From Flavobacteriales bacterium (GTDB taxonomy: Bacteria; Bacteroidota; Bacteroidia; Palsa-965): DNA of 64,000 nt. Under the pieces are notes generated by a model. The model searched no databases. It was not told where the DNA came from and saw nothing but the letters and a program-made list of their open reading frames with translations. Where the stretch lies: contig JBEIPA010000021.1 in NCBI GenBank assembly GCA_040377305.1, positions 1 through 64,000 of the forward strand, read 5' to 3'. Within the stretch, counting starts at the first letter, position 1. Every line of letters begins with the position of its first letter. Position numbers and translations under genes: made by a program. Below are positions 1 to 64,000 of the stretch, piece by piece.

Positions 1-112
1 CTATCATCCTATCATCCTATCATCCTATCATCCTATCATCCTATCATCCTATCATCCTATCATCCTATCATCCTATCATCCTATCATCCTATCATCCTAT
101 CATCCTATCATC
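1..112. repeat. Perfect tandem repeat (CTATCATC)x14, truncated by the window edge
   Basis: 14 exact 8-bp units from 1 to 112. The last unit overlaps the TGA stop (111-113) of the TolC-family gene. Confidence 0.98.
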
Positions 113-1403
113 ACAGGTCGGCAGCTTGTCTGTGAATATCAATCTCCGCAGTCTTCACGTCAAACTGCAATCCTGCTAATTGATAAAGCACACCGGATAG
201 TGTTGCTTGTGCCTGTCCAACTTCAAGTGCTGTTCCCTGACCCAGACGCAGGCGTTCAAGCGTAAGGTTCATATTTTCTTTCGCGAGTGTTTCGTTTTCC
301 TGTTCCAATGCGAGTGAAAGCATATACGAATCAAAAATCCCTAGCGACTGAATCAAAACCAGTTTCGCATTCAGTTTCGCACTTTCAAAGTTGTAATCTG
401 CAGTTTGCATTTCGATACGATTGATCTGATCCTGTCTGCGTAATGCTCCACCTGAATAAATCGGCATACTTAAAGTCAATCCTGCATTCCACCCATACAT
501 CTGACTAAACAAGGTAAAGCCAGCTGTGTTTTGATTACGATTGTAGTTGTATCCGGCGTGTCCAACGACTTGCGGTGAATACTGCGTTCGGTTTTCACGA
601 TAGGTGAGCGCTGCAACTTTGCGTTGTGCGTCGAAAACCAACAGCGAAGGATTGTTACTGTACATTTTATTCTCCAGCTCTGCGCGATTCTCCAATGGTG
701 TAATCGGAATGCTGTCTGAAACTTCGAACGGTGTCAGCACATCGCGGGCAAGCAGCGTGTTGAGATATTGTTTCGAATTGTTCAGCGCCAGTACAAGTTC
801 AAGACGTATTTGCTTCTGGTTGTTGAGATCAATTTTTGCCTGCAACAAATCGGTTTTCGGTCCAAGCCCGCCCTTGAAACGGGAGTCGGTAATTTTCACG
901 CGTTCTTCATTGTACCGAATGATTTCATCGGTTGCATCAATCTGTGCTTGCAGACGAACCGCATCGTAATAAGCAATCAATACATCTGCTGAAGTATTGA
1001 TCACTTGCACACGGAACATGTATCCACCGATCAACTGAATCTGTTCGAGCTTGTCTTTAGTCACAAACATCTTTGTTCCATCGAATAGAGTCCAGTCGAG
1101 TGCAACTCCGGCATTCACGTTTGTGCCGCCTGCATTCGGTGATACAATTTCATTTCCGTTTGTGAATTGCTGGCGCAGGTTATTCTGTGTTTTCGAAATT
1201 CCTCCAAGCAGATAAACCGACGGAAGCATTCCTGCAGCTCCTGCACTGTTGCGGATAGAATCTTCTTTCGCATTGTTTGCTGCAATGCGGATGCTGTAAT
1301 TGTTCTGCAGGCTTAGCATCACTGCATCTTCTGCGGTCAGCACGTTTTGTGCGTGCGCTGCAGACGCAACGAAGAGTAAAGCAAGTACAAGCTTATTCAT
1401 CAT
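111..1403 (-). CDS. TolC-family outer membrane efflux protein
   Basis: Signal peptide (MNKLVLALLFVASAAHAQ), ~430 aa with two OEP-like helical halves. Overlaps the stop of the RND permease. Start is 1403 or 1400. Confidence 0.9.
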   Translation of the reverse strand: MMNKLVLALLFVASAAHAQNVLTAEDAVMLSLQNNYSIRIAANNAKEDSIRNSAGAAGMLPSVYLLGGISKTQNNLRQQFTNGNEIVSPNAGGTNVNAGVALDWTLFDGTKMFVTKDKLEQIQLIGGYMFRVQVINTSADVLIAYYDAVRLQAQIDATDEIIRYNEERVKITDSRFKGGLGPKTDLLQAKIDLNNQKQIRLELVLALNNSKQYLNTLLARDVLTPFEVSDSIPITPLENRAELENKMYSNNPSLLVFDAQRKVAALTYRENRTQYSPQVVGHAGYNYNRNQNTAGFTLFSQMYGWNAGLTLSMPIYSGGALRRQDQINRIEMQTADYNFESAKLNAKLVLIQSLGIFDSYMLSLALEQENETLAKENMNLTLERLRLGQGTALEVGQAQATLSGVLYQLAGLQFDVKTAEIDIHRQAADL

Positions 1404-4400
1404 TCGTATTTAATTGAACAGGTTCTTCTCGTTTCTTGTCGCGATGTGCAATGAAACTGTACATGACAGGAATGATATAAAGTGTCAAAAGCAATGAGAA
1501 CAACAGTCCGCCGGTAATAACAATTCCAAGTGGCATACGGCTCTTCGCTCCTGCACCCAGAGCCAAAGCTATCGGTAAAGCACCGAGCACAGTGGCCAGC
1601 GTTGTCATCAGGATAGGACGCATACGTGCAACAGCAGCATCTGTAACAGCCGACAATCGGGATTGACCTTTTTCTCTCAGTTTATTCGTGAATTCAACAA
1701 TCAGGATTCCGTTTTTTACAACGAGCCCGATAAGCATTATGCTACCGATCTGGCTGAAAATATTCCAGGTCTGATCAAAGATCCAGAGTGAAATAAACGC
1801 TCCTGCGAAAGCTAGCGGAATCGTCAGCATGATGACCAGCGGATCGAGGAAGCTTTCGAATTGAATTGCCAGCACCATAAATATCAAAACAATAGCCAGG
1901 ATCAAGGCGAACATGGTGTTGGAGGAACTTTCCTTGAAATCAAGAGACTGTCCGCTATACGCTGTCTGGAAGGAATCGTCCAGCAGTTCTCCCGCAATTC
2001 GCTCCATGGCTGCAATACCATCTCCTAGCGTTTTTTCTTCCGCCAGAGATGCAGAGATTGTTGCCGATTTATAACGGTTGTAGTGAAATAGAGTAGGGGG
2101 ATTGCTCGACTCCTCTATTCGTATCACTGTGCTCAGGGGCACCATTGCACCTGTCCGGCTCCGGACATAAATCAGGCTGAGATCGGCGGGAGCATTGCGG
2201 CTCAAACGATCAACCTGTCCAATGACCTGGTATTGTCTTCCCTGTTCCTGGTAATAACCGAAGCGACGGCCGCTGTAGAGCAGTTGCATGGTTTCAGAAA
2301 TGTCAGAGACAGAAATTCCCAATGAAGCTGCTTTGATCCGGTCGATGGTGATTTCCAGTTCAGGCTTGTTGAATTTCAGGTTGACATCGGATTTTGCAAA
2401 CGTAGAGTCCTTTTGAACGGCTTCGAGAAATAGCGGAATTACATTGCGCAGTTTATCGAAGTCGAGTGTTTGTATTACAAACTGCACCGGCATCTGGGAA
2501 TTTCCTCCGAGCGACGTACTGATGGTGGGTTCCTGGGTCGTGAACATTTTCGCGCCCGGAAACCGATCGGTAATTCGGTTGAGACGATCCGCTACATCGT
2601 CCTGTGATGCATCGCGGTTTTCCGGATCAATAAGCCTGATGATGATCATTCCGGAATTTACTGCGCCTGAACCCCAGGATGGAGACGTGTTGCTGAAAAT
2701 CATATTTGCTTCCGGAATACTGTCGATAATCACGCTGGTTACATCGTAGATCATCTGATCCATGCGATCGAAGGATGTTCCTTCCGGTCCGGTGATGGGA
2801 ATACGAACGGCACTCCGGTCTTCCAGCGGTGCTGTTTCCTGTGGAATTATTACGTACAGAAAAGTTCCGGCCGCAATTGAAGCCAGCAATCCGGCTACTG
2901 CAATCCATCTTCTGCGCATGAATTTTTCAAGCGAGTTTCTGTATCCGTTTTCCATTCTGCGGAAGAAAGGTTCAGACCATGTGTAGAAACGTGAATGACG
3001 CTGAACTTTCCGGCTCAGCTTGACATTGAGGACTGGTGTGAGCGTTAATGAAACCAATGCAGAGATCAACACAGCCCCGGCGACGACCACACCGAATTCG
3101 CGGAACAACCGTCCGGTAAAGCCTTCGAGAAATATAACCGGAATGAAAACAATGGTCAGCGTAATTGAAGTGGAAATTACTGCAGCAAAAATTTCCCTCG
3201 TGCCTTCACGGGCAGCCTGTAAAGCACCCATACCTTTTTCAATGCGCTTGTAAATGTTTTCCGTGACCACAATGCCGTCGTCTACCACCAGCCCGGTTGC
3301 CAATACAATGGCGAGGAGTGTGAGTACATTAATCGTGAAGCCGAAAATGTACATGATGAAGAAGGCGCCAATGAGCGATACCGGAATATCAATTAACGGT
3401 CGCAGCGCAATACTCCAGTCACGGAAGAACAGGTAAATGATCAGGATCACCAGCACAATTGCGATCAGCAGAGTTTCTTTTACTTCCGAAATGGATTTGC
3501 GGACAAACTTTGACTTGTCCATTCCAACGCTGATCGTCATTCCATCGGGAACGTTTTTCTGAATCTCTTCAAATCGTTTGTAGAATTCGTCTGCAATTGA
3601 TATGTAATTGGCGCCGGGTTGCGGAATAATGGAAACCGATACAGAGGTTACATTGCTCAGGCGGGAAATTGTTTCGGGATTCTCCGGACCTAAAACCGCT
3701 TCACCAACATGTCCGAACAGGATCGTTCCATTAGCGTCGCTTGAAATGATGAGGTTCTCAAAATCTTCTTCCGTAGTAAGTCTGCCGTATGTTTTGATCG
3801 TAAGTTCAGTTTCATTGCCACTGATTTTTCCTCCGGGTAACTCGACGTTCTCGCGCAGAAGTGCAGCATAAACATCTTGTACCGTTAGATTCCGCGCTGC
3901 GAGCTTAAGAGGATCTATCCACAATCGCATGGCAGGACGACGCTGACCGAAAATACGTACTTCACTCACACCGGGAATCGTCTGCAGTTTTTCCTGCATT
4001 ACGTTCTCTACGTACTTGCTCAGCTCAAGGTCGTTCATCTTGCTGCTTTGCACCGGCATGAAAATGATGGGATCGCTGTTCGCGTCAGACTTCGTTACGG
4101 TTGGTGGCGCATCAATATCCTGTGGGAGATTTTTCGCCGCCTGTGAAACTTTGTCCCGCACATCATTTGCCGCACGTTCCAGGTCCATGTCCAGATCGAA
4201 TTCAACGGTAATGTTGCTCGAGCCCAATGCGGAGGATGAACTTACCGACTTAACACCTTCCACTCCGTTAATTGCTTTCTCCAGCGGTTCGGTAACCTGT
4301 GATTCTATGATTTCCGCATTCGCACCTGTGTAATTTGTGCGCACCGTAATTTTTGGAGGGTCAATCGCAGGATATTCCCGCACACCGAGAAAGCTGTAGC

Positions 4401-4482
4401 CAACTGCACCAAATATCATGATGAGCATGCTCAACACAATAGACCCAACCGGTCTCTTCAACGCTATATCGGAAATATTCAT
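1393..4482 (-). CDS. RND efflux permease, AcrB/AcrD/AcrF family
   Basis: 1029 aa. N-terminus 'ISDIALKRPV', TM4 'GLVVDDGIVVTENI', TM10 'GLVVKNGILIVEF', and 'RMRPILMT'. Confidence 0.97.
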   Translation of the reverse strand: MNISDIALKRPVGSIVLSMLIMIFGAVGYSFLGVREYPAIDPPKITVRTNYTGANAEIIESQVTEPLEKAINGVEGVKSVSSSSALGSSNITVEFDLDMDLERAANDVRDKVSQAAKNLPQDIDAPPTVTKSDANSDPIIFMPVQSSKMNDLELSKYVENVMQEKLQTIPGVSEVRIFGQRRPAMRLWIDPLKLAARNLTVQDVYAALLRENVELPGGKISGNETELTIKTYGRLTTEEDFENLIISSDANGTILFGHVGEAVLGPENPETISRLSNVTSVSVSIIPQPGANYISIADEFYKRFEEIQKNVPDGMTISVGMDKSKFVRKSISEVKETLLIAIVLVILIIYLFFRDWSIALRPLIDIPVSLIGAFFIMYIFGFTINVLTLLAIVLATGLVVDDGIVVTENIYKRIEKGMGALQAAREGTREIFAAVISTSITLTIVFIPVIFLEGFTGRLFREFGVVVAGAVLISALVSLTLTPVLNVKLSRKVQRHSRFYTWSEPFFRRMENGYRNSLEKFMRRRWIAVAGLLASIAAGTFLYVIIPQETAPLEDRSAVRIPITGPEGTSFDRMDQMIYDVTSVIIDSIPEANMIFSNTSPSWGSGAVNSGMIIIRLIDPENRDASQDDVADRLNRITDRFPGAKMFTTQEPTISTSLGGNSQMPVQFVIQTLDFDKLRNVIPLFLEAVQKDSTFAKSDVNLKFNKPELEITIDRIKAASLGISVSDISETMQLLYSGRRFGYYQEQGRQYQVIGQVDRLSRNAPADLSLIYVRSRTGAMVPLSTVIRIEESSNPPTLFHYNRYKSATISASLAEEKTLGDGIAAMERIAGELLDDSFQTAYSGQSLDFKESSSNTMFALILAIVLIFMVLAIQFESFLDPLVIMLTIPLAFAGAFISLWIFDQTWNIFSQIGSIMLIGLVVKNGILIVEFTNKLREKGQSRLSAVTDAAVARMRPILMTTLATVLGALPIALALGAGAKSRMPLGIVITGGLLFSLLLTLYIIPVMYSFIAHRDKKREEPVQLNTNDE

Positions 4483-4485
4483 ACG

Positions 4486-5526
4486 CTATTTAATCGAAGA
4501 AAATTTCGCAGGGGAGCCCGGACGTAAAAACTGAATACCGCTTGTAACAACCGTGTCACCCGCATTTAATCCTGAAACAATCTGCACATTGCTCTCTCCG
4601 CGAATTCCGGTTTCAACCTGAACGTATTCTACTTTGCCATTGCGGACAGCCATAACTTTCTTGTATCGCACATCAGGAATAATTGCAGAAGTAGGAACCA
4701 TCAACGCACTGTCTGTTGCACCTAATTGCAAATGCACGTGTGCAGATGCACCTGGAACCAAAGACTTCGATTTACTGTTAACAACTGCACGTACTTGCAG
4801 GTTCAATGTACTCTGACTGACTTGTTGTTCTGTCGCAATAACGGTTGCCTGATGCACTGTTGTGTCTCCACTTACAGTAAATGTAACACGCATAGATTTA
4901 TCAATGGTCGATGCATAACTCTCGGGTACACTAAAGTCAAGCTTTAACTCATCCTCTGCGCGTAAAACGGCAATCGGAGTTCCTGCTGTTACATAAGCAC
5001 CCTCACTTACTTTTCTCAAACCGAGTGTTCCGCTAAATGGAGCACGTATTTCTGTTCGTGAAATTTGTGCAGCAATTAATGATGCTTCAGCTTCGAATGT
5101 CGCAACTTGTGTATTCGCAATATCATACTCCTGCTGACTAACTCCTTGTATTTCGTAAAGCTCTTTGAGGCGTTGTGCTGTTTGTTTAGCAGTGGTAAGC
5201 TGTGCTTTAATTTTAGCTGCCTGAGCCTGTAAATCGGCGTCAAATAATTTCACAAGCAAAGTCCCTTTCTGCACAAATGTTCCTTCGGTGATATTGAGCA
5301 TCGTAATTCGTCCCGACACTTCAGGCATCAACACCGTTTCATCTTGAGCCAGCAGTGTTCCTGAAACTTCAATGAGATCAGAGAGGTGTTGTGGCTTTAC
5401 AATGTAACCATCAACCACAGGCGCTTGCTTTTTTGGTGCTTCCTCCGGTTCATTTCCTCCGCACGAGACCAAAAAAGTCGGAACTGCTGAAAGAAGAAAA
5501 AGGGTAAGCAGGTTCGTTCTTGTCAT
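4486..5526 (-). CDS. RND periplasmic adaptor (membrane fusion protein), lipoprotein
   Basis: Lipobox-like 'FLVSC', 'EIRAPFSG' and 'GLNAGDTVV' MFP motifs. Start reassigned to ATG 5526 because a -7 promoter element lies just upstream. Confidence 0.93.
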   Translation of the reverse strand: MTRTNLLTLFLLSAVPTFLVSCGGNEPEEAPKKQAPVVDGYIVKPQHLSDLIEVSGTLLAQDETVLMPEVSGRITMLNITEGTFVQKGTLLVKLFDADLQAQAAKIKAQLTTAKQTAQRLKELYEIQGVSQQEYDIANTQVATFEAEASLIAAQISRTEIRAPFSGTLGLRKVSEGAYVTAGTPIAVLRAEDELKLDFSVPESYASTIDKSMRVTFTVSGDTTVHQATVIATEQQVSQSTLNLQVRAVVNSKSKSLVPGASAHVHLQLGATDSALMVPTSAIIPDVRYKKVMAVRNGKVEYVQVETGIRGESNVQIVSGLNAGDTVVTSGIQFLRPGSPAKFSSIK

Positions 5527-5532
5527 ACCGCG

Positions 5533-5540
5533 CAAAGATA
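5533..5540 (-). promoter_or_regulatory. Bacteroidota -7 promoter element (TATCTTTG) for the RND operon
   Basis: Matches the TAnnTTTG consensus on the minus strand, 6 nt upstream of ATG 5526. Confidence 0.6.
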
Positions 5541-5676
5541 ACCATTCAGTGTAGCTACATTTGTTAAGAATTGTCTGATTTTTCACTGTAACATCTGCGT
5601 CTTTACGTAAAAACAAGACAGTTGGTATTATACAGCGATTAACGGTAAACGTATACGGAGAATGCGGAACTTTCAG

Positions 5677-6609
5677 TTACCAGCGGTATCTCTGCTTTCT
5701 TCCCCCATTGAAGATATTAATCGCCGGCGCCAGATTGATTCCGATATACGCCTCCGCTCTCACGAAATCGATCTCATAAAATGCCACACCCCAATGCAGC
5801 AGCCCGTAAAACGAGTTGAAGAAAAATCCAACCCCTGAAATTCGTGTGGCTAATATTTCATTTAGACCACCAATCGGAGTAAGCATCAATTCACAACTGA
5901 TCGGACCAATCATATCTGAAATCAAGCGCGGTAGAGGACGACGCGGAATCAATCCGATGTTAAATGCAATTCCTGGCCCTGGTTTGTAGGTGTCGTAATC
6001 TATTTCACCAAGATGTATAACCGGAATAGCAGGAGCAATGGAATTTATCTGGATCGATTCACGATTTGATTTGTCAGGTAGATTTACGGTTAGCAAGCTC
6101 TTTGTGTATCGAAGAAAAATCTGAAACTTCTTATCGCTGCCCTTTCTGCGGATCGTCATCCGAAATAATTCCCATTCACGCTTACGAATCTTCAGCACTT
6201 TGGTAATGAATCGCGAACCGGTTGAAGAATCTTCAATGAGTTTGAGAAATCCGGTCGAGTCAATAAGGTCGGTATTCTCAAATGTATACACCAACGCACC
6301 CGGTGTTTCAAGCAATGCATTCAGTGAATCGGTATAGCCGTGTAGTGAAATGTTATCCCGCAATGCAAGCGTAAGATGTCCAGTCGAACCCGGATCCACT
6401 CGCGATATGGTCTTCTTGTCCGGCTGTGCCTCGTAAAGTGCAGGAATAAAATCCGCACGACGAATTTTGTCGAGACTCAGAAATTTATTCAAACCGACTT
6501 CCTGATCCGGACACGTCTCAAGAAAAAAATTAGGTGATTCAATTCCGCGCTGACCGAACAAAACAGGGCAGAGGAGTAGCGATAACAAAACAAGATGAAA
6601 GTTGCGCAT
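5677..6609 (-). CDS. Hypothetical exported protein
   Basis: Open frame of ~310 aa with a signal-peptide-like start MRNFHLVLLSLLLCPVLFGQ. No family recognised. Confidence 0.7.
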   Translation of the reverse strand: MRNFHLVLLSLLLCPVLFGQRGIESPNFFLETCPDQEVGLNKFLSLDKIRRADFIPALYEAQPDKKTISRVDPGSTGHLTLALRDNISLHGYTDSLNALLETPGALVYTFENTDLIDSTGFLKLIEDSSTGSRFITKVLKIRKREWELFRMTIRRKGSDKKFQIFLRYTKSLLTVNLPDKSNRESIQINSIAPAIPVIHLGEIDYDTYKPGPGIAFNIGLIPRRPLPRLISDMIGPISCELMLTPIGGLNEILATRISGVGFFFNSFYGLLHWGVAFYEIDFVRAEAYIGINLAPAINIFNGGRKQRYRW

Positions 6610-6796
6610 GAGTAGGATTGTATACTCAAACTTAGACAATCACCAAAACTGCATGATGTTAATTCTAAATGTGTGTCAACTACGGAATGTGGATTGTTGT
6701 TTAATCTGCGCAATCTGCGAATCTGCGGCAAAATAAAAGCCACGATCTCGTTGTCGAAGTATATTGACTAATTTTCGAATCAAATATTGTAGTGTT

Positions 6797-7432
6797 ATGT
6801 ACAACCTCCCTCACCACAAAGCAAAAGATCAAGCCGACATCGTTGAATTCATCGGCAAGTATCCTTTCGCTTTCATTACAGGCTGCGATGCAAACGGACA
6901 TCCTGTTGCTACACAGATTCCGGTATTTTATGAAGAGCGGGATGGGAAGAAATTCCTGAGTGGTCACATCATGAAAGGCAATGATCATCACAAAGCATTC
7001 TCTCAAAACGAAAATGTGCTCGTTGTTTTTTCCGGCCATCACACGTACGTGAGCGGAACATGGTACACCAATCCGCATACACCGTCTACATGGAACTACA
7101 TGAGCGTACATGCACGAGGCATCATTCGTTTTCTCGGCGATGAAGAACTGATTGACGCACTCCGCAAAATCTCTCTGCATTTCGAAAACAACAATCCCGC
7201 TTCTGCAACCGCTTACGATAACTTACCACCTGAACTCATCAAACGACTGATGCACATGATCGTCGTTTTTGAAATCGAAGTCACCGAACTCGACAGCGTT
7301 TTCAAATTGAGCCAGGACAGAGACGAGAAGAGTTACGAGAACATCATCGTGAAACTTCGTGAACAGGGAGAAAGCGGACAGGTGATTGCAGGTGAGATGG
7401 AGAAGAGACAATCCATGGTTTTCAGGAAGTAA
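6797..7432 (+). CDS. paiB: FMN-binding negative transcriptional regulator, PaiB family
   Basis: 'MYNLPHH', 'PSTWNYMSVHARG' and 'FKLSQDR' motifs typical of the PaiB/FMN_bind_2 family. ATG at 6797. Confidence 0.88.
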   Translation: MYNLPHHKAKDQADIVEFIGKYPFAFITGCDANGHPVATQIPVFYEERDGKKFLSGHIMKGNDHHKAFSQNENVLVVFSGHHTYVSGTWYTNPHTPSTWNYMSVHARGIIRFLGDEELIDALRKISLHFENNNPASATAYDNLPPELIKRLMHMIVVFEIEVTELDSVFKLSQDRDEKSYENIIVKLREQGESGQVIAGEMEKRQSMVFRK

Positions 7433-7500
7433 ATATCCATTTTGATCCGCTTCATCCGCTCAATCCGCGTACTTTAATTGTAGTGCTTACTCGGAATGAT

Positions 7501-7619
7501 AAGCTCACGAAATATGGTCAGATCGAGTAGGCTCATCAATCTGGTTTGTCACAAGAATATCGCCGTACCAAGAGATGACTCACAACAAAAAAAGCCTCCC
7601 GAATTTCTTCAGAAGGCTC
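7501..7619. repeat. Copy A of a ~118-bp dispersed direct repeat ending in an intrinsic terminator
   Basis: Colinear with 9233-9348. Shares AAGCTCAC, GTCAGATCGAGTAGGC, AATCTGGTT, AGAGATGACTCAC and an identical 32-nt AAAAAAGCCTCCCGAATTTCTTCAGAAGGCTC. Confidence 0.92.
7587..7619 (-). terminator. Rho-independent terminator of the pirin gene
   Basis: Minus-strand GAGCCTTCTGAA-gaaa-TTCGGGAGGCT hairpin followed by a T run. Confidence 0.8.
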
Positions 7620-7668
7620 CACTCAATTTACTGCACTTAACCATTTACTTTTGACTCCAATCATCCAA

Positions 7669-8541
7669 TCACACCATCGGTACATCCATCAACAGTACTT
7701 CTGCTTTTTCACTGGCACTGATTGTAAGGTTCTCTGTGTCCCAAATGCCGTAACCATCGCGCGCACCCAATTCCTGATCATTCACTTTTAGTTTTCCGGA
7801 AAGCACGAAAATGTATGCGCCGTTTCCTTTGCGTTTAATAGTATATTTTTCGCTCTTCCCTGCGTCAAATTCTCCGAGGTGAAACCAGGCATCCTGATGA
7901 ATCCACACACCTGCATCGTTCGCATTGGGTGATAAAATCTGTTGCAGCTTGTTCACACGATCTTCCTTAGTCAGCGTAATCTGATCATAGCGCGGTGCAA
8001 CATCCTTCTTATTCGGGAATACCCAGATCTGCAGAAATTTTACCGACTTATCGCTGTTCTTATTGTACTCAGAGTGTTTAACTCCTGTCCCTGCACTCAT
8101 CACCTGAATGTCGCCATTCTTAATCACGGTGGTATTGCCCATACTGTCTTTGTGTTCCAGATCTCCTTCGAGCGGAATGGAAATAATTTCCATGTTGTCG
8201 TGCGGATGTGTTCCGAAACCCATCCCCGCAGAAACGGTGTCGTCGTTCAATACACGTAGAACACCAAAGTGCATACGCTCGGGATTATAGTAATTCGCGA
8301 AGCTAAAAGTATGATAACTCTGCAGCCAACCGTGATTAGCGTTGCCGCGTGTTTCCGCTTTGTGAAGGATACTGTTTGCCATAACTGCTGAGCTTGTATT
8401 GGGAATGTGATTGAATCCAACGAGGTTTACCGGTTGCAGTTCGTCGTTGTTGTTTTTTGTGATCGATGCCACTGCCGATCCAGCAACTAGGATACCTGCA
8501 CCACCGATGAGGCTCTTTTTAAGAAAGTTTTTGCGATCCAT
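7669..8541 (-). CDS. Pirin-family (YhhW-like) bicupin with an N-terminal Tat-like leader
   Basis: 'RGNANHGWL', 'GFGTHPHDNMEI' and 'MSAGTGVKHSE' pirin motifs. Leader MDRKNFLKKSLIGGAGILVAGSAVAS. Confidence 0.93.
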   Translation of the reverse strand: MDRKNFLKKSLIGGAGILVAGSAVASITKNNNDELQPVNLVGFNHIPNTSSAVMANSILHKAETRGNANHGWLQSYHTFSFANYYNPERMHFGVLRVLNDDTVSAGMGFGTHPHDNMEIISIPLEGDLEHKDSMGNTTVIKNGDIQVMSAGTGVKHSEYNKNSDKSVKFLQIWVFPNKKDVAPRYDQITLTKEDRVNKLQQILSPNANDAGVWIHQDAWFHLGEFDAGKSEKYTIKRKGNGAYIFVLSGKLKVNDQELGARDGYGIWDTENLTISASEKAEVLLMDVPMV

Positions 8542-8588
8542 AGCTTTAGTTTCTTTTACAAAGGTGCGATAGATGAGGCAATGAAACA

Positions 8589-8602
8589 TTGAACTAGTTC
8601 AA
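8589..8602. promoter_or_regulatory. Crp/Fnr-type operator TTGAACTAGTTCAA upstream of pirin
   Basis: Perfect 14-bp palindrome of TTGA-N6-TCAA form, lying between the Crp/Fnr gene and pirin. Confidence 0.7.
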
Positions 8603-8639
8603 GAAATTGACCAAGACCCAAAATGCAGAATGTCCGTTA

Positions 8640-9212
8640 CTACTTATGCTTCGATCTGATTTTGCTCAAAAATTCTGCCGAGATTCCCAGGTACGCCGCA
8701 ATGAGATGTTGCGGCACACGATTCGGTAACGATGGATACTTTTTCAGAAACTCGCGATAGCGTTCATCCGCTGGCTGTGCTACCGATGAAATAAACCGGT
8801 TCATCATTTCTTCATAGGCACGCTGCACCATCAGGCGGAACATGCGCTCAAACTTGGGCACTTCACGAAACAGTTTTTCTTTATCCGCATGATTGATCAG
8901 CAGGAGTTCACACGGTTCAATTGTTTCTATCGTGAGCGCTGCAGGTGTCTGAAACGTAAAACTGGGGAGGTCGCTCATCCACCAGTCCTCCACGGGGAAA
9001 TAAACATCCACTTCCTTCCCGGAATCATTGACAAAGTAGACACGCGCACATCCCTTCAGTACGAAAGCTTCGAAATCGCACACGTCTCCCGCGCGCAGCA
9101 AGATGGTTTTCTTCGGCGCTTCTCTGTGCTGCAGATATCCATGAAACAAATTCAGTTCCGCATCTGTAACGTCAATGCAATGGCGAACGTAACGATCAAT
9201 AGATTCGAACAT
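8640..9212 (-). CDS. Crp/Fnr-family transcriptional regulator
   Basis: cNMP-binding-like N-domain and C-terminal HTH 'PQHLIAAYLGISAEFLSKIR'. Confidence 0.93.
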   Translation of the reverse strand: MFESIDRYVRHCIDVTDAELNLFHGYLQHREAPKKTILLRAGDVCDFEAFVLKGCARVYFVNDSGKEVDVYFPVEDWWMSDLPSFTFQTPAALTIETIEPCELLLINHADKEKLFREVPKFERMFRLMVQRAYEEMMNRFISSVAQPADERYREFLKKYPSLPNRVPQHLIAAYLGISAEFLSKIRSKHK

Positions 9213-9232
9213 TCTAACAATATACGAATCTC

Positions 9233-9348
9233 AAGCTCACTTGAATTTGTCAGATCGAGTAGGCGCATAAATCTGGTTCATCACCCAGGTTTAGCCTTAC
9301 CGAGAGATGACTCACGAAAAAAGCCTCCCGAATTTCTTCAGAAGGCTC
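9233..9348. repeat. Copy B of the ~118-bp direct repeat, including the korB terminator
   Basis: Aligns with 7501-7619. The terminal hairpin plus A run acts as a minus-strand terminator downstream of korB. Confidence 0.92.
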
Positions 9349-9381
9349 TCATGCTTATTAGCACATTATCTCATTAGCAAA

Positions 9382-10419
9382 TTATCCAGCGATCGTCCAG
9401 GTCTTATCACCTGACAAAATCTTATCAAGTGAAACAGGACCTTTTTTAGATTTCGCAAGTTCAATTTGTGCGTACAAATCATCTTCGTAGGTCGCGCGGT
9501 TCTCTTTGTAGAATACACCGAACGGACGTGGCATGTGACCAGCATGTGCAGGATTGTCAAACATTCCTGCCAACACCATTGCCTTCATGCGATCTGTTTC
9601 ATCATGAATCCAAAGACCATCTGGTGATGCACCACCAGCGAGATCAACGATTACAGGCTTCATGCCGTCAAGCTTGATTCCTTTGTCGTTGTTCTTACCG
9701 TAGATCATCGGTTTGCCGTGTTCAACGAACAAACACTCTTCCATTTTGGTTTCTTTCTCGGTATACGTGAAGAAAGCGCCGTCGTTAAATACCGGACAGT
9801 TCTGATAGATCTCAACGAACGCTGTGCCTTTGTGCTCATGCGCGCGTTTGATTACATACTGCTGGTGTTTCGGATCACGATCGAGTGAACGAGCAACGAA
9901 AGTTGACTTCGCACCAATCGCAAGTTCTAACGGATTGAACGGTTCATCAACCGATCCCATTGGAGCCGACTTCGTCTGAATTCCTTTTTGTGATGCCGGA
10001 GAGTACTGACCTTTCGTCAAACCGTAAATCTGGTTATTGAACATCAGATACTTGATCTCGAAATTACGACGCATCAAATGGATGAAGTGGTTACCACCAA
10101 TTGACAGTGAATCTCCGTCGCCGGAAATCAGCCATACATCCAGATCGCGGTTAGTTGCACGAACACCACTTGCAACAGAAGCTGCACGTCCGTGGATAGA
10201 ATGAACACCGTAAGTATCCATGTAATATGTGAAACGTGATGAACATCCGATTCCCGAAACGAACACGTAGTTCTCTTTCGGAACATTCAGATCAGGAAAT
10301 ACACGCTGCACCTGAGCAAGAATTGCGTAGTCGCCACAACCGGGACACCATTTTACGTCCTGGTCGGAAGCAAAATCTTTCGCGGTCTTCTTAGCTGGAA
10401 CTGTTGTTTCTGTGCTCAT
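9382..10419 (-). CDS. korB: 2-oxoacid:ferredoxin oxidoreductase subunit beta
   Basis: 'WCPGCGD', 'SGIGCSSR' and the TPP-binding 'GDGD...NN' motif. Confidence 0.96.
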   Translation of the reverse strand: MSTETTVPAKKTAKDFASDQDVKWCPGCGDYAILAQVQRVFPDLNVPKENYVFVSGIGCSSRFTYYMDTYGVHSIHGRAASVASGVRATNRDLDVWLISGDGDSLSIGGNHFIHLMRRNFEIKYLMFNNQIYGLTKGQYSPASQKGIQTKSAPMGSVDEPFNPLELAIGAKSTFVARSLDRDPKHQQYVIKRAHEHKGTAFVEIYQNCPVFNDGAFFTYTEKETKMEECLFVEHGKPMIYGKNNDKGIKLDGMKPVIVDLAGGASPDGLWIHDETDRMKAMVLAGMFDNPAHAGHMPRPFGVFYKENRATYEDDLYAQIELAKSKKGPVSLDKILSGDKTWTIAG

Positions 10420-10421
10420 AA

Positions 10422-12302
10422 TTATTTGCTGTTAAGAGTTTCAACGATTTTCACTTTCAGTTCATCAACTGTGAACGGCAATCCTTGTACTTTGTTGAAT
10501 CCTGTTGCAGGAATCAGATACTTCGCACGAATCAACTGACGAAGCTGTCCGAGGTTCATTTCCGGAATGAGGACTTTATCAAATCCGGCAAGAACTTCTC
10601 CGAGATTTTTCGGGAACGGATTCACATAACGAAGATGAACGTGTGCAACGTCGTGACCTTCTGCGATCAGTTCAAGAACTGCAGTCTTAATAGCACCTGC
10701 TGTTGAGCCCCAACCGAGAACACACAATTTTGCTTTTTCTTTTCCACTGTCAACATGTGCAAGTGGAATGTAGTTCGCGATCTTCTCAATTTTTTCCTGA
10801 CGCAAGTGAACCATTTTCTCGTGGTTCGCAGAATCGTAAGATACGTTTCCGGTTTCATCCTGCTTCTCAAGACCACCAATGCGGTGTTCAAGACCTGCAG
10901 TTCCCGGTTTCGTACGTGGACGAACTCCGCGCTCATCGCGTTTGTAGGGAAGGAATTTTCCTCCCGGATTATTGTTCTCAGTAACAAACGTTGCTGTGAT
11001 CGGTTTCAGGTCTGCAGCATTTGGAAACTTCCATGGCTCAGATCCGTTTGCGATGTATCCATCAGTCAACAACATTACCGGAGTCATGTGCTCCAATGCA
11101 ATGCGTGCTGCTTCGTAAGCACATTCAAAACAATCAGCAGGCGTTGATGCAGCAATTACAGGAAGTGGTGCTTCACCGTGACGACCGTGGATCGCTTGCA
11201 GCAAATCTGCTTGCTCTGTTTTTGTAGGAAGACCGGTTGAAGGTCCGCCACGCTGTACGTTAATAACAACGAGTGGAATTTCTGTAATAACCGCAAGACC
11301 CATCGCCTCCATTTTCAAAGCGATACCGGGACCTGAAGATGTTGTTACGCCGAGTGCACCCGCATACGATGCTCCGATAGCAGAACAGATCGCAGCAATT
11401 TCATCTTCCGCCTGGAAAGTTTTCACGCCATTCGCGCGATACTTTGAAAGCTCGTGAAGAATGTCAGACGCAGGAGTGATAGGATATGAACCAAGGAACA
11501 AATCCAATCCTGCTTTTTCTGCAGCGCAAATCAATCCAATGGAAGTGGCATGGTTACCGGTGATCTGACGATAAACACCCGCAGGCATTTTCGCAGAGTC
11601 AACTTTCCAGCGCGTTGTGAACGTTTCGGTTGTATCTCCGTAGTTGTATCCAGCTTTGAGCGCCTTGATGTTGGCGTCCATGATTTCCGGTTTCTTTCCG
11701 AATTTCTCAGTGATGAAGCCCATGGTATAATCCATCGACTTATCGAACATCCAGAAAAGAAATCCGAGAACGAACATGTTCTTCGAGCGTTCAATTTCTT
11801 TCATGCCAAGACCGGTTTCTTTCAAAGCTTCTTTCACGAGCCTCGTTACATCGATCTTGTATACTGTGAATCCGTCGAGTGATCCATCATTCAACGGATC
11901 AGCACCTTCAGGATATTTTGCAAGATTGAGATTCTTCTTATCGAAACCAGCCGTGTTCACGAGAATGATTCCGCCTTTTTTTACTTTGTGAAGATCGCTC
12001 TTCAATCCAGCGGAGTTCATCGCAACAAGTACATCGTACTCATCACCCGGTGTAAAAATTTCTTTACTTCCGAAGTTCACCTGGAAACCAGACACACCCG
12101 CAACTGTGCCAGCCGGGGCGCGGATCTCCGCAGGGAATTCAGGGAAAGTACTCAGGTCCTGACCAAAGAACGCCGACGTATCGGTGAACTGTGAACCCGT
12201 CAGCTGCATACCATCTCCCGAGTCTCCGGAGAAACGTACAACCACATTTTCCGCGTGCTTAACCTCAACGGTTTTGCCCGCTTTCTTCTCAATTGTGTCC
12301 AT
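10422..12302 (-). CDS. korA: 2-oxoacid:acceptor oxidoreductase subunit alpha (gamma-alpha fusion)
   Basis: 'SGDSGDGMQLTG', 'YPITPAS', 'QAEDEIAA' and 'QRGGPSTGLPT'. Confidence 0.96.
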   Translation of the reverse strand: MDTIEKKAGKTVEVKHAENVVVRFSGDSGDGMQLTGSQFTDTSAFFGQDLSTFPEFPAEIRAPAGTVAGVSGFQVNFGSKEIFTPGDEYDVLVAMNSAGLKSDLHKVKKGGIILVNTAGFDKKNLNLAKYPEGADPLNDGSLDGFTVYKIDVTRLVKEALKETGLGMKEIERSKNMFVLGFLFWMFDKSMDYTMGFITEKFGKKPEIMDANIKALKAGYNYGDTTETFTTRWKVDSAKMPAGVYRQITGNHATSIGLICAAEKAGLDLFLGSYPITPASDILHELSKYRANGVKTFQAEDEIAAICSAIGASYAGALGVTTSSGPGIALKMEAMGLAVITEIPLVVINVQRGGPSTGLPTKTEQADLLQAIHGRHGEAPLPVIAASTPADCFECAYEAARIALEHMTPVMLLTDGYIANGSEPWKFPNAADLKPITATFVTENNNPGGKFLPYKRDERGVRPRTKPGTAGLEHRIGGLEKQDETGNVSYDSANHEKMVHLRQEKIEKIANYIPLAHVDSGKEKAKLCVLGWGSTAGAIKTAVLELIAEGHDVAHVHLRYVNPFPKNLGEVLAGFDKVLIPEMNLGQLRQLIRAKYLIPATGFNKVQGLPFTVDELKVKIVETLNSK

Positions 12303-12320
12303 GATTAGTTATTGGTGATA

Positions 12321-12668
12321 TCAAACGTGTAAAGCATCTTTCTTCGCAGTCAATTCTTCTTTCGACTCCACGTTGTCCGGATCGGGAACGCAGCAATCTA
12401 CAGGGCAAACAGAAGCGCACTGCGGCTCGTCGTGAAAGCCTACGCATTCTGTGCATTTATCAGTCACGATGTAATAAAACTCAGGTGAAACAGGTTCATG
12501 TGATGCTTCAGCGTCGCCCGTAATACCGCTTTTGGAAGTAAAAGATCCTGTTACAGATGTCTTGTACGAAAAGCTCCATTCAGCATTTGGCTCATAAATC
12601 GCGCCATTCGGACACTCCGGTTCGCACGCTCCACAGTTGATGCACTCATCAGTAATCTTAATTGCCAT
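12321..12668 (-). CDS. 2x[4Fe-4S] ferredoxin, YfhL-like
   Basis: 'CINCGACEPECP' and 'CTECVGFHDEPQCASVCP' motifs. First gene of the fdx-korA-korB unit. Confidence 0.95.
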   Translation of the reverse strand: MAIKITDECINCGACEPECPNGAIYEPNAEWSFSYKTSVTGSFTSKSGITGDAEASHEPVSPEFYYIVTDKCTECVGFHDEPQCASVCPVDCCVPDPDNVESKEELTAKKDALHV

Positions 12669-12895
12669 TATTCAGCGGATTTGGTCAAAAATAAATCCGA
12701 CAAATATGCAAAATAGGGCATGGATAACCAAAGAATAGGGGCATTATCGAGGTTCCGGAATCGGGGAATCGTCGTTCAAAACAGGCTTTTAGTCCTGACG
12801 GGTCGGGGAAGGTGGGGATGGGGGTGAAGAAGCGAATATGTACCCGATCGGCTATAGCACGGTTTAAAGAGGCTATCTCTATATGCTCAGAAAGA

Positions 12896-13900
12896 CTACT
12901 TCAACAGGAAGTTCCGTTTCTTGTTGTACATCATCAGGTAACCTCGTTTGTTATCTGTTTTGAGAAAAGAGCGCTCGATCAATGTTTCCATGAACGGATG
13001 TCTTTCCAGATAAAGTGCCAATACTTTGTCAATTCTGTTTTCGGCAACTCCGATTCTCCTTCCAAATTCAACAAAGTCGGCTTGTGTCGGATGACCATTC
13101 AATTTGTATTTACCGCTTTTAAAACCATCAGCAAACAAGCCCCTTTCCAAGGCGAAATCTGAATCATCTACATGCAGCTTTGTATTGATCAGATCATATG
13201 CCGGACTGAGCAGGTAATCACCACCCGACGACTCGAGCAATGAGAAATTCTTCAGGTGAGCGTCTCCGTTGGAGAACAGAAAATTGAACAGAACCAACGA
13301 AAAGAATTTTTCTATTTCCACTCTCCAGGCGGGAACATAATGACGCAGCAGCATAGCTGTCTCTTCATAGCTGTATTTGTATTTATCGCCTGAAGACATT
13401 GTTGTTTTACCTGCCAACGACGCAAAATCTTCTTGTCCCCATTTTGTGCCGGACACTGAGTCACGTACATCAAATCTTTTTGTGATGTACGCAGGCTCTC
13501 CATCCTTAAAAAATACGAGACCATTTTCTGCTGTCTGTATTCCGTAAACCTGCCGTGCAATCTGCATCGTGAGATGTTCATTGGCGGGAACTTCTGATCT
13601 TTTTTTTAGCGAAGACGGAACAGGTTTTAGAATATATGTTCCCTGTTCACCTTCACGAGTGAGTCGAAGTTTTTTCTTCTCAAGCAGTACGCTGTGCTTG
13701 GTCTGGAATCCCGACAGAGAAATTCTCTTTACATTCTCAAGAAAGTCAGCCATCGTATTTTCATCATCCGACGGAGAACTCATATCAAGCACATGACTCA
13801 CCGACTTGCCTCCGTACATTTTACGCAGGAAAGACGGGCTGTATGTTTCATAACCTGCAGCCAATGTTCCGGGACAATATTTCAGTTGTGGTAAGCTCAT
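12896..13900 (-). CDS. HipA C-terminal kinase domain toxin (HipT-like)
   Basis: P-loop 'SLSGFQTK', 'NEHLTMQIA', 'YITKRFD', 'NGDAHLKNFS' and 'LSPAYDL'. Confidence 0.93.
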   Translation of the reverse strand: MSLPQLKYCPGTLAAGYETYSPSFLRKMYGGKSVSHVLDMSSPSDDENTMADFLENVKRISLSGFQTKHSVLLEKKKLRLTREGEQGTYILKPVPSSLKKRSEVPANEHLTMQIARQVYGIQTAENGLVFFKDGEPAYITKRFDVRDSVSGTKWGQEDFASLAGKTTMSSGDKYKYSYEETAMLLRHYVPAWRVEIEKFFSLVLFNFLFSNGDAHLKNFSLLESSGGDYLLSPAYDLINTKLHVDDSDFALERGLFADGFKSGKYKLNGHPTQADFVEFGRRIGVAENRIDKVLALYLERHPFMETLIERSFLKTDNKRGYLMMYNKKRNFLLK

Positions 13901-14226
13901 TCTTCACTCTTTACTTTAACAGTAACACATCCGATTGTATCAATTGTTGCAGTCATCATTAATATACCGAATTGATCGTCTTCGTCAATTTTCAGCAGGC
14001 GACTTTGTAGCTTCTTGTTCTCACCTTCTGCAATCATGTTGCTGAAAAATGGGAACAGCATCTTGCTATTGTATTCCTGATGCGATTTGGGAAGCGTAAG
14101 GCTGATCGCCGATTGTGTACTGTCCACAAAATACCGGTCGTCGTACCGAAATACGTAATGGCGTCGGTTTAGTTCTTTCAGCACACCAGCTAGTATTCCA
14201 TTGCGATATACTTCCAACTCTCTCAT
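13897..14226 (-). CDS. HipA N-terminal domain protein (HipS-like)
   Basis: 109 aa with 'AISLTLP', 'LFPFFSNMIAEG' and 'DTIGCVTV'. 4-nt overlap with the kinase gene. Confidence 0.9.
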   Translation of the reverse strand: MRELEVYRNGILAGVLKELNRRHYVFRYDDRYFVDSTQSAISLTLPKSHQEYNSKMLFPFFSNMIAEGENKKLQSRLLKIDEDDQFGILMMTATIDTIGCVTVKVKSEE

Positions 14227-14229
14227 TTA

Positions 14230-14442
14230 TTATCCTGTTTTCTTCACGTTCAGAGTTACTTCCATACCCAAAACGCTCACTACTTTTTCAAGCACTTCCA
14301 GTGAAGGATTTCCTTGTCCGCGTTCAAGTTTGTAGAGCGTGTTAGTACTAATGCCAGCCAATCCGGCTAAATGGGGTTGTGTGATTTTCAGGGACTTTCT
14401 TCTAAGTCGGATGACGGAACCTATTTGACTGACTAACATCAT
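14230..14442 (-). CDS. HipB-like XRE helix-turn-helix protein
   Basis: 70 aa with 'RRKSLKITQPHLAGLAGISTNTLYKLERGQGNPSL'. Confidence 0.92.
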   Translation of the reverse strand: MMLVSQIGSVIRLRRKSLKITQPHLAGLAGISTNTLYKLERGQGNPSLEVLEKVVSVLGMEVTLNVKKTG

Positions 14443-14575
14443 AGTGTGATTTAGTTAGTCAAATATAGGTCACCTGAATAAAATATGCAAGTAAAATCAT
14501 ATTATAGTGTGTTTATGTGTTGTAATTTGGCATGTCTTGCCTTGAAAAGGCAAGACATCACATTATCAGGTGATT
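14435..14575. promoter_or_regulatory. hip operon control region: three related operator-like sites, a -7 element and a 12-bp hairpin
   Basis: Related motifs AACATCATAGTGTGAT (~14435), ATCATATTATAGTGTGTT (~14496) and ATCACATTATCAGGTGAT (~14557). TATATTTG on the minus strand at 14460-14467. Perfect ATGTCTTGCCTT-gaa-AAGGCAAGACAT at 14532-14558. Confidence 0.6.
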
Positions 14576-14836
14576 TGCCAGGTTTTAACCTTTGATTGCA
14601 TGCCAACTACATCAAGTCCTATCACTTTTCAGGAAACGGAGTTTGAGTCATAGTGACGATGGCGCACTTTTTTTGTGTCCGCTAAACGGAGATTGATACG
14701 AATTATTAATCGTTCTCCATTAATTTTCAGATAGTTCTGTTGTGCAAAACGTGTCCATTATTTTGTGTACAGAGGTGTTGAAAATCCACCAAAATCCTGA
14801 TATTTACCACCTGCCAACAAACACTACTTTTACCCG

Positions 14837-15187
14837 ATGAGCTCAGCTGCACTAATCATGCTTATCATTTGCGGAGTCGCATTTGCCGGAGGAGGAATCC
14901 TACTGTCAAAAGTGCTCGCGAAGTCGTCGAAGAACGTGGTGAAGGGCGAAGCCTATGAGTGCGGAATCCCTACTACAGGAACATCGTGGATTCAGTTTAA
15001 CGTTGGATATTACCTCTTTGCTTTGATCTTCCTCATATTCGACGTGGAGCTTGTTTTCCTTTATCCTTGGGCTGTCGCAGCGAAAGGTGTTGGAATCGTT
15101 GCTTTCGTTGAGATCGTCGTATTCATGTTCATTCTGTTTATGGGATTGCTGTACGCATATAGGAAAGGAGCGCTCAAATGGATGTAG
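14837..15187 (+). CDS. nuoA: Complex I subunit A
   Basis: 'YECG' and 'FLIFDVELVFLYPWA'; three TM segments. Confidence 0.96.
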   Translation: MSSAALIMLIICGVAFAGGGILLSKVLAKSSKNVVKGEAYECGIPTTGTSWIQFNVGYYLFALIFLIFDVELVFLYPWAVAAKGVGIVAFVEIVVFMFILFMGLLYAYRKGALKWM

Positions 15188-15193
15188 GATTTA

Positions 15194-15228
15194 CAGTTCG
15201 CAGTTTGCAGTGCGCAGTACGCAGTTCG
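15194..15228. repeat. Heptamer array (CAGTnnG)x5 in the nuoA-nuoB spacer
   Basis: CAGTTCG CAGTTTG CAGTGCG CAGTACG CAGTTCG. Confidence 0.85.
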
Positions 15229-15265
15229 TACTACGTCACTGCTTTAGATAGAAAGGGAGGGTGCA

Positions 15266-15802
15266 ATGGATTATGATATTAAGAAGATGGGCGATCCATT
15301 CCCTGGAACGGTAGATCCTACTGCGGATGGCGGCATTCTCGTAACGAAACTCGATGATGCAATTAACTGGGCGCGCGCGAATTCTTTATGGCCGCTCGTA
15401 TTCGGAACATCCTGCTGTGCAATCGAAATGATGTCGGCGGCTTCTGCAAAACACGATTGGTCGCGATTCGGATTTGAGGTTGCCCGTGCAACTCCACGTC
15501 AGGCCGACCTTATTATCGTTGCAGGAACAATCGTAATGAAAATGGCACCGGTACTGAAACGTTTGTACGATCAGATGGCCGATCCTAAATATGTAATTGC
15601 AATGGGCGCCTGCACAATTTCGGGCGGACCATTCTTCTACAATACATACTCCGTTGTAAAAGGTGTCGACCACGTTATTCCGGTTGACGTTTACATTCCG
15701 GGTTGTCCTCCGCGACCAGAAGCATTGCTGCACGCGATGATCACGCTCCAGGAGAAAATCAAGAATGAACCTTATTTCCGCAAGCCGAAACTCGCTCTAT
15801 GA
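15266..15802 (+). CDS. nuoB: Complex I subunit B
   Basis: 'SCCAIEM', 'MGACTISGG' and 'IPGCPPRPE' N2-cluster ligands. Confidence 0.97.
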
Positions 15803-16299
15803 CAAGGGAAGAACTTCAGGCAGCAATCCAGTCGGCAGTAGGGCAGTCAGCAGTAGTGCAGTCTGCGGAAACTCCGGCAACCGATGCTCCATCTTTAATC
15901 ACTTTCGATGAGGGCGGACAATTCCTCAACGGAAATGTTGATCGCACGAACATTGCTTCGGTAATGAAGAAACTGCGCGATGAACTCGGTTTCGATTACC
16001 TGTTCTGTTTGACCTGTGTCGATTGGAAAACACATTTCACCATGATGTATCACTTGCGTAATCTTTCTACGCTGGATGAAGTGGTGATCAAAGTAAAACT
16101 TGACGATATCAAGGCTCCTGCACTTGATTCTGTAACTCACCTCTGGCAAACAGCAAATTTCCACGAGCGAGAAGTATGGGATCTTTTCGGAGTGAAATTC
16201 TATAACCATCCTGATCTTCGCCGCATTTTCTTAGATGAACAGTGGCCAGGTTTCCCATTGAGGAAATCGTATGAGGATCCAAACATGATCGAGCTCTGA
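15799..16299 (+). CDS. nuoC: Complex I subunit C (not fused to D)
   Basis: '[21 protein letters not shown]' and 'GFPLRK'. The N-terminus contains a CAGT-repeat-derived stretch. Confidence 0.95.
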
Positions 16300-17423
16300 T
16301 GAATAACTTATTAGAACCGGATCATTTGACAGAGGATGGCGAATTCGTCATCAACATCGGACCTCAACACCCGTCGACGCACGGCGTGTTGCATCTGAAA
16401 GTGTGGCTCGATGGCGAAACTGTTAAACACGTTCAGCCTCACCTCGGATATATTCACCGCTCCATTGAGAAAATGTGCGAAAGCTTGTCTTATCGCCAGT
16501 TCATTTTCTCAACGAGCCGCATGGATTATCTATCGGCACACATCAACAACCAGGCTTGCGCTCTTGCAGTGGAAGCCGGATTGCAAGTGGAAGTTCCGGA
16601 GCGCGCGAAAGTAATTCGTACAATTCTGGCAGAGCTCACCCGTCTCGCATCACATGCATTGTGGTGGGGATGTATGGGTCTCGATCTCGGTGCAGTTACT
16701 CCTTTCTTCTATGCATTCCGTGAGCGTGAAATGATCAACGACATCATGGAGGAATCCTGTGGTGCGCGTTTGACACAGAACTTTATTGTTCCGGGTGGAT
16801 TGATGATGGATGTGCATCCGAATTTCGTTGCGAAGACGAAAGAACTGGTGAAAATGTTTCGCCAGAATCTGCCGGAGTACGACCAACTTTTAACCGGTAA
16901 CGTAATTTTCCGTGAGCGCACAGAAGGAGTAGGCGTGCTTTCCAAAGCAGATGCAATTTCTTTTGGAACCAGCGGACCTGTTGCACGTGCATCGGGTGTG
17001 AGCTGCGATATCCGTAAGCAATATCCGTACGATGCTTACGATCGCGTTCAGTTCAAAGAAATTATTTCCAACGGCTGCGATTCATGGGCACGTTATCTCG
17101 TTCGCATTGAAGAAATGAAAGAAAGCTTCTCCATCATTGAGCAGCTCATCGATAATATTCCGGAAGGCGACATCGTTGGCAAAACAAAAGCTGTGGTGAA
17201 ACTTCCCAAAGGAGAATTCTATTCGAAAGTGGAAACTGCACGCGGAGAACTGGGTGTTCTGCTCGTGAGCGACGGCACAGCAAATCCGTACCGTTGCAAA
17301 TTCCGCTCACCGGGTTTCAGTAATCTTTCAGCACTTGGCCACATGGCGAAAGGTTCAAAGATTGGCGACCTCGTTGCAATGATGGCAACACTTGACCTTG
17401 TAATTCCTGATGTTGACAGATGA
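16299..17423 (+). CDS. nuoD: Complex I subunit D
   Basis: 'NIGPQHPSTHGVL', 'GYIHRSIEK' and C-terminal 'DLVIPDVDR'. No Ni-binding CxxC pairs. Confidence 0.96.
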   Translation: MNNLLEPDHLTEDGEFVINIGPQHPSTHGVLHLKVWLDGETVKHVQPHLGYIHRSIEKMCESLSYRQFIFSTSRMDYLSAHINNQACALAVEAGLQVEVPERAKVIRTILAELTRLASHALWWGCMGLDLGAVTPFFYAFREREMINDIMEESCGARLTQNFIVPGGLMMDVHPNFVAKTKELVKMFRQNLPEYDQLLTGNVIFRERTEGVGVLSKADAISFGTSGPVARASGVSCDIRKQYPYDAYDRVQFKEIISNGCDSWARYLVRIEEMKESFSIIEQLIDNIPEGDIVGKTKAVVKLPKGEFYSKVETARGELGVLLVSDGTANPYRCKFRSPGFSNLSALGHMAKGSKIGDLVAMMATLDLVIPDVDR

Positions 17424-18499
17424 TCACCGCTAACGAAATACTCCATAGCATTCACGTGGGGCTCGCAGGAGCGATCACGAATGAAATGTTGTTGGCTATT
17501 ACCGAGATGGCGCTCGTCGGAATCACTTTGCTCGGAAGTCTGGTGTGTCTCAGCTTCTTCCTTGGTTACATGGAACGTAAAGTTGCGGCATTCATGCAGA
17601 TTCGTCTCGGACCAAACCGTGTTGGACCAAAAGGTTCATTGCAGATTGTTGCAGATACAATCAAACTTCTCTTCAAAGAAGGTCTCACGCCAACGTCATC
17701 CGACAAATTCCTTTTCAATCTCGCGCCGTACATCATGGTTGTGACAACGATGTTGGTGATTGCGCCAATTGCGTATACAAAAGGAATGCAGATATGGGAC
17801 ATCAACATCGGTGTCTTATATGTATCATCGATTTCGTCGATGTCTGTTATCGGAATCCTCATGGCAGGATGGTCGAGCAACAACAAGTATTCTCTTCTCG
17901 GTGCAATGCGTTGCGGAGCACAAATTGTGAGTTACGAATTGTCTATCGGGCTTTCATTGATTACGATTGTCGTTCTCACCGGAGAATTATCGATCTCAGG
18001 AATTGTAGAAAGCCAGGCAAACGGATGGTGGCTTTTCAAAGGACACATTCCGGTGATTATCGCGTTCGTCATCTTCATCATTGCATCAACAGCAGAAATT
18101 AACCGTGCTCCATTCGACTTAGCTGAAGCTGAATCAGAATTAACAGCAGGTTTCCACACAGAATATTCAGGAATGAAGTTCGCGATGTTCCTGCTCGCAG
18201 AATACATCAACCTGTTCATCGTTGCTGCAATGGGCGCAACCTTGTTCCTCGGCGGATGGATGCCATTGCACTTCGGAGTGGATAACGGATTTAATCACGT
18301 CATGGATTACATTCCGGGATTCGTTTGGTTCTTCGGCAAAACATTCTTCCTCATCTTTATTATCATGTGGTTCCGCTGGACGTTCCCGCGTTTGCGTATC
18401 GATCAGCTTCTGAACCTCGAATGGAAATACCTGCTGCCGATCAGCATGGTGAATATTCTGCTTGCAACCTTAATCGCCATAATGGGATGGCACTTCTAA
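17420..18499 (+). CDS. nuoH: Complex I subunit H
   Basis: 'ERKVAAFMQIRLGPNRVGP' and 'PFDLAEAESELTAGFHTEYSG'. Confidence 0.97.
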   Translation: MITANEILHSIHVGLAGAITNEMLLAITEMALVGITLLGSLVCLSFFLGYMERKVAAFMQIRLGPNRVGPKGSLQIVADTIKLLFKEGLTPTSSDKFLFNLAPYIMVVTTMLVIAPIAYTKGMQIWDINIGVLYVSSISSMSVIGILMAGWSSNNKYSLLGAMRCGAQIVSYELSIGLSLITIVVLTGELSISGIVESQANGWWLFKGHIPVIIAFVIFIIASTAEINRAPFDLAEAESELTAGFHTEYSGMKFAMFLLAEYINLFIVAAMGATLFLGGWMPLHFGVDNGFNHVMDYIPGFVWFFGKTFFLIFIIMWFRWTFPRLRIDQLLNLEWKYLLPISMVNILLATLIAIMGWHF

Positions 18500-18503
18500 C
18501 GAC

Positions 18504-18986
18504 ATGGGAATAGGCAGCTACTTTAAAACGATATTCACTTCTGTCCGCTCTTTGATGAGTGGGATGAAGCTGACTGGTTATTATTTCACCCATCACAAAG
18601 AAATTGTAACGCAGCAGTATCCGGAGAACAAAGCGAAAGGCGAATTGATTTTGCCGGAACGTTTTCGCGGAGAAGTAATAATGCCGCACGATGAGAACAA
18701 CGAACACCGCTGCACAGGTTGTCAGTCGTGTGAGCTTTCTTGTCCGAACGGAAGTATCAAGATCATTACGAAACAAGCGTTGCAGCCCGACGGAAAGAAG
18801 AAGAAAGCAATTGATACGTGGGTGTATCACTTAGATATGTGTACGTTCTGCAATTTGTGTATCGAAGCTTGTCCTACTCAGGCAATTATCATGGGACAGG
18901 AATTTGAGCACAGCGTATTCGATAAGAAGAAACTGAAGAAAATTTTGAATGAGCCCGGTTCACAAGTGAAAGCCGGAGTAGAATAA
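18504..18986 (+). CDS. nuoI: Complex I subunit I
   Basis: Two CxxCxxCxxxCP motifs (CTGCQSCELSCP and CTFCNLCIEACP). Confidence 0.96.
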   Translation: MGIGSYFKTIFTSVRSLMSGMKLTGYYFTHHKEIVTQQYPENKAKGELILPERFRGEVIMPHDENNEHRCTGCQSCELSCPNGSIKIITKQALQPDGKKKKAIDTWVYHLDMCTFCNLCIEACPTQAIIMGQEFEHSVFDKKKLKKILNEPGSQVKAGVE

Positions 18987-19501
18987 TGAGTGCATCAACT
19001 ATCATATTTTACATTCTTGCGGCGATAACGCTGGGCGGGGCAATTCTTGCGGTGACATCACCTAAGATTTTCCGTTCGGCTATTTATCTGTTGTTCTCAC
19101 TGATCGGAATTGCGGGCTTGTACTTCTGGCTCAATTATGAATTCATCGCAGCAGTGCAGGTTGTTGTTTACGTGGGTGGAATTGTGGTGCTCATCATCTT
19201 CTCGATTTTCCTCACCGCAGGCGCTGGTGGCGATATGAAAGATCCGATTAAAGTGCGGTCGCTCTTCGCCGGACTTGCGTGTCTCGCGGGTTATTGTCTC
19301 GTGTATTATGTGATTCAGCGTTCAGAATTTGTTGCGGTAAATCAACCATCGATTGGCAGTGAAGTAAAAACAATCGGTGCACAGATGTTGAGTACAACAG
19401 AGCATGGATATTTGTTGCCATTCGAAGTAGTGTCAATGCTTCTTCTTGCCGCGATGATCAGTGCTATCGTAATTGCCATTAAAACGCGTACCACAAAATG
19501 A
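18986..19501 (+). CDS. nuoJ: Complex I subunit J
   Basis: 'QVVVYVGGIVVL' and 'LPFEVVSMLLLAA'. Confidence 0.95.
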   Translation: MSASTIIFYILAAITLGGAILAVTSPKIFRSAIYLLFSLIGIAGLYFWLNYEFIAAVQVVVYVGGIVVLIIFSIFLTAGAGGDMKDPIKVRSLFAGLACLAGYCLVYYVIQRSEFVAVNQPSIGSEVKTIGAQMLSTTEHGYLLPFEVVSMLLLAAMISAIVIAIKTRTTK

Positions 19502-19812
19502 AGGATATAGGACTTTCGCATTTCCTGATTGTCAGCACCATGCTGTTCTTCATCGGCGTGTACGGTTTCCTCACGCGCAGGAACATGATCACGATGCTGA
19601 TGTCAATCGAGTTAATTCTCAACGCGTGTAACATCAACTTCATTGCATTCAACAAATACCTATTCCCGCATAAACTTGACGGAACATTTTTCACGCTCTT
19701 CAACATTGCCATTGCCGCCGCAGAAGCCGCTGTAGCTATCGCAATTATCATCAATCTATACCGACAACGTAAGTCGATTGATGCCGAAGACGCTGATTCA
19801 ATGAGATTATAG
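19498..19812 (+). CDS. nuoK: Complex I subunit K
   Basis: 'MSIELILNA' and 'AAAEAAVAIA'. Confidence 0.96.
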   Translation: MKDIGLSHFLIVSTMLFFIGVYGFLTRRNMITMLMSIELILNACNINFIAFNKYLFPHKLDGTFFTLFNIAIAAAEAAVAIAIIINLYRQRKSIDAEDADSMRL

Positions 19813-19822
19813 AAAAAGTGAT

Positions 19823-19895
19823 TAAGTAAATAAGTCAATAAGTAATAAGTAAACACTGTACGACTGCCAACTGACCAACTGCATACTGCCTACTG
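19823..19895. repeat. Short-period arrays in the nuoK-nuoL spacer: TAAGT x4 followed by ACTG-core x6
   Basis: TAAGTAAA TAAGTCAA TAAGTAA TAAGT, then ACTGTACG ACTGCCA ACTGACCA ACTGCAT ACTGCCT ACTG. Confidence 0.85.
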
Positions 19896-19899
19896 ATAT

Positions 19900-21858
19900 A
19901 TGACCGATTCATTAGCACTCTTACTCGTTCCAGGACTTCCGTTTTTCGGATTCCTCTTGCTGTCTATTGTCGGCAAGCGGTATTTCCCGAAACAGAGCGG
20001 CATGGTAGGAACGTTGCTCATGTTCGCAACGTGTGCCATTGCAGTGATTACGGTGTACAACTATTTCTTCGTCACCGGAAAAAGCGTGGACGGTGTGTAC
20101 CAGCACATTCATGCCTATAAATATGTGTGGCTGCCGTTCACGGATACATTGTCCATCGATATGGGTGCAATGATGGATCCGATTTCAATGCTCATGATCG
20201 TGGTTGTAACGTTCGTGTCGTTGATGGTTCACATTTACAGCCTCGGTTATATGAAAGGCGAAGAGCGTTTCGCGATTTACTATTCATACCTCGGACTCTT
20301 CACGTTCTCCATGCTTGGACTTGTTCTCGCAACCAACATCTTTCAGATTTACATCTTCTGGGAATTAGTTGGTGTGTCGTCGTTCTTGCTCATCGGATAT
20401 TACTTCGACAAACCATCTGCAGTGGCAGCATCGAAAAAAGCATTCATCGTTACACGTTTTGCAGATGCAGGATTCCTCATCGGAATTCTCACGCTCTCTT
20501 ATTACACCGGCACAATGGATTTTGATCTGATGATCCAGAAACTCACGATGCCGGGTGCTGAATTAACTGCGATCACAACAGCCGGCTTCCTCGGAATTTC
20601 TGCACTCACCTGGGGACTACTTCTCGTATTCATGGGTGGAGCAGGGAAGAGCGCAATGTTCCCGTTACACATCTGGCTTCCGGATGCGATGGAAGGACCG
20701 ACGCCGGTTTCTGCACTCATTCACGCGGCAACGATGGTGGTTGCGGGCGTTTATCTCGTTGGAAGATTGTTCCCGATTTTCGCCATGTCGTGTCCGGTTG
20801 CGCTCGATGTCGTCGCGTACATTGGAGTTTTCTCATCCATGTTCGCTGCAGTCGTCGCCTGTACACAGACAGATATTAAACGAGTACTCGCGTATTCAAC
20901 CATGTCGCAAATCGGATACATGATGTTTGCACTTGGTGTTTCCGGCTATGGAGAAAACGGACTTGGATTCACCGCTTCGTTCTTCCACTTGTTCACGCAC
21001 GCCATGTTCAAAGCGTTGTTGTTCCTCGGAGCTGGCGCTGTAATTCATTATGTGCACAGTAATGATATGAAAGACATGGGTGGACTCCGTAAACACATGC
21101 CGGTGACACATATCGTGTTTCTTATCGCTTGTCTGGCAATTTCCGGTTTCCCGGGCTTCGCCGGATTCTTCTCGAAAGAAGAAATTCTCACTGCAGCACA
21201 CGAAAGTAATCCGGTTATCTACTGGTGCGCGCTTGCAACGGCTGGTTTAACTGCATTCTATATGTTCCGTTTGTACTTCAGCATTTTCTGGGGCAAGACG
21301 TATCACGCGCACAAGAAGGACGATCATCACGCCGACGATCATGCACACCACGGTGAAGCACCATGGTCAATGAAAATTCCTCTGATTATACTCGCGATTC
21401 TTTCCGTCGCGTCTGGATGGATTTCATTCGGCAGTTTCGTTTCAAGCGATGGAAGTCCGATGCACACAGAATTTCACTTAAGTGCTGCCGCATTGCCTGT
21501 TGGACTTGCATTCGTAGCCATTGCAATTGCCCTGTTGATGTATGGCAAAGCGAATACAATGCCTTCACGAATTGCAACAACCGCGCGTGGACTTTACCGC
21601 GGCGCATTGAACAAATTCTACATCGACGAGATTTATATGTTCATCACTAAGAGAATTCTGTTCGGATTCTTTGGACCTATCGCCGCATGGATTGACAAGA
21701 ATATAGTGGACGGAATTGTGAATTTCTTAGGAATGGCCTCCGAAAATATTTCAGATACATTACGCCTGATGCAAAACGGAAAAGTGCAGAACTACGCGGT
21801 CTACGTTTTTAGTGGACTACTTGGTTTTGTCATTTTGATGGTCTTCTTATGGCGGTAA
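19900..21858 (+). CDS. nuoL: Complex I subunit L
   Basis: 'GKSAMFPLHIWLPDAMEGPTPVSALIHAATMV'; 652 aa. Confidence 0.97.
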   Translation: MTDSLALLLVPGLPFFGFLLLSIVGKRYFPKQSGMVGTLLMFATCAIAVITVYNYFFVTGKSVDGVYQHIHAYKYVWLPFTDTLSIDMGAMMDPISMLMIVVVTFVSLMVHIYSLGYMKGEERFAIYYSYLGLFTFSMLGLVLATNIFQIYIFWELVGVSSFLLIGYYFDKPSAVAASKKAFIVTRFADAGFLIGILTLSYYTGTMDFDLMIQKLTMPGAELTAITTAGFLGISALTWGLLLVFMGGAGKSAMFPLHIWLPDAMEGPTPVSALIHAATMVVAGVYLVGRLFPIFAMSCPVALDVVAYIGVFSSMFAAVVACTQTDIKRVLAYSTMSQIGYMMFALGVSGYGENGLGFTASFFHLFTHAMFKALLFLGAGAVIHYVHSNDMKDMGGLRKHMPVTHIVFLIACLAISGFPGFAGFFSKEEILTAAHESNPVIYWCALATAGLTAFYMFRLYFSIFWGKTYHAHKKDDHHADDHAHHGEAPWSMKIPLIILAILSVASGWISFGSFVSSDGSPMHTEFHLSAAALPVGLAFVAIAIALLMYGKANTMPSRIATTARGLYRGALNKFYIDEIYMFITKRILFGFFGPIAAWIDKNIVDGIVNFLGMASENISDTLRLMQNGKVQNYAVYVFSGLLGFVILMVFLWR

Positions 21859-21893
21859 TTAACTAATCGGAAATCGAAAATCAACTAATCGAA

Positions 21894-23384
21894 ATGAGTC
21901 TAACGCTTCTCGTCCTTATTCCATTCCTCACCGCACTGTTCGTGATCTTCTGTCGCACGAATGAGCAGGTGAAGTGGACGGCGTTTATCGGTTCCGTTGC
22001 ACAATTGGGAACAGCGTTATTCATGTTCTTCGATTACACGATGCTGCGTAAAGCGGGACAGAATCTGCAATTCCTGTACGAAGAGAATCACGTGTGGTTT
22101 AAGAGCATGAACATCAACTATCACATTGGTGTAGATGGAATTGCCATTGCGATGATCTTGCTCACCGCACTCGTTGTTGTTGCCGGCGTTCTTGTTTCAT
22201 GGAAAGTAGAGCATCACACCAAAGAGTTCTTCTTATTACTCGTGTTGCTTAGTACTGGCGCATACGGATTCTTTATTTCGCTTGATCTGTTCACCATGTT
22301 CTTCTTCCTCGAACTTGCAGTTATCCCGAAGTTCCTGTTGATCGGAATATGGGGAAGTGGCAGAAAGGAATACAGCGCGATGAAGCTCGCACTCATGCTC
22401 ATGGGCGGATCTGCGCTCGTGCTGATTGGTTTGATCATTGTTTACTTCAACTCAAACGTGAATGGTCAGCATACGTATGATCTGATTGCGCTCTCACAAA
22501 ACAAAGTCGACTGGCAGACACAATTAATTGCATTCCCGTTCCTCTTCGCAGGATTCGGAGTATTCACTGCTATGTTCCCGTTCCATACGTGGGCACCTGA
22601 TGGTCACTCATCAGCACCAACAGCGGCATCCATGTTCCTCGCAGGAATTTCCATGAAACTTGGTGGTTACGGTTGTCTGCGCGTTGCAGTTTATCTTCTG
22701 CCGGATGCGGCACAACATTATTCGTGGATCATCATTCTGCTTGCAGCAATTGCAATCTTCTACGGTTCATTCGCAACGATGATGCAGAAGGATTTGAAAT
22801 ACATTAACGCTTACTCTTCGGTGAGTCACTGCGGATTTGTAATTCTCGGTATCGGTATGCTCACGAAGACAGCAATCACCGGAGCAGTCATGCAAATGGT
22901 TTCACACGGATTGATGACCGCTTTATTCTTCGCTGCAATCGGTATGATATACGAACGTACGCATACACGTGATGTCGCGAAGATGGGCGGACTCCTGAAA
23001 GTCATTCCTTTCTTGTCGACCATTTTCATTATCGCAGGTTTGTGTTCACTCGGTCTTCCGGGCTTGAGCGGATTTGCAGCAGAGATGACCGTATTCCAGG
23101 GAGCATGGCAGCGTCCTGAAACGTATGCGCGTCTCGCAACGGTTTTAGGTTGTGCATCAATCGTAGTAACTGCAGTTTACATTCTCCGCGCTTCTGGTAA
23201 GGTGATCATGGGTCCGATTACAGATGAACATCACAAACACATTACGGATGCAAAGTGGAATGAGCGCCTTGCAGCAATACTTCTTCTGGTCGCGATTCTT
23301 GCAATCGGTACAGCACCTTTCTGGCTGACTGATCTTTTGAATCCGGGCTCTCAGGAAATCATGAACCAAATAACCGCACGATAG
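21894..23384 (+). CDS. nuoM: Complex I subunit M
   Basis: 'FPFHTWAPDGH', 'MKLGGYG' and 'AYSSVSH'. Confidence 0.96.
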   Translation: MSLTLLVLIPFLTALFVIFCRTNEQVKWTAFIGSVAQLGTALFMFFDYTMLRKAGQNLQFLYEENHVWFKSMNINYHIGVDGIAIAMILLTALVVVAGVLVSWKVEHHTKEFFLLLVLLSTGAYGFFISLDLFTMFFFLELAVIPKFLLIGIWGSGRKEYSAMKLALMLMGGSALVLIGLIIVYFNSNVNGQHTYDLIALSQNKVDWQTQLIAFPFLFAGFGVFTAMFPFHTWAPDGHSSAPTAASMFLAGISMKLGGYGCLRVAVYLLPDAAQHYSWIIILLAAIAIFYGSFATMMQKDLKYINAYSSVSHCGFVILGIGMLTKTAITGAVMQMVSHGLMTALFFAAIGMIYERTHTRDVAKMGGLLKVIPFLSTIFIIAGLCSLGLPGLSGFAAEMTVFQGAWQRPETYARLATVLGCASIVVTAVYILRASGKVIMGPITDEHHKHITDAKWNERLAAILLLVAILAIGTAPFWLTDLLNPGSQEIMNQITAR

Positions 23385-23396
23385 TTTTCGCTGAAT

Positions 23397-24836
23397 ATGG
23401 ATAAGATGTTTTTCCAGATGATGAAACCAGAGCTGATCTTGACGGGTCTGATCTTCATCTTCCTTATAGCGAAAATCGCGAATCGTGCCGAAGACAATAA
23501 GAAGTTTCTGTTGTTCGCAAACATCTTACTCATTCTCAATTGTGTCGCAGGCTTCGTCTGGACTCCGGACTGGAGTAAAGGGCTTATGCAAGGCGTTCTT
23601 TTCGATAACATGTATCATACTACTCCTACACTTATTCTCGAAAAGAATATTCTGAATTTCGCCTTGGTTCTCATTTCCTTCCTGTCGTACGACTGGTTAA
23701 ATCGCGGAAAGAATACTTCTGAGTTCTACATGCTGTTGTTGTCTTCGCAATTGGGAATGTTCTTTCTCTTGTCGTCGGGCAACTTCCTGATGTTCTTCCT
23801 GTCGATGGAACTTGCAACAATTCCGCTCGCAGCACTTTCGAATTTCGACCTCGATCGTCCGAAGTCACCGGAAGCCGCTTTCAAGAGCATCATGTCATCC
23901 GCATTCGCATCGGCAATCATGTTGTTCGGTATCACATTGATTTATGGAACAACCGGAGCCATTGCGTTCTCTGATGTAATAAACAACCTCATGCCGGGAT
24001 CGCCTCTGCAGATCATGGGCTTTGTGTTCATCTTCGTAGGACTCGCGTTTAAACTTTCACTCGTACCGTTCCACTTGTGGACGGCCGACGTTTATGAAGG
24101 TTCACCTGTTCCGGTTACTGCAGCACTAGCGGTTCTTTCGAAAGGAACGTTCATTTTCGTTTTCGCATCAACGCTGTTCACGGTGTTTCCTGTATTCTTC
24201 GGAGGCTGGGAACGCATGCTGATGATCTCGATCATGATTACGATTTCGTTCGGAAACTTCATGGCGGTGCGTCAGAACAATCTGAAACGACTTCTGGCGT
24301 TCTCGTCTATCGCTCAAATGGGTTATCTCCTCATGGGTATGATGGGTGGGCCAGATTACGCGTCGGGACCAACAGCCATCGTTTACTTCATGGTGATTTA
24401 CGTATTCTCGTCACTCGCCATGTTCGCGGTAGTTGCGCTCGTGTTTGATCGTACAGGTAAAGACGACATTTCTGACTACAAAGGTTTCTACCAGAATAAC
24501 AAACTGTTGAGTTGGGTAGTTGCAATTGCGTTATTCTCCCTCGCAGGAATTCCACCAACAGCAGGTTTCTTCGGAAAGTATTTCTTGCTTACAGCAGGCG
24601 CAGCACGTGGCGATTATTATCTGCTTGCAGTAGCATGTCTGAACATGATTGTGTCGCTTTACTATTACCTGCGCGTTGTGAAAGCCATTTTCATTGACAA
24701 GAGTGAAACTCCGATTGAAAAAATCAAAGTCGGTACTCTGAATGCGACTACGATGGCAATTTGTTGTGCGGGTATCCTCATCATCGGATTCAGCGGGGAC
24801 GTTTTCGAATACATTTCAGGATTTTTCATGAACTAA
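23397..24836 (+). CDS. nuoN: Complex I subunit N
   Basis: 'FKLSLVPFHLWTADVYEGSP' and 'SLAGIPPTAGFFGK'. Confidence 0.96.
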   Translation: MDKMFFQMMKPELILTGLIFIFLIAKIANRAEDNKKFLLFANILLILNCVAGFVWTPDWSKGLMQGVLFDNMYHTTPTLILEKNILNFALVLISFLSYDWLNRGKNTSEFYMLLLSSQLGMFFLLSSGNFLMFFLSMELATIPLAALSNFDLDRPKSPEAAFKSIMSSAFASAIMLFGITLIYGTTGAIAFSDVINNLMPGSPLQIMGFVFIFVGLAFKLSLVPFHLWTADVYEGSPVPVTAALAVLSKGTFIFVFASTLFTVFPVFFGGWERMLMISIMITISFGNFMAVRQNNLKRLLAFSSIAQMGYLLMGMMGGPDYASGPTAIVYFMVIYVFSSLAMFAVVALVFDRTGKDDISDYKGFYQNNKLLSWVVAIALFSLAGIPPTAGFFGKYFLLTAGAARGDYYLLAVACLNMIVSLYYYLRVVKAIFIDKSETPIEKIKVGTLNATTMAICCAGILIIGFSGDVFEYISGFFMN

Positions 24837-24837
24837 G

Positions 24838-25233
24838 ATGGCGCTCAATTCAACTCATACTTTCGAAGAGCTAGATGGCGTAAAATGCTCCATCGTAGAG
24901 AAGCTTGTTCCTCCTGCGCGCGTTGAGTTCCTGAAGGAACTTCTTGAGCACAATGGTTACACCGTTGTTGTTACGGGAACGCCTCCACCAAAAGCGAAAC
25001 CGGCTCCTGCACCAAAAGAGGGAGAAGCACCTGCGCCGCCGCCAGAGCCACCACCAGCTCCAACGACATTTACTGTTGGTGTAACTGATTTATCATTCAG
25101 TGTGATGAATGCGGTGTTCAATCGCGAATTGAAAGCGAAAGACAAGGTGATTGTAACTGCTGCGTATTGGAGACAGGAAGATCTCGCGCCTAAGAAGGAT
25201 TCGTGGTATTGGTTTAATACCAATGGGAATTAA
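24838..25233 (+). CDS. Hypothetical soluble protein with a Pro-rich insert, coupled to nuoN
   Basis: ATG lies 1 nt after the nuoN stop. 131 aa with an internal PPPKAKPAPAPKEGEAPAPPPEPPPAP segment. Confidence 0.85.
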   Translation: MALNSTHTFEELDGVKCSIVEKLVPPARVEFLKELLEHNGYTVVVTGTPPPKAKPAPAPKEGEAPAPPPEPPPAPTTFTVGVTDLSFSVMNAVFNRELKAKDKVIVTAAYWRQEDLAPKKDSWYWFNTNGN

Positions 25234-25264
25234 CGAGTAGTCTGTCAGAAGTAAAAGTGCTTGT

Positions 25265-26410
25265 ATGAGAAACTTTAGATTTACAATCGCACTTCTTCTT
25301 CTCTGTAGCGTTTCTTACGCGCAAACCACGATCATCGATTCGATTCAGCACAACAGCATCACCCGCACGTTTCAGTTTTATGTTCCGGCTTCTTACGTTC
25401 CAGGACAACCTGTTCCGCTGGTCATTGATTTGCATGGCACCGGAAGTAACGGTGCTGCACACGCCCTGCGTACAGATTTCATGTCGATTGCAGACACCGC
25501 GAACTTCATTGTTGCATATCCCGATGGAACACGTGAGCCTTTCACTCAATTGCGTTTCTGGAATTATGGTCCGTCACTTTCCTCGAATGTTGATGACGTA
25601 GGTTTTCTTGAAGCGCTGATTGATTCTATCTCCGCACACTATTCTATCAATCAGAATCGGGTCTACTGCTCCGGAATGTCGAATGGGAGTTTCATGAGTT
25701 ACTACATGGCATGTCAATCGAATCGTTTTGCTGCAGTTGGCGGAGTTACGGGATCCATGTCTACTGCAATGTACAACTCGTGCAATCCTCAACGCCCAAC
25801 ACCAACAATTCATGTCCACGGAACGGACGATAACATCAATCCATATATAGGAACATCGACCATGCAGGCGGTGGAAGATGTGACACGTTTCTGGGTGAAT
25901 CAGAATTCGTGTGATACAACACCAGTTATTTTCCAGATTCCTAATATCGATCCGGCAGATAGTTGTACCGCCGAACGATTCCTGTACAGTAGTGGCGTGA
26001 ATGGTAACACCGTTGAATTTTTCAAAGTAACAAACGGAGGTCACACCTGGCCTGGACATTATGTGTTTACATTCAATGGAAACACGAATATGGATTTTGA
26101 TGCAACTGCCGAGTTGTGGCGATTTTTCAGTCAGTATGAAATTCCAGTTGGAGTAATTGAGAATCGGGCAGACGTTGAGTTAACGATCATGCCGAATCCA
26201 TCAGACGGCATATTTCAACTGAATGCGGGAAACAGAATTGTGACATCTGTGATCATACACGACTTGCAGGGCAGAGTAGTCGAAGAGATGAGAGACGATC
26301 ATATACAGTACCTGGATTTGCGTCATCTCTGCAGCGGTACTTATTTTGCAACGTTTTCGGGAGTGGGTTTTGTCGTAACACGAAAGTTGTTCATTTCTTC
26401 GTCCGATTGA
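25265..26410 (+). CDS. PHB-depolymerase/LpqC-like alpha/beta hydrolase with T9SS type A CTD
   Basis: 'LHG', nucleophile 'GMSNG', 'HGTDD', 'GGHTWPG', and a C-terminal 'IMPNPS...DLQGR...RKL' sorting domain. Confidence 0.87.
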   Translation: MRNFRFTIALLLLCSVSYAQTTIIDSIQHNSITRTFQFYVPASYVPGQPVPLVIDLHGTGSNGAAHALRTDFMSIADTANFIVAYPDGTREPFTQLRFWNYGPSLSSNVDDVGFLEALIDSISAHYSINQNRVYCSGMSNGSFMSYYMACQSNRFAAVGGVTGSMSTAMYNSCNPQRPTPTIHVHGTDDNINPYIGTSTMQAVEDVTRFWVNQNSCDTTPVIFQIPNIDPADSCTAERFLYSSGVNGNTVEFFKVTNGGHTWPGHYVFTFNGNTNMDFDATAELWRFFSQYEIPVGVIENRADVELTIMPNPSDGIFQLNAGNRIVTSVIIHDLQGRVVEEMRDDHIQYLDLRHLCSGTYFATFSGVGFVVTRKLFISSSD

Positions 26411-26539
26411 TTACCGGCGGTGGAATGAAAGCCATCACTTATCAAGTTTAGGGTACATCACTGTAAAAGGTACTGGCATATAGTGAACGAATGTCTTTAG
26501 AATTGCTTCTGTTAAGAAGTAAAATTTAAAGACGACACT

Positions 26540-29500
26540 ATGAAATTCCACCTCCTCTTATTCTCGACCCTCTTTGTTGCAGGTAACGCTTCGGCTCAAT
26601 GGAGCGATGTATCTTCCGTGAACACGCCGATTTGTACAGCGACTAATACACAGACCAGTCAGGTAATCATTTCAGATGGACAGAAGGGAGCTTATGTAGC
26701 CTGGCAGGATTTGCGTTTGGGCGTCATGCAGTATGATATTTTTGTCCAGCATTTTGACTCAACGGGTACTGCGCTGTGGACAACAAATGGTTTGCAGATC
26801 TGCAGTGCGGGAATGGACCAAATGAATCCAACTATGGTTTCAGATGGTGCCGGTGGAATTATAGTTGCCTGGGATGATCGTCGCAGCGGAAACAACGAAG
26901 ATATTTACGCGCAGCGGGTGAATGCAGCAGGAGTTGTTCAGTGGGCCGTAAACGGAGTTGCAGTCTGTACTGCAGTACAAAGTCAGATTATTCCGAAAGC
27001 GACTTCTGATGCCAATGGTGGTGCAATAATCACCTGGCGCGACTCACGTAACGGAGTTGGTAATGATGATTTGTATTGTCAGCGTGTGAATGCGAACGGG
27101 GTTGTGCAATGGACTGCAAACGGTGTTTCCATTTGTGGCGCGATCGACAATCAAACAGCTGCCAATATTGTAAGTGATGGGGCTGGCGGAGCAATTGTTG
27201 CCTGGCAGGACGCACGCAATGGTGCTACCAATACGGATATTTATTCTCAGCGTATCGATGCAACCGGAGCCGTGTTGTGGACGACAGACGGTGTTGCAGT
27301 TTGTGCCGCAACAGCGAATCAGTCTGCACCGCGCCTGGTTACACAAAGCGGAGGTGGAGCAGTGCTCACATGGACAGACTACAGGAACGGAGCAGGAAAT
27401 GCAGACGTGTATGCACAGCGCATTATAACCAACGGCACAGCACAGTGGACTACTGACGGCGTAGCCGTGTGTAATGCTACAAACGCTCAAATTGTAAGTG
27501 ATATTCTGCCGGCAGTTTCGAATGGAGCAACGATTGTATGGCATGATTACCGGAGCGGAACCAACTACGATATTTATACGCAGTTAATCGGGCCGGCAGG
27601 AAGTGCAACGTGGACAGCGAATGGAGTTGTAGTTTGCAATGCGACAGGTGATCAGTCGGGTGCAGTTTTAGTTCCGTATGGTTTGAATGTAATAATCTCG
27701 TGGTCGGATTACCGTGTCGGAAGTCCTGCAGACATTTATGCGCAGAATGTAGACAATGCCGGAACTGTGCAGTGGGTTGCGAACGGTGTTGCAATTTCTG
27801 ACGCAACGGGAGTTCAAGGTGGAATTACGATGACCACAACACCAACCGGAGCAATTATGGCATTCAACGATCGCAGAAACGGCAACTTCGATCTGTATAT
27901 TCAGAACGTTTGTAATACGGGAGTGATTGGCTCACCAGCCTTACCATCGAATCTCACTCCAGCACAAAATCTTACGATCTGCAGTGGCAATACGACCACA
28001 TTATTTACAAATGGAATTGGTACACGAAAATGGTACGATGCAAGTTCAGGTGGTACTTTCCTTCATAGCGGAAACAACTATACGACACCAGTACTCACAG
28101 TTACTGATACTTTTTATGTGCAGCAAATAACATCGTGCGGAACAAGTCCTCGTCTGCCGATTGTTGTGACGGTAAATCCACTTCCGGTTGTTAGTCTTGG
28201 AAGTGACATAACACAATGCGGCGGGAACGTAACGCTTGATGCAGGTACAACCGGTGACACGTACGCCTGGAGCACAGGTGCAACCAGTCAAACGATTACT
28301 GTTACCACATCCGGTGTTTATTCTGTTGCCTCCACGAGTGGAAATGGTTGCGTTGGTCGCGATACGGTTAACGTTACAATCAATCCGTTTCCCGTAGTCA
28401 ATCTCGGAAACGATATTACACAATGCGGTGCGGTTACAATCGACGCAGGCAACGTAGGAAGCACTTATCTGTGGAGCGATAATTCAACAAGTCAGACGTT
28501 GACAACAACAACATCCGGTACTTATAGTGTCGTAGTAACCACAGTTAATGGTTGCACTTCGGGCGATGTAATTAACGTCACGAGTCATTCTTTACCTATT
28601 GTTGGTCTTGGTAGTAATATTGCACAATGCGGTGGTACGGTAACGCTCGACGCACAGAATGCAGGTTCAACTTATTTATGGAATACGAGTGAAGCAACTC
28701 AGACCATTGTTGTTTCGGCAAATGGAAACTACAGCGTACAGGTAACTGATGCGAACGGATGCACCGGTACCGATGCAATCAACGTCGACATTTATGCGGT
28801 ACCAACAGTTGCTCTTGGAAATGACACCACCTTGTGCGGACCATTGACATTAAATGCCGGCAACAGCGGTAGTACGTATCTGTGGAGTGATAATTCTTCC
28901 GGACAAACACTCGCGGCTTCGATAAGCGGAACTTATAGCGTGGTTGTGACTACGGTCAACGGTTGCACAGGAACCGACGCAATTGATGTAACGAGTTTAG
29001 CGCTTCCGGTTGTGACATTGGGAGCCGACATCAATCAGTGCGGCGGTTCGGTGATGCTTGATGCACAGAACGCCGGATCAACATTTGTTTGGAGTACGAA
29101 CGCAACATCCCAAACTATTACGGTTACAACATCAGGTTCATACAATGTTCAGGTTGCAGCTGTTAATGGTTGCTCGGCAAGTGACACGATCAACGTCGTG
29201 ATCAACAATGTAGACACTTCAATAACGCCCGGTTTCGGAAGCTTCACCGCAAATGCAAGCGGAGCAGGTTATCAATGGATTGATTGCGGAAACGGAAATA
29301 CTCCGGTGAGTGGAGCAACAGCTCAAACGTTTATACCATCAGCAAACGGAACATACGCAGTTGTTGTCACGCAGAATAGCTGTACTGACACGAGCGGATG
29401 TTATTCGGTTCAGAATGTTGGAATAGGAGAGAACAACGATGTTCAGATTTCTATGTATCCGAATCCGGTCGATGAGCAGATGACGATTAACGTTCCTTCC

Positions 29501-29665
29501 GGAGGTGTAATTCAGATTTACTCGACAACTGGTGACGTAGTACTTGCCCAAAATGTATTTGCAGGAAAGAATACAATCAATACGGAAGTACTTAGCGCCG
29601 GCATGTATGTTGTGCGATTCATCACCGACCAGGGAACCAGCTCACGAAGACTTATTGTTCAGTAA
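26540..29665 (+). CDS. Large T9SS-secreted repeat protein (probable beta-propeller, Ig-like stalk and CTD)
   Basis: Eight ~56-aa 'GAIVAWxDxR..DIYxQ...G..W..NGV.VC' repeats, five ~69-aa 'PVVxLGxDITQCG' repeats, and a CTD 'MYPNP...GMYVVR...RRLIVQ'. Confidence 0.9.
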   Translation: MKFHLLLFSTLFVAGNASAQWSDVSSVNTPICTATNTQTSQVIISDGQKGAYVAWQDLRLGVMQYDIFVQHFDSTGTALWTTNGLQICSAGMDQMNPTMVSDGAGGIIVAWDDRRSGNNEDIYAQRVNAAGVVQWAVNGVAVCTAVQSQIIPKATSDANGGAIITWRDSRNGVGNDDLYCQRVNANGVVQWTANGVSICGAIDNQTAANIVSDGAGGAIVAWQDARNGATNTDIYSQRIDATGAVLWTTDGVAVCAATANQSAPRLVTQSGGGAVLTWTDYRNGAGNADVYAQRIITNGTAQWTTDGVAVCNATNAQIVSDILPAVSNGATIVWHDYRSGTNYDIYTQLIGPAGSATWTANGVVVCNATGDQSGAVLVPYGLNVIISWSDYRVGSPADIYAQNVDNAGTVQWVANGVAISDATGVQGGITMTTTPTGAIMAFNDRRNGNFDLYIQNVCNTGVIGSPALPSNLTPAQNLTICSGNTTTLFTNGIGTRKWYDASSGGTFLHSGNNYTTPVLTVTDTFYVQQITSCGTSPRLPIVVTVNPLPVVSLGSDITQCGGNVTLDAGTTGDTYAWSTGATSQTITVTTSGVYSVASTSGNGCVGRDTVNVTINPFPVVNLGNDITQCGAVTIDAGNVGSTYLWSDNSTSQTLTTTTSGTYSVVVTTVNGCTSGDVINVTSHSLPIVGLGSNIAQCGGTVTLDAQNAGSTYLWNTSEATQTIVVSANGNYSVQVTDANGCTGTDAINVDIYAVPTVALGNDTTLCGPLTLNAGNSGSTYLWSDNSSGQTLAASISGTYSVVVTTVNGCTGTDAIDVTSLALPVVTLGADINQCGGSVMLDAQNAGSTFVWSTNATSQTITVTTSGSYNVQVAAVNGCSASDTINVVINNVDTSITPGFGSFTANASGAGYQWIDCGNGNTPVSGATAQTFIPSANGTYAVVVTQNSCTDTSGCYSVQNVGIGENNDVQISMYPNPVDEQMTINVPSGGVIQIYSTTGDVVLAQNVFAGKNTINTEVLSAGMYVVRFITDQGTSSRRLIVQ

Positions 29666-29687
29666 TGCGAGTGTAACCCCCTTGCTA

Positions 29688-29718
29688 GCGGTCGGAAAGT
29701 GATTTCCGGCCGTTTTTT
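29688..29718 (+). terminator. Rho-independent terminator
   Basis: GCGGTCGGAAA-gtga-TTTCCGGCCGT followed by a T run, just after the stop at 29665. Confidence 0.8.
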
Positions 29719-29779
29719 GCATCTAATAGGTAGGTGTCACTATTATACAAATTGGCGTTATAGCTTTAAATTCGTCGTC

Positions 29780-30646
29780 ATGAAACACGCGTTACTCGTA
29801 CTGACTCTCCTGCCGTTTACATTGTTTGGTCGTCACACAGATCCACGCATACGGCAAGAAGCTCCATATGCTGGAGTAAAGTTGGTGAAGACCACCACTT
29901 TCTTCACGTTACCGAAAGAAGGGAATAAGCTCGATACCTGTATCAAAGAATCCCATCTGTATAATCAGGATGGATTGCTGGTGCACCACGATTTTTCTAT
30001 GGTGATGCAAAAGAATCCGCGGTATGATTATCAGGAGAAAATCGCTTACACCGCTGAAGATGCCTGGACGAAAAGAGAATTCCGTCAAGGATTTCTTATT
30101 GACTCAATAGTTGTGAATGGATCACGGGCTAACTATTATTTCTTCAAGGAGAATAAAATTCATGCGCTTTATGAATATCGTGGCGATTCAATGCAAGAGA
30201 AGATGATCAACTCCGGAGACACGTTATTCAGAGCGAAGAAGCCTTTCACGTATTTTAACCGGGATGATTTTTGGGATTATGCAAACGCAGGTTCATTTGC
30301 ACGAAAAGCCGTTATGCATGATAAGGACGGAGCCGCAACGGTGACTTATTTCAACGAGAAGGACGAGGCTTTGGTTAGCTATACGGAGCATCGTGTTATG
30401 GGTGGCAAAGTTTCTCAGGTCGATTACTTCAATTATCGTGTGAAGCGATTTGATTTCAAGCGGCTGACGTACAGCGACAAAATGGAAATGAATTTTTTTC
30501 TGGAGAAAAGTAAGAAGGGAAAACCATCGTATCAGATTTACTACACCTATAACGACAAGAATCAACTGGTCGAGGAAAAGTGGGTTGATGGAAATCCGAA
30601 GAAGAATCAGGTTGTAATCAAATACGAATACGAGTTCTACTTTTAA
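29780..30646 (+). CDS. Hypothetical exported beta-rich protein
   Basis: Signal-peptide-like MKHALLVLTLLPFTLFG. YD-like Tyr-rich segments ('YTYNDKNQLVEE', 'KYEYEFY'). Confidence 0.75.
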   Translation: MKHALLVLTLLPFTLFGRHTDPRIRQEAPYAGVKLVKTTTFFTLPKEGNKLDTCIKESHLYNQDGLLVHHDFSMVMQKNPRYDYQEKIAYTAEDAWTKREFRQGFLIDSIVVNGSRANYYFFKENKIHALYEYRGDSMQEKMINSGDTLFRAKKPFTYFNRDDFWDYANAGSFARKAVMHDKDGAATVTYFNEKDEALVSYTEHRVMGGKVSQVDYFNYRVKRFDFKRLTYSDKMEMNFFLEKSKKGKPSYQIYYTYNDKNQLVEEKWVDGNPKKNQVVIKYEYEFYF

Positions 30647-30720
30647 AGCTCGAAATCTTCGAATTTGCGGCAAATTTTACGTTTCGAATATTTTTCAGCC
30701 CGAAAATTAGGTGACTAGAA

Positions 30721-30748
30721 ATATCTATCGTAATATTGCGATAGATAT
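30721..30748. promoter_or_regulatory. ArsR operator palindrome
   Basis: ATATCTATCGTAATATTGCGATAGATAT, a 28-bp inverted repeat with one mismatched pair, 8 nt upstream of arsR. Confidence 0.82.
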
Positions 30749-30756
30749 CTATATCA

Positions 30757-31089
30757 ATGGGCATTTCCAAAACAGACGATTTTACGCTTAGAGAAAACAG
30801 GATTGCACGCTATGCAAAGGCGCTTGCTCACCCTGCACGCGTTGCGATCCTGAACATCCTTCTCAAAAAGCAAGCATGCATTTGTGGCGACATTGTCGAC
30901 GTTCTGCCACTTTCACAGAGTACCGTCTCTCAACATCTCAAGGAATTAAAAGAAGCTGGTTTAATTCAGGGGGACACTGAAGGCGTGAAAGTGTGTTATT
31001 GCATCAACGAAGAAGGATGGACCGAAGCGAAAGAATCGTTTAAAGTGCTCTTTGATTCTTACAAAGCCGGCAGCAGTTGTTGCCGGTAG
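30757..31089 (+). CDS. arsR: ArsR/SmtB-family transcriptional repressor
   Basis: 'KALAHPAR', 'CICGDIV' and '[19 protein letters not shown]'; C-terminal CC. Confidence 0.93.
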
Positions 31090-31101
31090 TTAAGTATAAC
31101 A

Positions 31102-31117
31102 ATCGTAAAAAACCGAT
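31102..31117. promoter_or_regulatory. Possible second ArsR site (ATCG-N8-CGAT)
   Basis: ATCGTAAAAAACCGAT shares the ATCGTAA...CGAT core and spacing of the main operator and lies 3 nt upstream of the micro-ORF ATG. Confidence 0.5.
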
Positions 31118-31120
31118 AAA

Positions 31121-31207
31121 ATGAACACTCAAAATCAAGATTGCTCCTGCGGCACTACAGTTTGCCTGCCAGGATGCTGCGGTGGTAACTCAACAGGTTG
31201 CTGCTAA
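31121..31207 (+). CDS. Unannotated 28-aa Cys-rich micropeptide MNTQNQDCSCGTTVCLPGCCGGNSTGCC (metallothionein-like)
   Basis: ATG 31121 to TAA 31207 with an A-rich leader. Seven Cys in 28 aa (CxC, CC, terminal CC). Lies inside the ars operon and is below the ORF-track length cutoff. Confidence 0.7.
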   Translation: MNTQNQDCSCGTTVCLPGCCGGNSTGCC

Positions 31208-31286
31208 ATAGTTCGGAGTTGGGAGATGGGAGACGGGAGTACCGTTGACCATTTCCACTCCATTAAATCATTAATATTTAGTTACC

Positions 31287-31766
31287 ATGAAATTATCTGA
31301 CGTAAAAACAGCATTGACAGGACTTTCCGAAGTGAATTTCCTTTTACCCGATGGAACAAAAGTTCCTGAACATTTTCACGTTACGGAAGTGGGTGCAATT
31401 TCAAAACACTTTATCGACTGTGGCGGCACGGTTCGCAAAGAGAACGTTGTGAATTTCCAATTGTGGGAAGCGAATGATTTCGATCATCGTCTGAAGCCGC
31501 AAAAGCTTATTGACATTATTGCACTTTCTGAACGTGTACTCGGCCTCGAAGATCTCGAAGTGGAAGTAGAGTATCAGTCAAACACAATCGGAAAGTATGG
31601 TCTGAACTTCAGCAACGGAAACTTCATTCTTGAAGCGAAAACAACCAACTGCCTGGCAACCGATAAGTGCGGAATTCCACCGGAAAAGTTGAAAGTAAGT
31701 TTGTCTTCGTTAACTCCAGCGGGTGAATCAGATGCGTGTTGCGGACCGAACTCAAAATGTTGTTAA
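31287..31766 (+). CDS. DUF6428-like protein of Bacteroidota ars operons
   Basis: 'HFHVTEVG...FIDCGG', 'VEVEYQ' and a Cys-rich tail 'CLATDKCG...ACCGPNSKCC'. Confidence 0.8.
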   Translation: MKLSDVKTALTGLSEVNFLLPDGTKVPEHFHVTEVGAISKHFIDCGGTVRKENVVNFQLWEANDFDHRLKPQKLIDIIALSERVLGLEDLEVEVEYQSNTIGKYGLNFSNGNFILEAKTTNCLATDKCGIPPEKLKVSLSSLTPAGESDACCGPNSKCC

Positions 31767-31804
31767 CTCTTAAACATCAGCTTTAGCCGGCGCTGCCGTC
31801 TTTG

Positions 31805-31892
31805 CCACAGATTCGCAGATTTCTCAGATGACGCAAATTATTTTTAGTTTAATTATTAATCTGTGAAATCAGCGTAATCAGCGAATCTGTGG
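31805..31892. repeat. Inverted short-period repeat element (CAGATT arrays) in the DUF6428-arsC spacer
   Basis: CCACAGATTCGCAGATTTCTCAGAT ... AATCTGTGAAATCAGCGTAATCAGCGAATCTGTGG; the two arms are reverse-complementary. Confidence 0.8.
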
Positions 31893-31935
31893 TAAGGTGC
31901 CAAAGGCGCAACAGAAAACTACAAACACTGTAAGT

Positions 31936-32349
31936 ATGAAAAGCATATTAGTCCTATGCACGGGCAACAGTTGCCGATCGCAAATGGCGGAAGGTTACCT
32001 GCGTCATTTCGCCGGATCCAAAGCTGAAATCTATAGCGCCGGCGTGGAAAAACACGGCGTAAATCCGAAGGCAATTCACTTCATGAAGGAAGATGGAATT
32101 GATATTTCCTCGCACACGTCTAATCTCGTTGACGAATACATCGGAATTGATTTCGATTTCGTGATTACAGTCTGCGATAGTGCGAAGGAACGTTGTCCTG
32201 TTTTTCCTTCGAAGGCAAAGAAGTTCCATCAGGATTTTCCGGACCCATCGAAAGTATCAGGAACAGCCGATGAAATTGCAGCTGCTTTCCGGCGTACACG
32301 TGAGATGATAAAAGTATATTGCGCTGAATTTGTAAATAGCAATTTGTAG
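31936..32349 (+). CDS. arsC: Arsenate reductase, LMW-PTPase fold (thioredoxin type)
   Basis: P-loop 'CTGNSCRSQMAEG', resolving Cys pair 'TVCDSAKERCP', and 'DP'. ATG at 31936. Confidence 0.93.
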   Translation: MKSILVLCTGNSCRSQMAEGYLRHFAGSKAEIYSAGVEKHGVNPKAIHFMKEDGIDISSHTSNLVDEYIGIDFDFVITVCDSAKERCPVFPSKAKKFHQDFPDPSKVSGTADEIAAAFRRTREMIKVYCAEFVNSNL

Positions 32350-32384
32350 AAACATTTTTCCGAATCCTTTTTCTGATTCCTAAC

Positions 32385-33050
32385 ATGAGCAAATACGTTT
32401 CGGAGTTCATTGCAACATTCACATTGCTCCTGGCAATTCTTGAAGCAATTATTTTAACAACAGGATCATCGTACGGACTGGTGATCGTTTCATTTGTAGC
32501 CGGTGCAGGTGTTACGATTCTCATTTACGGATTCCGGAAACATTCAGGGGCACACATGAATCCTGCAGTGAGTACAGCAATGTGGCTCGACAATCAGCTC
32601 ACTACAAAAGTTTATCTCGGTTATTTTGCGGTTCAGTTGTTCGCATCGGCTGCTGCGGCATGGGTTATTGATTTCACTCATCGCGATCAGGCTTATGTGA
32701 TGGGAATGACTGTGCCTTCACTTACTGAAGGTCAAGCCTGGATACTTGAAGCGGCGTTGACTTTTATTCTCGTGTTAGCTATTTTCCGATGCATTGATCC
32801 GGCGCGACCTAAAATGGACAAATTTCTTGCTCCGTTAATTGGCTTGATCGTATTCTTCGAAATCTATTTTGCAGGAATGTATTCGGGTGCATCCATGAAT
32901 CCGGCACGCTCATTTGGACCGGCATTGATTGAGGGTAGGACTGAGTATCATTGGTTATTTTTCTCGGCGCCGGTATTTGGGGCAGCGGTTGCACGGTATT
33001 TTGATTTGATTTTCAGGAAGAAGGTGGTGGCGAACGTTGCAGGGATTTAA
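32385..33050 (+). CDS. MIP-family aquaporin/aquaglyceroporin
   Basis: Two NPA motifs ('SGAHMNPAVS', 'GASMNPARSFGP') and six TM segments. Confidence 0.93.
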   Translation: MSKYVSEFIATFTLLLAILEAIILTTGSSYGLVIVSFVAGAGVTILIYGFRKHSGAHMNPAVSTAMWLDNQLTTKVYLGYFAVQLFASAAAAWVIDFTHRDQAYVMGMTVPSLTEGQAWILEAALTFILVLAIFRCIDPARPKMDKFLAPLIGLIVFFEIYFAGMYSGASMNPARSFGPALIEGRTEYHWLFFSAPVFGAAVARYFDLIFRKKVVANVAGI

Positions 33051-33075
33051 ATCCTCCAGGGTGTAGTAGCAAATC

Positions 33076-33208
33076 AACCCTGCAAGCGTTTAACTCCTGC
33101 AGGGTGTCAATCTATCCCAGATTAAACGTTTGAAAACGCCTATTCCCATTAGAATTTCTTAAACTACGCGCGCGCATAACCCTGCAGGAGTTAAACGCTT
33201 GCGGGGTT
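33076..33208. repeat. REPIN/MITE-like element: two 30-bp palindromic units in inverted orientation
   Basis: AACCCTGCAAGCGTTTAACTCCTGCAGGGT (33076-33105) and ACCCTGCAGGAGTTAAACGCTTGCGGGGTT (33179-33208) are 29/30 reverse-complementary, with a 73-bp spacer. Confidence 0.85.
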
Positions 33209-33352
33209 ATACAAACTCCTACGTGCATAAGTTTCCCGCCCCGAAAAATCCTCTGCCAACTTTCACTGTAATTTTTCACCATGGCAAAGTTCGCCCTTGT
33301 GCAAGCAGTTCTTCGACTGTATACCGCCCAACTGCTGACTGCCAACTGAAAA

Positions 33353-33952
33353 GTGAACGCTAAAGCAAAACTCAAACCCGGAATCACCCTCAACTTCTTC
33401 GGCGAAGGATACAACCTCCTGCGCTTCGATGAAAACCGATTGCCGTTTCGGGAGATCGAACAGCGAGCAATGGAAATGAAACTGGAAATCGATCGCGCAA
33501 TTCTTGATCTGGAATTCTACGAACCGTTTGCAGAGCAGGGATTGAAATCCTGGAAGGACATCACCATACAAGTGACGCGTGGTAGCTCGGTCAACCGCTT
33601 ATCGTGGATGGAAATCCGTTCAGAAGGGAAAAAGCGAAAGACACATATTCTCGAAGAACTGTTTTTAGCAGAAACACTTTTCCCTTTGTGCGATTTTCAG
33701 CTGGACGAAATGCCCGTCGTTAAAAATGTGAGCGGATCGTTTTATATCCTCGAAAAGGAAGTTGGAAAAATCGATACGTTCTTTATCGAAGGTGCGGTTC
33801 CCGATCTGGAACATCTTCACTTTTCGCTGGAGAAATACAGTCTTCCCGGAAAAGAATTGTTGCTTTTAACCGGTGTTTCCTGCAAAGGCGAAGCGCTCCT
33901 GAGGAAAGAAACCGATACGGTGATTTCTACTATGCGGTTGATTCTCACCTAA
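33353..33952 (+). CDS. Hypothetical protein
   Basis: 199-aa frame with a GTG start. Its stop overlaps the next ATG. Confidence 0.65.
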   Translation: MNAKAKLKPGITLNFFGEGYNLLRFDENRLPFREIEQRAMEMKLEIDRAILDLEFYEPFAEQGLKSWKDITIQVTRGSSVNRLSWMEIRSEGKKRKTHILEELFLAETLFPLCDFQLDEMPVVKNVSGSFYILEKEVGKIDTFFIEGAVPDLEHLHFSLEKYSLPGKELLLLTGVSCKGEALLRKETDTVISTMRLILT

Positions 33953-36411
33953 TGCTTAATTTAGTCCTGGTGCGCTTTCTCCTCTTTTCAATATCATTTG
34001 CTGTTTGCATTTCTACCACTGCGCAGGTACAGCCGCGTCCCATTGAAACGGACGGAATACGCAAGCATACGGCGTGGTCGGTTCCGAAGGATGTTGATGT
34101 TCCGATAATCGATGGGGAATTTAATGATCTCGCATGGCAGTATGGAGATGTTGTAAACGACTTCGTTCAGCAAGCGCCCAATCCCGGTGAGCCTTCACGT
34201 CAGCAAACCGGGGTCAAAATTCTCTACACGAACGAAGCGATTTATGTCGCAGCTTCCATGTTTGATTCAGCACCGGATTCAATATTGCAGCAACTAGGCC
34301 CGCGCGACGAATGGCAAAACAATACGGATGCTTTTGCATTGATGATTGATCCGTACCACGATCGCCGTAACGCATTTCTTTTTGCAGTAACTGCAGCCGG
34401 AGTACAAACAGATTCAAGATTCATCTTTGATAAATCCGATGTGTCTTTAAATGCTGTCTGGTACAGCGCGGTAACAATCAACTCAAGAGGCTGGCACGTG
34501 GAGATGAAGATTCCATACCAGGCAATCCGTTTTCCAAAAGCAGAAGAGCAATTATGGGGAATTAACTACACCCGTATAATCCGCCGATACAGAGAACAAT
34601 CGTGGTGGAACAATGTTGATCCGAACGTAAGCGGGGTGGTGAATCAGTGCGGGGACCTAACCGGCATTAAGAACATTGATCCTCCGGTACGACTTGCATT
34701 GTTTCCATACGCATCCGGTTATTACGAACTTTATGATGGAGAATCTACCACCTCATTCAATGGTGGAATGGATGTGAAGTATGGTCTGTCGGATGGCTTT
34801 ACGCTCGACTTAACGCTGATTCCGGATTTCGGACAAACGTTAAGCGACAATCTGGTATTGAATTTATCTCCTTTCGAAGTGCGTTACGACGAACGGAGAT
34901 ATTTTTTTACTGAAGGAACAGAGCTCTTCAATCGGAACGACTTGCTTTACACCAGACGAATAGGAGGTAGGCCGGCAGGATATTCAGCTGTGCAGAGTCA
35001 ACTTGATTCGAATGAATATGTAGTGAGCAATCCTGCGAGCACCAGATTGTATAATGCACTTAAAATATCAGGTCGCACGAGAAAGAAAACCGGAATAGGA
35101 TTCTTCAACGCTGTTTCATCGGAGTCGAATGCAATTGTTGAGAACAGTGTAACTCTTCAGCAGCGGGAAATTGAAACATCTCCCTTGACAAATTTCAATT
35201 GTTTCGTGGTGGAGCAGATTCTCGGCCGGTATTCTTACATCGGTTACATGAATACCACGGTTCTTCGCTCGAACCACGGAGAAGATGCGATGGTGAACAG
35301 TGTGCAGTTTCGGGCCGCGACCGGGAATAACAAATATGCAGTGGAAGGATATTTCGATAACAGCCTCACCAATGAAATTTCGTCCAATGGAATTTCCGGT
35401 TTTCGATATCACATCGAAGGTGGCAAAGTGAAAGGACCACTCATTCTGAAATACCGCCATCATCTGGTCAGCAACACGTTCGACTCAAACGATATGGGTT
35501 ATCTGGACCGTAACAACTATTACAATCACGGTACTACGATTGGTTACAACGTGTTCACTCCTTTCAGAAGAGTTCTCTGGACAATCAATGAAGTGAATAC
35601 GGACGTTTCATACATGTACGATGTAAACTGGAGAACGTTTTTCACGGTTGCGGGTCGGCACATTATTACGTACCGGAATTTTATGACCGTTGGAATCAAT
35701 TGGCTCGCGAATCCGGCGAAGGCAAATGACTTTTTCGAGACACGTACACAGAAGCGTTATTTGATTTATCCGGAGAACTATGAGCTCGGAGGCTGGATGT
35801 CTTCTGATTACAGAAAGATTATCGCTCTCGATGCTGGCGCTTCCTATCGCATCTTTCTTGAACGCAGCAGAACGATTTTCAAATATTACATAGCTCCGCG
35901 ATACCGGGCAAGCGACAATCTCTTCATTGTATACCGATGGGATCATGAACTGAAACATGATAACATAGGATATGTATACGGTGCTAGTTCACCGATCATC
36001 GTTTTTGGCTTGCGTGATATGAATACGGTTACAAGTACGCTTACAACTACGTACATCTTCACTCCGAAAATGGGATTGTCGCTCCGTGTGCGTCACTACT
36101 GGTCAGAAGTTTCTTACAAGGAATATTTTGATCTGCAGCCAAACGGAACACTGGAGCACTATGATTATCCCGGTAATGCGAACATCAGCTTCAATGCTTT
36201 CAATATTGACCTCATCTACACCTGGGTTTTTCAACCGGGGAGTGAACTGATCGTGACCTACAAGAATTCTATTCTGTCTTCTTCGAATGTTCTGTTGGGA
36301 AGTTATTCCGAAGATCTTGGACACATGTTCGACGGACCAGAGAGCAACAGCATTTCTGTGAAGTTGATTTGGTACCTTGATGCTGGAAAATACTTAAAGA
36401 AGAAACAGTAA
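33952..36411 (+). CDS. CBM9-like plus DUF5916 outer-membrane beta-barrel protein
   Basis: 'PIIDGEFND..W', 'WHVEMKIPY', 'PDFGQ..SD..VLNLSPFE....E.R.FF.EG' and a C-terminal beta-strand. Confidence 0.85.
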   Translation: MLNLVLVRFLLFSISFAVCISTTAQVQPRPIETDGIRKHTAWSVPKDVDVPIIDGEFNDLAWQYGDVVNDFVQQAPNPGEPSRQQTGVKILYTNEAIYVAASMFDSAPDSILQQLGPRDEWQNNTDAFALMIDPYHDRRNAFLFAVTAAGVQTDSRFIFDKSDVSLNAVWYSAVTINSRGWHVEMKIPYQAIRFPKAEEQLWGINYTRIIRRYREQSWWNNVDPNVSGVVNQCGDLTGIKNIDPPVRLALFPYASGYYELYDGESTTSFNGGMDVKYGLSDGFTLDLTLIPDFGQTLSDNLVLNLSPFEVRYDERRYFFTEGTELFNRNDLLYTRRIGGRPAGYSAVQSQLDSNEYVVSNPASTRLYNALKISGRTRKKTGIGFFNAVSSESNAIVENSVTLQQREIETSPLTNFNCFVVEQILGRYSYIGYMNTTVLRSNHGEDAMVNSVQFRAATGNNKYAVEGYFDNSLTNEISSNGISGFRYHIEGGKVKGPLILKYRHHLVSNTFDSNDMGYLDRNNYYNHGTTIGYNVFTPFRRVLWTINEVNTDVSYMYDVNWRTFFTVAGRHIITYRNFMTVGINWLANPAKANDFFETRTQKRYLIYPENYELGGWMSSDYRKIIALDAGASYRIFLERSRTIFKYYIAPRYRASDNLFIVYRWDHELKHDNIGYVYGASSPIIVFGLRDMNTVTSTLTTTYIFTPKMGLSLRVRHYWSEVSYKEYFDLQPNGTLEHYDYPGNANISFNAFNIDLIYTWVFQPGSELIVTYKNSILSSSNVLLGSYSEDLGHMFDGPESNSISVKLIWYLDAGKYLKKKQ

Positions 36412-36414
36412 CAC

Positions 36415-37944
36415 TTGAGCCCGAAGAAGCAGTACTACCCCACGTTTCTAAAGAACTTTCGCGACAAACCATTTGACGCGAAAGCGCTTGAAGCAGCCTA
36501 TTATCAGGCGAGAATCGGCGATGAAGTGCGTGGTGCAGACGAAGCCGTGTCCTATTTTTCAGAATACAAAATCGACGCGGTTCATTGGCACTTTCATCAG
36601 CGAATTCTGCGAGATGAAGTTTTGTACCGGCTGGTTTCCGAAGGTTACATTCACCCGAAAGTTCATCCTGTTGGCGCCATTTATCACGATGCAGAATTTT
36701 ATGCATTCGTTTTTCCGTTCATTCACACGGCTATTCTCAGGAAGATGGCGCTTGCAATTGAATCGGAAAATCTGAATGCGGTGAAGCTGCTTGAACAATG
36801 GATTGAACCTTTCGGTACGTTGTTTCGTGATGCGTTCTATCACATGGTCGAGTTTACAGCAGATGAAATAGTGAAAGAACTTCATGCAGTTAAACTCAAC
36901 CGAAAGTCATTGTCATTTGACTTATACGGCCGCGTGAGTCCAGCTCTAATGCAACTGTTAAATCGTTTGCCGGATCGCCGTCAGGACAAACGCGATCAGT
37001 TTGCCTTGGTTGTGATTGATTTCGCGGTTTGGCTTCGCGAAGACATGAAAGTTTACACGCAGCCAAACGGACTAATGACGCGTTTGAAATTGCTCAATGT
37101 CAGTGCAGATATCCACGCGCAACGTAGCATTCAAATGGCAAAGTGGGAGCAGGAAAAGGATGCAATTACGAAAGAGAAATTTTCGCTCAATCATCTCATC
37201 TGGATTGTTCCTGCGGTGTTAATCGTTGCGTTTGTAATCTGGAGACAAACAGACATGGGCAAATCGGATGATGCCATCATTGAGGAACATCAGGAAGCAC
37301 TCGCCATTGAACAAGCTGCTTTGGACGAAGAGAAGGAGAAGATTCGCCTGCGCATGGAGAGTATTGATTTGAACGAGCAGATTGCGAATGAACTTTGGGA
37401 CGCATACAATTCTAATCCGCAAGGTGGTGTTCCGCCTGCAGCTGCCGGCGCGGCTCACATAGATAACGGAGAGTTGATGTATTCTGAATGGCTCAAAATT
37501 GGTCGGGAGATTTATTTCGCCGATCAGACAAGCCTCACTCTGGTGAATAACAGCGAATGTGATGCAATTGTATTTGTACGTCAAACGAACGGGCCATACA
37601 TGGAGCGAGCGTACTATTTGCGCACACAGCGCAGCGTAGAAGTGCAGGATGATAAAGTGCGGCCATATTCCATACGGGTTTATGCCGGAAGCGAATGGGC
37701 TGATTCACTCGTGACATCGAACTATGCCAGTAAGTTGCTGAACGTTTTGCCAGGAGAAACAAAGGATGAATTTCCTTCTTCAACGGAGTTGCGCGGAAGA
37801 TTTTTGTATCCTGTTAAATCGCTACAGGAGAATTTACTTCCGGCAGATGTGATTCAGGCTGCTTCGCACTTTGACTACAATGGTGTTCCGGTAGTTACGA
37901 TCATTGGTAGTCACGAGAAGATTGAATACGCTACAGGGAAGTAA
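36415..37944 (+). CDS. Hypothetical single-pass membrane protein
   Basis: 509 aa, TTG start 3 nt after the previous stop, one central TM segment (LIWIVPAVLIVAFVIW). Confidence 0.75.
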   Translation: MSPKKQYYPTFLKNFRDKPFDAKALEAAYYQARIGDEVRGADEAVSYFSEYKIDAVHWHFHQRILRDEVLYRLVSEGYIHPKVHPVGAIYHDAEFYAFVFPFIHTAILRKMALAIESENLNAVKLLEQWIEPFGTLFRDAFYHMVEFTADEIVKELHAVKLNRKSLSFDLYGRVSPALMQLLNRLPDRRQDKRDQFALVVIDFAVWLREDMKVYTQPNGLMTRLKLLNVSADIHAQRSIQMAKWEQEKDAITKEKFSLNHLIWIVPAVLIVAFVIWRQTDMGKSDDAIIEEHQEALAIEQAALDEEKEKIRLRMESIDLNEQIANELWDAYNSNPQGGVPPAAAGAAHIDNGELMYSEWLKIGREIYFADQTSLTLVNNSECDAIVFVRQTNGPYMERAYYLRTQRSVEVQDDKVRPYSIRVYAGSEWADSLVTSNYASKLLNVLPGETKDEFPSSTELRGRFLYPVKSLQENLLPADVIQAASHFDYNGVPVVTIIGSHEKIEYATGK

Positions 37945-37973
37945 TCAGTGTGCGTGTTTAGAATACCCTGTTT

Positions 37974-38423
37974 CTAAATGTTATTCAGCATTTCCGCTGT
38001 AAGAGGTTTCCTTATAAATAAGATGGAACTATCAAATTCCCGAACTTCTGATTGATCGGCATCGTGAATAGACGATGTTAGAACAATAATCTTGGATTTT
38101 TTTACGACACTATTTTCCCACTTTCGGAATTCCCGTATAAACTGCATTCCGTTCATGACGGGCATATTGAGATCAACAAAAATGATGTCAGGTGACAAGT
38201 GGTTGGCATCGGGTTCTCTTGAATGCAGCTCCAAAATAAGATCGAGTGCGAGTTGCCCGTTGATTGCAAAGTGCATAACTTCCGAAAAGTTGGAGGCAGC
38301 CAACATCTTTTCGCTTATGAAGTTGTCGATATAGTTGTCATCAACGAGTAGGGTCACTTTATACTTGTGCTGTCCGCTGACCGGAATGGAAAGGAGAGGC
38401 TGTAGTTCGCTATCGTTTTTCAT
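37974..38423 (-). CDS. Single-domain response regulator
   Basis: 'LLVDD', 'IFVDLNMPVMNG', 'LTSS' and 'KPLT'. Start uncertain (38423 or 38453). Confidence 0.88.
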   Translation of the reverse strand: MKNDSELQPLLSIPVSGQHKYKVTLLVDDNYIDNFISEKMLAASNFSEVMHFAINGQLALDLILELHSREPDANHLSPDIIFVDLNMPVMNGMQFIREFRKWENSVVKKSKIIVLTSSIHDADQSEVREFDSSILFIRKPLTAEMLNNI

Positions 38424-41400
38424 AGGGAAGTTCGATAATAAATTCTGTTCCAACGTTTAATTCACTTGCAATGCGTATGGTCCCACCGAGTGTTTCAACT
38501 TGTGTTTTCACCATAAAAAGGCCAAGTCCTTTTCCTTCTGTGTGATCGTGAAAGCGCTTGTAAAGTCCAAAAACCTGGGAAGCGTGTTTTGAAAGGTCGA
38601 TCCCGATTCCATTGTCTGCGAAGTATATTCTGACGTTAGAATCGTCCGACTCACTTCGGATAGTAATGTTCGGAGGAATTCCGCGCTGCTGGTATTTGAT
38701 ACTATTCGATATCAGGTTGTAAAATATACTGTACAGATAGCTGCGTATTGCGAATATGCCGTCTTGTTGACTGAAGTCAGTTGCAATTCGAACATCTTTG
38801 TTCTCCATTACAGTTTGAATGCTTGACTTGATAGTTTCTACAAGCTCGTTAAAATGAACCGTTTCCTTATATTCATTAATCTCGGCTTTAGCCTGGAGAA
38901 TAACGTTGAGATCTTTAAGCATTATATCCAGCTGTGCTGCTGCGCTAAACAAGTATTCTTGAGTTTGTGTTCTTTCTTGTTCCGACAGTTTATTCTTCAT
39001 CACATTTGATAGTCCGAGGATATGTGCTACGGGCGAACGCAGGTTGTGAGAGATGATTGCCGTGAACTGTTCCAGATTCTTGGTATGCTGAACCAGATTA
39101 CTTATCATTTTCTCGCGTTCTGCTTCGACCAATTTTCTCTCAGTAACATCATGCATAACGCCGAGAAGTCGAACGGGTTTCTTATTACTATCAAACTCAA
39201 ATTTTCGTTCGGTATAGCCATATCTTAATTCTCCGTCTTTTCGGATAAATCTGAAGTTGTATGAAATGGCATCGTACGACGTAAAAGCAATCCCAACATC
39301 TGAGGTCACCTTCTCAATGTCATCTGGATGAATGAAAGACAGGAAAAGCTCCTGTGACGGTATCGGATTCGGATCGTCTATTCCAAACAAAGAGAACATT
39401 TCCTCGGACCAGGTGTGAACATTCGTAGCGAAATCTATCTCCCAGTTTCCCACATGAGAAATAGCCTGCGCTTCTTTCAGAAGCGACTCACTTTTCCGGA
39501 GATTTTCTTCGGCAAGTTTACGTTCTGATATATCCTGGTGCGACACGACAACCATAGGTACGTTGCTTTCCAATTTGAGAATAGTCAGCCCAAACCATCT
39601 TTTCACACGCGGTGAATTACATGGGTATTCCATGTAGTAGTCGCTCTTGTCACCATTCATAACTTCCTTAATTCCGAACAGTGCTTCGGCGGCACCCTTG
39701 GAATTCGCGAGGATGGATTTTTCGCAGACCTCGAAATAATTCGAGCCTACACCTGTGCTCAGCAATGTACTGTCTCCGTTCTCGTTGGAGAATCGGTCCC
39801 AGGAAGCATTAACCGCTACAATGGTTCCTGTTGAATCTATAACAGCAATGTGAGAACTCAAGGAATTGAGTACACCATTGGTAAACGCTTCACTTTGTCT
39901 GAGTTTCTCTTCGGCGATTTTCGACTTTGTAATATCTCTGGAGTGACAGGCAGCTCCAACTATCTCTTCACCTTTGCGAATTGGCGAATAAGAGATTTCC
40001 GTCCAGAATTCAAAAGGTTGCTGAAAGTGACTTATTTCCCGGTACGATTCACCGGCGAATGCCCGCTCATACAGATGCTGAAAATGGGTATACATTTCAG
40101 GGGTATACGAAACGTTAAGAATGCTTTCTCCTTTTTGAAGGACGTAACCAAAGTTGACCTTACTCATCTCGTCGAATGACAAATTGGATGTAATCAGGTT
40201 AAACTCCCGATCTACACTCCACATCAGATCGTCCGTGTTATTGATCAGCGCACTTAAATTGTTTTGGTCAAATTCTTTTTGTTGTTCAGCGTGCTTGCGG
40301 TCTGAAACATCCCTGAAGTTGGATACTAAGGAATTGATACCTGGTTCATCGAGCATATTGGTGATGGTACCTTCACACCATTTCCATGTACCGTTCTTAT
40401 GCTTCAATCTCATCTTAAGTTCAAAAGGCATTCCTCTGGTATTAAGAAGATGAACTCTTTTCTTTGCATATTCCTCCTTCTCATCCGGATGAAGTATGTC
40501 GAAAACATTCATACGAAGTATCTCCAGTGGTTCATACCCCATGGTATGTGATGCAGAAGGACTGGCATAAGTGAAGTTTCCTTCCTGTGTACTAAACGTT
40601 TTTATGTCTGTTCCCTTTTCGACCAGGACCCGAAATCTCGTTTCATTGACTTGTAATTTGAAGTCCGTCTCCTTTTGTTGAGATTCTTTCTCGAAAAGTT
40701 CCAGCGCAAAGGAAATATCATTGGTTAGCTCAATGAGTAATTTTATTTCATCCGCACCCGCAAAGTTTATTTCACTTGAAAACAGATTGAAAGTACCAAT
40801 GATTTTTCCCGACTTTCTGATCGGAAGAACCAGAAAGGAATTAATGTTTCGTTGAAGCGCGTATTCTTGCAAACCACCTTTGATCTCCGAATGGAGTACA
40901 TCGTTACAGATATAATATTTTCCGGTGTTCAGTACTGTAAATTGAGGTTCATCTGTTGTGTATGAAGCGTCAGTGAAAAGTTTAATGTCCTCAAAGGGTA
41001 CTCCCGATTGTTCAGCAAGTGTTATGGTTTGATTTTCCGGGTTGAATATTCCAATCCAAGCCATCTTAAATTTGCCAAACTCAATTGCTAATCGGCACGA
41101 GTTACGGAAAAGAGATGTTTCATTCGGAACGCGTACAATGTTCTGATTGACCTGACTGATGAAGGCATATAGGTGATTGGCTTTGTTCAGTTTCTCAGCG
41201 GTGATCACTTTCTCCATCTGGTCATCAGCTTCCTGTAATGCCCTGTTGATTTTATCCGGAAGTGTATAAAGCGAGTCTTTCAATACGTAATCGTTCGCTC
41301 CATTCCTGATTAATTGAGCTGCCTTTTCTTCTCCAACTGTACCCGTCACAAAAATAAATGGAGTGTCGGGCGCCATGTCTTGCTTGAGCTTAAATGCCCG

Positions 41401-41601
41401 TTTACCGTCAAAGGATGGAAAGGTGTAGTCGGACAAGATAATGTCTGGAGAGAATTCTTTAAGCGCATTTACGTAAGTGCTTTCGGTGTATACAACAAGT
41501 GAGAGATAGTTGAGACCACTCCTGTGTAGCACGTGAATAATCAGGTCAACATCGCTTTGGCTGTGCTCAACAATCAGAATTTTGATGACGTTTCTAGTCA
41601 T
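38410..41601 (-). CDS. Hybrid signalling kinase REC-GAF-multi-PAS-HisKA-HATPase
   Basis: N-terminal REC ('ILSDY', 'GANDYVLK'), a GAF domain, several PAS/PAC segments ('HPDE', 'HPDD', 'DVTERK'), 'SHNLRSP', 'NLISNSIKY' and 'GKGLGL'. Confidence 0.92.
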   Translation of the reverse strand: MTRNVIKILIVEHSQSDVDLIIHVLHRSGLNYLSLVVYTESTYVNALKEFSPDIILSDYTFPSFDGKRAFKLKQDMAPDTPFIFVTGTVGEEKAAQLIRNGANDYVLKDSLYTLPDKINRALQEADDQMEKVITAEKLNKANHLYAFISQVNQNIVRVPNETSLFRNSCRLAIEFGKFKMAWIGIFNPENQTITLAEQSGVPFEDIKLFTDASYTTDEPQFTVLNTGKYYICNDVLHSEIKGGLQEYALQRNINSFLVLPIRKSGKIIGTFNLFSSEINFAGADEIKLLIELTNDISFALELFEKESQQKETDFKLQVNETRFRVLVEKGTDIKTFSTQEGNFTYASPSASHTMGYEPLEILRMNVFDILHPDEKEEYAKKRVHLLNTRGMPFELKMRLKHKNGTWKWCEGTITNMLDEPGINSLVSNFRDVSDRKHAEQQKEFDQNNLSALINNTDDLMWSVDREFNLITSNLSFDEMSKVNFGYVLQKGESILNVSYTPEMYTHFQHLYERAFAGESYREISHFQQPFEFWTEISYSPIRKGEEIVGAACHSRDITKSKIAEEKLRQSEAFTNGVLNSLSSHIAVIDSTGTIVAVNASWDRFSNENGDSTLLSTGVGSNYFEVCEKSILANSKGAAEALFGIKEVMNGDKSDYYMEYPCNSPRVKRWFGLTILKLESNVPMVVVSHQDISERKLAEENLRKSESLLKEAQAISHVGNWEIDFATNVHTWSEEMFSLFGIDDPNPIPSQELFLSFIHPDDIEKVTSDVGIAFTSYDAISYNFRFIRKDGELRYGYTERKFEFDSNKKPVRLLGVMHDVTERKLVEAEREKMISNLVQHTKNLEQFTAIISHNLRSPVAHILGLSNVMKNKLSEQERTQTQEYLFSAAAQLDIMLKDLNVILQAKAEINEYKETVHFNELVETIKSSIQTVMENKDVRIATDFSQQDGIFAIRSYLYSIFYNLISNSIKYQQRGIPPNITIRSESDDSNVRIYFADNGIGIDLSKHASQVFGLYKRFHDHTEGKGLGLFMVKTQVETLGGTIRIASELNVGTEFIIELPYEKR

Positions 41602-41603
41602 GA

Positions 41604-42041
41604 TTAGCTCGATTTCTGATTAGTGATCGTCCAGAACAAGCCCAGGCGTGAAATTGCCTTTTGAAATTCGTCGAATTCAACGGGTTTTACAACGTAGCTA
41701 TTCGCACCGAGGGCATAGCATTTTTTAATATCGGGGTCTTCTTTTGATGAAGTAAGAATTACAATTGGAATTGTTTTGGTTCTTTCATCTGCGCGAACTG
41801 CTTCCAGCACTTCGATGCCATTCACTTTCGGCATTTTTAGATCCAACAAGATGACCCTTGGCTTATCTTCAACACTTCTGGCCGAGAATTCACCTTGGGC
41901 GAAAATGAAATCCAGCGCTTCTGCGCCATCTCGAACGTGCAGAAGTTTATTTGAAAGATTGTTTTCTTTCAAAGCGGAGATCGTCATTTCGGCGTCGCTG
42001 GCACTGTCTTCAACCAACAGGATATCTACAGAATGTATCAT
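41604..42041 (-). CDS. Rcp1/CheY-like response regulator
   Basis: 'ILLVEDS', 'LLDLKMP' and '[10 protein letters not shown]'. Start reassigned to ATG 42041. Confidence 0.92.
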
Positions 42042-42045
42042 AGGA

Positions 42046-43695
42046 TTATGAATTTGGCAATGTGAAATAAAACGTAGCACCTGCGTCGACTTTGGCTTCG
42101 GCCCATACGCGTCCATCGTGTTTGGCAATAATCCTTTGAACAATTGCGAGACCAACACCAGTACCCTCAAATTCATCTTCTGAATGCAGACGCTGGAAAA
42201 CTCCGAACAACTTTTTCACATAGCGCATATCGAAACCGGCGCCATTATCTTTTATTGAATAGATGATTTCTTCACCTTTTGATTCTGAATCGATTTCAAT
42301 AATTGCTTGTTCCCTTTGGCTCGTGTATTTGATAGCATTTGAAACCAGATTTGTCCAGACTTGTTTCATGGCAACTGTATCTGCACTGGCTGCAAGAAGT
42401 GGTGATATTCTGATTTCAATGTTCCTGCTGTCAAATACGTTTTTAAGTTCATCGCAGAGATTGGTCACGAGATCGTTCATGGAAATCTGCACTTTCACAA
42501 GTTCTTTTCTTCCGAGTCGTGAAAATGTAAGCAGATCATCAATCAATTGACCCATTTTCTTGGCGTTGTTAATGATGTTGCCTACGAGACGATGGATTTC
42601 CGGATCGACCTGTTGAACTTCTATTTCTTTGAGCATGCGGGCGTAACCATGAACGGCGCGAAGAGGTGCACGCAGATCATGAGATACCGAATAAGAAAAA
42701 GCTTCCAGTTCCTTATTAGCAGCTTCTAGCTTTGCCGTACGATCTATTTTTTCCTGATTCTGAACTGCAAGTTCTTTGTTAGCAATTAATAGTTCTGCGG
42801 CTCTTTTCTCTTTCTCTTCATTCTGAAAAGCAAGCTCAATATTTGCAATGAGTAGTTCTGCTTCCCGCTTTTCTTTTTCCTTATTTTGGTAAGCAAGTTT
42901 CTTGTTTGCGGCGATCAGTTCAATCGCTTTTTTCGCGTTCTCTTCATTTTGAATGGCCAAGTCTGCATTGGCAGTACTTAGTTCTGCGGCTCTTTTTTCC
43001 TTCTCTTTATTTTGAAAAACGAGCTCTATGTTTGCAATGCTAAGTTCTGCCGCGCGCTTCTCTTTTTCTTTATTCTGAAAAGCAAGTTCTTTATTGGCAA
43101 TTCCCAATTCACCGCTACGTTTTTCTTTCTCGGTATTTTGAAACAGAAGTTCCGTATTGGCAATTGCCAGTTCTGCGGCCCGCTTTTCTTTCTCCTCATT
43201 TTGAAAAATGAGCTCAATGTTTGCAAGGTGCAATTCGGCTGCTCTCTTTTCTTTCTCCTTGTTCTGAAAACTGAGTTCTTTATTTGCAATGACTAATTCA
43301 GCCGCTCGCTTCTCTTTCCTTGCATTTTGAAAAGCAAGTTCCTTGTTGGCAATTAGCAACTCAGCAGCACGCTCCTCTTTCTCGTGATTCTGAAATGCAA
43401 GTTCCCGATTGGCAATGATCAGTTCCGCAGCGCGTTTTTCTTTTTCCTTATTCTGAAATGCAAGTTCTCGATTGGCAATTACCAGTTCATCTGCCCGCTT
43501 TTCCTTCTCTGTCTGCTGAAACGCTAATTCTTCGTGGGCAATCGTTAGTTCCGCCGCTCTCTTTGCCTTTTCTTCATTCTGAAAAGCATATTCATTTCGA
43601 TCAATGATCAATTCACCATGAGGCTTCTGCCCTTTGGCTTCCTTGGAGTTTTTCTTCGGATCAGGTGGGTTACTTTTCGATACGTGTAGGGGCAT
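42046..43695 (-). CDS. Cph1/BphP-type histidine kinase with 14 tandem 21-aa coiled-coil repeats and no sensor domain
   Basis: H-box '[11 protein letters not shown]', 'NLVSNAIKY', 'DNGAGFD', 'FQRLH' and 'GTGVGLA'. The N-terminal region is (ELxIANxELxFQNxEKEKRAA)x14. Confidence 0.92.
42733..43614 (-). repeat. Intragenic 63-bp tandem repeat x14
   Basis: 14 consecutive gap-free 21-codon units counted in the translation. Confidence 0.95.
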
Positions 43696-44011
43696 AAAAT
43701 GACGAATAAAATAGTTTAACACGTTCAACCAAAGGGTCAGTCGTACGTATCTGTTAACCTGAGATTTTCTCAAGTTGAGAAGATCAATGTCTCTGCGATT
43801 AGCTGGAAAAAGTCACCTATCAAAAGCAGTAGATAGGGACTGGAAGAATAGGTTGTCAAACAGATCACATATTCATACGTGACACAGTTTTAGTAGATGT
43901 ATGTGTTACAACCCTATGGTGAAGATACATGTACTTGCTGCGGGAACTTGTACATAATTCACTGATAGCTTACATGATACGGGAATCGTAGAGGGAATTC
44001 CCCAAAGACAG

Positions 44012-46591
44012 TTAATCTTCGAGCTCAGTTTGTTTTTCGAGCTTATCCTGATTCACCAGCGTATTCATGGAAATGAAACGAAGCGATTCTTTTAACTCAG
44101 ATTCGGTTTTCGTCGTTGTAATTTCCACTTTGACCGACATGCCAGGAAGGAGATCAAACCCATTGGAAGAGAAAGTTGTGTTCGGGTCATCGCACACGAT
44201 CATTACATTTCGGATATAGTCGTTCGAAGAAAGCGTAATCGCCATCGGTCCTTCTTTGATGTATCGGACGAATGAATACTTTGGTTGAACATCAGGGTAG
44301 TTGTGGTCAATTTCTTTTCCAATACTTGTATGATCGTAAACCGGCGCAATTGGTGTTGCACTATTGGTGGCAACGAACGACGCTGTCAGAAACCCATCTT
44401 CAGCCCTGAGTGAAACCAACATGGCTGTTTTCTTCATAGCACCATAGCGCACAGATGAATTTTCATTAACTGCAATATCCTGCTTGAACTCAAGTTGACT
44501 CATTCCTTTAAAGTTCCGCCAATTGACCAACAATGTTCCCGTGTACGAAGCCGATGAATTATTGACCACCCAAACGTACACCGAATCTTCCGTTTGTTCC
44601 AGGCTCACCAGTAACGGCTGGTAAAGTCTGGCCAATTCATACCACGCCAGTTTCTTCCGTCCATAATAATCCTGCACCGACCACGAAGTCGCCGGCCAGC
44701 AATCATTATACTGCCAGAACAAAGAACCCATACACGTCGGGAAATTTCTGCGTTGTGCCTCAATTGCAGTGGAGAGTGCATCTTTCTGCATGCTTTGAGT
44801 GAGATACACATACTGCTCAAACGAATTCGGTGTCAATCCATAATCACGCTTCATGTATTCCGAAATTGTTTGAAAGCCGGTTGGATGTTTCTGATGAGCA
44901 TTGATTGTACTATCCTGGAACCAGAACTTTATATTGGCACCCATTTCTTTGAAGGTGTGAATGGATGGCGCACTCTGAAATCCAAATTCAGAAACAAATC
45001 TTCCGGTGTGATCTTCGTAAGACGAGAATGGCTCATTGCCCCACCAAACGCCCCAGTAGTGAACATCACCTTGCGTGTACGCTACTTCTCGTCCCCAGCC
45101 ATTCTGTGGTGAACTCATTACGTAAGGAAAGAACGGATCGTGTTGTGCGACGCAGCCCATGAACTTCAGACTGTAGTTGAAGTAATCGTTGTAGATTTTC
45201 GCAGAATCTTCCTTGCTATATCCGAACTCGCGCTGCCAACCCCAATTAAACCATCCTTCTTTGTTTTCATTGTCGCCACACCAAAGTGCAATGGAAGGAT
45301 GTGATGCAATTCGTCTTACGTTCTGCGTGACTTCTTTCGTGAGCAGATTGTCCTTGTCGAGCGTTTGATACGGATACATGCTGCATGCAAAAGGAAGATC
45401 CTGCCAAACCATCAATCCAAGCGAATCACACTGGGAATAGAAATGGTCCGACTCATAAATTCCGCCACCCCACACCCGAACCATGTTCATGTTCAGATCA
45501 CGCATATCCGTTAATTGCGCTGATACTTTTGAATTCAGCACGCGCGGAAGAAAATTATCCGATGGAATCCAGTTCGAGCCCATGGCATACACCAGTTTGT
45601 CGTTGAGCACAAATGCAAAGCTGCCGTTGCTGTTGAGCATATCTGTGGTCAGCTCGATCTTGCGGATTCCGGTTACCGTTGCAACCGCCACAACTTTCCT
45701 CCTTCGGAATGTTGCCACAGTGAATTTGTACAGATTCTGTTCACCCATTCCGTTACACCACCAAAGTTTTGGATGCGCAACGCGGAACGTAATCTTAAGA
45801 TGCTGCGGTTTATTTTTCTTCACGGAATAGAAATCAGAATAGATTCCGCTGTCGTTCTGAAAAACAAGGAACTGGTATTTACCTGCTTTGTCGGCTTCGA
45901 ATGTAAAATCTACCGTTACGAAAGCTGTGTCTTTGTCAATGAAATCGGTTTTGTAAACGACATCAGTGATTCGCATTTCACTCCATCCAACAATACGAAC
46001 CGGTTTCCAGATTCCGCAGGTTACAAATCGCGGACCCCAATCCCAACCGAACTGATATTGTGCTTTGCGAATGAAAACACGATCACCACCGGGATATTTC
46101 TTGATTGACGAAAGTGCTTTGTTTCTCTCAATGAGTTTAGAAGCCGGTTCGAAGCGGACGACCAGTTTGTTGTTCGCCTTGATGAGACTTTTTACGTCAA
46201 TCTTGTAAGACAGAAACATGTCTTCGCCGGTGAACAAATATTCTCCATTCAGGTAGACCGAACAATAGGTATCGAGTCCATCGAACTGCAATTCGATATG
46301 CTTCTCTCTGCGCATGGTTCGTGAGCATTCGAAGTTCACCTCGTAAATCCAGGTTACGCTGTCAATCCATTGCAACTTTGATTCATTGGTGCCAATGAAT
46401 GGATCTTCAATAAGCTTGTTGGTGAAAAGGTCGGTGTGAATGGTGCCCGGAACAGTAGCAGGATAATTGGGTGCCAGAATTGTTCCGCGTTCAAATGTCC
46501 AGCCCGATTCCAGGGGCAAGGTAAAATCGGCGTAAGCAGAACAAGGAAGTAATGTTGTGAGAAAAAGAAATCGGAGGAACAGATTCCGCAT
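44012..46591 (-). CDS. GH2 beta-mannosidase
   Basis: 'RKAQYQFGWDWGP', 'NMVRVWGGGIYE', 'WCGDNE', 'RFVSEFGFQS' and 'WQYNDCWP'. Confidence 0.94.
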   Translation of the reverse strand: MRNLFLRFLFLTTLLPCSAYADFTLPLESGWTFERGTILAPNYPATVPGTIHTDLFTNKLIEDPFIGTNESKLQWIDSVTWIYEVNFECSRTMRREKHIELQFDGLDTYCSVYLNGEYLFTGEDMFLSYKIDVKSLIKANNKLVVRFEPASKLIERNKALSSIKKYPGGDRVFIRKAQYQFGWDWGPRFVTCGIWKPVRIVGWSEMRITDVVYKTDFIDKDTAFVTVDFTFEADKAGKYQFLVFQNDSGIYSDFYSVKKNKPQHLKITFRVAHPKLWWCNGMGEQNLYKFTVATFRRRKVVAVATVTGIRKIELTTDMLNSNGSFAFVLNDKLVYAMGSNWIPSDNFLPRVLNSKVSAQLTDMRDLNMNMVRVWGGGIYESDHFYSQCDSLGLMVWQDLPFACSMYPYQTLDKDNLLTKEVTQNVRRIASHPSIALWCGDNENKEGWFNWGWQREFGYSKEDSAKIYNDYFNYSLKFMGCVAQHDPFFPYVMSSPQNGWGREVAYTQGDVHYWGVWWGNEPFSSYEDHTGRFVSEFGFQSAPSIHTFKEMGANIKFWFQDSTINAHQKHPTGFQTISEYMKRDYGLTPNSFEQYVYLTQSMQKDALSTAIEAQRRNFPTCMGSLFWQYNDCWPATSWSVQDYYGRKKLAWYELARLYQPLLVSLEQTEDSVYVWVVNNSSASYTGTLLVNWRNFKGMSQLEFKQDIAVNENSSVRYGAMKKTAMLVSLRAEDGFLTASFVATNSATPIAPVYDHTSIGKEIDHNYPDVQPKYSFVRYIKEGPMAITLSSNDYIRNVMIVCDDPNTTFSSNGFDLLPGMSVKVEITTTKTESELKESLRFISMNTLVNQDKLEKQTELED

Positions 46592-46599
46592 CAACAAAT

Positions 46600-47325
46600 C
46601 TAAGGTTTCAGCTTGGATTTCATATCGCGGATGAAATCAGGATCGGGTAGAACGTGTATGCCAAATCCTGAATCGGGCGCCATGAACTTCTTCCGCGCTG
46701 ATGCATGGAATTCGTTGCAGGTTGTTTGAGACGCAATGGCCGTAATGTTCGCCGGATTGAGTCCCCCGGCAACCAGTATGGTAATCTCATTCCCGAAATT
46801 CTCATGAAGTTTACGAAGCAACGGAATGCCCATTGCTGCAGATTTCTCCTGCGCCGAGGTCAGTACACGCTTTACGCCAAGATTAATCAGCTTCTTGATC
46901 TCTATCTGTGGGTGAATGCACACGTCAAATGCTCTGTGGAACGTTACGGGTCGACCTTCAGCAATGTGCATCACTTCTTCCATAAATTTCTCATCAATCA
47001 TGCCGTTCGACATGAGCGCACCAGTTACAATACCATCGGCTCCGGCTGCAATACTCAAGGTCATGTCGTGGAACATGATCTCTTTCTCACCTTCAGAGAA
47101 TGCAAAGTTGCCGCCTCGTGGGCGCACCATGACCTGCACAGGAATCCCAACGTTGGACTTTACATACTGGATGGTGGCTGCGGTGGGAGTGAGGCCACCT
47201 TCTACATACCCGCTGCACAATTCAATACGGTCGGCACCACATTCGGCTGCTATCAAAGCACCTTCGGGACTGAAGACCGCTATTTCTAATACTTTACTCA
47301 AGGTTGTAGGTGGCTGCTCAGTCAT
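46600..47325 (-). CDS. cutC: CutC-family TIM-barrel protein
   Basis: 'GADRIELC', 'EGGLTP', 'MVRPRGGNF', 'TFHRAFD' and 'RVLTS'. Confidence 0.93.
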   Translation of the reverse strand: MTEQPPTTLSKVLEIAVFSPEGALIAAECGADRIELCSGYVEGGLTPTAATIQYVKSNVGIPVQVMVRPRGGNFAFSEGEKEIMFHDMTLSIAAGADGIVTGALMSNGMIDEKFMEEVMHIAEGRPVTFHRAFDVCIHPQIEIKKLINLGVKRVLTSAQEKSAAMGIPLLRKLHENFGNEITILVAGGLNPANITAIASQTTCNEFHASARKKFMAPDSGFGIHVLPDPDFIRDMKSKLKP

Positions 47326-47388
47326 TGACTAAGAACCACGATTGCTAAATTAGAGTATGCATGAGTTCGGAAATTCCTTAAATGATAC

Positions 47389-47396
47389 TACTTTTG
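47389..47396 (+). promoter_or_regulatory. Bacteroidota -7 element TACTTTTG for the SET gene
   Basis: Matches the TAnnTTTG consensus upstream of ATG 47464. Confidence 0.5.
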
Positions 47397-47463
47397 CGCA
47401 CCCAATTGTTAATTGGTGGTGTCGGCTTTCCGACTTCTCACCGTAAAAAAAAGAACGCATCGT

Positions 47464-47946
47464 ATGTTGGTTGTAAAGAAGTCTAGAATCAAAGGAGCTG
47501 GTATGGGGCTCTTCACTACCAGTAAAATCCGGAAGGGTGATGTCATTGTCGAGTACAAAGGCGTAAAGTCAACCTGGGATAAGGCGATGAAAAAGTACAA
47601 GGGTGATGTCAAAGCCGCTCGCTATATCTTTCACATTACTGACAAGAATACAATTGATGCCCAGTTCACGCCTGAGGAACTTGCCCGTTACGCTAACGAT
47701 GCCGAAGCTCCTATCGGAAAGAAGAAGCCGCGTTTCAAGAACAACTCACACTACGAGGTAATCAAGAGCCGGCCGTATATCGTGGCTGCAAAAACGATTG
47801 GAGCAGGCGCTGAGATCTTTGTAGATTACTCTGGCGATTATTGGGAAGTGATGTTGGAAGAGGAAGAGGACACAAAGGCCGAGAAGAAGAAAGCGGAGAA
47901 GAAGAAATCGAAGAAGAAATCGAAGAAAAAGTCGAAGAAGAAGTAA
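47464..47946 (+). CDS. SET-domain protein (putative lysine methyltransferase) with a Lys-rich tail
   Basis: 'SRIKGAGMGLF', 'IVEYKG', 'ARYAND' and 'GAEIFVDY'. Tail AEKKKAEKKKSKKKSKKKSKKK. Confidence 0.88.
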   Translation: MLVVKKSRIKGAGMGLFTTSKIRKGDVIVEYKGVKSTWDKAMKKYKGDVKAARYIFHITDKNTIDAQFTPEELARYANDAEAPIGKKKPRFKNNSHYEVIKSRPYIVAAKTIGAGAEIFVDYSGDYWEVMLEEEEDTKAEKKKAEKKKSKKKSKKKSKKK

Positions 47947-47952
47947 ACGACT

Positions 47953-50244
47953 TTACTCCACAATTATTTCTGAAACGAATAGCCACGCGGGATAACCTGA
48001 ACCGGGACTTCCCATAGGTATTATTCCCCTGCCTTGCACTATAACTTTCACATAGCGTGCAGGGAATCGTTCCCTGGTGTCAACTTCGATATCGGGTTCT
48101 CCACTCGCCGAAAGAATAACAGGCAATCCGGTCATTCTCTCATAGTGAATTCCATCTACAGAAGTGTAAACATTGGTAATTGAAGGTCTCCAAATCCAGC
48201 TGCCTTCGTCGTGCAGACTGTAAATTCCAACGCGCCGAATAGAATCGACCTTTCCCAAATCAATCACAACATCCAGTGTATCGCCCCACCAGCCGAGCCA
48301 TTCACTGCCTGTCCACGGTGTTCTGCCTGTGATTCCATCAACCAATGAAAACGCGCCGCCTGTGTTGTATGCAGGAGCCGGTTGCTTTCTCAGCGTAACC
48401 GTTTTGCCCATCGCTTTGTGGTAACGAAACGATTGCGTGAAATCATTGCCCATGCGCTCTTCCCCAGTGAAAATGCATGCACGTAAACTACGCGAACTTG
48501 TAATCAGAATAGGTTCGTAGTACGCAGAATCGCCGAGGTTAACCATTCCTCCGTAGTTGTATCGAATGTCGCCGTATGGAGCAATTGTACTTAGCGAAAG
48601 TAAAATACCGTTTCCATTGGGCGCCGGCGAATACGTTGCATCGATGTCGTAAATCGCGCGTGAGTAATTTGCACGCATGTTGCTGTAAAAATCCATGTGC
48701 CGAATTGCACGGGATAAAAACTCGTCGTAATTCTTGATTTCTTTCCGACTCCACGCTACTTCCGAAAGTGCAGCCATGCGGGGAAAAATCATGTATTCTA
48801 CCTGTGCAAATGTTGGAATGTATTCAGTCCACAAATTTGCCTGCACGCCTAAGATGTGCTTCTTTTCAGTTTCAGTGAGTGACGCAGGAACCGGATCGTA
48901 GCTATACACCTTGTTTAATGGAAGATAACCTCCAATGGCTAACGGCTCACCCGGATTTTTCGACTGATAATAATCGAAGTAACAGTGACTCACCGGTGTC
49001 ATCACTACATCGTGATGCGATTTCGCTGCAGCAATTCCACCATCTTCACCACGCCACGACATTACAGCAGCACCATCAGCTAATCCGCCTTCGAGAATTT
49101 CATCCCAGCCAATTGCTTTCTTATTCTTTGTGCCGAGATAAGTAACAATACGCTGAATGAAATAGCTCTGCAGTTCATCTTCGTCTTTCAGATGGTTATC
49201 TTTCATGAAGTTCTGACAGAATTCGGATTTGCTCCATTCTTCTTTCGGACATTCATCGCCTCCGATATGAATGTACTTTCCGGGGAACAACAGGCAGACT
49301 TCATCAAGAATTCCTTTCAGCGTAGAGAAGGTTTCTTCCCTCGGCCACATCACTTCGGTGAATACACCCCATGTACCTGCCGCATTTTGTTTCGCACCCG
49401 ATCCAAGTTCGGGATAAGCAGAAAGCAATGCTCTTGCGTGTCCCGGCATTTCAATTTCAGGAACAACGGTGATGTGCAATGAATCGGCAAAACGAACCAC
49501 TTCTTTGATTTCTTCCTGCGTATAATATCCACCGTAGCGGGTGCGATCATACCTGTCTACGGGCTCGCTGAAATGTCCAAGCAAAGTCGAATCTCGCCAG
49601 CCTCCAATCGAAGTAAGCAAGGGGTACTTTTTAATTTCAATTCTCCAGCCCTGATCATCCGTCAAATGCCAATGAAAAGTATTCAGCTTGTACATGGCCA
49701 TGTAACGGAGATATTGCTTGACATAGTCTTTCTGAAAGAAATGTCTGGCTACATCGAGATGCATTCCTCTCCACGAGAAGCGCGGATAATCAATGATATT
49801 ACACGAAGGAATAATCCATTCGCCCTGATTCACTCCGGGTTGAATGAGTTGAAATAGCGATTCAAGGGCATAGAAAACTCCAGCCTTTGATCCGTAAATG
49901 TTGATGTCATTCTTGTTGATGAACATCATGTATCCTTCCGGAGGTATGGAAGCCGAGTCGAGCCAGATGTAAATGCAGCTCCTGTAGCCCTCTGATTTCG
50001 TATGACGAATATCGAGTCCGTAGTACTTCTGGACTTTATCACGAAACTGTTGCGTTTCTTTCTTCACTGCAGAAACGCTTGAGCGGTCTTCCACGAAGAA
50101 AGCAACTTCATTGTTCAGGTTGAAGTCACCAGACAATGCAAGAAGTGTTTGTGGTTTCGGAATAACCGGATAACGCAGAAGAAATTGCGAAGAACCGGGA
50201 ATCGCAATCAGCGTCAAAAGGAAAACGGTAAGCAGTTTCCTCAT
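47953..50244 (-). CDS. GH20 beta-N-acetylhexosaminidase with a C-terminal F5/8-like domain
   Basis: 'DYPRFSWRGMHLDVARHF', 'HWHLTDDQGWR', catalytic 'HIGGDE' and 'LWTEY'. Confidence 0.96.
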   Translation of the reverse strand: MRKLLTVFLLTLIAIPGSSQFLLRYPVIPKPQTLLALSGDFNLNNEVAFFVEDRSSVSAVKKETQQFRDKVQKYYGLDIRHTKSEGYRSCIYIWLDSASIPPEGYMMFINKNDINIYGSKAGVFYALESLFQLIQPGVNQGEWIIPSCNIIDYPRFSWRGMHLDVARHFFQKDYVKQYLRYMAMYKLNTFHWHLTDDQGWRIEIKKYPLLTSIGGWRDSTLLGHFSEPVDRYDRTRYGGYYTQEEIKEVVRFADSLHITVVPEIEMPGHARALLSAYPELGSGAKQNAAGTWGVFTEVMWPREETFSTLKGILDEVCLLFPGKYIHIGGDECPKEEWSKSEFCQNFMKDNHLKDEDELQSYFIQRIVTYLGTKNKKAIGWDEILEGGLADGAAVMSWRGEDGGIAAAKSHHDVVMTPVSHCYFDYYQSKNPGEPLAIGGYLPLNKVYSYDPVPASLTETEKKHILGVQANLWTEYIPTFAQVEYMIFPRMAALSEVAWSRKEIKNYDEFLSRAIRHMDFYSNMRANYSRAIYDIDATYSPAPNGNGILLSLSTIAPYGDIRYNYGGMVNLGDSAYYEPILITSSRSLRACIFTGEERMGNDFTQSFRYHKAMGKTVTLRKQPAPAYNTGGAFSLVDGITGRTPWTGSEWLGWWGDTLDVVIDLGKVDSIRRVGIYSLHDEGSWIWRPSITNVYTSVDGIHYERMTGLPVILSASGEPDIEVDTRERFPARYVKVIVQGRGIIPMGSPGSGYPAWLFVSEIIVE

Positions 50245-50702
50245 TCCTCGTAATAATCAACCATTACTCCATCGATACCCGGAGTTATTTCCAACTGCGT
50301 ATCACCAAAGTCGAGCATGATCGCTTTGTTGCTGTATATATTATCACCTTCGTGAGCAACACCGAGCTTAATCAGTTTTTTGTTTACTGCATTTTCCCAA
50401 AGTGCATTGGTGTTCATGCTCTCCGATTGTATATCAATCTTACCACCGAACTCATGAAGCAACATCAGCCGATACTTCTCTCCGTCGAAATCATCAGCAA
50501 GCGTTAAACCGGCTTCATCGGTTTCAGAAGCGGTGATTATAAGATTGTGACCTTCGAACTGCAACTCGAGTTTATCGAGAAATTCAAATCGCTCGTTAGA
50601 ATCGGTTTTGTTGATCCAAAGATGATACAACACGTTCTTCAGCACACGCCCTTCCGCTGCTTTGAGTTGTTTGAGGTGATCGTATGAAAAATATTCTGAC
50701 AT
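50241..50702 (-). CDS. Hypothetical protein
   Basis: 153-aa frame overlapping the GH20 start by 4 nt. Confidence 0.78.
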   Translation of the reverse strand: MSEYFSYDHLKQLKAAEGRVLKNVLYHLWINKTDSNERFEFLDKLELQFEGHNLIITASETDEAGLTLADDFDGEKYRLMLLHEFGGKIDIQSESMNTNALWENAVNKKLIKLGVAHEGDNIYSNKAIMLDFGDTQLEITPGIDGVMVDYYEE

Positions 50703-50708
50703 AGAATT

Positions 50709-50779
50709 GGCAGTAAGGCATTAAGGCATTTGGGCATTAAAGAATTCAGAAAACCTGAGTGCCCTAATGCCCCATTGCC
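50709..50779. repeat. Inverted octamer arrays (GGCATTAA-type)
   Basis: GGCAGTAA GGCATTAA GGCATTTG GGCATTAA, then TGCCCTAATGCCCCATTGCC (reverse-complement arm). Confidence 0.75.
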
Positions 50780-50783
50780 GATA

Positions 50784-51944
50784 TTATTTCAACCCCATTT
50801 TAGTCGCGATGTCTTTCGGGACCGCACTCTTGTGCACCAGAATACTCGTTGTCTTATACTGGAAATACGGCATTGAAACGTAAATGTAACCACCTGTTTC
50901 ATTTGCTTCCGTTCCCCAGGAATTCTTCACGATAAGATATTTCTTTCCGGTCTGATCAAGACACTGTCCGGTAATCTGCATTCCGTGATCGTCTTGTGTG
51001 CTGAGATTATCAAAAGCTTCCTGACGCGCGAGCTGTGTAATCATACGTTCCTTGCAGGGAAACATCCACAACGAATCTTTTTCCCCGGCGCGCATTTTGT
51101 CCCAATCTTTTTCAGGCACAACCGCAATTCCGTTTTTGTGTGAGAAATATTTCTCAGATACATCAGTTCCCCATTCTACCGTATAACCGTTTGCAGTGGC
51201 ATTGTCAGTAATTGAACTCATTTCTTCGATCGACACATTGTAAGAAGATTCCCACGCCCAGTTGTCCGGAATCTCCAGTGCGAAACGTGTGTAGAACGGA
51301 TGATGCGTGAATGATGTCACAGAAATGTAATCTGCTGCATTAAATCCTAAGGAAGCAGCGTACGTTTTCGGATCGTACGTTTTAGTGCCAATCTGGAAAG
51401 TTGCTGGCGGCACTCCGAGATAACCGTCGAGTGCTCCGATGTAAGCGTTCAACCAGTTCGGACTAAGCTTTCCTTCATCGAGTTTTAACTGCGCATCCAG
51501 AATTGCTTTCAGCACCGCGTCCATTTCAGCGTGACGCACTTTCTCTTCGCCCAATGGCAATCCGACGTAAGCATATTGTGGCATCAATCCGTAGGTCGCT
51601 GCCAGATTAATTACATCTATAGGTTCTCCACCCGGACCGAATTGCGATTTGCCCATCAGGCGCATGTAGTGCTTTGCTTTCTCAATATATCCCACGCGAA
51701 CGATCCACATTTCCGACAGATCAACTTCTCCTTTTCCCTGTCGAATAAATTCAGATTCAAGGAACGAATGCGTTGAAAATACCCAACACGTTGAAGAGTG
51801 GTATTGATCTTTCACAGAAGTACCTTTCGCTTCTTTCACAGCACTAAACTTAATCTGTGAATCTTTTTTGTTCGTGCGTTCCTGAGCATTGACAGAAACA
51901 ACCAACGACATTGCGCAAAGCGCTGTAAATACTAGTTTATTCAT
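50784..51944 (-). CDS. C1-family cysteine aminopeptidase (PepC/bleomycin hydrolase-like), exported
   Basis: 'DQYHSSTCW', 'DDHGM' and 'VKNSWG' catalytic motifs; signal peptide. Confidence 0.92.
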   Translation of the reverse strand: MNKLVFTALCAMSLVVSVNAQERTNKKDSQIKFSAVKEAKGTSVKDQYHSSTCWVFSTHSFLESEFIRQGKGEVDLSEMWIVRVGYIEKAKHYMRLMGKSQFGPGGEPIDVINLAATYGLMPQYAYVGLPLGEEKVRHAEMDAVLKAILDAQLKLDEGKLSPNWLNAYIGALDGYLGVPPATFQIGTKTYDPKTYAASLGFNAADYISVTSFTHHPFYTRFALEIPDNWAWESSYNVSIEEMSSITDNATANGYTVEWGTDVSEKYFSHKNGIAVVPEKDWDKMRAGEKDSLWMFPCKERMITQLARQEAFDNLSTQDDHGMQITGQCLDQTGKKYLIVKNSWGTEANETGGYIYVSMPYFQYKTTSILVHKSAVPKDIATKMGLK

Positions 51945-52108
51945 GCGTTAATATTTTTCAATCCTGAATTCGTGAACTGCACCGTTGACTCCTTTTATTC
52001 TTTGAAGGTTTCATTGGTAAAACGCCTCATTTTTGAGGTTCCCGAAGGTAATAAAACCAGGGGATTGAACCGCCGAATAGACTATATTTGACCAGCAAAA
52101 TTCGACCA

Positions 52109-54007
52109 ATGATGAAACGTTTACTACTAGCAGGACTCTTGTTCTGCACAATGCCGGTTTATTCGCAGTTCTCAGGAAATGCACTCGACTTCGACGGTGC
52201 AAATGATATGGTTGTGGTGCCCTCTGTGCCTGCACTTTTTGGTACACTAGGAAGCAGCGACTTCACTGTAGAAGCGTGGGTTTATCCAAGGACAGCTGTA
52301 TTCAGTCGTATTTTCTACGCGCAGTTTGCGACGAATAATTTTGCCACGGTTTCTACGGGCGGAACAGCGAATATTTATTTCTACGTGATCGTGAATGGCA
52401 CTACTTATAGTGTTGCCACTTCTGCAAACATGCCGCTCAACCAATGGACACATGTTACCGCGAGATGGACTGCATCAACATTAACACCTCAAGTGTTTTA
52501 TAACGGTGTTTTGCAGACTGGTATAAACGGCGGAACGTCTAGTACGGGTACCAGCGGTCTCACCGTACTTGGGAGTCGTCCTGGCGGAGCGCAGTATTTT
52601 CCAGGTTCTATGGATGAAGTTCGTTTGTGGTCTGAAGCAAGAACACAATGCGAGATCAGCAACAATTATATGCACAGCATAACAGGAGTTCAGCCAAACC
52701 TGGTGATGAATTACGATTTTAATCAAGGTGTACCTGCAGGAAATAACACGGGTGTCATCACATTACCAGACAATTCAGGCAATGGTTACAACGGTACACT
52801 ATCTAATTTTACACTTACTGCTGCTACATCCAATTGGATTGCATCCACTGCAACAGTAACGACACAAGGAAATCCTCTCGGTGGTATAATGACTACTCAA
52901 ACGGCAAGTGTATGCAGCGGCGGTTCATTTACTTTCCCTGACGGAACAACGCAAACGAACATCACTTCTACTGCAACACATACGAGCACGCTCACTACGG
53001 TAACCGGATGCGACAGTATCATCAATTCCACCGTGAACGTGCTTCAATCAACAACTTTTGCAGAAACGAATGCGGTTTGCAGTGGAAATAGCTACACATT
53101 CCCTGACGGAAATACAACGACGAACATTACATCGCAGGTTGTTTATGTGAGCACACTGATGAATGTTGCCGGTTGCGACAGTGTCATTACGACTACGGTG
53201 AATGTAAATCCCGTATATGCAGTGAATGACACGGCATGGATTTGTTACGGCATGGATTATACTTTTCCTGACGGAACCTCTTTCGTTGCAATCACAGCAC
53301 CCATGTCACATACCAGCGCGTTAAGTTCAATCAACACGTGTGACAGTGTTGTAACAACTTATCTTGATTTGCATCCTGTTTATGCCGTAATGGATACTGC
53401 GTGGATTTGCTTCGGTGGCACTTACACATTCCACGACGGTTCAACACTAACCGGAATTACTTCACCGACGTCGCATTTAAGTCAGCTTGCAACGCTCAAC
53501 GGTTGCGATAGCATATTCGATACGCATGTCGGTATCATCAGTGTAGACACTGCAGTAACCATGCTGAATGAAACGTTGACTGCGAGTGCCAGCGGAGCGA
53601 TTTACCAATGGCTCGATTGCAACAACAGCATGGCACCGATCGCAGGAGAAACGAATTCTACATTCACGGCAACTGTTAACGGAAGCTACGCGCTTGCGGT
53701 TACTGAGAATGGGTGTACTGATACGAGCAGTTGCTTTGTGATCTTATCGACTGGTGTTGCACAAGTGTTTGATAACTCTGCGATTTCATTCTATCCGAAT
53801 CCGGCTCAGGATTTCATTACGGTTTCCTGCAACAATGAAATTACCGGAACCATTATTGTTACAACGCTTACTGGCCAGGTTGTGATCACGGAAGCGATCA
53901 ATGGTTCAAGTGTACAGCTGAATCTTGCAGAACTTGCTCGCGGCACTTACTTGGTAACCGTGCAAACAGAACAGGGTAGAGTAGTGGAGAAGGTGATCCG
54001 AAACTAA
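52109..54007 (+). CDS. LamG-domain T9SS-secreted protein
   Basis: 'NALDFDG', 'FTVEAWV', 'WTHV' and 'MDEVRLW'. Four 'C.G..YTFPDG...GCDS' repeats and a CTD 'FYPNP'. TATATTTG at 52083-52090 favours the ATG 52109/52112 start. Confidence 0.9.
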   Translation: MMKRLLLAGLLFCTMPVYSQFSGNALDFDGANDMVVVPSVPALFGTLGSSDFTVEAWVYPRTAVFSRIFYAQFATNNFATVSTGGTANIYFYVIVNGTTYSVATSANMPLNQWTHVTARWTASTLTPQVFYNGVLQTGINGGTSSTGTSGLTVLGSRPGGAQYFPGSMDEVRLWSEARTQCEISNNYMHSITGVQPNLVMNYDFNQGVPAGNNTGVITLPDNSGNGYNGTLSNFTLTAATSNWIASTATVTTQGNPLGGIMTTQTASVCSGGSFTFPDGTTQTNITSTATHTSTLTTVTGCDSIINSTVNVLQSTTFAETNAVCSGNSYTFPDGNTTTNITSQVVYVSTLMNVAGCDSVITTTVNVNPVYAVNDTAWICYGMDYTFPDGTSFVAITAPMSHTSALSSINTCDSVVTTYLDLHPVYAVMDTAWICFGGTYTFHDGSTLTGITSPTSHLSQLATLNGCDSIFDTHVGIISVDTAVTMLNETLTASASGAIYQWLDCNNSMAPIAGETNSTFTATVNGSYALAVTENGCTDTSSCFVILSTGVAQVFDNSAISFYPNPAQDFITVSCNNEITGTIIVTTLTGQVVITEAINGSSVQLNLAELARGTYLVTVQTEQGRVVEKVIRN

Positions 54008-57000
54008 TGAGGAAATATTTTGCGCTCCATCTCAGGTTTGAGGTGGGCGCGCAAACCCGTCCACGGTACGAACACTACAGGACGATCAGGAAGTACCTCA
54101 TCGTTCGTATTTTTTCTCCACGCCGGGTAGAGCATAGTTCCTCTTGCGTCTACGGCGTAGCTGTCGCTTAATAGATTTGGAATCAAACCAGGTTTGCTGC
54201 AATCAGCATCGATTCCAGGATGAGCTTTCAGATAATTCATTACCGAGTCTATGATGATTTGTTTCCAGGCAGTATCTGCAAACAGGGAGAACAAATCCTG
54301 AGTAACCGGACCTTTCGGAGTCTGCAAAACATTAGAAGTTGTTAGGCTGTATCCGGTCCAGGGCGAACGATAATTTCCCCAACCATAATTGCGTTTGGTC
54401 TGAACAGACATAAAGGAATCGGAAAGGAACACGATGATGTATTCCGATTGGTTTGCACGCGAATCGTAGTGAATGCGCGACGAACTATTGCAAGCACACG
54501 GGCTGGACTGTCCGGAACAATAATTTCTGTAGTCGTGGAAATTTGTTGACGTCAGTGTTGCGTTGAATATCCACAACGACTGCCATGCATTCAACGACCT
54601 CGAAACCGGCTTAGAAATGCTGACAAATTTCATGTTGCGCTGTCGTTGCGAAAGTCCGCTTTGATAAGACAGTTCTGCAGGTTGGCTGAGCATCATCTGG
54701 ACAACATTTTTGTATGCACCTGTATCTGTAGACGCGAGCCCCGAATTCGCGGAGAAGACTGTATAGTCTTTTTCGGTGTTCGAAAAAATATAAGTTTCAA
54801 TGGCCTGTCTTTTACCATTTACATTTCCAAAGCGGCATTCAGTCATGTGGATACGTTTGTACTTGCAGTCCACAATAACTTGTCCCTGGTGATCTGCAAC
54901 ACCTGCGTTCCCATTGCAATCGATCATCGCAAAATATTTTAGTGAATCGTCGAGCTCAATAATTTCACTGTATATGGCCGGTAAAAGCGTATACAATGTT
55001 GTCGCATCAATCATTCCCATTCCACTTTGCGTATGGATGATTCTCATTCCTCTGCCGAATGTAAACGGTTGTGTAAGGCGTAGCGAGCTGTCCACAATCA
55101 TTTCGCCGGTGGTCAGTTTCATCGCGCTCCACAGTGGCCGGCAATTAAAGTCGCTCCGTTGCAGGGATGTTCCGGTTTTTTCCAACCAAGCGGTGTCTGA
55201 ATTCGATAATGAAATTTCTGTCCACACGGTGTCAAGAATGAACTTGCCTGTTGAATCGATCAATCCGAATTTCCCCGTAAAGGTGTGGAGTAAGTACACT
55301 TTTTGTTTCTTATAATTCTGGTTATGGTGTACGTAACGATAAGAACCAGGTGGAACAATAACATGGCCTGAAGACGACAGAATACCGAAACCACTTTTAA
55401 CGTCTCCGAAAACAATGTTGCCACTTGATTCTTCCTTCGTTGCATATCTCCACATTCTGCCTGATAGTGAATCGTAAACCAGTTCGATTTTCTCGCCTGT
55501 CGTATAATCATCCTCCTCACGGTATTCATACGGATAATATTTATGCAGACCATGATCTACATAAGAAGAGTATCCCGGCACATTTGCATATACCCTCGTG
55601 AGATGTTCAATCGTCAATGCAGGTTCTGCAGCGCACATATAGTAAAACGGATATTTGGATTTCTTCGCTTCAGCAGGAATCTTACCGTAGTCTTTATCCT
55701 CCACTTTTACCCAAACCTCTTCGTTGTATCGAATTGCGGTATCCGGATAAATCGGATAGTAGCCTTCATCGCCCCACCAACCACGCATGTGTCTGATTAT
55801 GCTGGTATCGCTTCCAAACCATTTCAATGCGGTGCGGTAACTCAATGCTATGGCATTATCAGCAACACCTGTATTCTGAATCCGGATAGCATCATTTGGC
55901 GACCAGAAAATTGTAGTCGTTTTGTTTGTCCAGCTCGTGTCATATACAAACGGAACAATCGTGTCACCAAGCAGATTAATGGCCCCATGTTTACCACCAA
56001 TTTGACAAACATAGTAGCTGGTTTTAGGTTCGACCAGAGAACGGAAACGATCGTATTTTGAGGAGATGCACAAGTCGCCAGTATCCAGAACAGGTTGTAT
56101 GATCCAATTCCCAACGGAATCAGTCAATCCCCATTTCTGATTCAGCACAACTTCCCAAACCGGAAATTCAAGCGTTTGCAGAAAGTAATGTTCCGGATGA
56201 CAAACACTATCGAAAATAATAGGAAGTAGTGTGTCGCCGGTGTACGACATGACGCCCGACTTGCCCTCTTTAGTTATTGCAGTAACACCAAAGAGAAACA
56301 TGTAGGAGTCAACTTTACCACCGTAAAACGCCGGTGTACGCCAGACGTCGTATTCGCACGCGAGAATTTGTTTGAAGTGAGCATCATAATATCCAAACTT
56401 CCCTTTACGTGTAACTTCGTATACCCTAAACTGACTTTCGGAAATTTTCACATCATCATATACTGCAGGAATAAGCACCACCGCACTATCGTTAATCAAA
56501 CCTTTTCCAACAGTATATATTTTTTTGCCGGGCTTTTTCGGATCGGGAGTTGATTCTGTTTTTCTAAAAGTATACAAGTGAAAGCCGACCATTTCCGGTT
56601 CTGTACTAAGTCCTGTCGGATAGATTTTTCCATCCAAATGATAGAAGCACCAGTAAGATTCATTGTCAAAAACTTTGAAGACATCGTTGTACAGCTCACT
56701 AATTCCATTGTACTGCGATGATATTATAACCTGTCCACTGGTGTCAACCACTCCATATTTCCTGCCGTCGAAAATTTTAAGAAACCGGCGCGATGGAAAG
56801 TTGCCATTCACGCCGTTTTCGCGTACAAAATTCAGCGTCTGATAGATGGCAGGAATAACTTCCTTGCCTTTTGAATTAATCAATCCGCGCTTTCCGCCAC
56901 GAATAACAATCCCAACTCCACCAACCAGTGGTTGAATGTCATCGTAAATAGGTTGACCAATCCAATTGCCGTTACCGTCCTGTAACCCAACCGTACAATT

Positions 57001-57090
57001 GTTGTAGTCTTTTACAATGACAGGTTGTTGTGCCGAAAGAAAATTCGAAACAATCACCAGCAGTAAAAACGTAATGGAAATTCGCCGCAT
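54004..57090 (-). CDS. WG-repeat-containing exported protein
   Basis: Repeated 'K.G(L/V)I(D/N)..G..(V/I)I...Y' units; signal peptide. Confidence 0.85.
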   Translation of the reverse strand: MRRISITFLLLVIVSNFLSAQQPVIVKDYNNCTVGLQDGNGNWIGQPIYDDIQPLVGGVGIVIRGGKRGLINSKGKEVIPAIYQTLNFVRENGVNGNFPSRRFLKIFDGRKYGVVDTSGQVIISSQYNGISELYNDVFKVFDNESYWCFYHLDGKIYPTGLSTEPEMVGFHLYTFRKTESTPDPKKPGKKIYTVGKGLINDSAVVLIPAVYDDVKISESQFRVYEVTRKGKFGYYDAHFKQILACEYDVWRTPAFYGGKVDSYMFLFGVTAITKEGKSGVMSYTGDTLLPIIFDSVCHPEHYFLQTLEFPVWEVVLNQKWGLTDSVGNWIIQPVLDTGDLCISSKYDRFRSLVEPKTSYYVCQIGGKHGAINLLGDTIVPFVYDTSWTNKTTTIFWSPNDAIRIQNTGVADNAIALSYRTALKWFGSDTSIIRHMRGWWGDEGYYPIYPDTAIRYNEEVWVKVEDKDYGKIPAEAKKSKYPFYYMCAAEPALTIEHLTRVYANVPGYSSYVDHGLHKYYPYEYREEDDYTTGEKIELVYDSLSGRMWRYATKEESSGNIVFGDVKSGFGILSSSGHVIVPPGSYRYVHHNQNYKKQKVYLLHTFTGKFGLIDSTGKFILDTVWTEISLSNSDTAWLEKTGTSLQRSDFNCRPLWSAMKLTTGEMIVDSSLRLTQPFTFGRGMRIIHTQSGMGMIDATTLYTLLPAIYSEIIELDDSLKYFAMIDCNGNAGVADHQGQVIVDCKYKRIHMTECRFGNVNGKRQAIETYIFSNTEKDYTVFSANSGLASTDTGAYKNVVQMMLSQPAELSYQSGLSQRQRNMKFVSISKPVSRSLNAWQSLWIFNATLTSTNFHDYRNYCSGQSSPCACNSSSRIHYDSRANQSEYIIVFLSDSFMSVQTKRNYGWGNYRSPWTGYSLTTSNVLQTPKGPVTQDLFSLFADTAWKQIIIDSVMNYLKAHPGIDADCSKPGLIPNLLSDSYAVDARGTMLYPAWRKNTNDEVLPDRPVVFVPWTGLRAHLKPEMERKIFPH

Positions 57091-57240
57091 TACAGGTATA
57101 ACAGCATATCGTTAAAAAGTTACTTGAACTGTAGTTTTGACTTTATATCAGCTCTCAGGTACGGTTCAATTGCATCATTCGGAATAACTCTAAAAAGGAT
57201 ATGCAGGAAACTGCTGGTATAATGCACCGGGCAGCAAAAG

Positions 57241-58308
57241 TTACCGTGAATTCACAACCTTAAGCGCAGCTTCGCTTTGGGTACGCCAGTATTCAAGGCT
57301 GTCCTTGTGAGTATCTCCTCCTGACTGAATTGATTTCGACTGGAATTCATAATAGTGCATCCTTGCAACCATGTAAGCTTGCAAATTCTCAAAGTACTGC
57401 TTGCCTTGTTCGTTCAGATCAAATCCGTCTATCGTATCCATCTGACTCAAACCGTAACGATATACTTCAAGTACGTTTTTGTCGATAGCCTCGGGTGTCT
57501 TGTACATGCCTTGCTCAAAATTATTTTCGGCACTTGATTCTCGCTGGCTGAAATCATTCATCATGACTTCAATTGTGCGCACGTACGCAAGTGGCGACTC
57601 TGCATTCATCACAAACCAACCGGTTGCACCAAGAATAACGAGGCAAGCAGCTACACAACCGATGAATTGTTTTTTCTTCTGATAAAAGTGTGCTTTGAGT
57701 TCCGGAAAAATGAAGTAACCACCAAGCATTCCCGCTCCGAGTCCACCAAGGTGAGCTGCATTGTCGATGTTCGCCTGCATGCCGATAAGTATCATCAGTC
57801 CGGCTGAAATGGCCATAGACCGAAGCATTTTCATTCTCACACTTTTCTCAATGAGATTGGTTGTGAGCAGAGCCAGAAGAATTCCAACTACACCGAGAAT
57901 TGCTCCGGAAGCACCGGCACCTAATCCGAATGGATTCCACCAGATACTCACTGCGCTTCCTGCTATTCCTGCGAATGTGTACAGCAATGCAAATCTCCAC
58001 CAGCCAATAAACTGTTCAACCATCCGTCCAAGATTATTGAACGAAAACATATTCGCCGCTAAGTGAATGATTCCATAGTGCAGATAATTGCTCGTAAACA
58101 AACGCCAGTAATCGCCATTGAGCACGTCTGTAGAACTCGTTCCGCCCCAGGCACGCATGTCATCTGCTGTTGGCAATAGAGGGCTCACTCCGCTACCAAT
58201 CATGATTAGCCACATGATTACATTCGCCGACAATATGATCGGTGTTACTTTCACGTCCTTCGTAGGAATGAAAATCTGAAGCCAGCCTGGAATTGGTGAT
58301 GTTGACAT
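57241..58308 (-). CDS. Rhomboid intramembrane serine protease with a C-terminal extension
   Basis: 'WRLFTS', 'HYGIIHLAAN', 'GASG' and 'AHLGG'. TACCTTTG at 58314-58321 favours ATG 58308. Confidence 0.92.
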   Translation of the reverse strand: MSTSPIPGWLQIFIPTKDVKVTPIILSANVIMWLIMIGSGVSPLLPTADDMRAWGGTSSTDVLNGDYWRLFTSNYLHYGIIHLAANMFSFNNLGRMVEQFIGWWRFALLYTFAGIAGSAVSIWWNPFGLGAGASGAILGVVGILLALLTTNLIEKSVRMKMLRSMAISAGLMILIGMQANIDNAAHLGGLGAGMLGGYFIFPELKAHFYQKKKQFIGCVAACLVILGATGWFVMNAESPLAYVRTIEVMMNDFSQRESSAENNFEQGMYKTPEAIDKNVLEVYRYGLSQMDTIDGFDLNEQGKQYFENLQAYMVARMHYYEFQSKSIQSGGDTHKDSLEYWRTQSEAALKVVNSR

Positions 58309-58319
58309 TGGCACAAAGG

Positions 58320-58438
58320 TAATGTGCTAATGGGTTAATTTGCTAATGGGTTAATTTGGTAATGTGCTAAAGGTGTATGGGTCGGCATCTAGTCCTAAAA
58401 TCCCGTTGCAAATCACCACTAGCGAATTAACCCATTGG
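58320..58438. repeat. Octamer array (TAATnnnn)x6 with an inverted partner
   Basis: TAATGTGC TAATGGGT TAATTTGC TAATGGGT TAATTTGG TAATGTGC, and downstream CCACTAGCGAATTAACCCATTGG (reverse-complement match). Confidence 0.8.
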
Positions 58439-58461
58439 TAAATGCTGATGTCATGGCAAGG

Positions 58462-60333
58462 TTACTTTGGTTTCCGTACAACAAGCAACGGCACCTTAAT
58501 GCTATGTCGCACACTGTTGATCGTAGCGCCAAAGAAAAGATCCTTCAGCATTTGATGACCGTGAGCTCCCATCACCACGAAGTCGCATTTTTTGTCTTCT
58601 ACGAATTTCGGGATAGCAAGCTTAGGATTTCCGAAACCAAGTACGATTTCATTGGTGTATCCTTCCTTCCCGAGTCGTTCAGAATATAGTTTCAATGCGG
58701 CATGATCGTATTCCGTTTCCTGATCTCCTGTTTCCTCCTCGAGCACACGTGCAATTGCAGTTTCAGTAATGTGAATCAATACGTACGAAGCATTCTTGCC
58801 TCCCTGTTGAAGTGCTGCTGAAATTGCATCAGAGTCGGTAGGAGAGAAGTCCACACAAACTGCAATACGCTTGTACGATTTACTTGCAGTGAGTTCGAGT
58901 TCGGCAGGTGCTCCGTGCAGTTGTGAGCGCTTGTTGCGTATCCTCCGGAAGAAGGGCGCGAAGGTTACGAATAACAGCAATCCACCAGTGATTACGCAAA
59001 TCGGAATCACAATCAACATAAGAGCTAACGGAGATGAAGATTCATTCACCCATTCTGTGAGCGTGGCAATCACCAGTTTCACATTCAGTGCAACGATGAT
59101 GATGGCACTGATCCAGGCAGGATAAATGAGCCACGGCCCCGCACGGAATTTACCCATGAGCGCTTTGTCGCCAACGAAGTGAATGAGCGGTATGACTGCA
59201 AATCCCAACTGCAGGCTCAATATGACCTGACTAAGTATGAGCAGGGCTTCGGATTTGCTTTCTCCTGCAATGAGAATTACAATCACCGCCGGAACAATTG
59301 CGATAAGTCGCGTTATGAGTCTTCTTATCCACGGTTGTAATCGGATATTGAGATATCCTTCCATTACAATCTGTCCGCTGAGCGTTCCGGTGAGCGTAGA
59401 ACTTTGTCCTGCTGCAATCAATGCTATCGCAAATAGAACCGGTGCGATCGAATATCCGAGTGTCTCTCCTAACAAGGCATGGGCTTCCTGTATGGAATCA
59501 ACTTCCTGATGATTCGTACTGAATGATGCAGCAGCGAGAATCAAAATTGCGGCATTCACGAACAACGCAAGGTTCAACGCAATTGCAGAATCAATTGTAT
59601 TGTATTTAATTGCTTGCCGTATTCCGATTTCTGTTCGTTCTATCTGCCGTGATTGTACCAATGAAGAATGTAAATAGAGATTGTGCGGCATTACGGTTGC
59701 TCCGATGATACCGATAGCGATATACAAAGCATCTGTGTTAGGAATGCTTGGAATAATTCCTTCAGCAATTGCACGGAAATCCGGATTCGCAAAAATCAAT
59801 TCGGCAAGAAACGATAAACCGATTATGCTGATGAGTAGAATAATGAACGCCTCAATTTTCCGGATCCCGAATTTCTGAAGCCAGAGGAGGAGGAAAGTAT
59901 CAAGAACAGTGATCGTAACACCAGCCAGCAGCGGCAATCCGGTGAGCAACTGAAATCCAATGGCCATACCGATTACCTCTGCAAGATCTGTAGCTGCAAT
60001 TGCAATCTCAGCCAGAATCCACAGGAAGAAATTCACTCCTTTCGGATAATGCATTCGCGATGCCTGGGCGAGATCAAGTCCGGCAACAATTCCTAAACGA
60101 GCACTCAGGCTTTGAAGCAACAACGCAATCAGGTTCGACATAACAAGAACCCAGATCAGCGCATAACCAAAGTGGCTACCACCTGCAATATCGGTCGCCC
60201 AGTTTCCCGGATCCATATAACCGATACTCACCAGATATGCGGGCCCAATGAATGCAAGCATCCGCCTCCATCCGGTTTTGTGTTTACCGGTTGGAACTGA
60301 CTGGTTGATTTCCTGCATCGATGTATTACGCAT
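58462..60333 (-). CDS. mntH: Nramp-family Mn2+ transporter fused to a C-terminal universal stress protein domain
   Basis: 'GYMDPGNW' and 'GATVMPHNLYLHS'. USP motifs 'IAVCVDFS' and 'VMGAHGH..LKDLFFGAT'. Confidence 0.94.
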   Translation of the reverse strand: MRNTSMQEINQSVPTGKHKTGWRRMLAFIGPAYLVSIGYMDPGNWATDIAGGSHFGYALIWVLVMSNLIALLLQSLSARLGIVAGLDLAQASRMHYPKGVNFFLWILAEIAIAATDLAEVIGMAIGFQLLTGLPLLAGVTITVLDTFLLLWLQKFGIRKIEAFIILLISIIGLSFLAELIFANPDFRAIAEGIIPSIPNTDALYIAIGIIGATVMPHNLYLHSSLVQSRQIERTEIGIRQAIKYNTIDSAIALNLALFVNAAILILAAASFSTNHQEVDSIQEAHALLGETLGYSIAPVLFAIALIAAGQSSTLTGTLSGQIVMEGYLNIRLQPWIRRLITRLIAIVPAVIVILIAGESKSEALLILSQVILSLQLGFAVIPLIHFVGDKALMGKFRAGPWLIYPAWISAIIIVALNVKLVIATLTEWVNESSSPLALMLIVIPICVITGGLLLFVTFAPFFRRIRNKRSQLHGAPAELELTASKSYKRIAVCVDFSPTDSDAISAALQQGGKNASYVLIHITETAIARVLEEETGDQETEYDHAALKLYSERLGKEGYTNEIVLGFGNPKLAIPKFVEDKKCDFVVMGAHGHQMLKDLFFGATINSVRHSIKVPLLVVRKPK

Positions 60334-60339
60334 ACGTCT

Positions 60340-61026
60340 CTATTTCTTTTTCTCCGATTGGAGTACTTTGGACAGCTTCACTAAGATGTTCTTCGCTGCG
60401 TTTTGCGAAATCGTGATTGCAGCTTTGTTGTTCACTTTGATCTTCAGCGACTGATCGAACTCGATGACCTGTTCGATTGTGATTGCCGAGCCCAAACCAA
60501 TTCCATGCTCATCGAGATATCGAAGAAATATTGCGGAGTGTTCAGATACACCGGTCATGACTACAGCCTGACCTGCTTTCACTAGTGAAAGTGAAACACT
60601 CGCGGCATCAGTAAGCTTTCCTGTTTTGTCGGGAATAGGATCACCATGCGGATCGAACTTCGGGAAATCCAAAAACTTGTCGAGCCTGTCTGTCAGATTC
60701 TCCGAGAAGATATGTTCCAGCTGTTCTGCAATTTCGTGTACTTCATCCCAACGGTAATCGAGTTTTTCCACAAGGAACACTTCCCATAATCTATGTTTGC
60801 GAACGATACTTAAAGCCACTCTGCGCCCCTCAGCAGTCAGTTTAACGCCCTGGTATTTCTGGTACTGAATCAACTTCTTATCAGCAAGTTTCTTCAGCAT
60901 ATCAGTAACAGATGCAGCGCGCGTCTTTACTTCGGCCGCAATGCTGTTGGTGCTCACGTTGGCGATTCCCGCTTCATGAAGCTTCCAGATGGCTTTGAGA
61001 TAGTTCTCTTCGGAATGTGTTGGCAT
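60340..61026 (-). CDS. mntR: DtxR/MntR-family metal-dependent regulator with a FeoA domain
   Basis: 'SEENYLKAI', 'RKHRLWEVFL', 'AEQLEH' and 'DPHGDPIP'. Confidence 0.93.
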   Translation of the reverse strand: MPTHSEENYLKAIWKLHEAGIANVSTNSIAAEVKTRAASVTDMLKKLADKKLIQYQKYQGVKLTAEGRRVALSIVRKHRLWEVFLVEKLDYRWDEVHEIAEQLEHIFSENLTDRLDKFLDFPKFDPHGDPIPDKTGKLTDAASVSLSLVKAGQAVVMTGVSEHSAIFLRYLDEHGIGLGSAITIEQVIEFDQSLKIKVNNKAAITISQNAAKNILVKLSKVLQSEKKK

Positions 61027-61040
61027 AACCGGAATTTGAA

Positions 61041-61072
61041 CAAAGGTAAATAGATTTTAGATATGCCTAAAA
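61041..61072. promoter_or_regulatory. mntR promoter: -7 element plus DtxR-type operator TTTTAG-N6-CTAAAA
   Basis: TACCTTTG on the minus strand (61041-61048) and palindrome TTTTAGATATGCCTAAAA (61055-61072). Confidence 0.75.
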
Positions 61073-61179
61073 AATATTTTAGATGAAATTTGTTCTTCGG
61101 ATTGCATCATTCCGGAGAGCATGAGTCGCATGGCGGTGGAACTTGTCTGGAATCCGGGCGTGTACTCAGGGAAGGGCAC

Positions 61180-61211
61180 AAAAAAAGGGATCAACTCGTG
61201 ATCCCTTTTTT
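61180..61211 (-). terminator. Rho-independent terminator (bidirectional form)
   Basis: AAAAAAAGGGATCA-actcg-TGATCCCTTTTTT. Confidence 0.85.
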
Positions 61212-61228
61212 AATATCGTGTGATTCCC

Positions 61229-63181
61229 TTATCGCTGCAAGTGAACGAAACCTGTTTTTGTAATCGGCTCCATGTCGAGGTGGCAACGTGATGTATACTT
61301 CACTATGTAGTAGTAGACACCTACGTTTCCTTCTTTCTTGTCAATTTTTCCGTCCCAACCATACTTGTGGTCATTCGTATAGAAAATTTCTACGCCCCAA
61401 CGGTCGTACACCCACATCTCGAAGTAACCGATGTACATCAACTCAAAATCGTAAGCTGGCTGTGAAGTACCGCCCGTTTGGAACGCTACTGTTTCATCGT
61501 AGAACGGATAGAAGAAATCGTTTTTGCCATCACCGTTTGGAGTGAAGATGTTCACGAGCGTATCTGCCAGGAACGAATTCACAGGAGGAATATAGGAGAT
61601 GATAATAGAATCTGTTATCGGACATGGTGATGTTCCATATTCGCAGTAGTAAACGTCACCGAGCTGCGGGTTGGATACCAGATACGATTGTGAAGTTGCA
61701 CCCGGGATTGGATTTCCTTGAGCATCCATCCACTGGTAACTTGGTTGTCCCGGGATTCCGAAGAGCGTAATCTCATCATCACCGAAGCAGAACTGCGTGG
61801 TAATCGCAGCAGTATCTAATAGTGGCGGATTAATAAGTGTGACCTGCGCTGTATCCCTACAACCAATGGAATCGATGGTAATAACTTCATAAGTTCCGGC
61901 AGTTAGTCCGGTTGCATTTGGTCCGATCTGCGGAGGGAAAGTGTTCCAGATATAGGTTTCAGGTGGAATACAGTTTGCGCAAGATTGTGCGGCGCTACCA
62001 TTATTCTGACCATAACAAATCGGATCAACACCACTGATTGAAGTCTGAAGAAGTGTAAGGTTGATTACAACGTTCAATACTGTTACGCATGAAGTATCTG
62101 CAATCGCGTGCATTACTACTGAGAACGTATCACCCTGAACAGCGTTAGGAACGAAAAGTGAATCGTTGGTTGCGCCAATAATAGGTGAACCGTTTGGATA
62201 GTACCACTGGTAGTCACCGAATCCTGGAGGACCTACGAGGAATGCTCCTGGCGAACCTGGGCAGAATGTAGCTGATACTGCATCGGCAATACTAGAGCAA
62301 GATGCGTCAACGTATGCCATTGCGTAGTGTCCGCTAAAAATACAACCTGCAGCAAGGAACCGAACTGTAATGCTCTGGTTCACGAACGCAGATAAGTCGA
62401 AAGATACCGTAGTCCAAGGACGGTAATAGATACTACCGCCGCAATTCGTGAAGCCTACGTTATTTACTCCTGCAGAAACATAATACTGCGCACATCCATT
62501 CACCGCATTGCCTAGTGAATCAAATACAGAAATCTGGAAATAGGGTTGTTCAGATGCGGAGTGACCTCCATCGTCAAGTACTACAGCATAACGGTAGGTG
62601 AATTGCGTGTTAGCAGGATCCACAACAAATGTTTGTTCGATAGCTTCTCCCTGATAACCTGCAGTCGTATTTCCAAGACGCGCCGTAAAGGTTCCAAAAC
62701 CAGCAGGGCACACAGAAAATCCTCCGCAAGCATCATTACCACCAGGTGCTGACATAATAGAATGACGCGCCGAAGCATCGTTTTCAGCCGGATTAAGTGC
62801 ACCTGTAGCTATTCCTGGGACGATGTTCTGCAGAGGACCTAGTGAACTAACCGTATTATCACCCACGTAACCGCTCCAACCAGTGAAATCTCCGGTTTCG
62901 AAGCCCATGTTAGTACAAGGAGTCATCGGTACAACCGGGGAAGGATTCCCTAGACGCTCAGTACCATACTTAGATCGTAGGAACCGATCTTCGTTCGCCT
63001 TCATAAACTTCGCAGCTTCCCATTGTGGCAGATTTGCCTGAAATGCGATTGCTGAAATACTGTCTGCATTAAATCCTACAAGAGAATCTGTACGAGACGG
63101 TTGAGTTTGAGTTGTCGTTTGTGCCGATAAAACGGTCACAATGAAACAAGAAGACAGGATTGTCAGTAAAGATTTTTTCAT
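61229..63181 (-). CDS. T9SS type B (gliding-motility-associated CTD) secreted protein with an SprB-like repeat
   Basis: C-terminal 'NIFTPNGDGKND...VYDRWG...WDG...GVYYY...GFVHLQR'; signal peptide; 'GLTAGTY' SprB-like motif. Confidence 0.9.
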   Translation of the reverse strand: MKKSLLTILSSCFIVTVLSAQTTTQTQPSRTDSLVGFNADSISAIAFQANLPQWEAAKFMKANEDRFLRSKYGTERLGNPSPVVPMTPCTNMGFETGDFTGWSGYVGDNTVSSLGPLQNIVPGIATGALNPAENDASARHSIMSAPGGNDACGGFSVCPAGFGTFTARLGNTTAGYQGEAIEQTFVVDPANTQFTYRYAVVLDDGGHSASEQPYFQISVFDSLGNAVNGCAQYYVSAGVNNVGFTNCGGSIYYRPWTTVSFDLSAFVNQSITVRFLAAGCIFSGHYAMAYVDASCSSIADAVSATFCPGSPGAFLVGPPGFGDYQWYYPNGSPIIGATNDSLFVPNAVQGDTFSVVMHAIADTSCVTVLNVVINLTLLQTSISGVDPICYGQNNGSAAQSCANCIPPETYIWNTFPPQIGPNATGLTAGTYEVITIDSIGCRDTAQVTLINPPLLDTAAITTQFCFGDDEITLFGIPGQPSYQWMDAQGNPIPGATSQSYLVSNPQLGDVYYCEYGTSPCPITDSIIISYIPPVNSFLADTLVNIFTPNGDGKNDFFYPFYDETVAFQTGGTSQPAYDFELMYIGYFEMWVYDRWGVEIFYTNDHKYGWDGKIDKKEGNVGVYYYIVKYTSRCHLDMEPITKTGFVHLQR

Positions 63182-63368
63182 ACGAATGTTTAATATGCCT
63201 GAAATGCTAAAGTACTACTATTCCGTCAATTAGCAATTAGAGGCTGTGTTTGCCGTTTGTATAACGATTTGCCGTAATAAAGATACAGATGTAATATTAA
63301 GAGGGCGGATTTTTGCTTACCTTTTTCCTGTCAAATTTACTCAGGTCTTACGCGTTCAAAACCACCGA

Positions 63369-64000
63369 ATGAGACATTTTTTACTCTTTTTCTGTACCTT
63401 ATTTACCATTCAGGGGCTGGCTCAACAGCCTGTATTACCGGCAACAATGGCACCCGGAGAACCTGCGATGATGCAAGGTTATCTGAATAATATTGAACCT
63501 AACGGAATCACAACTCCTCCTGCTTCTCCGGTTCGCACCGCAGCTGAATGGGAAGAAATTCAGGCAATCACCATTACGTGGACTTCCTATACTTCGGTTC
63601 TGCGTCAGATTATTCTTGCGGCGCAGCAAGAGTGTAAAGTATATATCATCTGCAGCGACTCGAACACCGTTAAGAATAACCTGAATGCGAATAGTATTCC
63701 ACTCACAAACGTTTGTTACATCATCGCACCATATAATAGTGTCTGGATTCGTGATTACGGCCAGAACACGGTTTATACAAACGATGTCGACTCTCTCATA
63801 CTGGTAGACTGGATTTACAATCGTCCTCGTCCGCGCGACGACACCGTTCCGCGTAGTGTTGCACGTGCATTCAACATTCCGATTTACGAAACAACACAAT
63901 CACCGAATGACATTGTGCACACGGGAGGCAACTGGATGTCTGACGGATTGGGAACGGCATTTTCATCAGAACTCGTACTCGATGAAAATCAGAATCACAC
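63369..64000 (+). CDS. Exported agmatine deiminase/PPAD-family protein (5' part, truncated by the window)
   Basis: Translated by hand from ATG 63369: signal peptide MRHFLLFFCTLFTIQGLAQ, then 'PVRTAAEWEE', 'SVWIRDYG', 'YNRPRPRDD' and 'HTGGNWMSDG'. Absent from the ORF track because there is no stop in the window. Confidence 0.85.
   Translation, partial: MRHFLLFFCTLFTIQGLAQQPVLPATMAPGEPAMMQGYLNNIEPNGITTPPASPVRTAAEWEEIQAITITWTSYTSVLRQIILAAQQECKVYIICSDSNTVKNNLNANSIPLTNVCYIIAPYNSVWIRDYGQNTVYTNDVDSLILVDWIYNRPRPRDDTVPRSVARAFNIPIYETTQSPNDIVHTGGNWMSDGLGTAFSSELVLDENQNH

Follow-up and report, generated by a model that had tools for sequence, protein, structure and literature searches.

An N-terminal rod of fourteen 21-residue repeats in a Flavobacteriales histidine kinase, and the signalling repeat family to which it belongs

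The repeat-rod kinase and its gene cassette

The window analysed here, a stretch of 64,000 nucleotides from a Flavobacteriales genome (GCA_040377305.1, contig JBEIPA010000021.1), carries on its reverse strand a gene for a histidine kinase of the HisKA class, a 549-aa ORF at 42046..43695. As judged from the ORF translation and a monomer model, the protein begins with a 27-aa leader predicted to be disordered (pLDDT about 32; 43615..43695, reverse strand). The leader is followed by an array of 14 units of 21 aa (residues 28-321; 42733..43614, reverse strand), which was delimited with TRF and by alignment of the units and is predicted to be helical in the same model. A short junction (42706..42732, reverse strand), recognised by unit alignment and S-helix comparison as the C-terminal half of an S-helix-like segment, leads to the HisKA (DHp) domain with His339 (residues 331-395; 42511..42705, reverse strand; PF00512, E 4.8e-14). 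The protein ends with a HATPase_c domain (residues 439-548; 42052..42381, reverse strand), assigned with Pfam, in which a box check found the N, G1, F and G2 boxes intact. With the H box also present, the sequence hallmarks of a HisKA kinase were all found, and the gene is intact, not broken.

Above the Pfam cut-offs nothing except HisKA and HATPase_c was found in the rod kinase; PAS, GAF and a PAS-GAF-PHY photosensor or other chromophore domain were absent from this search. HAMP gave no match at E 0.1, and the rod did not qualify as a poly-HAMP array. The top 19-residue hydropathy over residues 1-330 was -0.03, and no transmembrane segment was found there. The statement of the initial annotation that the kinase has no TM, PAS, GAF or chromophore domain was thus borne out. 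The Pfam match PH_SLA1, below cut-off in the query and above it in two relatives, was treated as compositional noise, as were matches to CMV_1a_C, Gp10-like, LktC and YlzJ.

That annotation had also described a 27-aa leader and 14 in-register units without indels running directly into the H-box helix. The leader and the array stood as described: the units follow the consensus ELxIANxELxFQNxEKEKRAA, and each of the 14 is exactly 21 aa long, with 0 indels. The direct run had to be corrected, since unit 14 is separated from His339 by 17 residues, half an S-helix, and units 1, 2, 11 and 14 are degenerate. The triplet D-R-T occurs only in the last unit (14), its Arg being 20 residues N-terminal of the phospho-His. 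At the DNA level, TRF reported a period of 63 bp, 13.2 copies and a score of 392. Pairs of units are 42-90% identical in amino acids and 47-84% in nucleotides, and codon differences across all unit pairs comprise 639 synonymous and 612 non-synonymous ones. Several codons are used for every conserved residue, and the possibility of a DNA-level element was therefore rejected. A higher-order period of 189 bp (three units) was seen at 42790-43489, and Ile at position 7 is common to units 7, 10 and 13, likewise in PAS-bearing sister proteins.

The window's DNA is present in wastewater and freshwater sequencing runs. In an independent wastewater run, a single 886-nt contig covers 42608-43493 with 1 difference; as this metagenome contig spans most of the array, an assembly artefact is unlikely. 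The start ATG fits the starts of the orthologues, which lie 136-140 nt from a common upstream motif; an alternative upstream TTG start would give 575 aa.

The kinase heads a cassette on the reverse strand. A single-domain response regulator of the phytochrome-RR (Rcp1/RcpA/RcpB) type (41604..42041) begins 4 nt past the kinase stop and, as its sequence and position suggest, is likely the cognate acceptor. It is followed by a REC-GAF-PAS(n)-HisKA-HATPase hybrid kinase, the third cassette gene (38410..41601, reverse strand; Pfam), in an order kept in relatives, and by a second single-domain response regulator (37974..38453, reverse strand; Pfam), which is present also at the orthologous locus of another genome of the genus, G015. 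Convergent on the cassette is a 509-aa ORF on the forward strand (36415-37944) that has no Pfam match and is kept in G015. The contig starts with a perfect 8-bp tandem array of 14 copies (window 1-112).

Upstream of the kinase, two conserved blocks were found that are common to the window gene, its orthologues in G015 and G013, and the gene of a PAS-bearing relative (L021). One is a 6-bp inverted repeat flanking a 10-nt core (43816..43837, reverse strand), whose arms differ among the window's genome (G000), G015, G013 and L021; it is likely a promoter or regulator site. The other has the form TGTAA ... ATT-TGTA (43951..43974, reverse strand), and the two blocks could possibly be a regulator site or a small hairpin. 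A scan for sigma-70 promoters and terminators upstream of the rod kinase found nothing. The gap from the stop of the preceding mannosidase gene to the kinase is about 316 bp. A frameshifted upstream sensor domain, named by the initial annotation as the sign of a truncated remnant, was looked for and rejected on the size of this gap and the same layout in the orthologues.

The orthologues in G015 and G013, genomes of the same genus, lie behind the same mannosidase gene with 14 units each, the G015 one being made up of two overlapping contig ends and the kinase part of the G013 one being cut by a contig end. Position-specific unit variants are kept across all three genomes. Between orthologues the pN of the rod was 0.097-0.131 (G015 0.097, G013 0.102), whereas the kinase core had 0.087 and the response regulator 0.09, synonymous sites being saturated. 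The rod thus changes at the rate of the catalytic core, which indicates purifying selection on it and agrees with the earlier suggestion of selection on the protein repeat. Since 14 units are found in 3/3 orthologues despite saturated synonymous sites, the repeat number appears stable at this locus. The idea that repeat number acts as a tuning knob did not hold here, with 14 units in all three orthologues and 14-15 in five PAS-bearing sisters. Elsewhere the number differs, being 3-4 in other PAS-bearing kin and 7 and 11 in two chemoreceptors.

In the kinase tree the rod kinase groups (support 96/98) with eight proteins bearing a long PAS-type N-terminal region, which was recognised by sequence without domain scans of each protein. 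Five of the eight have 14-15 units of the same series and three have 3-4. The gene of L021, a PAS-bearing protein, starts at an ATG 136 nt from the common motif, against 137-140 nt for the genes lacking a sensor, and the leader preceding its PAS region is similar to the odd beginning of unit 1 in the window. An in-frame deletion of PAS in the ancestry of the rod kinase is plausible on these sequence likenesses; on the tree, the support for loss or gain of PAS (70/86) neither shows nor rejects a deletion. Either way, as far as sequences tell, the rod is retained with or without a PAS sensor.

The 21-residue unit as a family

The 21-mer is not confined to this gene. It was matched in 7,740 of 7,999 scored proteins of similar length, in 1,432 of 7,998 scored shorter proteins and in 1,589 representatives of 50%-identity clusters. 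The best 80 named loci belong nearly all to Bacteroidota or Ignavibacteriota; outside those phyla a kinase with about 5 units was found on a Clostridium estertheticum plasmid. Repeat-positive genomes make up 12 of 27 in the window's genus and 59 of 161 in genus g12. In the phylum sample they number at least 15 of 401, with one match unconfirmed and six candidates scored per genome; G296, whose weak match showed no unit on inspection, was counted as negative, and the tally without the window's genome is at least 13 of 400. The tally for the window's genus and the large kinase tree include an unpublished genome (G012), on which no conclusion rests.

The survey of domain partners that the initial annotation had proposed returned the kinases, GGDEF and HD-GYP that it had listed, and more besides: several kinase classes, PAS, REC, GAF, CHASE3, adenylate cyclase, SpoIIE, DHp-only stubs and the MCP domain. 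What the annotation had missed is that the unit forms a large family, often stands beside ordinary sensor domains and is in register with the S-helix. The 21-mer is not represented by any model in Pfam or NCBIfam. No description of the repeat was found in the open-licence PMC and bioRxiv literature, supplements aside, and no relative of it was recognised among solved structures, where the search gave a single match at E 0.78. A fold search with the rod kinase returned only kinase cores (HK853/ZraS/BphP). The 21-mer rod is a real and conserved signalling module that appears not to have been described before, attached to a kinase class that is already known.

One member of the family, a 1,449-aa hybrid kinase (L128:3920-8266, G008:C25), has 25 units in six blocks, with 7-residue inserts and PAS. 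The second repeat gene of the window's genome (G000:C21:2547-3953, forward strand; L104) consists of 10 units and a DHp-like stub lacking an ATPase domain, which from its sequence is possibly a phosphate sink or partner. Arrays of higher identity were also seen, with 89-90% DNA identity between units and a varying number. Columns 2 and 9 of the unit use different codons for Leu, which suggests that units share fairly recent descent and would fit descent with transition bias.

The unit is strictly spaced. Adjacent units lie 21 aa apart in 1,660 of 1,671 cases, and 1,391 of 1,396 spacings are multiples of 7 (1,380 units, 150 representatives of 50%-identity clusters). In the same set 11 positions of the unit are 88-98% invariant. 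In the register of the S-helix paper, a is L, L, K; d is A, Q, R; e is N, N, A; and g is E, E, E. These residues are 78-98% invariant, and b and f vary. Large hydrophobic residues thus occupy two of the six core positions of the unit, with near-invariant Q, K, R and N; in the window's rod, a is L 27 and K 13 times out of 42, and d is Q 14, R 13 and A 13 times. The description of the unit as three heptads with polar core positions was confirmed in both respects. Positions 4 and 11 are hydrophobic in 92% and 98% of units and face outward in either register, and this Ile4/Phe11 stripe is unaccounted for by a plain two-stranded coil.

Pro is nearly absent from the repeats and heptad periodicity is present. 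In the monomer model, helices span residues 34-232 and 244-358 with a low-confidence break at 233-243; ten-residue pLDDT means are about 65-80 along the greater part of the rod and fall to 44-58 near the break. If continuous, the rod is predicted to be a coiled coil of about 44 nm, and from its DHp domain we infer that the kinase is a dimer. Of 142 direct junctions of repeat and kinase, 70 place the unit Arg 20 residues N-terminal of the phospho-His.

In 80 genome loci, 36 of 74 complete kinases have no N-terminal region other than the repeat; this count leaves out 10 rows truncated at locus ends, and its set is biased to long arrays. On a 189-row kinase tree, some truncated rows included, the label sensor-less or sensor-bearing changes at least 22 times. 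Five complete genomes were picked for a single repeat hit, and in 5/5 all repeats lie in one gene, three of these genes encoding sensor-less kinases and two encoding chemoreceptors with the repeat as sole input. The need for an obligate repeat-bearing partner was therefore rejected. The chemoreceptor clusters have the order CheR(TPR)-CheW-MCP-CheA-CheB-RR, and both receptors are soluble, with near-identical units (89-90% DNA identity): one (G226:C15:176k; L116, L162) has 11 units and an ice-binding gene 9 kb away, the other (G218:C20:32k; L117, L163) has 7 units and an ice-binding gene 22 kb away. Unit number is also related to architecture, with 6-14 units in 9/9 sole-input kinases and five or fewer in 14/24 multi-domain proteins (Fisher p 0.004, which orthologues make optimistic). 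This comparison covered complete ORFs of the genus and phylum surveys, and omits cut ORFs, most DHp-only stubs, chemoreceptors, G012 and the Clostridium kinase.

Regarding the genomic company of the repeat, the commonest non-signalling neighbour is an AraC regulator (15/80 loci), followed by the ice-binding family PF11999 (DUF3494; 10/80), of which about 0.5 matches would be expected in those 0.81 Mb even in positive genomes (hand estimate). PF11999 was found in 12/12 repeat-positive versus 1/15 negative genomes of the window's genus (10/10 versus 1/15 without G000 and the unpublished G012), in 9/13 versus 41/387 of the phylum sample without G000, and in 36/59 versus 12/102 of genus g12. In g12, CsbD was also enriched (53/59 versus 53/102), whereas a Cas1 control showed no link (20/59 versus 32/102). 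By hand count, the repeat and PF11999 lie within 35 kb in 21 of 32 scorable double-positive g12 genomes, and without those linked genomes the enrichment is weaker (11/34 versus 12/102). The association is thus largely one of physical linkage in stress islands, among kin that are not independent. It is also incomplete: PF11999 is missing from 23 of the 59 g12 genomes with the repeat, and of the 50 genomes of the phylum sample that have PF11999, 41 are without the repeat.

The islands examined also hold CsbD, Dps, YtxH, DUF892, DUF2383, lmo0937 and catalase, which we take to be general-stress genes. Since CsbD is enriched about as strongly as PF11999, cold is not singled out, and neither is temperature over other stresses. 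Carriers presumably from cold habitats, in an uncontrolled list, include Polaribacter glomeratus, Flavobacterium degerlachei, Mucilaginibacter antarcticus, Algoriphagus aquimarinus ACAM 450 and Clostridium estertheticum. In the window's genome, the rod kinase and the C21 repeat stub lie on contigs other than those of the ice-binding genes. One contig (G000:C19:4699-8543) has AraC, PAS-kinase-REC, response regulator and ice-binding genes in a row, as in relatives; this hybrid kinase is without repeats, unlike its counterparts in G001, G008 and G023. DUF3494 is found in warm habitats too (excerpts of PMC6892780). In Psychroflexus it has been reported that a bacteriophytochrome-like kinase cluster adjoins a putative ice-binding gene, in excerpts that make no mention of a repeat (PMC3914696).

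The rod as a possible input

Taken together, the fusions in which the repeat is the sole input, including the chemoreceptors, the longer arrays where it is the sole input, and the linkage to stress genes give circumstantial support, at the sequence level, to the rod being the sensor. We tentatively propose that the rod is a weak coiled coil which acts cooperatively, serves as the input for cold, freeze-dehydration or osmotic stress and determines the register of the DHp domain, a reading that may well be correct but falls somewhat short of probable. The kinase would be soluble, and its 14 units would make up a single extended coil of two loosely packed strands that shares its register with the phospho-His helix. 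Each unit would repeat the polar Arg layer of the S-helix, and the Leu stripe between conserved small or polar stripes (A/Q/R and N/N/A) would make two overlapping registers possible. Together, some 42 weak heptads would give a sharp, cooperative switch, which a PAS, REC or CHASE domain, where present, would bias. The rod would then likely be the input, probably reading cold, freeze-dehydration or osmotic stress, and would likely switch phosphotransfer to the adjoining response regulator. This mechanism is favoured by analogy with two-register linkers (PMC12805367), heptad-dependent linkers (PMC6798134) and TlpA (10.1101/694448), as excerpts of these sources describe them.

Other explanations account for part of the same observations. 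The near-identity of units across taxa and unit numbers of 1-25 in proteins that also have a sensor are just as compatible with a structural role. An unlikely explanation, yet one deserving serious weight, is that the rod is a passive dimerising stalk in one register with a constant phosphoryl flux, regulation being left to transcription or to the downstream REC-GAF-PAS hybrid kinase. Unit number is higher where there is no other dimerising domain, register is kept at any unit count, a sensor-rich hybrid kinase sits in the same cassette, the conserved upstream element could give transcriptional control, and a stable coil fused to GGDEF leads to constitutive activity (excerpts of PMC12805367). 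However, a stalk would need neither the weakly hydrophobic core with its near-invariant Q, K, R and N nor 14 units that evolve as slowly as the catalytic core. DHp domains are able to dimerise by themselves, and a chemoreceptor with CheR/CheB adaptation would imply a variable input. We regard as doubtful, but still as a serious alternative, a multivalent docking or self-assembly surface whose outward Ile/Phe stripe binds a partner protein, the membrane or other rods and which receives its signal in trans. It is favoured by the hydrophobic outward stripe and by the several repeat proteins, DHp-only stubs included, that often occur in one genome. Against it, the five complete genomes with a single repeat gene make a repeat-bearing partner unneeded, and none of the non-signalling neighbour families is present at more than 15 of the 80 loci, although a partner encoded elsewhere in the genome is conceivable.

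Two further explanations concern the origin and the chemistry of the rod. The gene might be a remnant, a PAS-kinase minus its sensor in which the repeat is tolerated and neutrally expanded. Its closest kin have PAS together with the same series of units, unit 1 begins much like the L021 leader, young arrays are 89-90% identical in DNA and variable in number, and the Leu codon columns point to fairly recent common descent of units. Against this, three orthologues without a sensor keep the rod under the constraint seen in the catalytic core, and forms lacking a sensor arise repeatedly on the tree; we consider the remnant very improbable. Even less credible is the idea, modelled on a proposal for MAC proteins, that the rod is a methyl-accepting coil on which CheR/CheB act. 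The heptad L-x3-N-x-E is common to the unit and to the MAC1 coil of the one CheB-CheR-kinase of the window's genome, and CheR/CheB genes occur in some islands. The methylation-site pattern is [EQ][EQ]xx[small][small]; the rod has 0 matches to it and the MAC1 coil has 5, and the half-site K-E-x-R-A-A occurs 8 times. CheR is present in only 6 of 80 loci, with no CheR/CheB in the window's cassette, and the rod as a CheR substrate was disfavoured on both counts.

Extended from this kinase to the family, the proposal of the rod as an input would make the 21-mer a portable, ligand-free sensory module, an amplified S-helix layer for cold, freeze-dehydration or crowding that bolts onto kinases, cyclases, phosphatases and chemoreceptors and serves as the front end of a general-stress and ice-binding regulon of Bacteroidota; we consider this wider proposal possible but rather less than probable. 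Thousands of signalling proteins carry the 21-mer, with no family model or description in the libraries searched. The sole-input kinases and chemoreceptors offer a clean soluble system for physical sensing without a ligand-binding domain, and the rod kinase poses the question of how a signal would pass along a helix of 300 residues. Its association with ice-binding and CsbD/Dps islands makes the repeat family a source of candidate regulators for these genes and indicates which conditions would matter. For engineering, a genetically encoded switch that tolerates 63-bp insertions without loss of register would be useful.

Comparison with known signalling coils

The S-helix has been described as a parallel coiled coil preceding HisKA, GGDEF/HD-GYP, cyclase, PP2C and PAS domains, with the signature ERT at c-d-e and nonpolar residues disfavoured at R and T (excerpts of PMC1592074). 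The unit resembles it in register, which is continuous with the output: in 95 of 142 repeat kinases the distance from Arg to His is 6 modulo 7, as it is for the S-helix Arg in 11 of 12 kinases without the repeat. The residues most often seen behind R-T (E, L, N, E, L) are those of unit columns 1, 2, 6, 8 and 9, and the Glu at g after the signature corresponds to column 1, which is E in 94% of units. Among 22 S-helix-like windows, 17 score best in the heptad phase of the unit, but the Arg column is not the only fit, column 5 (9) being ahead of column 19 (7); a separate, looser set of windows was noisy. The unit differs in having K (76%), R (96%) and A (96%) in place of ERT, and in having I, F/Y, K at c and I/V, A/V, E at b where the S-helix is acidic. 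Moreover, the S-helix is one copy of about 40 residues and 5 heptads between two domains, whereas the unit has 3 heptads in 1-26 tandem copies, often with nothing upstream, the window's rod being 294 residues long and N-terminal. The 21-mer is therefore S-helix-like in register and, to judge from the sequences, probably in origin, yet outside the S-helix definition.

The MAC-type coil has N-x-E-L heptads before the kinase as well and sometimes occurs in the same islands, but the rod kinase has neither a CheB/CheR fusion nor the full methylation-site pattern. The only CheR of the window's genome is part of a MAC1-type CheB-CheR-coil-kinase (G000:C43:32095-35577, forward strand).

TlpA is comparable by principle, no sequence relation having been seen. 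Its coiled coil melts cooperatively and controls DNA binding by undimerising (excerpts of 10.1101/694448); it is long and of similar size to the rod, in which a cooperative transition would be the same principle. The rod differs, as far as those excerpts go, in being an exact tandem repeat and in that its output is a kinase kept dimeric via DHp. The linkers of the PadC and LadC cyclases and of the YF1 kinase are two-register or heptad-dependent (excerpts of PMC12805367 and PMC6798134). They are like the rod in their polar core residues and in length changes by multiples of a heptad, but have, in these excerpts, few heptads and a bound sensor, whereas the rod has 42 heptads and no sensor.

The kinase core itself is closest, among solved structures, to bacteriophytochromes (Cph1/Rcp1, RpBphP2; E 1.5e-38 to 1e-32), and the adjoining single-domain response regulator is related to Rcp1/RcpA/RcpB, as in the Cph1/Rcp1 pair. 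The best NCBIfam match of the kinase, LvrA, scores far under its cut-off. The difference lies in the input region, where the PAS-GAF-PHY photosensor of the bacteriophytochromes is replaced by the rod in the window kinase.
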